A DNA stretch of 64,000 nt from Gammaproteobacteria bacterium (GCA_035943935.1 DASZBR010000002.1:90868-154867), one strand, 5' to 3'. Numbered from the stretch's first letter, positions 1-64,000 are shown. The notes: generated by a model from the letters alone, not told the origin. Translations and numbers: made by a program.

Positions 1-19889: not shown

Positions 19890-21073
19890 AAAATTTCCTT
19901 TTTAACTTCCAATTCATCACTGAACGGGAATCGTTCATGGTTTATTTCCTGATACGTTTCGTGGCCTTTGCCGGCAATCAAAACAATATCGTTGGGTTGA
20001 GCGGATTGAATCGCATGTTGAATCGCGCGTTGTCGGTCGTGTTCTGTAATAATAGTTTCTTTGTTTTTAATTCCTGTTTTTATTTCAGCAATAATTTCGA
20101 GGGGGTTTTCGGTGCGCGGATTGTCGTCTGTTAATATCACAAAATCGGCGAGTTTCTCTGCAATTCGGCCCATTAACGGACGTTTGCCTTTATCGCGATC
20201 GCCACCGCAACCAAAGACACACCAAATATTGCCATGACAATGCTCGCGCAATGTTTTTAAGGTTTTTTCGAGTGCGTCGGGCGTATGTGCATAATCAATG
20301 ACAATCATAGATTTATTGGGTGCGTGAATGACTTGCATGCGGCCTGAGATGTTTTTGAGTTGAGCAATATAATTTAAAGTATCAGATAATTTTATATTTA
20401 ATAAACCTAATACGGTGACTACGGCTAATAAATTACTGATATTAAATTTGCCAAATAAACTCGTTTCGAGGATTCCATCTCCCCACGGCGTATGAATCTC
20501 TGCCGTAGTGCCCAAAGAATGCGGCGTAATTTTTGAGGCATATATAAAGGGTATATTTTTAATAGGACATTTTTTTAATTCTGTTGACGTACAGTAGAGT
20601 GGGGTGGATTTTAATTGCTTCGCAAATTTCAAACCCGTTTTATCGTCTACGTTAATAATATTATAGTTAGGTTTAAAATCAGCAAATAATTTAAATTTAG
20701 CTTGTTCATAATTTTTTAAGGTTTTATGGTAATCCAGGTGGTCGCGTGTAAGATTGGTAAATATTCCTGCAAAAAATTCTGTATTTTTTAATCTATTTTG
20801 ATCTAGGCCGTGTGATGATGCTTCAAGTGCAATGACGTCCGTTTTTTTATCTAGAAAATCCGCAAATATTTTTTTTAATTCATCGGGGCTTGGCGTCGTG
20901 AGTCGAGCGGGTTCTAAATGATCAATGAGGCCATTACCTAACGTGCCAATTACACCTGTGTTTAATCCATGTAATTTCAACGCGCGCGCAATAAAGTGCG
21001 TGATCGATGTTTTTCCATTGGTTCCTGTGACACCAATTATTTTAGGTTGCTGCTGTATTATCGGGGGGGACAT
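19874..21073 (-). CDS. murE: UDP-MurNAc-L-Ala-D-Glu:meso-DAP ligase MurE, N-terminally short (399 aa)
   Basis: [11 protein letters not shown]-loop at residues 14-22. DNPR motif ([11 protein letters not shown]) is diagnostic of MurE. About 95 aa of the usual N-terminal domain are missing, and ftsI abuts the start. Confidence 0.8.
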
Positions 21074-22733
21074 TTAAAATCCTCAATGCATCGCCCATGA
21101 CTTTTGCGAAAATAGGGCCTGCCACATCCCCGCCAAAATACGCTTTTTTGGTGGGATCATGCAACTCCACCGCAATCACTAATCGAGGATTGGTTGCCGG
21201 AGCCATTCCCACAAACACAGCATTATGGTGATTTAACTCATAACCATGGGGCCCTAAGATTCTTGTGGTCCCCGTTTTCCCTGAAATAATATAGTTTGGC
21301 ACACGAGCAGCAACAGCAGTACCGCCATGTTTATCTAATACGGTTTCAAGCATGCCGCGAAGTTCCAGCGCGACCTTAGGAGAAATAACTTGTTTAGTTT
21401 GCGGGGGAGTATTCACCATAAATAAGCTTAAAGGAGTTTCTTGTCCGTCGTTGGCTATGGTTTGATAAGTATGTGCCAGTTGAAGCAGATTAACAGAAAT
21501 GCCGTACCCGAAAGCAATCGTCGCTAATACAAATGCCGAGTGATCGGCATTCGTTGCGATATAGCCATCGCTTTCACCTGGGAAGCCTATGCCTGTTGGT
21601 TGTACAAATCCAAACGAATGGATCATATTTAAAAAATTGCTGTGGGGGAGGGATAAAATAGTTTTTGATATACCGACATTACTGGAGACTTCTAAGACGC
21701 GAGTGAGTGTAATAACTCCATTGTTATTGCCATCATCGAGGTCGTCGACTTTTTTGCCGTCGACAAACCAATAGCCAGGATTCGTATCGACCAATGAATT
21801 GGGTGTATATCTTCCTGAGGATAATGCAGTTGCCATTGCAATGGTTTTCATGGTTGAACCGGGTTCAAACAAATCGGTTACTGCGCGATTTCTATAAATA
21901 CCCGATTCTGATTTCGGTCTAATATTGGGATTAAATGACGGCGCATTTGCCATTGCCAAAATTTCACCCGTTTTGACATCGAGAATGACAATGGATCCAG
22001 ATTGCGCACCAAAATATTTCAGGCCCTCATCTAATTCATGGTAGGCGATATATTGTAAACGGTTATCAATGCTTAAGGTTAAGTTGTGACCAGGGACAGG
22101 CTCGCGAAGTGTGCCAAGACTCGATACTTCATTGCCGTAGCGATCTTGAATAACTTTTTTCAGGCCAGGGCTACCGGAGAGCCAACTGTTATATTCCAGC
22201 TCTAAACCTTCTTGACCGATATCATCAATATTCGTTATGCCAATTAATTGGGAGGACGATTCGCCTTCAGGATAAAAACGGCGATACTGTCTTTCTAGAA
22301 ATAAACCCTTAATATTTAAATTTTCGAGATCAGTGGCGAGGGTGGGCGATAAATCGCGTTTGAGATAGAGAAATTGTTTATGCTTGAATTTTTCGAGTTG
22401 ATCTTGAATTTCCGATGGCTCGAGCGAGAGAAATTGTGATAAGGAAATTAATTGTGCTTGGGTTAAAACAACTTTGGTTGGATCTACCCATGCTGCATAA
22501 ACAGGAGTACTAATGGCCAGAGGTTGGCCGTTTCGGTCTGTGATCATTCCGCGGTAAGCAGGAAGTACGATTTCTCGAATAGCGCGTTGTGACCATTGGT
22601 TTTGCAAAAAATGCCGTTTAATTACGCTTAGATCAACCAAACGAAAAACTAACGCAGCAATGATACAGATAAGCAAAACAGCAACCGCCACAAGCCGCCG
22701 CACATGGGTTGGCTCAGCTTGTGGGGATGTCAT
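21042..22733 (-). CDS. ftsI: Peptidoglycan D,D-transpeptidase FtsI (PBP3)
   Basis: STMK, SSN and KTGT motifs. N-terminal TM. 563 aa. Confidence 0.9.
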   Translation of the reverse strand: MTSPQAEPTHVRRLVAVAVLLICIIAALVFRLVDLSVIKRHFLQNQWSQRAIREIVLPAYRGMITDRNGQPLAISTPVYAAWVDPTKVVLTQAQLISLSQFLSLEPSEIQDQLEKFKHKQFLYLKRDLSPTLATDLENLNIKGLFLERQYRRFYPEGESSSQLIGITNIDDIGQEGLELEYNSWLSGSPGLKKVIQDRYGNEVSSLGTLREPVPGHNLTLSIDNRLQYIAYHELDEGLKYFGAQSGSIVILDVKTGEILAMANAPSFNPNIRPKSESGIYRNRAVTDLFEPGSTMKTIAMATALSSGRYTPNSLVDTNPGYWFVDGKKVDDLDDGNNNGVITLTRVLEVSSNVGISKTILSLPHSNFLNMIHSFGFVQPTGIGFPGESDGYIATNADHSAFVLATIAFGYGISVNLLQLAHTYQTIANDGQETPLSLFMVNTPPQTKQVISPKVALELRGMLETVLDKHGGTAVAARVPNYIISGKTGTTRILGPHGYELNHHNAVFVGMAPATNPRLVIAVELHDPTKKAYFGGDVAGPIFAKVMGDALRILNVPPDNTAAT

Positions 22734-23074
22734 GGATGAATAATCACGACCTTTTGTGCATTAGGGAATACTAAACCATCATCTTGTTTTGCAGCGCGTT
22801 CGACACGAGAAGGGGCAACCCAGGTATTTTTTTCCAGTAATAATTGTCCATATTCGGTTTGAATCAAATTGCGATCATGTTGAAGGCTGGACAATTCCCC
22901 CACCATTTTTCGATTACTATCCGAGAGTGTAATGACACTCAATGCAGAAATCACAATCGCAAAGACGAGAAGAAATGTCGTCATGGCTTGTCGTGAGAGC
23001 GCAATCGCTCGAATGTGTGCCGGCGAAGCGGCGATTACAATTCCTTGAGTCAGGGCACGTGCAGCTGCATTCAT
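22730..23074 (-). CDS. ftsL: Cell division protein FtsL
   Basis: Small bitopic protein between rsmH and ftsI. Confidence 0.7.
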   Translation of the reverse strand: MNAAARALTQGIVIAASPAHIRAIALSRQAMTTFLLVFAIVISALSVITLSDSNRKMVGELSSLQHDRNLIQTEYGQLLLEKNTWVAPSRVERAAKQDDGLVFPNAQKVVIIHP

Positions 23075-24000
23075 GAGAGTTTCTCCACAATTCGTAAAAT
23101 GGCGCTTCGAGAGCGCGGGTTATCTTTCATTTCTGCTTCCGTGGGTTTTATGGCTCGACCCATCGTTCGCAGACTCTTTTTCAACTCTCGATCTTTAATC
23201 GGGAGTTGCCGTAAAACGACATCACCGTGAATTTCTTCTTGAATGAACTGCTTAACGATTCGGTCTTCGAGAGAGTGAAAACTCACGACAGCCAATCGCC
23301 CGTTATTTTTTAGAATTTCTAAACAGTGGGGTAACACTGTTCTCAGTACCTCTAATTCTTGGTTAATATAAATTCGTAGAGCCTGAAACGCGCGAGTCGC
23401 TGGATGTTTATCGCGTTCCCATGCCGGATTAGCTTTTTTAATAATTTCGGCTAATCGAAGCGTATTCGTGATGGGCATTTCTTTTTGTTCAGTCACAATG
23501 GCCCGTGCAATTTTCTTTGCGAATCTTTCTTCGCCGTAGGTTTTTAATATTTCGGCCAGTTTTTCTTCTCTGACGGTTTCTAGAAACTCTGCAACACTTT
23601 GTCCTTTATCCGGATCCATTCTCATGTCGAGTGGACCGTCTTTTTGAAAACTAAAGCCTCTTGTCGCGTCATCTAATTGCGGGGAAGACACACCCAAATC
23701 CAATAAAATTCCCGCTATATTTGCTGTAATATTATTTTCATCGGCAATTTTTTTAATATTTTTAAAAGACTCTCGAATAAAATAAAAATTTTTGTTTTTA
23801 ATTTTGTGGGCCTCTTTTTCGGCTTCTGGATCTTGATCTATGGCAAATAATTTTCCGTGTTCATTTAATTTTTCTAATATCGCTCGGCTATGTCCGCCGC
23901 GTCCAAACGTTCCATCGATGTAAATCCCCGAAGGGTCTATCGCTAATCCCGTCAAAACCTCTGACAGCAACACCGGCCGGTGATCGAAAACATAAGGCAT
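23071..24000 (-). CDS. rsmH: 16S rRNA m4C1402 methyltransferase RsmH (MraW)
   Basis: SAM-binding motifs. 309 aa. Occupies the expected dcw position. Confidence 0.9.
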   Translation of the reverse strand: MPYVFDHRPVLLSEVLTGLAIDPSGIYIDGTFGRGGHSRAILEKLNEHGKLFAIDQDPEAEKEAHKIKNKNFYFIRESFKNIKKIADENNITANIAGILLDLGVSSPQLDDATRGFSFQKDGPLDMRMDPDKGQSVAEFLETVREEKLAEILKTYGEERFAKKIARAIVTEQKEMPITNTLRLAEIIKKANPAWERDKHPATRAFQALRIYINQELEVLRTVLPHCLEILKNNGRLAVVSFHSLEDRIVKQFIQEEIHGDVVLRQLPIKDRELKKSLRTMGRAIKPTEAEMKDNPRSRSAILRIVEKLS

Positions 24001-24002
24001 GT

Positions 24003-24461
24003 TTATAAGGCAAGAGATTGGAGTTCAGGGGGGACGTCCGCCGTGCCATTCTCTTCTTCCGCTAACCACTCATCCCGGTGTTTATGCCAGTATTTTTTAT
24101 CCCATATTTCAAACTTATTTCCTTGACCGATCAGTACAACTTCTTTTTCTAAGTGCCCGTACTCTCTTAGTAATGTTGGTAAGAGGACGCGTCCGCTGCT
24201 ATCCACTTCGATTTCAGTGGCGTGTCCAATCAGCAAACGCTGGATCCGCCGCGTTGCCTTATTAAAACTGGACAGTGCCTGAATCTTTTGTTCAATTTTT
24301 TGCCATTCATGTATCGGGTAGAGCAGTAAACAAGGTGAATCCGTATCAATTGTCAGAATTAATTTTTGGCCACTGTGTTGTTGTAATTCTTCGCGATAGC
24401 GAGTCGGAAGCGCCATGCGCCCCTTGCTGTCGAGATTTATGCCGTTAATGCCTCTGTACAA
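24003..24461 (-). CDS. mraZ: Transcriptional regulator MraZ
   Basis: Duplicated SpoVT/AbrB-like halves. 152 aa. First gene of the dcw cluster. Confidence 0.85.
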   Translation of the reverse strand: MYRGINGINLDSKGRMALPTRYREELQQHSGQKLILTIDTDSPCLLLYPIHEWQKIEQKIQALSSFNKATRRIQRLLIGHATEIEVDSSGRVLLPTLLREYGHLEKEVVLIGQGNKFEIWDKKYWHKHRDEWLAEEENGTADVPPELQSLAL

Positions 24462-24607
24462 TTTACCGTCTCCGAATTATTCCCACTAATTCCCACACCA
24501 CGACACATTTTTACACTCAACCACACTTTGATGCAAGTGGTTTTGTAAAATTTCCCACCGCCCCCCTAATTTTTGACGCACACGAATTAATCCCTTAGCC
24601 TTAGCGT

Positions 24608-25396
24608 ATGAACGCAACCGATCTAAAATATTATTCCGAACGCATTGAGATTTTTCTCAACAAGAATCTTGTCAATACGTCTGATCCTCTTCATCAAGCG
24701 ATGCGATATAGCGTATTAAATGGCGGAAAAAGATTGAGACCACTTTTGGTTTATGCAGCGGGATTGGTCAGCGGCGCGGATTTACATAAATTAGATCACT
24801 GCGCTGCAGCGGTAGAATTCATTCATGCGTATTCTTTAATTCATGATGATCTACCTGCGATGGATGATGATGATTTCCGAAGGGGCATGCCGAGTTGTCA
24901 TAAAAAGTTTGGCGAAGCCACAGCCATATTAGCTGGCGATGCGCTTCAGAGTTTGGCTTTTGAAATATTAGCTGAAAATAATAATCCAGAATTAATTAAA
25001 ATACTTGCACGAGCGGTTGGTACAGAGGGCATGGTTTTAGGGCAAAGCATGGATATGCAATATAAACAAAAAGATCTCCCCGAAAAAATCCGCGAAACTA
25101 TTCATAAAAATAAAACGGCTAAATTAATTATGGCGAGTGTTCAGTTGGGGGCTTTAACAGGAACTATTTCAGAAGATCATTATAAAAAATTAGTTTTATT
25201 TGCTGAAGATTTCGGCTTGGCGTTTCAATATCACGATGACGCCCATGATGGCGAAGAAAATTGTTTGGCCAAAGCAGAATTTTTTTACAAAAAAGCTGAG
25301 GGTTATTTAGCGTCTTTATCCAATACAGAATTATTCTTTCGAATATTAGCCATGATAAAAAGTAATAATAATGTCAGTGATAATGCAAACCATTGA
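24608..25396 (+). CDS. ispA: Short polyprenyl diphosphate synthase (IspA-like, 262 aa)
   Basis: First DDxxD motif LIHDDLPAMDDDDFRRG and second motif FQYHDDAHD. Lacks about 35 aa relative to E. coli IspA after the second motif. Confidence 0.65.
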   Translation: MNATDLKYYSERIEIFLNKNLVNTSDPLHQAMRYSVLNGGKRLRPLLVYAAGLVSGADLHKLDHCAAAVEFIHAYSLIHDDLPAMDDDDFRRGMPSCHKKFGEATAILAGDALQSLAFEILAENNNPELIKILARAVGTEGMVLGQSMDMQYKQKDLPEKIRETIHKNKTAKLIMASVQLGALTGTISEDHYKKLVLFAEDFGLAFQYHDDAHDGEENCLAKAEFFYKKAEGYLASLSNTELFFRILAMIKSNNNVSDNANH

Positions 25397-25929
25397 AATG
25401 CAAAAATAATATGTTTCTCTGATTTAACATTAATAGGCAGTGTCACGGGTGTATGGCTGACGACGACGTACGGATAAAATTCATGTTTAAGTTGTTTGCT
25501 TAATTTTTCAGTGTCTACATCGGGCGAAATAATATCCAGCGCTCCCTTGATCGTTTGTTCCCCAAAGATAGGCGAAATATTTTTAGCATCCGTGTCTGAC
25601 ACCACTCCCCGATCCACCAGAATCATTTTCGTCGACCCAAAAATATTGAAGGGCGTAAGAACTTCATATCCCTCTTTGTTTTTCAGCAAAATCGAATGGT
25701 CATTGTCGAATCGACCCGTCAATTGAATCTTAAAATAGCGGAGATTTTCTTGCTTGGTATTCAATGTCGTCGCGTTGATGAGGGTTTGGCTGCGTTCAAA
25801 ATACTGCATTTTAAGCAGTTTTTTAAATTCTGCGCGGTTGAGTTGCCAGAATCCCAAGTTGAGGAGTGCACTAAATATAACTAAAGTAATCAGCGTCGTG
25901 AGTAATGTCGGGCGGAAAGTGTATTTCAT
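25303..25929 (-). CDS. SURF1-family cytochrome oxidase assembly protein
   Basis: LGFWQLNRAEFKK motif, N- and C-terminal TM segments. The 3' end overlaps the ispA-like ORF by 94 nt. Confidence 0.65.
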   Translation of the reverse strand: MKYTFRPTLLTTLITLVIFSALLNLGFWQLNRAEFKKLLKMQYFERSQTLINATTLNTKQENLRYFKIQLTGRFDNDHSILLKNKEGYEVLTPFNIFGSTKMILVDRGVVSDTDAKNISPIFGEQTIKGALDIISPDVDTEKLSKQLKHEFYPYVVVSHTPVTLPINVKSEKHIIFAFQWFALSLTLLLLFIMANIRKNNSVLDKDAK

Positions 25930-25990
25930 GGTTATCGTTTCGTTAAATTCCAGTTATCATATAGACCACTATTTCAGACAGGAATGTATC

Positions 25991-27283
25991 ATGATTGCGT
26001 TTTCACTTAAAGATTTACCTGCGTTTAATGGCATTAGTTTTGACACCCGCACGCTGAAGCCCGGCAATCTCTATTTTGCGATTTTGGGTGAGAGTAAAGA
26101 CGGCCATGACTTCGTTGATCAAGCTCGACGGAACGGGGCGGCGGGTGCGGTGGTTTCAAAGCCGGTCACATCACCACTGCCTACCGTCCAAGTCGAAGAC
26201 ACGACGAAAGCCTTGGGTGAATTTGGCAAAATGATTCGTGATAAATTTTCGATTCCACTTGTTGGGCTTACGGGTAGCAATGGCAAGACGACGACTAAAA
26301 ATATGATCGCGGCTATTTTTACGGAAGCAGGGTTAAATCCGTTGGCCACAGAGGGTAATTACAATAATCAATGGGGTGTGCCGTTGATGCTCTCCCGACT
26401 GACGAAAGAACATAAATCAGCTGTCATCGAAATGGGCATGAACCACTTTGATGAAATCCGTTATCTCACCCATCTCGCTCAGCCGACCATTGCATTAATT
26501 ACGAATGCCGGCCCAAGTCATCTTGAGGGGGTGGGTGGAAAAGTCGAAGGCGTTGCTAAAGCGAAAGGCGAAATTTTTGAAGGTTTATCCAAAGATGGCG
26601 TTGCGGTGATCAATGCTGATGACAAGTTTGCGGATTTCTGGAAAAAATTAGCGGGTTCTCGAAAGATTATTACGTTTGGATTAGCGCATCCTGCCGATGT
26701 TCACGGTGAAATTATTCCCGGCGGATTTAGCCTGAATTATTTAGATCATAAAATCAATATTAAATTAGATTTGTTGGGTAAACATAATATTATGAATGCA
26801 TTGGCGGCATCAGCGGTGGGAATTGCAAACCATATCAAAGTAGACGTTATTAAATCAGCGCTTGAAAAAATGAATCCTGAACACGGCCGTATGGAAGTCA
26901 AGCAAGGGTTGAACGGCGCAAAAATTATTGATGATACGTATAATGCAAACCCATTATCTTTTAGAGCAGCGATAGAAAGTATTTCGCATGACAAAGCCAA
27001 GAAAATATTGGTCTTAGGCGATATGCGTGAATTAGGCGAAACGGCTGTTGAGCTTCATCGTGAGTGTGGAAAATTGGCCAAATCTTCAGGCATTGATCAA
27101 ATATTTGCGACGGGCGAATTAATGAAAGAATTTGTCAAAAGCTTTGGCGAACATGCGCAACACTATAATAATCAAGCAGAATTAATTAAGGCTTTATTAC
27201 CCTGTTTATCGAAAGATGTTTTAGTGTTGGTGAAGGGTTCGCGCTCGATGAAAATGGAGAATGTCGTTAATGCCATTACCTAA
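25991..27283 (+). CDS. murF: UDP-MurNAc-tripeptide--D-Ala-D-Ala ligase MurF, displaced from the dcw cluster
   Basis: GLTGSNGKTTTK P-loop and Mur ligase C-domain. Start set at the ATG at 25991 (MIAFSLKDL) rather than the track's 25754. Confidence 0.8.
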   Translation: MIAFSLKDLPAFNGISFDTRTLKPGNLYFAILGESKDGHDFVDQARRNGAAGAVVSKPVTSPLPTVQVEDTTKALGEFGKMIRDKFSIPLVGLTGSNGKTTTKNMIAAIFTEAGLNPLATEGNYNNQWGVPLMLSRLTKEHKSAVIEMGMNHFDEIRYLTHLAQPTIALITNAGPSHLEGVGGKVEGVAKAKGEIFEGLSKDGVAVINADDKFADFWKKLAGSRKIITFGLAHPADVHGEIIPGGFSLNYLDHKINIKLDLLGKHNIMNALAASAVGIANHIKVDVIKSALEKMNPEHGRMEVKQGLNGAKIIDDTYNANPLSFRAAIESISHDKAKKILVLGDMRELGETAVELHRECGKLAKSSGIDQIFATGELMKEFVKSFGEHAQHYNNQAELIKALLPCLSKDVLVLVKGSRSMKMENVVNAIT

Positions 27284-27653
27284 AAAAGTAGCGCTTGTGG
27301 TTGACGATGATGGTTCAATTCGAGCAGAAATCATTAAAATTTTAAAAAGTTTTAATTATGATATTGTGGAAGCAGTCAATGGCCGAGACGGCGTACAGAA
27401 ATTCCAGCAACAAAAATTTGATTTAGTGACGATGGATTTTTTGATGCCAGAATTAAATGGTGCAGAGGCGGTCAGTGTCATTCGGCAGTTGGATAAAAAT
27501 GTTTTGATTGTAGGCTTAAGTTCGTCGCATACTCGCATGGAAGCGGAGTGTAAGAGATTACATGTAGAGATTCCTGTTTTATCGAAATTTGAGATGCCTG
27601 AAATACTAACGAACTATATAAAGGGGATTGACGATGGAAGAGGCGCAAGCTAA
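27261..27653 (+). CDS. Single-domain response regulator (REC only)
   Basis: CheY-like receiver with DDD...D...K pattern. Overlaps the murF stop. Confidence 0.7.
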   Translation: MSLMPLPKKVALVVDDDGSIRAEIIKILKSFNYDIVEAVNGRDGVQKFQQQKFDLVTMDFLMPELNGAEAVSVIRQLDKNVLIVGLSSSHTRMEAECKRLHVEIPVLSKFEMPEILTNYIKGIDDGRGAS

Positions 27654-28182
27654 AAAGCCACGTGCTTTAGTAGTTGAAGATGTCGATATGTTACGTAGGG
27701 TTTTAGGCAAGCAATTAAAAGAACTGGGGTTTGTTGTTTCCTACGCAGTAACAAGTCAGGGTGCCCTTGCTTTTTATGGTGAAACAAATCCGTTTGATGT
27801 GGTCTTTATGGATCATTTGATGAAAGGGAGTGAGACTAATGGTGCAGAAGCGGCTTTTAATATCAGAAAAAAAGACAGTGCTGTTTGTATCATTTGTTTA
27901 ACAGCCACACCCGTGCAGATGCAAGCTGAGTTACTCGAAAAATTTGCGGTCGAGAAACTAGATGAGATTGAAGGGTTATGTGTGGTTAACAAACCTTATA
28001 AGCTCGATTGTCTTAAACTTATCCTTCAATTGCATGGCTTTATTCTCAAAGATTCTACTGCATCACAGTTGAGAGAATTTGATGTACAGATTCAACAGAG
28101 TATTGTGGCTAATGACAGTGAATCCTCTACGGAAAAAGCTCATGTAAATTCGCCAAGCCCCAGTCGAAAAGATAGTGAATAG
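27628..28182 (+). CDS. Response-regulator receiver protein with Ser-rich C-terminal tail
   Basis: Receiver motifs LVVEDVDM...FMDHLM. No output domain. Confidence 0.65.
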   Translation: MTMEEAQAKKPRALVVEDVDMLRRVLGKQLKELGFVVSYAVTSQGALAFYGETNPFDVVFMDHLMKGSETNGAEAAFNIRKKDSAVCIICLTATPVQMQAELLEKFAVEKLDEIEGLCVVNKPYKLDCLKLILQLHGFILKDSTASQLREFDVQIQQSIVANDSESSTEKAHVNSPSPSRKDSE

Positions 28183-28633
28183 TCGCTAACCGAATACTTT
28201 CACGACTGCCCGTAAAATATTCGCTCGTCGTTCGCGTATCGGTCATCGATGTTGCCAATCCAAACCAGATTGTACCCACAGGTTTTTCTTTCGTTCCACC
28301 ATCTGGACCTGCAACGCCCGTGACGGAAATCGCAAAATCGACTGGGCTTTTGTTCAATGCACCTTCGGCCATTTTCTCTGCGGTTTCCTTACTGACTGCG
28401 CCATAAGCCTGAATAATATTTTCAGGAACGTCTAATAATTCTTGTTTAGAAAGATTGGAGTAGGTCACAAAGCCGCGCTCGAAAAATTTGGAGCTGCCGG
28501 GAATGCCGGTTAATGCAAATGCTATTCCTCCGCCGGTACAGGATTCCGCAACCGCACATTTTAATTTCTTTTTACGCAAGAATTGGCCCCATTTTTCCGC
28601 CAGAATGCTAATATTCTCGTCTAATAGTTTCAT
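28127..28633 (-). CDS. pncC: CinA C-terminal domain / NMN amidohydrolase PncC
   Basis: [12 protein letters not shown] motif. 168 aa. Confidence 0.8.
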
Positions 28634-28647
28634 ACAGGGAATCTCCT

Positions 28648-31041
28648 ATGAGCATTGAACAGCATACCCCCATGATGCAGCAGTATTTGCGTATTAAAAG
28701 TGAGCATGAGGATAAATTAGTATTCTACCGCATGGGCGATTTTTATGAGTTATTTTTTGAGGATGCCAAAAAAGCCGCAAAACTATTAGATTTAACGCTT
28801 ACCAAGCGCGGTCAATCGAATGGCGAGCCGATTCCGATGGCAGGAATTCCATACCACGCTGCCGAAAATTATTTAGGCAAATTAATTAAAGCCGGCGAAT
28901 CTGTTGCCATATGCGAACAAATCGGCGATCCCGCGACATCCAAAGGGCCAGTAGACAGACAAGTTGTCAGAATTATTACACCGGGTACTGTCACAGACGA
29001 GGCTTTATTAGAAGATCGCAAAGATAATTTATTAGTTGCGATTCATCGCGATCAATTACGGTTTGGATTAGCCAGTTTAGATTTATCCAGTGGCAGATTT
29101 ATATTACAAGAACTCCACTCAGAAGAAGCAGTTTTAAGTGAACTGGAAAGATTAAAACCTGCTGAAATACTGGTCCGCGAAGAAGGGGCTTATGATCCCG
29201 TATTAAAAAATAGATCGGGCATTAGAAGAAGAGGGGCATGGGAATTTAATTTTGAGACAGCCAAGCAATTATTATTATCCCATTTTAAAACGCATGATCT
29301 TTCAGCATTTGGATGTGAAGAATTACCGTTAGGATTAATGGCCGCGGGTGCATTAATGCATTATGCGCGTGAAACACAACGCACAGCTTTGCCCCATATT
29401 AAAACATTGCGAGTAGAGCGTTCTGAAGATCACCTAATTCTTGATGCTGCAACGCGAAGAAATTTAGAGCTAGATACTAATCTTCAGGGCGGCATAGATA
29501 ATACGTTATCCAGTGTCATAGACAGAACATCGACAGCAATGGGCAGTCGATTATTACGACGATGGTTAAATCAGCCTTTAAGAGATCGAAATATCTTACA
29601 GCAACGCCAGCAAATAATTTCTGGATTTCTCGAGAATAGATCTTATGTAAATCTACAAGAATATTTAAGGGAAATTGGCGACATAGAAAGAATTCTAGCG
29701 CGCGTGGCGTTGAAATCAGCACGGCCCAGAGATTTGGTTCAATTAAGATCAGCTATTCGGGTATTGCCCTTTATCAAAAATCAACTGGCCAGTTTTAGTA
29801 TTGCTCGCATTCAAAATTTGGCGAATAAAATTAATTTATTTGAGAATTTATTACAGATATTAAATATTGCTTTGATAGACAATCCGCCGATGTTAATCAG
29901 AGACGGTGGAGTTATAGCCGAAGGCTATCATGCGGAATTAGATGAATTAAGAATGCTCAGCGAGAATGCAAACCAATATTTAATTGATTTGGAAATGCGT
30001 GAACGCGAACGCACAAATATTTCCACACTTAAAGTCGGATATAACCGCATACATGGCTATTATATTGAAATTAGCGCGGCTCAATCTAAAAATGCACCCA
30101 TTGAATATCAGCGCAGACAAACTCTCAAAAACGCTGAAAGATATATCACGCCAGAATTAAAGCAATTTGAAGATAAAGTTTTAAGCGCAAAATCCAAAGC
30201 ATTAACACTCGAAAAGTTTTTATATGATGATTTATTGGAAATTATTTTAAAAGATTTATCTCAGCTTCAAGATACGGCTGCAGTAATAGCAGGTATTGAT
30301 GTCTCGTGTAATTTTGCAGAACGCGCAGAGACTTTACATTGGGTCTGTCCAGAATTAACGAATAATACAGAATTAAATATAGAAGCTGGCCGACATCCGG
30401 TGATTGAATTTACGCAACAAAATCCCTTCGTTCCCAACGATATTAATTTATTGCCTAATAGACGCATGTTAATTATTACGGGGCCGAATATGGGTGGTAA
30501 GTCGACTTATATGCGACAAACGGCTTTAATAACTTTATTGGCCCATATTGGATCGTTCGTTCCGGCTAAAAAAGCAGTCATAGGCAATATAGACAGAATA
30601 TTTACACGCATTGGCGCGGCGGATGATTTGGCGGGTGGTCGTTCGACGTTTATGGTGGAAATGACGGAAACGGCGAATATTCTTCATAACGCAACCGAAA
30701 ATAGCTTGGTTTTGATGGATGAGATTGGTCGAGGTACTAGTACTTTTGATGGTTTGTCGTTAGCATGGTCATGCGCGCATTACTTGGCAGATAATATTAA
30801 AGCTTTCACACTATTTGCCACACACTATTTTGAATTAACAACATTGCCAGAAGAGTGTGAGGGAATTGTTAACGTCCATTTAGATGCCGTAGAACATGGC
30901 GATCACATAGTATTTTTACATGCAGTACAGGAAGGCCCGGCGAGTAAGAGTTATGGATTACAAGTCGCGCAATTAGCCGGTATACCTATTTCGGTTATTG
31001 AAAAAGCCAAAGAAAAATTAAGAACATTGGAGATGAAGTAA
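28648..31041 (+). CDS. mutS: DNA mismatch repair protein MutS
   Basis: [14 protein letters not shown]...[12 protein letters not shown]-terminus and Walker [10 protein letters not shown]. 797 aa. Confidence 0.9.
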
Positions 31042-31042
31042 T

Positions 31043-31987
31043 ATGAAAGAAATCAATAAAGCCATTCAATTATTAAAAAAAGGCGAGTGTGTCGCAATTC
31101 CTACCGAAACGGTTTATGGCTTAGCGGCAGATGCGAATAATCCCAAGGCCATAAAAAAAATATTTGCATTAAAAGGCCGTCCGCAAAATCATCCTCTCAT
31201 ATTACATATTGCTTCTGTTAAAGAATTAGCCGATTGGGTTGAAACTATTCCTGAGAATGCAAAAAAATTAATGAAATCTTTTTGGCCCGGTCCCATGACC
31301 CTGATATTTGCTGTTAAGAAAAATAAATTAAAACTTACTAATACTAAAATTATTACCGGTAATCAAAATACGATTGGTATACGCATGCCATCCCATCCTA
31401 TAGCACGCAAATTATTGAAATTATTTAAGGGTCCGGTTGTTGCTCCTTCGGCAAATAAATTTGGTCATGTCAGTCCGACGCGTGCTGAGCATGTCAAATC
31501 TGAATTTGGAAATAAATTAAAATTAATTTTAGACGGCGGTCGATCCAGTTTAGGCATTGAATCCACGATTATAGATATCACAGAAACGCCTGCACGATTA
31601 TTGCGTCCAGGGCCATTAAGTATTCACAAAATTAAAAAACTTTCAGGTGTAACCGTAATTTCAACAAATTCCAAAAAATCGCCGAGAGTATCGGGTAGTT
31701 TGAAATCGCATTATGCGCCTAAAACGCCCGTTATATTATTTGCTAAAAACATTAAATGCCAAAAAAATAATATCGCTGTTATGAGTATTACGTTTAAGCC
31801 GAATAAAAATTATAAAGGGAGTGTTTTGGTTAAGATGCCTAATAATCCTGATAAATATGCACAAAAGTTATATGCAGTATTAAGAACGTTAGATCACAAG
31901 AAACTGGATATTATATATATAGAAACACCGCCGAACAAACCCGAGTGGTTAGCCGTAAGAGATAGGTTGATGAGAGCAGCAAAATAG
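31043..31987 (+). CDS. tsaC: L-threonylcarbamoyladenylate synthase, Sua5 long form
   Basis: YrdC domain (VAIPTETVYGLAAD) plus Sua5 C-terminal domain. 314 aa. Confidence 0.8.
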   Translation: MKEINKAIQLLKKGECVAIPTETVYGLAADANNPKAIKKIFALKGRPQNHPLILHIASVKELADWVETIPENAKKLMKSFWPGPMTLIFAVKKNKLKLTNTKIITGNQNTIGIRMPSHPIARKLLKLFKGPVVAPSANKFGHVSPTRAEHVKSEFGNKLKLILDGGRSSLGIESTIIDITETPARLLRPGPLSIHKIKKLSGVTVISTNSKKSPRVSGSLKSHYAPKTPVILFAKNIKCQKNNIAVMSITFKPNKNYKGSVLVKMPNNPDKYAQKLYAVLRTLDHKKLDIIYIETPPNKPEWLAVRDRLMRAAK

Positions 31988-32019
31988 TTTTTTAAAACAT
32001 TCTTCGAAGGAGAATATAC

Positions 32020-33663
32020 ATGTTAGATAATCTTGGCGGTTCAATCGCTTCTGTAAATCAAACCAACACAACTGTAAATGGCATTAATGGCGCTGCTGTT
32101 AATCGCGATACTATGGGAACGGCTGCACATAATATTGGTCGTGGTTTAAGTAAAGCAGTCAGTAAAGGGGCATCAAAAGTAAAGCATCATGTCACCGGAC
32201 CTTCCAAAGCTGTAAGTGATGCACAACGTGGACGCAGCATACATAAAAAAGCATTAGATGAGGGTCTTTCAAATACACACTTAAAAGATCCTGCCGCAAT
32301 TATAAAACTTATTAATCAACACTTAGGGGCGTTGTTAGAATTGCTTGCTGGAAACCCCGAGGATATCGCTGAAGCAAAAAGAAAATGCTATGACACGCTC
32401 GCTCGAAAATGTGGCAGTAATACAAAAAAATTAGAATTAATTATTGCTGAAGTGGCTGAATTACAGCAAGTACATAGATTACATAAAATCAATCAAGAAA
32501 AAGACGCCTTTAAAAAAGCGTATGACAGAGTGAGTGTGCTTCACGAAAAATTGGCTACGGTGAATCCTCACGATGAAACATTGTATGGTGATTGGGATAA
32601 ATTCGATCCTAAAGTATTTAAACGAGTGGCGAAATTACGTGCGGGATTGCAGGATTATTTAGGTGAAATGAAAAAACACGCTGAATTGTCCGGTAATACA
32701 GATAAACAAGAATTAGCAGAAAAATTAGATGCTGCAGCGCAAAATGTTTTAGCGCGATTTGCACATGTTCCTACCGCTGAAGCTTTAGCGAAAGAAGGCA
32801 TTCAAATTCCTGCAAAACCCATGTCGTTTGAAAAAGCGCAGAAAGTTGCAGAACTTTATAAACATATGGCTGAGACGCCTAAAGCAGAAAGAACAACATT
32901 TTTACTGCATTTTGCATCACTCGGTTTTCTTTCTGCGTCACTGGATTTAAGTCAGGCATTAATTCGTGGTGATGGAGGAATGTTTGATGTTCCGCATGAT
33001 GATGCGAAAGCGCGTTTTATTTTGAAACAAGCTGAAAAACAAGCAGTCACCCCACAAGAAAAAATGCGTGTAGCTGAAAGAATTAAATATGCACCGCAAC
33101 CAGGATGGATATCATGGTTGCATAATACGTATAAGGACTATGTGGTTCTTCCCAGACAAAAATTTCTTGGAAGTTTCTTTGGTAGCAGTACTGCATCAAG
33201 AAAAGAACTCGCTGATACTTTTAAAAGATCTATGGCAGATTTTCTGGAAAAAGCAGATTCGAGCGATAGGGATATCGTTTTTGCGATTGAGCAGATGCAA
33301 AAACTTCCCAGTGATGTCGTCAGCATTCCTCATGTCATGGAAGTTTTCCATCATCTTTTGATGAGAATTAATTCGGGTACGATATCACAACAAGTCCAAT
33401 TTGGCCTGAAGCAACTTAATTTCAAGGATTTCTATGAAAACTATAAGCCCAAGATGGATAAGCGATTGGAATTGTTTAAGGGTTTAATTGCATTTGTGGA
33501 ATCGACCGGAACTGGTAGGGTGAATGGGGTTGATGTGCCGCGAATCCTCCAGCAGGGTAAAGATGCTCTTCAACCAGTGGAAGAATTTCATCGAAATGTT
33601 GCGAATGCGGCGGCGAAAGCGGGTTATCAACCACCGCAGAAACGTGCGCGTCAGGAGTTGTAG
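32020..33663 (+). CDS. Hypothetical 547-aa soluble protein, candidate effector
   Basis: Strong RBS AAGGAG. No recognisable domain and no signal peptide. Confidence 0.55.
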   Translation: MLDNLGGSIASVNQTNTTVNGINGAAVNRDTMGTAAHNIGRGLSKAVSKGASKVKHHVTGPSKAVSDAQRGRSIHKKALDEGLSNTHLKDPAAIIKLINQHLGALLELLAGNPEDIAEAKRKCYDTLARKCGSNTKKLELIIAEVAELQQVHRLHKINQEKDAFKKAYDRVSVLHEKLATVNPHDETLYGDWDKFDPKVFKRVAKLRAGLQDYLGEMKKHAELSGNTDKQELAEKLDAAAQNVLARFAHVPTAEALAKEGIQIPAKPMSFEKAQKVAELYKHMAETPKAERTTFLLHFASLGFLSASLDLSQALIRGDGGMFDVPHDDAKARFILKQAEKQAVTPQEKMRVAERIKYAPQPGWISWLHNTYKDYVVLPRQKFLGSFFGSSTASRKELADTFKRSMADFLEKADSSDRDIVFAIEQMQKLPSDVVSIPHVMEVFHHLLMRINSGTISQQVQFGLKQLNFKDFYENYKPKMDKRLELFKGLIAFVESTGTGRVNGVDVPRILQQGKDALQPVEEFHRNVANAAAKAGYQPPQKRARQEL

Positions 33664-33724
33664 TAGTAAGAGAATAAAGTTACGCGTGCGGCGTCGTAGT
33701 TTGGAATTATTTTTTTTAAAATAG

Positions 33725-33753
33725 TTGACGGTAATTCAGTCTTCTATTAGATT
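33725..33753 (+). promoter_or_regulatory. Sigma70-like promoter (TTGACG-17-TAGATT) for the Abi_2 gene
   Basis: Hexamer match and spacing, about 70 nt upstream of ATG 33823. Confidence 0.4.
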
Positions 33754-33822
33754 ATGCGCAGCATGACCTGCTCCTCTGCATCGAAAGATATACGGGTGGG
33801 TCCTCTTTTTCTATAGGACGTA

Positions 33823-34791
33823 ATGATGTCAATTTATAATAAACCGTATCTCACATTTGAGCAGCAGCTCGATCTCTTAAAATCACGAGGTTTAGAAATA
33901 CCCAGTGATTCTTATGCTTTAAAATATCTTTCGCGACTGGGTTATTACCGATTAAGTGGTTATTGGTATCCTTTTCGAAAATTATCTTCGACTCTATTAA
34001 CGCTATCAGAAAGACGAGAAGATGAGTTTGTCGTGGGCGCTCAATTTTGTGATGCCGTTGAATTATATGTCTTTGATAAAAAATTACGGTTAATTATTTT
34101 GGATGCTATTGAACGGATTGAGGTTGCGATAAGAGTTGATATTGCTTATGTTTTGGGCAAAAAAGATCCCTTTGCTCATATTAATCCCGCGTTGCTTCAT
34201 GGGAGTTTTACTAAGGTCGTTGATCCGAAAACAGGTGTAACGCGATTTCATGATTGGTTAATAAAGCAGGAGTATTTGCTTTATCGTTCTAAGGAAGATT
34301 TTGTGCAACATTATCAAAAGAAATATGGGTTGCCATTGCCGATTTGGGTTGTCATCGAGCTTTGGGATTTTGGTATGTTATCTGTTTTTTATCAAGGCAT
34401 GACCATTAAAGATAAAAAAATCATTGCGGATAAATATAAAATACCAAACTGGCAAATTATGCAAAGTTGGTTACGATGTTTAAATTATGTTCGTAATACT
34501 GCAGCCCATCACAGTAGATTATGGAATAGAAAGTTAGTGATTCGACCAAAGTTGGATAAACTAGGTGAAATGCCTGGGTTCGATCATCTCGTTGGCAATG
34601 TTGATATGATTACTCGAGTTTATGCTGCCCTATGTGTGCTAATACATTTTATGGACAATGTTTATTTAAATTCTTCTTGGAAAAAGAGATTAAAAAATTT
34701 GATTGATCAGTTTCCCCAGAAAACCACTGTGAATATTCACAATATGGGATTTCCAAAAAATTGGTATCATCAAAAACTGTGGTCAATATAG
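33823..34791 (+). CDS. Abi_2-family abortive infection protein (AbiD/AbiF-like)
   Basis: N-terminus KPYLTFEQQLDLLKSRGLEI...YYRLSGYWYPF is the hallmark of Abi_2 (PF07751). Confidence 0.75.
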   Translation: MMSIYNKPYLTFEQQLDLLKSRGLEIPSDSYALKYLSRLGYYRLSGYWYPFRKLSSTLLTLSERREDEFVVGAQFCDAVELYVFDKKLRLIILDAIERIEVAIRVDIAYVLGKKDPFAHINPALLHGSFTKVVDPKTGVTRFHDWLIKQEYLLYRSKEDFVQHYQKKYGLPLPIWVVIELWDFGMLSVFYQGMTIKDKKIIADKYKIPNWQIMQSWLRCLNYVRNTAAHHSRLWNRKLVIRPKLDKLGEMPGFDHLVGNVDMITRVYAALCVLIHFMDNVYLNSSWKKRLKNLIDQFPQKTTVNIHNMGFPKNWYHQKLWSI

Positions 34792-34881
34792 AATGCCCAG
34801 TTTGCAGCATCTCAGGAGGTATAATTTTTTACGAGTGAGGTCATATTATCTCACTTCCACAATAATCAAAGGAAACACATC

Positions 34882-35766
34882 ATGTCTCATGAAAATGTTG
34901 CATTGGTTGATCGCGATCCACCTGTTGCCTGGTGGAAAAAAGCCCTGATACTTTATCTGATTACGGTTGGTTCTGCTGTTGCAGCGATACAGCGACAACA
35001 AAATTACTCTCACTCTCATCCCGCACTTCCTCCGACATCTGAAGTTGATCTTCATTTTGGGACCATAAAAAATCTGTTGTTGCCCTTTGATCAATATCTT
35101 AGAACAGGCGATTTTGATAAATTAAATATGACGTTATATGGCGAACATAAACCCAAAATAGATCAGATCCTCAATAAAATTATAGCAATAGAAGGAACGT
35201 CAGAGGATATTGAAAAATTTAAACAATTACCGGATTTAACCAAATTACAAAAATTAGGTTTTCAAATTCCACCAACACAAACGGGTAAACGATACCGAGA
35301 TAAGCCTGTGCTTAAAGTGGGTAATGCGATTCAGAAACAATCCTATGAACTTATTGCGCTGAGATTACGTGCCTCACAAGGATGTGTGTATTCGTCGTTG
35401 AAATTAGCTGAAGATAAAGGCGATGATGGATTGAATATTGCGATGGCGAATCAAGCACGAGCGCAAGCGACAAAAAAAGAAAAAGCGTTTGTAGAAGCTG
35501 AACTAAATAAGCTATTTAAAAAAAGTAATACGGAGGCTACTTTTAAGAGTAGTTCTACTTTTAATTATGGTTATCTCATAAGCATGGTTGCTGGACTTTT
35601 TATGGCAATAGCCGCGTATTTTTATTTCAGAATGCCAACGCCAGTCAAAAAACCGCGTATTTCATTGCCCGTGCAAACCAAGCCCGCAAAAGCCCCGCAA
35701 GCTAAAATGGCGAAGGGAGATGTGGTGAGGGAGGAGAGGCGGGAGGTTCGGTACAAACCGGGTTGA
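34882..35766 (+). CDS. Hypothetical membrane-anchored protein (N- and C-terminal TM, basic tail). Its stop abuts the IS left end.
   Basis: ORF with TM segments ALILYLITVGSAVAAI and YLISMVAGLFMAIAAYFYF. The C-terminus may be altered by the IS insertion. Confidence 0.45.
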   Translation: MSHENVALVDRDPPVAWWKKALILYLITVGSAVAAIQRQQNYSHSHPALPPTSEVDLHFGTIKNLLLPFDQYLRTGDFDKLNMTLYGEHKPKIDQILNKIIAIEGTSEDIEKFKQLPDLTKLQKLGFQIPPTQTGKRYRDKPVLKVGNAIQKQSYELIALRLRASQGCVYSSLKLAEDKGDDGLNIAMANQARAQATKKEKAFVEAELNKLFKKSNTEATFKSSSTFNYGYLISMVAGLFMAIAAYFYFRMPTPVKKPRISLPVQTKPAKAPQAKMAKGDVVREERREVRYKPG

Positions 35767-35808
35767 TAGGTAACACTCTAAACCGGGATCATCGGTAACA
35801 CTTTTAGC
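35767..35808. repeat. Left terminal inverted repeat of the IS
   Basis: Reverse-complement match to 36985..37027. Confidence 0.7.
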
Positions 35809-35829
35809 TAGAAAAGCGAGGTGTTACTC

Positions 35830-36981
35830 ATGGGATGGAAGAAAACGAATGCGCGAGAAGAAAAATTAAAATTTATAGGTGATTGGCTGAAGAAAGAATC
35901 TTCATTTTCTGATCTTTGTGAGCGTTACGAGATAAGCCGAAAAACGGGGTATAAATTAACATCCCGCTACGAAGCTTGGGGAGAAGTAGCTTTTGATGAA
36001 TTATCAAGAATAAGACATCTCCATCCGAATGAAACAGCAAGAGAAATAAAAGCAAAATTAATAGAAATTAAATACCGTTACCCAACCTGGGGACCAGGAA
36101 AAATACTGGATTGGTTGAAAATAAACGAACCAAAAACAAAGTGGCCATCAGCGAGTACATCTGGAGAAATTTTAAAGAGACATGGGCTTGTTAAGCCAAG
36201 AAAATATCGTGATCGAGCAGCAAGATTTAGTGAACCCTTTTCAAATTGTGAACATCCAAACGATGTTTGGAGCGCAGATTTTAAAGGGCAGTTTCGATTA
36301 GGGAACGACCGATATTGTTATCCATTAACGGTCACAGATAATTACAGTCGTTATTTATTAGAATGTGAGGGTTTGTTAAGCCCGAATACAGAAAATGTCA
36401 TAAAACGCTTTAAAAAAGTGTTTTATGAGTATGGATTGCCTAAGGCGATAAAAACAGATAATGGGCAACCGTTTGCGGGAATGGGTATTGGTGGATTAAC
36501 GCGATTATCGATTTGGTGGTTAAAACTTGGAATAATGCCAGAACGTATAAAGCCAGGACATCCAGAACAAAACGGGCGCCACGAAAGAATGCATCGCACA
36601 TTAAAAGAAGCAACAATAGCGCCAGCGAAAAGCAGTTTAAAATTACAACAAAGAAGTTTTGATAGATTTAAACAAGAATATAATAACGAGCGTCCTCACG
36701 CAGGAATTGATAGAAAAAGACCATGGGATATTTACAAAAAATCAGCAAGGGTTTTGCCAGATAAATTGCCAGAAATAAATTATGCAGATCATTTTGAAGT
36801 AAGGCGTGTAAGATCGAATGGTGAAATTAAGTTGCAAGGCAAAAAATACTTTGTATCAGAATTGTTGTATGGAGAGCCGATAGGCTTAGAACCGATAGAT
36901 GATGGCAAAGTACTTGTGTACTTTGCCAAACTAAAACTGGGTCTAATAGATATCAGAGAAGATAAAATTATTAGACCCTAA
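35830..36981 (+). CDS. IS481-family DDE transposase (HTH + rve integrase core)
   Basis: WSADFKG...TVTDNYSRY...IKTDNGQPF...NGRHER arrangement parallels the IS481 D-D-E core. ATG 35830 has RBS GAGGTG. Confidence 0.75.
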   Translation: MGWKKTNAREEKLKFIGDWLKKESSFSDLCERYEISRKTGYKLTSRYEAWGEVAFDELSRIRHLHPNETAREIKAKLIEIKYRYPTWGPGKILDWLKINEPKTKWPSASTSGEILKRHGLVKPRKYRDRAARFSEPFSNCEHPNDVWSADFKGQFRLGNDRYCYPLTVTDNYSRYLLECEGLLSPNTENVIKRFKKVFYEYGLPKAIKTDNGQPFAGMGIGGLTRLSIWWLKLGIMPERIKPGHPEQNGRHERMHRTLKEATIAPAKSSLKLQQRSFDRFKQEYNNERPHAGIDRKRPWDIYKKSARVLPDKLPEINYADHFEVRRVRSNGEIKLQGKKYFVSELLYGEPIGLEPIDDGKVLVYFAKLKLGLIDIREDKIIRP

Positions 36982-36984
36982 ACA

Positions 36985-37027
36985 GCTAAAAAGTGTTACC
37001 GATGATCCCGGTTTAATCTGTTACCTA
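36985..37027. repeat. Right terminal inverted repeat of the IS
   Basis: Pairs with 35767..35808. Confidence 0.7.
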
Positions 37028-37077
37028 TGATCCGGGTCGTACAAAGGGGGGTGAGGTTGTAAAAAGAGAGATTGACC

Positions 37078-37941
37078 TCATCCCTTCAACACCTCCCCCC
37101 AACACGACAAAAGCTTCATCAAGGTTATTTCAGTATCTTTCGGAATCATCAGTTTTTGATCAATATCTTGTAAGGAAGCTGTTTCAGGCTCTAACAGCAA
37201 AATCACTTCACACGGCGCATGCGGACCATTCATAAATAAAAGAGACTGATCAGACCAATACACTTTCCAGTGTCTATATCGATGCCCTAAAACAGATTCC
37301 AATAATTGCAGCCAAAAGATTACTGTCGGAATAAATAAATTTTCATTACACGGTAACGGTAATTTTAAGCTCTTAGACTCTCCCTGTATAAGCGCTTTTA
37401 TTTTTTGAGTGACCACATTCAGCCATATTTCCAGGGGAATTTCTGTAGGAATCGCCTCCCAAAATTCGTGCAGCTTAATTTGACTTAACGACTGAATAAT
37501 TTCTTCCAACATACTGCGACGCGAAAGCTTGTGATTCACCCATCGAATATCTTCAATATTTTTATAAATTTCAGGTAACGTTTTATTAGAACCTAATTGC
37601 TTGATTAAACGCTGCATGGCAAAAAAAGTCTCGCGATACACCCACGGAATAAAACTCACAAACTCTCTGGCGAGGGGATGTTCCAATACGCGCAGCATGC
37701 CAAAATCGCGAGTAATCACGCCAATCATCGGTTCTTGTGATTCCGTTTCAGATGCGCTCAAAAAATGGATAGGCGAAAATTGTTTGGGGGAACTTGCGTA
37801 AAATTCTTGCAAGAAAAGTTCGAATTCTGCACCTGCGCCCAGTGAAACGTGATAGCGCAAATCATGACCGAGTGCGGCAATTAAATCATTGTGATATGAC
37901 CAACTGTAGGGGTCACGGTTTTTGCGGATAAAATTCATCAT
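37078..37941 (-). CDS. Hypothetical protein in the tagF position downstream of tssM (possible TagF-like or detached TssM C-terminal segment)
   Basis: Track ORF 37078..38058 starts inside the tssM 3' end. The likely start is the Met pair at 37941/37938 with an AGGAA RBS. Gene order matches fha-tssJ-tssK-tssL-tssM-tagF operons. Only weak FG..DFV-like similarity to TagF. Confidence 0.35.
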   Translation of the reverse strand: MMNFIRKNRDPYSWSYHNDLIAALGHDLRYHVSLGAGAEFELFLQEFYASSPKQFSPIHFLSASETESQEPMIGVITRDFGMLRVLEHPLAREFVSFIPWVYRETFFAMQRLIKQLGSNKTLPEIYKNIEDIRWVNHKLSRRSMLEEIIQSLSQIKLHEFWEAIPTEIPLEIWLNVVTQKIKALIQGESKSLKLPLPCNENLFIPTVIFWLQLLESVLGHRYRHWKVYWSDQSLLFMNGPHAPCEVILLLEPETASLQDIDQKLMIPKDTEITLMKLLSCWGEVLKG

Positions 37942-37996
37942 AAGTCTATTCCTATTATTAAAAACAACCTCACCCGGGCGGGCTAATATCCCTCCC

Positions 37997-40366
37997 CTAC
38001 GAAACCTGTGTAAATAACTCCTCAGGCAACCTAAAATGCTGAAACAACAACACCTCAACTAAATTATTAGGATTATTAATTTTAAACAAAAAATTCACCG
38101 CATAATAATGGCCATTGTCTGCCCGTATATTCCAATGCGCTTGAAACGTGCCATCCTGATGCTTCGATAATTCCGCTTTTTGTAATAATCGAAAAAATCC
38201 CCACGGACTGTCAAACTCAATGCTCCCTTCACTCCCACTCGAGGTAATAATCTCCAAGGCCGATTCGTCATTGTCTTGTGCTAATTTCCACTGAAACTTT
38301 TGCCATTCTTGCGGACCATTTCTATAACGGTAAGACTGTTTATTGCTCACCAAGCGAATTTCTTTTAATCCCACAGTGGGTTCAGGATAAATCTCGAGAC
38401 TTATTTCTGAAACCATGCGGCTTGCTTGTGCAAGGGCTTTAGTATATTCATCTGAAAATTTAATGTTGGGTGATGGATTTTTATGCACAAACTGCCAAAG
38501 CAATCCCTGTGATAAATCAAAAAACTGCTTAAAATCTTGCGGATCGACTTCATCGGGCGAATCCACAAAAGGATATTTTCTTGAGATTTTTTCAGCATAA
38601 AAATCATAGACTTGAGATAGCCACTGCGCATTCATTTCAGCCATAAGTTTAGTCAATTGCGGTAACAACATGACGTTTTGAATAGCTGATTTCAGAGCAG
38701 GATCAGTCTGAAGATTTGCCTCTTTAAATAAAATATTCTGATGGGCTATCGCAATAATTTTACGGACTGTTTTATCCGTCACTGTTGCACCCAGCGCGGG
38801 TCTTAAATTTTGAAGAAAACTAATCCAATTTTTTTTGTAATCAGCTTTATATAAAACCAATAAATTATCTTTGATGGATTCCGGAGCCGAGCGCATCACC
38901 CAATCGCCCTTCGCACTTTCTCGCGCGACTCTATCTATTTCAGGCAAGGCATAAAGACCAAAGCCTTTTGCGGTAAAAAACACAGGGATTTTAATCTCGC
39001 CATCTAATGTCTTGCCGAATAAATCTTTGGCTGAAGTGTATCCCAATTGTTTTTCACCCCAAGAGACCAATCCCGCATAAATATTGGTGAGGTTGGGAGA
39101 TACATATAACTGCTGTCGAGAAAGCTGAACTAAATCGGGGCGCGCAGACCATTGTTTATTACTGTGATTCAAATAAAAAGCCATGAGAGGATTGCCTTGA
39201 TAAAATTGCGGGTACCGATACCGCGGGTGACAAAACAATAAATAGGTTTTTAATTGATTGTAGTACTCTCCTCGCATCGCCTCGGCTTCTTGCGATGTCG
39301 CTAATGCCCATTGTTCTTGCGTTAATGCCAGCTGATTTTCAAGCTGATTAAAGATATTCGGCATGACCTGTTTTTCCACGCCATGAATAAATAAATCTTG
39401 TAGTACGGGAACTAATTCATAGGGCGGTTTTGCCGATAAATAATGGGCGAGATTGACATAGTCATCGGTATTATTTGATGTCTCTATTATCTGACCCAGT
39501 TGTATTCCCTCATGAATTTTGTACGCACTGTGTGCAAACGATGCACTGGCCACCAGAAAAACAATCACAACGATAATACTGGCGGTAATTAAACTCACCG
39601 AAGCAAACCATCGCGTTAGCCATAATTGCTTTCGGCTTTTTTGATTATGGCTAGAAATGCCGCTCAATACTCGCTCAATCATTCCCGGGACAAAATAAGC
39701 CTGTCCCGTGAAATACATTTCTCGAAAATCCGGCGTTTCTTGATAAGGATTAGATTTTGTTAATTCTTTAAGAAAAATACTCAGCCGGTTTGAGTGCTGC
39801 TGAAAGTTTTCAGGGAAATTTAAAATTTTAAATTTATTTGCCGTATCACTTTCAGATTGCGTAAGGCTATAAGCTGCAGAAAAAAGCGACGTGTAATTAT
39901 CCTCTTGGCGCTGAAAAGCCGTTATTTCTGTATGAGCAAAATAATTCTCAAAGCCAGAAATATGATCTATATGCGTAAATAATGTTGTCACGGGAAACAA
40001 ATAACCTAAGTGCTCTGCAATCTCAGCCAAATGCTCTCGAATAATTTTTACCGAATAAGCTTCACTCGCGCTCAACACGAGCAATATTCCATTCAACGGC
40101 ACTCTGGGTCGAACTTTCTTCAAAAATGCCAAGAGCGCCATCCATGCGTCTTTATCGAGCTCAAAATCTATTTCAATAAAAATCGCTTTGTCCGAAAAAA
40201 ACCATCTACTATTTTCAGACTGAACATAATCCCAAGAGCAAGATAAACCTGAATGAGTTAATAAAGCACTTTTTCCAGATTTTTTTGGACCCAACACCAT
40301 AATCCATGGCAATGCATAATACGAAAGATCGGCTTTTTTTAATTGCGCAATCACGTCAGCGCTCAT
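37997..40366 (-). CDS. tssM: TssM/IcmF-like type VI secretion membrane subunit, short form (789 aa), lacking the N-terminal TM hairpin
   Basis: Walker A LGPKKSGKSALL at residues 24-33. Single TM (LWLTRWFASVSLITASIIVVIVFLVAS). Large C-terminal periplasmic region. Adjacent to tssL. Confidence 0.65.
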   Translation of the reverse strand: MSADVIAQLKKADLSYYALPWIMVLGPKKSGKSALLTHSGLSCSWDYVQSENSRWFFSDKAIFIEIDFELDKDAWMALLAFLKKVRPRVPLNGILLVLSASEAYSVKIIREHLAEIAEHLGYLFPVTTLFTHIDHISGFENYFAHTEITAFQRQEDNYTSLFSAAYSLTQSESDTANKFKILNFPENFQQHSNRLSIFLKELTKSNPYQETPDFREMYFTGQAYFVPGMIERVLSGISSHNQKSRKQLWLTRWFASVSLITASIIVVIVFLVASASFAHSAYKIHEGIQLGQIIETSNNTDDYVNLAHYLSAKPPYELVPVLQDLFIHGVEKQVMPNIFNQLENQLALTQEQWALATSQEAEAMRGEYYNQLKTYLLFCHPRYRYPQFYQGNPLMAFYLNHSNKQWSARPDLVQLSRQQLYVSPNLTNIYAGLVSWGEKQLGYTSAKDLFGKTLDGEIKIPVFFTAKGFGLYALPEIDRVARESAKGDWVMRSAPESIKDNLLVLYKADYKKNWISFLQNLRPALGATVTDKTVRKIIAIAHQNILFKEANLQTDPALKSAIQNVMLLPQLTKLMAEMNAQWLSQVYDFYAEKISRKYPFVDSPDEVDPQDFKQFFDLSQGLLWQFVHKNPSPNIKFSDEYTKALAQASRMVSEISLEIYPEPTVGLKEIRLVSNKQSYRYRNGPQEWQKFQWKLAQDNDESALEIITSSGSEGSIEFDSPWGFFRLLQKAELSKHQDGTFQAHWNIRADNGHYYAVNFLFKINNPNNLVEVLLFQHFRLPEELFTQVS

Positions 40367-49285: not shown

Positions 49286-50857
49286 TTAGAAATAAATACC
49301 TAACAATAACGTTACAGTATTAGCCGATCCGCCTGTAGATGCCGTCGGTACAGAACCTCTTCCACCAGAGATATCCGATGTGCTGTAGTTAATATCATGA
49401 CGAAACTCGATTTGCTGTAAAGTATTTCTCCACACAGACGTCAAGAAAGATACATTATAACGATATTGCGGAGCGCCTACGGCTAAAGCCTGCCATGTTT
49501 GTCCATAACTTGCCACAATTGCACTGGGTTTGCTCATAACATGGAAATTGTAGAACCCTTCTAAATTCAACGCCGAAGGTTTCGCACCATAACCGTTATA
49601 CATTAAATCTTGCGGTGCAAATGCAGAGGTTGCCGTCACGTATTCGTCAAACATTCCAAACTGACCAATCCCAAAATTGAAATGCGCCGCCACACCCGGC
49701 ACTTGTCGAACTAAGTTTTCGTTATTGCCTGCACTAAATCCAGCAAATCCCATAGGCAAGAAAGTTTGTTGCATCCCAATAGAATCTGAAACGTCCGTTA
49801 TCGCACCAACGCTGGTATCAATATTCCAAGCGCTACCTTTGCTGTAACCAAACCCCACATTTCCACCAAAATTCTTGATATTGTTATTGTTGTTAGCATT
49901 GGCATCACCATTGAACGCAAAAACTTGAGCATACGGCCCTTGGTTACACGGATGTTGATACGCCAATTCAACTGCACGTGCACGCGTTTGGAAAACCGAG
50001 TCTGTCATAGGCGACGTAATCATCAATGACGAATAATTACCGAACGGAACATAAAATTGACCCAGTGTTAAATAAACGGGTGAGCGATTTAAATTTCCGA
50101 AGGTCAAATATCCTTGATCCAAACGAACACGCGAATTATTGGTTAATGGCATATTAGGTGCTGGATTGTTATCGTATCTTAACGAAACAAAACCTCCGGC
50201 CCATTTATTAATAATCGGGATTAAATCTAATTCAGCGCCGGTGAGATCAATTTTGCTGGTATGAGCAGAATTATACGTTGTCGCATAAATTCCCTGCCCT
50301 TCTACTTTACCACTGAGCATCAATATTGGACCCGTAGGTTCAGCAACATTATTCTTTTTATAGTCGTTAAAAATATCTTGGCGTACTTGCAAGATATGTA
50401 AATTTTCCATGTAGTTGGTATAGGTTACGGCTAAATCAAACGGTGAAAAACTGGTGTGACTTCCCAAATAAGATCCAATAGTCACTGGAGTTCCACTTAA
50501 AAAAGTAGGCAACGGACAAAATTTTGTGGATTGAACTGATGTGGTATAAGCAGGAAGTGTCGTTTGTGTATTTTGCGTACTTTCTGTTTGTACAGCAGGT
50601 TGTGTTGTTTCTTGTGCTGCGACTTTTTCTGTTTTTACTTGTGCTTTTAATTCGCGTTGTTCTGCTTTTAATTCACCGATTTGTGAATCCAACGTTTTCA
50701 TTTGAGATTCAAGTACGTGCGCTTGCACCGTCATTTTTTGAATCATTTTTGCAGTATCTTGTGCTGAAGCAGCACTGTCAGTTGCGGCCAACACTGGCTT
50801 GGTAATTGATAATAAGCTGGCCATTGCCACCAATGAAAACAGTTGTTTTTTCATCAC
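49286..50857 (-). CDS. Legionella-type major outer membrane protein family paralog (523 aa). Signal peptide, N-terminal coiled coil, C-terminal beta-barrel ending in F.
   Basis: Signal peptide MMKKQLFSLVAMASLLS. Coiled coil LKAEQRELKAQ. Conserved FGNY block shared with the neighbouring paralog. Terminal GIYF. Confidence 0.6.
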   Translation of the reverse strand: MMKKQLFSLVAMASLLSITKPVLAATDSAASAQDTAKMIQKMTVQAHVLESQMKTLDSQIGELKAEQRELKAQVKTEKVAAQETTQPAVQTESTQNTQTTLPAYTTSVQSTKFCPLPTFLSGTPVTIGSYLGSHTSFSPFDLAVTYTNYMENLHILQVRQDIFNDYKKNNVAEPTGPILMLSGKVEGQGIYATTYNSAHTSKIDLTGAELDLIPIINKWAGGFVSLRYDNNPAPNMPLTNNSRVRLDQGYLTFGNLNRSPVYLTLGQFYVPFGNYSSLMITSPMTDSVFQTRARAVELAYQHPCNQGPYAQVFAFNGDANANNNNNIKNFGGNVGFGYSKGSAWNIDTSVGAITDVSDSIGMQQTFLPMGFAGFSAGNNENLVRQVPGVAAHFNFGIGQFGMFDEYVTATSAFAPQDLMYNGYGAKPSALNLEGFYNFHVMSKPSAIVASYGQTWQALAVGAPQYRYNVSFLTSVWRNTLQQIEFRHDINYSTSDISGGRGSVPTASTGGSANTVTLLLGIYF

Positions 50858-50891
50858 ATCCTCTCTTTTGATCTGTTTAATTTACTCTACC

Positions 50892-50918
50892 AAAAAAAAG
50901 CCCGTCATAAAGACGGGC
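50892..50918 (-). terminator. Rho-independent terminator for the upstream MOMP gene (GCCCGTC-ATAAA-GACGGGC followed by a T-run on the minus strand)
   Basis: 7-bp GC stem plus 8 U. Lies 25 nt after the stop at 50944. Confidence 0.7.
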
Positions 50919-50943
50919 TCTTCCTTGAAGCATATACAAACTA

Positions 50944-52245
50944 TTAAGCGAACATCACGCCTAAGTGTAATACACCCGTCGTTTTGTTTCTACCCGTGCC
51001 ACCATCATCACGGTCGTAATCATCGTCATTGAACACATCAAGACCGACAACCACGTTCCTGGAGACATTCACATCGAACGTTCCTTCAATACGTTGTCGC
51101 GGTATACCAACTCCGATGAGACCAATATTACGTGCATCCCATGAATACTGGTAGTCTGCGCCAACACGAGACTTGTGATCCATAATGTTAAACGTTAAAC
51201 CAGCACCAACGTCCAAAGCTCCTGGAGTTGCGCCATCATTACCAGGAGGTGTTGAGGGAGCATCAGCGTTAGAAAAATCATTGAGGGCTGACACAACATG
51301 TACAAAGCCATCAAACATTCCAATGCTACCAGTTGCATCTACGCTCACGCCATTAACCGGATGAGAGTACCCAGTAATAGCAAGAGGAATCCCGTTAGCT
51401 GCAAATCCGCCGCCAATGTAATCCGTATCAGCCATGTTATTTAAATAACTTGCTTGAAGATTAAGTTTCGCATCTTGACCTTGCATCGACCAACCTAAGT
51501 TACCACCAAAGTCGTTTATATTGATAACACCGTTGCCTGTGTCACGTCTAGAAGTCAATCCACGGAAAGTATACACAGAACCGTAGAAACCATTCGATAC
51601 GAATCCTAACGTTGCAGCTGTTTCATTCGTTTCTGTGAGTAATTGTGTAAACGACGGAACCGTCGCAAAACGATCGTAGTTACCGAAATTTACATATTGT
51701 TTACCGACTCTGAGGAAAAATGGATTTTCACAGAAATTAGCAAACGTTACATAAGCTTCATCAATAAAGTCACTTGCTTGAGGCTTAATGATAAGCGACT
51801 GGTCAGCAGGAATACTTCTGAAGTTATTTAACGAAGTGTTATTGTTTGTTTGATAATTCAAGCCAATATGCGCTTTTGTCCAATTGTTAACTTGGGCATC
51901 GACGAACAAATCAGCATTGCTTAACGTCAAATCGGAATCACTACGATTACTGTAGTTAAGATCGCCATCAGACAAAACAGCATCAACATTAATCAAACCG
52001 CTGACGCTGATTGAATCATACCAATTTGGGCAAGCAGCTATACGTTGTTGCAGAGCTGTGCCACCCATGGTCTGAGTCATACCGTTGTTTTGGTTGATCA
52101 CTTGTTCCATTGAATTAATCTGGGACTGCATACCATTCAGTTGATTTTGAACATTGACATTTGAATTTGTGGCTGCGAATGCAGAACCACTGATTCCTAA
52201 TAAAATAATTGAAGCTAAAACTGGTTTCAATCTCATGCAACTCAC
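50944..52245 (-). CDS. Legionella-type major outer membrane protein family paralog (433 aa)
   Basis: Signal peptide. Q/N-rich coiled coil. KQYVNFGNYDRF block homologous to the 49286 paralog. Terminal VMFA. Confidence 0.6.
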   Translation of the reverse strand: MSCMRLKPVLASIILLGISGSAFAATNSNVNVQNQLNGMQSQINSMEQVINQNNGMTQTMGGTALQQRIAACPNWYDSISVSGLINVDAVLSDGDLNYSNRSDSDLTLSNADLFVDAQVNNWTKAHIGLNYQTNNNTSLNNFRSIPADQSLIIKPQASDFIDEAYVTFANFCENPFFLRVGKQYVNFGNYDRFATVPSFTQLLTETNETAATLGFVSNGFYGSVYTFRGLTSRRDTGNGVININDFGGNLGWSMQGQDAKLNLQASYLNNMADTDYIGGGFAANGIPLAITGYSHPVNGVSVDATGSIGMFDGFVHVVSALNDFSNADAPSTPPGNDGATPGALDVGAGLTFNIMDHKSRVGADYQYSWDARNIGLIGVGIPRQRIEGTFDVNVSRNVVVGLDVFNDDDYDRDDGGTGRNKTTGVLHLGVMFA

Positions 52246-52298
52246 TCCTTCAAGCGGCTATGTTTAAGAGGTTACAACTATTTCGAAAAACGGACTCG

Positions 52299-52315
52299 TT
52301 GTCAAGTGTTGACAA
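52299..52315. promoter_or_regulatory. Perfect 7-3-7 palindrome TTGTCAAGTGTTGACAA about 55 bp upstream of the MOMP start. Candidate operator.
   Basis: Inverted repeat seen directly in the AT-rich leader. ATTTCGAAAAA also occurs twice nearby. Confidence 0.35.
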
Positions 52316-52570
52316 AACTATTTTAAAAGTAATTATTTCTTCCAAAAAAATATTTTGAATATTTCGAAAAATTCAAATAATTTTTTTGGGATAATAAACT
52401 AATAGCAGGAAAAATCAAATCGGAGATGGAATCGGGACAACATGGAAAGTAAATAAGTATTAAATAGAAACTCAGCAGAAATTAAAACTATTCAATAAAT
52501 ACAAGGAAAATATAATTAAACTGCGATTACAACATAAGAAAAATAAAGGGTGAACCTGCAAATAAAGTAG

Positions 52571-52659
52571 TGGTGCCCGGGGCCGGAATCGAACCGGCAT
52601 GGAGTTTTAGCTCCGAGGGATTTTAAGTCCCTTGCGTCTACCAATTTCGCCACCCGGGC
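52571..52659 (-). tRNA. leuZ: tRNA-Leu (anticodon TAA), long variable arm
   Basis: Cloverleaf folded by hand. Acceptor GCCCGGG/CCCGGGC. Anticodon loop CTTAAAA. Ends CCA. Confidence 0.85.
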
Positions 52660-52734
52660 ATTGTCAACTCGATAGACTGCTCTGCATAACTTTAATAATT
52701 AATGGCTACTATATATGTGTATATATGGGAAGCG

Positions 52735-52808
52735 TGGAGGCTGGGGCCGGAATCGAACCGGCGTAGACGGCTTTGCAGGCCGCTACATAACCACTCTGCC
52801 ACCCAGCC
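52735..52808 (-). tRNA. cysT: tRNA-Cys (anticodon GCA)
   Basis: Acceptor GGCTGGG/CCCAGCC. Anticodon loop CTGCAAA. T-arm GGTTCGATTCC. Ends CCA. Confidence 0.85.
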
Positions 52809-52835
52809 TGCAATATCCGTGTATCTCTCTAAAAA

Positions 52836-52911
<76 letters not shown>

Positions 52912-52927
52912 ACAAACTAGGGGACGT

Positions 52928-52955
52928 ATTTTAGCCGGTCATCTTCAACAGTCAA
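52928..52955 (-). promoter_or_regulatory. tRNA operon promoter TTGACT-16-TAAAAT about 16 nt upstream of tRNA-Gly
   Basis: Consensus-like hexamers read on the minus strand. Confidence 0.45.
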
Positions 52956-53007
52956 GCAATGATATACTTAATAAGTCAGTTTTAAGTCAATTTTTTGGGG
53001 ATCACGC

Positions 53008-53907
53008 GTGATGAAAGACGTTGAAAATTACTTGATTCAGTTACAAAAAAATATTTGTGATGCATTAACGAAGATCGATGGCACTGCATTTCGTGCGGAT
53101 AATTGGACACACGCCAAAGGTGGCGGCGGAAAAAGCTGTGTGCTGCAAAACGGCCATGTCTTTGAAAAAGCCGGCGTTAATTTTTCTCATGTAACAGGCG
53201 ATAACCTCCCTGCTACCGCCAGCGCACAACATCCTGACCTCGCCGGTAGAACGTTTGATGCCATGGGCGTCTCGCTAGTCCTACATCCTCACAACCCTTA
53301 TATACCGACGACACACTGCAATATTCGCTTTTTTATGGCCACGAAAGAAAATGCCGATCCGATTTGGTGGTTTGGCGGCGGATTCGACTTAACCCCCTAT
53401 TATGGATTTGAAGATGACTGTGTGCATTGGCATCAAACGGCTAAAAAAGCCTGCGATCCCTTCGGAAAAGACATTTACTCACACTACAAAAAAAACTGTG
53501 ATGAATACTTCTATTTAAAGCACCGAAACGAAATGCGAGGAATTGGCGGGCTATTTTTTGATGATTTAAATGAAAAAAACTTTGATCACTGCTTTGATTT
53601 GGCCAAAAGCATCGGTGACCACTTCCTGCCAAGCTATATTCCCATTCTCGAAAAGCGCAAAGAAACACCTTACGGCGAAAAAGAGAAAGCCTTCCAATGT
53701 TATCGACGCGGCCGCTACGTGGAATTTAACTTAATTTATGACCGCGGCACCTTATTTGGGTTACAATTCGGAGGCCGTATTGAGTCTATTTTCGTTTCTT
53801 TACCGCCACAAGCCAATTGGATCTATAACTGGCACCCTGAGCCAAATAGCCAAGAAGCCTTATTAACAGACTATTTTTTAAAACCCAAAGAGTGGATAAC
53901 ATTGTGA
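53008..53907 (+). CDS. hemF: Oxygen-dependent coproporphyrinogen III oxidase
   Basis: Length and conserved blocks match HemF. 53008 is GTG, so the ATG at 53011 is the likelier start. Confidence 0.85.
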
Positions 53908-55520
53908 CGAAATATATTTTTATTACTGGCGGCGTAATTTCTTCTTTAGGTAAGGGCATCGCTTCTGCGTCGTTAGGCGCTATTTTGGAAGCACGCGGAT
54001 TATCCGTAACCCTCATCAAATTAGACCCCTATTTAAATGTCGATCCCGGCACCATGAGCCCGCTTCAACACGGCGAAGTTTTTGTGACAGCTGACGGCGC
54101 AGAAACTGATTTAGATCTCGGTCATTATGAAAGATTTGTACGCGTCACACTCTCTCGCGACAATAATTTTACCGCCGGAAAAGTCTATGCGAATGTGTTA
54201 CGCAAAGAACGTCAAGGTGATTATTTAGGTGGCACCGTACAAGTCATTCCACACGTCACCGATGAAATTAAATTATGTATCGCAAACGCTGCAAAAAATG
54301 CAGAAATTGCTATCGTTGAAATTGGTGGTACTGTTGGCGATATCGAATCACTTCCGTTCTTAGAAGCCATTCGACAAATGCGTATCGAATTAGGCTCACA
54401 ACAGACTTTATTTATACATCTCGCACTTGTTCCTTACATACCTACTAGCGGCGAAATAAAAACAAAACCCGCACAACATTCTGTGAAAGAATTACGCTCC
54501 ATTGGTATTCAACCTGATATTTTAATTTGTCGTTCAGAAAAAGATATCCCACAAGAAGCGCAAAATAAAATTGCTTTATTTACCAATGTCGAAAAAGCGG
54601 GTGTTATTTCATTACCTGACATGCCCAGTATTTATGAAATCCCCTTATTATTACATCAACAAAAATTAGATGATTTGGTCGCTGAAAAATTACACCTCAA
54701 AACAAAACCGGCTGATTTAAGTGATTGGCAGAAAGTTGTTGATGCCGAAAGAAATCCGCAAAAAACCATTAATATTGCCATGGTCGGAAAATATGTCGGC
54801 ATGGCCGATTGTTATAAATCCTTAGCTGAAGCGATTCGGCACGCAGGAATTAAGACTCAAACTAAAGTCAATATTCAATATATCGACGCAGAACTTCTCG
54901 AAAAAACCGGCGACAGTTTATTGAAAAATATGCAGGGCATTATTGTTCCCGGTGGATTTGGTCAACGCGGAATTGAAGGCAAAATTAAAGCGGTTCAATA
55001 TGCCCGCGAAAATCAAATTCCATATTTAGGTATTTGTTTAGGCATGCAAGTCGCTGTGGTTGAATTTGCGCGTAATGTTGCAAAAATGGCTAACGCAAAT
55101 AGCACAGAATTTAATCCACAAACACCCTACCCTGTGATCGCATTAACAACAGAATGCATGGGCAAAACAGATTTAGGCGGCACGATGCGATTAGGCAATC
55201 AAACCTGTGTATTAGATGACAATTCTTTATCCAAAAAAATCTATGGCAAAAAAGAAATTCAAGAGCGTCATCGACATCGTTATGAAGTCAACCAAGATCT
55301 ATTACCCAAACTTAAAGAAGCGGGCTTAAATATTGCGGGCATTTCAAAAGAAACCAGTTTAGTTGAAATGATTGAATTAAAAGATCATCCCTGGTTTGTA
55401 GCGTGTCAATTTCATCCGGAGTTCACTTCTACTCCTCGCGATGGACATCCGTTATTTAAGAGCTTTATTGAGAAATGCGCGACACACAGTCATTCACACG
55501 CAGCCCATCTGTCATCTTGA
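53892..55520 (+). CDS. pyrG: CTP synthase
   Basis: [17 protein letters not shown]-terminus and GATase domain with GICLGMQ. 542 aa. Confidence 0.9.
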
Positions 55521-55538
55521 GGTGAGGAGGCACACGTC

Positions 55539-56129
55539 GTGGAAGATTTAATCGCTGCCATATTATTTTCAATCTCAGCGACATTAACACCTGGCCCTAG
55601 CAACTTCATGCTGATGAATGCCGGACTGAATCATCGTTTTCGCCCCTGCATCCCGCATTTTGTGGGAACCTGCATTGGATTTCCTGTTTTATTTTTTATT
55701 TCCGCTTTAGGATTTGGCGTTATTTTCGAAGAAATTCCCATTACGCAACATATCCTCAAAATAATCGGCGCACTTTATTTACTCTATTTGGCGTATAAAA
55801 TAGCCAAAGCGCATTACAACATCAGAAGTCGTCAGCATTTCAAACCCTTTAGTTTTATGCACGCAGCTATTTTTCAATGGAAAACACCCAAAACATGGTT
55901 ACTGGCCAACAGTGCGTTATCTATTTTTGTCACCCCCACACACTATGTTTCCAATGTCATCGAAATGGGCGTAATACTGTTTATGGTTTCCATACCCTGC
56001 TGTGCCGCGTGGTTATTTTTGGGCGCTAATTTAAAACGCTATTTAAAAACAGAAACCCATGAACATATTTTCAATTTCTTTATGGCAGCAACGTTAGTTG
56101 TTTCGGTGATATTAATGTTTATTGACTAG
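55539..56129 (+). CDS. LysE/RhtB-family amino-acid exporter
   Basis: N-terminus ATLTPGPSNFMLMNAGL. Six-TM, 196 aa. Confidence 0.7.
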   Translation: MEDLIAAILFSISATLTPGPSNFMLMNAGLNHRFRPCIPHFVGTCIGFPVLFFISALGFGVIFEEIPITQHILKIIGALYLLYLAYKIAKAHYNIRSRQHFKPFSFMHAAIFQWKTPKTWLLANSALSIFVTPTHYVSNVIEMGVILFMVSIPCCAAWLFLGANLKRYLKTETHEHIFNFFMAATLVVSVILMFID

Positions 56130-56142
56130 CCCAGGAATCACG

Positions 56143-56790
56143 ATGAAATTAACTTATCTTATTATTGGTTTTGCTCTTTTTTTAATCTCAAGCACTACTC
56201 TTGCAGATAGTAATAATTGTTCTGCAATACTCACTCAAACATCCAACAGCTGGGCTAATCAAAAAACAAGCACACCTGATATTGAAGATGCACTTGCACA
56301 ATACGGAAATTGCGTTGATCAAGACACGCAACAATTACATACGCAAATGCTGAAAACAAATAATTATCCGTTGATGGGCGCGAATGGGGATTTTCAAGAC
56401 TTTACCGCTGCGCTAGATAACTTTACGGCGATTGCCTTAAAATTAAGTGCGGCAGGTGGAACCTCATATGACAGCATTCACTATGCCTATGCAGAGCTGT
56501 ATAAAAAACAATTTAAATTGCTATTTTATGCGGACTATATAAACAAAACGTCTGACCCACTCATCACACGATTAAGATCACAACAACAGCCTAATCTAAA
56601 ATATCTTAAAAACTATTTTGAAAAAACACTGCTAACTTATTCACCTCAACAACGCGAAATATTACAGCACGCATTTACACGCATGATTTCTCAGAGCTCA
56701 TTTGGAGAGATGCATCAGAAATATATCTATTTATATGCCATTTTTGTTATTGAACCGCCGTCAGGTAAAGCGTTTGCGGATCCGTTTTAA
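56143..56790 (+). CDS. Hypothetical secreted protein (signal peptide MKLTYLIIGFALFLISSTTLA)
   Basis: ORF with AGGAA RBS. Start trimmed to the ATG at 56143. Confidence 0.5.
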   Translation: MKLTYLIIGFALFLISSTTLADSNNCSAILTQTSNSWANQKTSTPDIEDALAQYGNCVDQDTQQLHTQMLKTNNYPLMGANGDFQDFTAALDNFTAIALKLSAAGGTSYDSIHYAYAELYKKQFKLLFYADYINKTSDPLITRLRSQQQPNLKYLKNYFEKTLLTYSPQQREILQHAFTRMISQSSFGEMHQKYIYLYAIFVIEPPSGKAFADPF

Positions 56791-58190
56791 TTATTTTTCA
56801 TTTTCAAAATCAAACTCATCCGCAACTCAAATAAATTCTTCTCTAATCCCACCGGATAAATATGCGGATTTAAAAAGCGTCTAATCGCCGGATAAAATAA
56901 TTTCAATTGTTTTTCTGTGCGATCACGCGAAATATTGATATCAGGTATTTGATACGTTAATTTGCCTTTTTTAAATATAGCTTTTAATAATTCTTCGCTT
57001 TTGGTATCACTGGGGATTTTTTTGCGGCGTGTCGTATCTAACATATCAATCATTAAACAATTTTCTGGCATACCCAATAATTCATCGTAAATGCAATCTG
57101 CAACGGCTCCATTTTTTTTGTTAAAAAATCTTTTGATGCGCAATAATCCAGGTGTGGATATTTTTGCGTTTTGCTCTGAAAGCTTTAATTTATATTCCCA
57201 CTTCCCACCCTTAGGACGAATTGCGCTTAATTTGTAGATACCATCTAACGCCGGTTGATCATAAGCGGTTGCGAGTTTTGTACCGACCGCCCAGATATCT
57301 ATTTTGGCTTTTTGTTCTTTCAAGCTTTGAATAATATATTCATCAAGATCATTGCTGGCCATAATATGGGTATTTTTTAAGCCTGCTTTATCTAATATTT
57401 TTCGGGCTTTAATACTCAAATAGGCTAAATCACCCGAATCTAATCTTATACCCAATAATTTTTTCCCAATCTTCGTCGCTTTCTTAACACCTTCGAGACT
57501 ATTAAAAGTATCGACTAATAAATAGCAATTATTCGGCATAGCTTTTGCAAATTTATCAAACGCTTCATCTTCAGATGCAAACGCCGTTACCCAACTGTGC
57601 GCATGTGTGCCACGAACCGGAATGCCATATTTTTTGCCGGCTAAAACATTGGAAGTCCCCACGCATCCACCAATATACGCTGCACGACTTGCCGTGAGTC
57701 CTCCATCAGGACCTTGTGCACGACGTAAACCAAATTCTATGACGGGTTCGCCTTTCGCGGCGTAACAAATACGCGAGGCTTTGGTTGCAACCAATGTCGC
57801 AAAATTAATGCTGTTTAATAACGCCGTCTCTAATAATTGGCACTGTATTAAAGGCCCTTTTACACGAACAAGCGGTTCTTGCAGAAATACAACCGTGCCC
57901 TCTTCTATTGCATCAACATCAACGGTGAGCTTCATATTTTTTAAATAATCTAAAAAATCTTTAGGAAAAAATTGGGAGAGATAATCTAGATCGGATTTGT
58001 CTAATTTAAAATTTTCAATAGTTTCAATGACGTTAACTAAACCTGCCGAAATGGCATATCCGCCCTGAAAAGGATTACGTCGAAAAAAAAGATGGAATAC
58101 CGCCTCGTGATCCGCCATACCGGACTTCCAGTAACCGTAAGCCATGGTGAACTGATAAAGATCTGTCGAAAGCGTATTCAAAGGCGTCAA
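56787..58190 (-). CDS. pncB: Nicotinate phosphoribosyltransferase (long ~470-aa form)
   Basis: [13 protein letters not shown]...[22 protein letters not shown] matches the N-terminal signature of long PncB. Confidence 0.75.
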
Positions 58191-58230
58191 TCCCCTGTTA
58201 AAATGCGGGTTATACTACACGGAGGTCACT

Positions 58231-60165
58231 ATGGCACACAATGTTGCTCAAAAGCTTATTGCTGCACATTTAGTTGAAGGCGAGATGAAAATCGGCGAAG
58301 AGATTGGTTTGAAAATTGACCAAACCCTCGCTCAAGATGCCACAGGCACTATGGTCATGCTGGAATGCGAAGCCATGAACCTTCCTCGTACAAAAGCAGA
58401 AGTCTCTGTTCAATATGTCGATCACAACCTCCTTCAAACAGATTTCAAAAACGCCGATGATCATATTTTTTTACGATCCGCGTGCCAAAAATTCGGTGTA
58501 TGGTTTAGTAAACCCGGCAACGGCGTCAGTCATCCGGTGCACATGGAACGATTCGGAATCCCTGGAAAAACATTAGTCGGATCAGACAGTCATACGTGTG
58601 CCGCGGGATCATTGGGCATGCTCGCCATGGGCGCGGGCGGAATTGAAGTCGCGATGGCCATGACCGGTCTCCCCATTCATATCAACATGCCAAAAATTTG
58701 GGGCGTACGATTAGTCGGACAATTACCGGATTGGGTCAGCGCCAAAGATATTATTTTAGAATTATTGCGCCGACACAATGTCAAAGGCGGACTCGGAAAA
58801 ATTATTGAATATTACGGCCCTGGATTAAAACAATTATCTGCGATGGACAGACACGTCATTGCAAATATGGGTGCAGAATTAGGTGCAACCGCCAGTGTAT
58901 TTCCCTCTGATAAAATTACACTCGAATTTTTAAAGCAACAAGATCGTGCGGAAGATTGGGTAGAATTGCTTGCCGATAAAAACGCCAAATACGATGAATA
59001 TACAGAAATTGATTTATCACAACTTGAACCTCTCATCGCATTACCGAGTAGTCCAGGCAATGTCGTTCCTGTTCGCGAAGTGGCCGGTCGAGAAATTTAT
59101 CAAGTCATGATCGGATCATCAGCCAATCCCGGCATGCGCGATTTTGCTGTTCCTGCGATGATGGTCGATGGTAAACAAATCAGCGACAAAGTTTCTTTTG
59201 ACATCAATCCAACCTCACGACAAATCTTGGAAAATCTAATAGAACATAAATATTTAGAAAAATTAGTCCGTGCCGGTGGTCGTATTCATCAAGCGGGATG
59301 TAATGGTTGTATCGGCATGGGACAAGCACCGGCAACGCATAAAATTAGTTTACGAACCGTGCCGAGAAATTTCCCGGGACGATCAGGAACTCAGGATGAT
59401 TTAGTGTATTTATGTGGACCTGAAACGGCAGCAGCGTCTGCATTAATGGGAGTTATTACAGATCCTAGAACTTTAAACATGGCTTACCCCAAATTTAAAG
59501 AACCGAAGAAAATTAAAATTAATACGTTAATGCTCGTTGAGCCTCCTCGCGATGGAAGTAAAATTCAATTAGAAAAAGGCCCCAATATTAAACCCCTCCC
59601 CCATTTTGGTGAATTAAAAAGTAATATCTCTGGACCTGTGTTATTAAAAGTCGGCGATAATATTTCGACCGATACCATTCTTCCTGCCGGCGCAGAAGTG
59701 TTACCGTTTAGAAGCAATATTCCTGCCATCAGTGACTTTGTATTTTTTCAACTGGATAAAACCTATCCCGAAAGAACTAAACCTCATCAAAAATCAGGTT
59801 CGTTTATTGTGGGCGGCGAAAACTATGGACAGGGTTCGAGTCGAGAACATGCGGCGATTGCACCCCGTTATTTAGGTGTTGAAGCAGTCATTGCGAAAAG
59901 CTTTGCACGCATTCATTCTCAAAATCTTGTGGCATTTGGGATAGTTCCGCTCTATTTCAAAAACCCCAAAGAATATGATGATATTCAGCAAGGAGATATT
60001 CTCGAGTTATCCCATATTCGTGAAGCCGTTCAAAAAGGCCGTGATATCACAGTATTCAACAAGACTCGCAATAAATCTTATCTCTGTGAACACCATATGA
60101 GCCCGCGCCAAATTGACGTATTATTGGCCGGTGGTTTAATCAATACTGTAAAAGGCAAACACTAA
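58231..60165 (+). CDS. Aconitase-family hydro-lyase (about 645 aa, putative aconitate hydratase of the short 'Aquifex' type)
   Basis: GSDSHT cluster-ligand motif and GSSREHAAIAPRYLG swivel-domain motif. -10 TATACT and RBS GGAGGT lie upstream. Confidence 0.65.
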   Translation: MAHNVAQKLIAAHLVEGEMKIGEEIGLKIDQTLAQDATGTMVMLECEAMNLPRTKAEVSVQYVDHNLLQTDFKNADDHIFLRSACQKFGVWFSKPGNGVSHPVHMERFGIPGKTLVGSDSHTCAAGSLGMLAMGAGGIEVAMAMTGLPIHINMPKIWGVRLVGQLPDWVSAKDIILELLRRHNVKGGLGKIIEYYGPGLKQLSAMDRHVIANMGAELGATASVFPSDKITLEFLKQQDRAEDWVELLADKNAKYDEYTEIDLSQLEPLIALPSSPGNVVPVREVAGREIYQVMIGSSANPGMRDFAVPAMMVDGKQISDKVSFDINPTSRQILENLIEHKYLEKLVRAGGRIHQAGCNGCIGMGQAPATHKISLRTVPRNFPGRSGTQDDLVYLCGPETAAASALMGVITDPRTLNMAYPKFKEPKKIKINTLMLVEPPRDGSKIQLEKGPNIKPLPHFGELKSNISGPVLLKVGDNISTDTILPAGAEVLPFRSNIPAISDFVFFQLDKTYPERTKPHQKSGSFIVGGENYGQGSSREHAAIAPRYLGVEAVIAKSFARIHSQNLVAFGIVPLYFKNPKEYDDIQQGDILELSHIREAVQKGRDITVFNKTRNKSYLCEHHMSPRQIDVLLAGGLINTVKGKH

Positions 60166-63188
<3,023 letters not shown>

Positions 63189-63211
<23 letters not shown>

Positions 63212-63611
63212 TCTCGAGTCCATCAATCATCGCGGCAAAAATACCATGCTGACTTTATTAGATATCGAATTTATTGAAGCGGGTGATAATTATATGATTG
63301 CCAAGATGCCTGTGGATCACCGCGTCCATCAACCCATTGGGATTATGCACGGCGGTGCCTCATGTGTATTAGCTGAAACTGTCGGAAGTACTGCAGCAAA
63401 TTTCGTAGTAGACCAAACAAAACATTATTGCGTTGGCTTGTCTATTAATACTAATCATATTAGATCCATAAAATCAGGCGTTATCTTTGCCAAAGCAATA
63501 CCTCATCATCTAGGCCGTTCCACGCAAGTCTGGAATATTGATATTACCGATGAGAATCAAAAATTAATTTCGACGACGACGTTGACGATGGCGGTGTTAA
63601 ATAAAGCGTAA
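63189..63611 (+). CDS. PaaI/YbdB-family hotdog thioesterase
   Basis: HQPIGIMHGGASCVLAETVGS motif. Confidence 0.75.
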
Positions 63612-63642
63612 CCCCTCTTCTCTGCACACAACCTGCACGCTT

Positions 63643-63728
63643 TTGCACGATACTTTGCACGATACTCATTCGACCTAGCTCCCGTAGCCCGGATTGAGTG
63701 GAGCGCAGCGTAACGAAATCCGGGCTAC
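63643..63728. repeat. Tandem 12-bp repeat TTGCACGATACT x2, then a 12-bp-stem hairpin (GTAGCCCGGATT...AATCCGGGCTAC) with a 21-nt loop
   Basis: Seen directly downstream of the thioesterase gene. No U-run follows the hairpin. Confidence 0.4.
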
Positions 63729-63843
63729 GAGCAATACTGTTAAACGTAATAGTTCGCAAACATTTTAGTAGAGGCGATGCATCGATCAGCCGATCGGGGT
63801 AGATCGTAATTTTATAATGTGCCGATCAATGCACTACCCCTGC

Positions 63844-64000
63844 TAAAATGTATGCGCTTTCTCCGGCGCAATATGAACAATTTTATTTGTGGAAGTACGT
63901 ATATCAACGCGACCTCCCCTTGCAACAGTGACTCTATCACCTAAATAAATATTATCTCCTGCTTTTAACACATGTCTTGAACCACCGATATTAATTTCAG
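63844..64000 (-). CDS. 3' end of a gene entering from beyond the window. Beta-helix/hexapeptide-repeat-like C-terminus (…EINIGGSRHVLKAGDNIYLGDRVTVARGGRVDIRTS…), possibly bactofilin-like.
   Basis: Open minus-strand frame from the window edge to the stop at 63844. Only the last 52 codons are visible. Confidence 0.35.

What the first reader, a model, noticed from the sequence alone, without database searches (positions are those of the whole stretch)
37078..40366. TssM is atypical: no N-terminal TM hairpin, short periplasmic domain, and a separate downstream ORF overlapping its 3' end
Canonical TssM is 1100-1200 aa, with two TM helices before the cytoplasmic NTPase domain. Here the Walker A (GPKKSGKS) sits at residues 24-33 and there is only one TM, at about 250-280. 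The protein ends at 789 aa. The next ORF (track 37078..38058) begins inside the tssM 3' end in another frame, and its plausible real start (37941) is 56 nt after the tssM stop. That ORF is either a TagF-like accessory gene or the detached C-terminal (TssJ-binding) part of TssM created by a frameshift, which would mark pseudogenisation. Its first 40 codons (MRCCCFSILGCLRSYL...) look non-coding, which favours a separate gene or a decayed junction.
Basis: partly seen in the sequence, partly recalled or inferred. Interest (0 to 1): 0.6.

Follow-up and report, generated by a model that had tools for sequence, protein, structure and literature searches.

The report
Shrunken TssM with a loop-less TagF
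A few uncultured Coxiella-like bacteria keep a five-gene remnant of a type VI secretion system in which the large membrane protein TssM has lost about a third of its length and the neighbouring regulator TagF has lost the two loops reported as conserved in all known TagFs; both genes are intact and conserved, not broken.

Summary
Window 37078-42726 (minus strand) is one operon: tssJ-tssK-tssL-tssM-tagF'.

- **TssM (789 aa).** It is the maximal ORF. It has a Walker A at residues 26-33, one TM at about 251-279 and an intact C-terminal TssJ-binding domain. It lacks the TM1-TM2 hairpin, the DTAGR motif and about 230 periplasmic residues.
- **Conservation.** Eight lineages share this form (773-840 aa, 52-54% identity). 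NG86 dN/dS is about 0.2.
- **No frameshift.** Two independent assemblies match the tssM/next-gene junction base for base.
- **Downstream gene.** It starts at ATG 37941 and encodes 287 aa. It is a separate, conserved, divergent long-form TagF (hhalign 99.95% to TagF_N-positive proteins). Both the alpha and beta loops, which are essential in three species studied, have been excised.
- **Origin.** Syntenic relatives form a reduction series at this site: tssJKLM(1088 aa)-tagF-tssA-vgrG, then this five-gene form, then tagF alone.

Unresolved: whether sheath, tube and baseplate genes exist elsewhere in these genomes. The operon is either a streamlined working module or a tail-less relic. I rate it a new variant of a known kind, of moderate interest.

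The parts
42304..42726 (-). tssJ, 140-aa outer-membrane lipoprotein (lipobox LSSC, Cys18)
   Evidence: Pfam T6SS-SciN 100.1 bits; TIGR03352 93.6 bits, above the 31.6 cut-off. N-terminal sequence read.
41015..42307 (-). tssK, 430-aa connector between baseplate and membrane complex, full length
   Evidence: Pfam T6SS_VasE 310.1 bits covering profile 1-429; TIGR03353 300.8 bits, above the 100 cut-off.
40356..41015 (-). tssL/dotU, 219 aa, one C-terminal TM; overlaps the tssM start by 11 nt
   Evidence: Pfam DotU 168.1 bits; TIGR03349 153.7 bits, above the 89.95 cut-off. TM at 176-194.
37997..40366 (-). Miniaturised tssM, 789 aa: cytoplasmic P-loop domain, single TM, shortened periplasmic domain
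   Evidence: Pfam IcmF-related_N, IcmF-related and IcmF_C above cut-off; IcmF_helical 23.9 bits against a 24.1 cut-off. TIGR03348 scores 228.9 bits, below the 388.15 cut-off, and the match starts at profile position 93. Eight clade members of 773-840 aa. Deletions mapped.
40268..40291 (-). Walker A GPKKSGKS (TssM residues 26-33)
   Evidence: G....GK[ST] is kept in all 8 clade members. D[TS]AG is absent in all 8 but present in 108 of 120 homologues.
39530..39616 (-). The only TM segment of TssM (residues 251-279), equivalent to canonical TM3
   Evidence: Kyte-Doolittle peak 2.77 at 254-272. It aligns with TM3 of full-length TssMs.
38012..38404 (-). TssM C-terminal beta domain (residues 655-785), the TssJ-binding tip in EAEC TssM
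   Evidence: phmmer to 6ixh/6hs7/4y7o, query 655-785 against EAEC 977-1106, E 6.7e-11. Pfam IcmF_C 65.7 bits.
37942..38058 (-). Spurious 5' extension of the downstream ORF (TTG 38058 to ATG 37941), not coding in this frame
   Evidence: No homologue carries it; all start at the M aligned with ATG 37941.
37078..37941 (-). tagF' : 287-aa divergent two-domain TagF lacking the alpha (GK..DF) and beta (S.D..GR.YP) loops
   Evidence: 8 homologues at 55-67% identity. A profile search finds 35 remote homologues, 33 of them TagF_N/TIGR03373. hhalign 99.95%. Deletions shown. AF2 model pLDDT 90.2.
42987..43016 (-). Candidate sigma-70-like promoter upstream of tssJ (TTGACG-18-TATAGT)
   Evidence: Consensus scan, 10 of 12 matches. 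The scan found fewer sites than shuffled sequence, so this is weak evidence.
35757..37037 (+). IS element (rve-type transposase 35821-36981) inserted 40 nt downstream of the tagF' stop, replacing the SpoU-methylase neighbour seen in relatives
   Evidence: 49-nt terminal inverted repeats, 88% complementary. Pfam rve/rve_3/HTH. Two Logan contigs break at 37014, inside the right repeat. Relatives have SpoU_methylase after tagF.

Best explanation
The region is the distal half of a five-gene operon, tssJ-tssK-tssL-tssM-tagF', inherited vertically at a fixed chromosomal site (next to marC) in a small clade of uncultured Coxiellaceae-like gammaproteobacteria.

Shown:
- The 789-aa protein is an intact, lineage-specific, miniaturised TssM.
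- An in-frame loss removed residues about 4-108 of the ancestral protein (TM1, TM2 and the linker) while keeping the start codon that overlaps tssL.
- Further deletions removed the switch-I-like loop, the DTAGR motif, two cytoplasmic inserts and about 230 periplasmic residues.
- The P-loop, the TM3 equivalent and the TssJ-binding C-terminal domain remain.
- The next gene is a separate, conserved, long-form (two-domain) TagF from which the alpha and beta loops have been cut out.
- All five genes evolve 3-6 times faster at the protein level than their neighbours but remain under purifying selection.

Inferred:
- Topology is still N-in/C-out, so TssJ, TssL and mini-TssM can still build an envelope-spanning complex, slimmer and probably shorter, onto which TssK docks.
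- The NTPase domain probably still binds nucleotide but has lost the canonical hydrolysis/switch apparatus.
- TagF' cannot work through the loop-dependent Fha or Hcp contacts described for other TagFs. It most likely acts through its retained core and C-terminal domain on the membrane complex.
- The module is a product of reductive evolution of a T6SS that was already split over several loci. It most likely still serves a tail and baseplate encoded elsewhere.
For: - **Identity of the genes.**
- **Clade of short TssMs.** All start alike at MSAE/MTAE, are 773-840 aa and 52-54% identical. Deletion map against full-length TssMs.
- **Rarity of the form.** Two TM segments before the Walker A in 105 of 120 homologues.
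- **C-terminal domain intact.**
- **Separate downstream gene.** Its start is conserved and there are 8 homologues.
- **TagF homology.**. The TagF_N-positive profile hits solved TagFs: 9T0N at E 7e-17, plus 6IZ8 and 2QNU.
- **Loops deleted.**
- **Loops matter elsewhere.** They are essential in P. aeruginosa and A. tumefaciens (PMC5995506) and in A. baylyi, where they are called universally conserved across 655 TagFs (bioRxiv 10.64898/2025.12.08.692957).
- **Same operon and synteny** in L001/L004, L003 and L005.
- **Syntenic full-length relatives.** L006 has tssJKLM(1088 aa)-tagF-tssA-vgrG. The P0019 locus has tssJKLM(1115 aa)-tagF-tssA. Neither has tail genes nearby, so the system was already split.
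- **Curated cut-offs.** Those relatives pass TIGR03348 (730 and 723 bits), while the short clade fails (206-229 bits).
- **Selection.** NG86 dN/dS is 0.08-0.23 for the five genes and 0.04-0.12 for neighbours. dS is near saturation, so the true ratio is no higher.
- **No assembly error.** Two independent assemblies are identical across the junction.
Against: - No sheath, tube, spike, baseplate-wedge, ClpV or TssA gene lies in the 64-kb window or within 10 kb of the operon in three relatives. I could not search the rest of these genomes.
- tssA and vgrG, present at this site in the full-length relatives, are gone here.
- The T6SS proteins are 52-75% identical between genomes whose flanking genes are 86-92% identical. 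That fits relaxed constraint.
- One syntenic relative (L015) has lost tssJKLM altogether and keeps only the TagF-like gene. The lineage therefore tolerates loss of the membrane complex.
- A search with the relative's TssA found no copy on any contig of the short clade.
- Foldseek did not retrieve TagF structures for the AF2 model. A direct profile-to-9T0N comparison is not significant. The TagF link is therefore transitive.
Confidence: 0.6

Rival explanations
1. Tail-less relic or exaptation. The clade has lost the contractile tail. The TssJ-TssL-mini-TssM complex, TssK and the loop-less TagF survive for another envelope role, or as a slowly decaying remnant. A possible model is the way IcmF/DotU stabilise the Dot/Icm type IVB system in Legionella.
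For: - tssA and vgrG are lost from the locus relative to syntenic relatives.
- The NTPase DTAGR motif and both TagF functional loops are lost.
- Protein evolution is 3-6 times faster than in neighbours.
- L015 keeps only the TagF-like gene.
- No TssA was found on clade contigs.
- A hairpin-less IcmF-like protein with a degenerate Walker B occurs with DotU alone in another organism, L011.
- Partial, scattered T6SS sets are reported in another Legionellales symbiont (bioRxiv 10.64898/2026.04.11.717937).
Against: - dN/dS of 0.08-0.23 and intact ORFs in at least 8 lineages argue against simple decay.
- TssK is full length and passes its equivalog cut-off. Its known role is to join the membrane complex to TssFG.
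- In the full-length relatives the tail genes are also not at this locus, so their absence here says little.
- The protein scores 67.9 bits against the type IVB IcmF model, whose cut-off is 1000.
Confidence: 0.3
2. Frameshifted or pseudogenised tssM, with the downstream ORF being its detached C-terminal part.
For: Only the ORF overlap of the maximal TTG-started ORF with the tssM 3' end, and the short length of TssM.
Against: - TssM has its own complete IcmF_C domain, ending in the conserved LPE..F tail.
- The downstream protein has no similarity to TssM and is homologous to TagF.
- The same layout occurs in four diverged genomes.
- Two independent assemblies are identical at the junction.
- Purifying selection acts on both genes.
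Confidence: 0.02
3. Type IVB (Dot/Icm) IcmF-IcmH pair misread as T6SS.
For: The lineage is Coxiellaceae-like. Type IVB systems in that order use IcmF/DotU homologues (own knowledge).
Against: - NF038226 IcmF_IVB scores 67.9 bits against a cut-off of 1000, while TIGR03348 scores 228.9.
- The operon includes tssJ and tssK, which pass their T6SS equivalog cut-offs.
- Syntenic relatives add tagF, tssA and vgrG.
Confidence: 0.03

Closest known systems
Canonical T6SS(i) TssM, e.g. EAEC Sci-1 TssM (PDB 6HS7, 6IXH, 4Y7O; NCBIfam TIGR03348)
   Same: Same domain order from the P-loop onward: IcmF-related_N, TM, IcmF-related, helical region, IcmF_C. Encoded after tssJ-tssK-tssL. The C-terminal domain aligns to EAEC residues 977-1106.
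   Different: No TM1-TM2 hairpin. No DTAGR motif and no switch-I-like loop. TKxD has become THxD. About 230 fewer periplasmic residues, including about 130 between EAEC 704 and 868. It scores below the TIGR03348 cut-off.
Syntenic full-length relatives (L006 with P0018, 1088 aa; P0019, 1115 aa)
   Same: Same chromosomal site (ldh, ABC transporter, marC). Same tssJ-K-L-M-tagF order, with tssL/tssM start overlap.
   Different: They keep the hairpin, DTAGR, TagF loops (TIGR03373 passes), tssA and, in L006, vgrG.
Long two-domain TagF, Acinetobacter baylyi TagF (PDB 9T0N); short TagF of P. aeruginosa (2QNU)
   Same: Full-length profile homology to TagF_N-positive proteins of about 320-340 aa, which in turn match 9T0N over residues 13-315. 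Position directly after tssM. No fha or TPP genes nearby, as in the clade III TagFs of Engelin et al..
   Different: The alpha loop is shortened by 6 residues and has lost GK. The beta loop is shortened by 8-9 residues and has lost S.D..GR.YP. Pfam and NCBIfam TagF models do not hit. No tagZ-like gene is in the operon.
Legionella/Coxiella type IVB IcmF-IcmH(DotU)
   Same: Homologous membrane proteins retained as a small module away from any contractile tail. Occurs in the same bacterial order.
   Different: The type IVB model scores far below its cut-off. tssJ, tssK and tagF are T6SS-specific.
Acinetobacter non-canonical membrane complex (no TssJ; TsmK, TagX, TslA), PMC10564176
   Same: Another lineage-specific remodelling of the T6SS membrane complex.
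   Different: There a component is replaced and TssM stays full length (138.7 kDa). Here all components stay and TssM itself is cut down.

Membership tests
TssM (T6SS membrane subunit, TIGR03348) | Score at or above the curated equivalog cut-off (388.15 bits) | tested here: not met
   228.9 bits. Clade members score 206-210 bits, while syntenic full-length relatives score 723-730 bits.
TssM (T6SS membrane subunit, TIGR03348) | N-terminal TM1-TM2 hairpin before the cytoplasmic domain | tested here: not met
   No hydrophobic segment before the Walker A. The maximal ORF starts 25 residues upstream of the P-loop.
TssM (T6SS membrane subunit, TIGR03348) | P-loop NTPase domain with Walker A | tested here: met
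   GPKKSGKS at 26-33. The motif is kept in 8 of 8 clade members.
TssM (T6SS membrane subunit, TIGR03348) | Walker B / DxxG (DTAGR) motif | tested here: not met
   D[TS]AG is absent in 8 of 8 clade members and present in 108 of 120 homologues. The aligned position is FIE(I/V)D.
TssM (T6SS membrane subunit, TIGR03348) | TM3 followed by a periplasmic IcmF-related domain, a helical domain and IcmF_C | tested here: met
   Three Pfam domains are above cut-off and IcmF_helical is 0.2 bits below. The region is shortened by about 230 aa.
TssM (T6SS membrane subunit, TIGR03348) | Binds TssJ through the C-terminal domain and TssL/TssK through the cytoplasmic domain | not testable with these tools
   There is only sequence similarity of residues 655-785 to the EAEC TssJ-binding domain, plus co-operonic tssJ, tssK and tssL.
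TagF (Pfam PF09867 TagF_N, TIGR03373) | Direct match to the family HMM | tested here: not met
   No Pfam or NCBIfam hit at E of 0.1 or below. The precomputed Pfam field is empty for all 9 clade members.
TagF (Pfam PF09867 TagF_N, TIGR03373) | Homology to family members by profile methods | tested here: met
   33 of 35 remote hits of the clade profile are TagF_N/TIGR03373. hhalign 99.95%, E 5e-38, 282 columns.
TagF (Pfam PF09867 TagF_N, TIGR03373) | Conserved alpha loop (GK..(D/E)F) and beta loop (S.D..GR.YP), needed for function in P. aeruginosa, A. tumefaciens and A. baylyi | tested here: not met
   Both loops fall in alignment gaps of 6 and 8-9 residues in all 9 clade members. Requirement documented in PMC5995506 and bioRxiv 10.64898/2025.12.08.692957.
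TagF (Pfam PF09867 TagF_N, TIGR03373) | TagF fold (2QNU, 6IZ8, 9T0N) | tested here: inconclusive
TagF (Pfam PF09867 TagF_N, TIGR03373) | Encoded in a T6SS cluster, typically right after tssM | tested here: met
   It lies 55 nt after the tssM stop. Pfam-positive TagFs hold the same position in L006, the P0019 locus, L008 and L018.
Type IVB IcmF (NF038226) | Score at or above the curated cut-off (1000 bits) | tested here: not met
   67.9 bits.
Complete T6SS(i) (13 core genes) | Presence of tssA, tssB, tssC, hcp, tssE, tssF, tssG, clpV and vgrG in the genome | not testable with these tools
   None is in the 64-kb window or in the 10-kb flanks in relatives.

The most novel reading that the evidence does not exclude
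In this intracellular-type lineage the T6SS membrane complex (TssJ, TssL, a single-TM mini-TssM), its TssK connector and a loop-less TagF persist as a tail-less envelope machine. This would be an exaptation in progress, parallel to the ancient recruitment of IcmF/DotU by type IVB systems. TagF' would have become the most durable part, since it alone survives in L015.
Probability: 0.2. Interest if true: 0.7.

Novelty: new variant of a known kind. Interest (0 to 1): 0.45.

Why it matters
- **A natural minimal TssM.** It shows which parts of TssM can be lost while the gene stays under selection: the TM1-TM2 hairpin, the DTAGR switch and about 130 residues of the periplasmic helical region. That is a ready-made guide for minimal membrane-complex constructs, and for asking what the hairpin and the NTPase cycle are for.
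[quoted passage not shown] It points to a loop-independent function of the TagF core and C-terminal domain.
- **A reduction series at one site.** The full cluster, the 7-gene form, the 5-gene form and the 1-gene form at one syntenic site give a rare stepwise view of how a T6SS is dismantled or repurposed in host-associated Legionellales/Coxiellales.

Tried and rejected
- **Frameshift or detached C-terminus.** Rejected.
- **Hidden N-terminal extension of TssM.** Rejected: 789 aa is the maximal ORF, and all clade members start alike.
- **Direct TagF assignment by Pfam, NCBIfam or PDB sequence search.** No hits. A direct profile comparison with the 9T0N sequence was not significant.
- **First AF2 run with only 9 sequences.** Unusable, pLDDT 55. 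The second run with 44 sequences was good.
- **Foldseek against the PDB.** It did not find TagF entries, only weak longin/DENN-like hits. From memory, TagF has been compared with longin/DENN modules. I could not confirm this in the held literature, so I treat it as a lead only.
- **Looking for the rest of the T6SS.**
  - A single-protein scan of genome contigs found nothing.
  - The alignment scan found only 2 loci.
  - The metagenome scan found 1 locus.
  - A search with the relative's TssA found lone tssA genes next to brkB in other MAGs (L009, L010, L017) and full clusters (L008, L018). None could be tied to the short clade.
- **Exact look-up of the window's TssM.** Not on record.
- **Type IVB IcmF reading.** Rejected on score and gene content.
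- **YN00 dN/dS.** It failed numerically for the T6SS genes because of saturation. NG86 values are reported instead.
Full report
**What is at the coordinates.** The minus strand of window 37078-42726 carries five tightly packed ORFs.

| Gene | Coordinates | Length | Curated model result |
|---|---|---|---|
| tssJ | 42304-42726 | 140 aa | Passes TIGR03352 |
| tssK | 41015-42307 | 430 aa | Passes TIGR03353 |
| tssL/dotU | 40356-41015 | 219 aa | Passes TIGR03349 |
| tssM-like | 37997-40366 | 789 aa | Fails TIGR03348 |
| downstream ORF | 37078-38058 (maximal) | 326 aa | No hit |

- The 789-aa protein hits Pfam IcmF-related_N, IcmF-related and IcmF_C above threshold. IcmF_helical falls 0.2 bits below.
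- It reaches only 228.9 bits on TIGR03348 (cut-off 388.15), and the match begins at profile position 93.
- It scores 67.9 bits on the type IVB IcmF model (cut-off 1000).
- The downstream ORF hits nothing.
- No other T6SS gene lies anywhere in the 64-kb window. The flanks are housekeeping genes, an Abi_2 gene and an IS element.

**Checking the observation.**
- The 789-aa ORF is the maximal ORF.
- The Walker A GPKKSGKS is at residues 26-33.
- A hydropathy scan finds a single TM, peak 254-272 within residues 251-279, and nothing before the P-loop.
- Among 120 TssM homologues, 105 have two TM segments before the Walker A. Besides the eight members of this clade, only one other protein (P0087) appears to lack them; two more look like truncated gene calls.
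- MAFFT against full-length TssMs maps the losses:
  - about 105 N-terminal residues (TM1, TM2 and linker), with the first three residues retained;
  - a 9-residue switch-I-like loop;
  - the DTAGR motif (aligned residues FIE(I/V)D);
  - TKxD changed to THxD;
  - two cytoplasmic inserts of about 23 and about 33 residues;
  - several periplasmic deletions.
- Against the solved EAEC TssM, query 536-571 corresponds to EAEC 704-868. Query 655-785 aligns to the TssJ-binding domain at 977-1106 (E 6.7e-11).
- The observation therefore stands. The C-terminal domain, however, is present in TssM itself.

**A clade, not an accident.**
- Eight protein clusters of 773-840 aa share this architecture at 52-54% identity and 99-100% coverage. 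All start MSAE/MTAE. The next relatives, at 32% identity, are full length: 1088 and 1115 aa.
- The downstream protein has eight homologues of 286-299 aa at 55-67% identity. All begin at the methionine that matches ATG 37941. The TTG-started extension that overlaps tssM is therefore an ORF-calling artefact. The true intergenic gap is 55 nt, with an AGGA upstream of the ATG.
- Two Logan assemblies from separate runs (SRR12377062 and SRR12377063) are identical to the window over 37014-39941 and 37014-38887, including the junction. This excludes an assembly frameshift.
- The same five-gene operon sits in the same neighbourhood (inositol phosphatase, ldh, ABC transporter, marC on one side, SpoU methylase on the other) in L001/L004, L003 (titled uncultured Coxiellaceae bacterium) and L005.

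**What the downstream gene is.**
- An exhaustive profile search with the nine clade sequences found 44 proteins at E of 1e-3 or below.
- Of the 35 remote ones I aligned, 33 are Pfam TagF_N and TIGR03373 TagF.
- Profile-profile comparison of the clade with the TagF_N-positive set gives 99.95% probability, E 5e-38, over 282 columns.
- That set matches the solved A. baylyi TagF (9T0N) over residues 13-315 at E 7e-17, and also 6IZ8 and 2QNU.
- With the 44-sequence alignment AlphaFold gives a confident two-domain model (pLDDT 90.2, pTM 0.88).
- Foldseek against the PDB returned only weak longin/DENN-type hits and no TagF entry. Comparing the clade profile with the 9T0N sequence alone is not significant. 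The more sensitive fold libraries were unavailable.
- I conclude the gene is a divergent long-form TagF. The link to solved TagFs is transitive.

**The TagF is stripped of its known functional loops.**
- In the alignments the clade lacks 6 residues in the alpha loop (GKLPxxxEF becomes G-H-D-L or similar, with no conserved GK).
- It also lacks 8-9 residues in the beta loop, so S.D.SGR.YP is gone.
- Lin et al. 2018 showed that G8/K9 and S79/D81/R85 of P. aeruginosa TagF, and the equivalent A. tumefaciens residues, are needed for Fha binding and for repression (PMC5995506).
- Engelin et al. 2025 report these loops as conserved in all 655 TagFs analysed and essential in A. baylyi, which has no Fha. 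There TagF binds Hcp and blocks premature sheath assembly, and TagZ recruits it through a groove between the two domains.
- The window's protein therefore cannot use the loop-dependent mechanism.

**Evolutionary context.**

| Locus | Content at the marC site |
|---|---|
| L008, L018 (more distant, different site) | Contiguous cluster: (fha in L008)-tssJKLM-tagF-tssA-tssBC-hcp-tssEFG |
| L006 | tssJKLM(1088 aa)-tagF(321 aa)-tssA-vgrG plus putative effector genes |
| P0019 locus | tssJKLM(1115 aa)-tagF-tssA |
| Short clade (this window) | tssJKLM(773-840 aa)-tagF' |
| L015 | A 311-aa TagF-like gene alone, 544 bp from marC, followed by SpoU |

- L006's TagF passes the TIGR03373 cut-off.
- In L006 and the P0019 locus no sheath or baseplate genes lie within 10 kb. 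The system was therefore already split across loci in this lineage.
- In L015 no trace of tssJKLM remains. Its beta loop is also degraded, and no TagF model hits it.
- The site thus shows a reduction series.

**Selection.**
- Between the window and L001, L003 and L005 the flanking proteins are 86-92% identical. The T6SS proteins are far less so: TssJ 70-75%, TssK 54-66%, TssL 52-59%, TssM 53%, TagF' 55-64%.
- NG86 dN/dS is 0.12-0.13 (TssJ), 0.08-0.15 (TssK), 0.20-0.22 (TssL), 0.19-0.23 (TssM) and 0.15-0.20 (TagF'). Neighbours give 0.04-0.12.
- dS is 1.2-4.5, near saturation, so the true ratios are no higher.
- The genes evolve fast but are not neutral. ORFs of up to 2.4 kb that stay intact in eight lineages point the same way (inference).

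**How it most likely works.**
- Shown: the topology logic is preserved. The cytoplasmic P-loop domain is at the N-terminus, one TM follows, and then comes a periplasmic domain ending in the TssJ-binding module. tssJ (with a lipobox), tssL and tssK are canonical.
- Inferred: TssJ, TssL and mini-TssM still build an envelope-spanning complex with shorter or slimmer periplasmic pillars, and TssK docks on it.
- Inferred: the P-loop probably still binds nucleotide, but the canonical switch and hydrolysis motifs are gone.
- Inferred: TagF' acts through its conserved core and C-terminal domain (for example the invariant LP.N...FW.QLL segment) rather than through the loops. Its likely target is the membrane complex.
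- I put 0.6 on the operon still serving a tail encoded elsewhere, and 0.3 on it being a tail-less relic or an exapted module. The data I could reach do not separate these two readings.

**Comparison with known systems and novelty.**
- The operon works like, and descends from, a canonical T6SS(i) membrane-complex module.
- As a family member, TssM fails three defining tests: the curated cut-off, the hairpin and the DxxG motif.
- TagF' fails two: the family HMM and the two loops.
- I found no curated model or paper describing single-TM short TssMs or loop-less TagFs.
- This is a new variant of a known kind, found in rare uncultured Coxiellaceae-like bacteria. I score interest at 0.45. A specialist would find it surprising, but there is no experimental handle and the key question of tail genes stays open.

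Noticed in passing
window 35757-37037: A complete IS element: 49-nt terminal inverted repeats (88% complementary) around an rve-type transposase at 35821-36981. It sits 40 nt after the tagF' stop. Two independent assemblies break inside its right repeat at 37014, so it is probably multi-copy. It replaces the SpoU-methylase neighbour seen in relatives.
   Followed up: partly
L015 7965-9444 (JGI Ga0063356_100002775): A syntenic relative has lost tssJKLM entirely. It keeps only a 311-aa TagF-like gene between marC and the SpoU methylase. This suggests the TagF-like protein can outlive the membrane complex.
   Followed up: partly
L011 474-4235 (Logan SRR26844648): Another hairpin-less IcmF/TssM-like protein (P0087, 1010 aa; Walker A GDLGVGKS; LKLAGF in place of LDTAGR). 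It is encoded with dotU alone, with no tssJ or tssK. It passes the TIGR03348 cut-off (434.5 bits).
   Followed up: partly
L009 3546-5006, L010 615-2075, L017 670-2109: Lone tssA genes (38% identical to the L006 TssA) sit next to brkB, with no other T6SS gene on the contig, in three gammaproteobacterial MAG or metagenome contigs. They may be scattered T6SS genes of related lineages. I could not link them to the short clade.
   Followed up: no
window 49286-50857 and 50944-52245 (-): Two tandem LbtU-family siderophore porins (NCBIfam NF033652, 283 and 243 bits), a family named after the Legionella legiobactin receptor. The first is only 25-29% identical to its positional counterpart in relatives whose neighbouring genes are about 90% identical.
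   Followed up: partly
window 17823-18794 (+): A 323-aa protein with a plant F-box/LRR-type repeat hit (PF24758, E 3.4e-10). This is a eukaryote-like protein of the kind seen among effectors of intracellular bacteria.
   Followed up: no
window 27261-27653 and 27628-28182 (+): Two overlapping ORFs, each with a response-regulator receiver domain. They are either two CheY-like genes or one frameshifted gene.
   Followed up: no
window 12107-14227 (+), 32020-33663 (+): Large ORFs (706 and 547 aa) with no Pfam or NCBIfam match. The second lies between sua5 and an Abi_2 gene, close to the IS element.
   Followed up: no
L018 680-16518 (Logan SRR16531663): An organism whose class II fructose-bisphosphate aldolase is 82% identical to the window's (window 10382-11446) carries a complete contiguous T6SS cluster directly after that gene. 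Its T6SS proteins are only 22-33% identical to the window's.
   Followed up: partly
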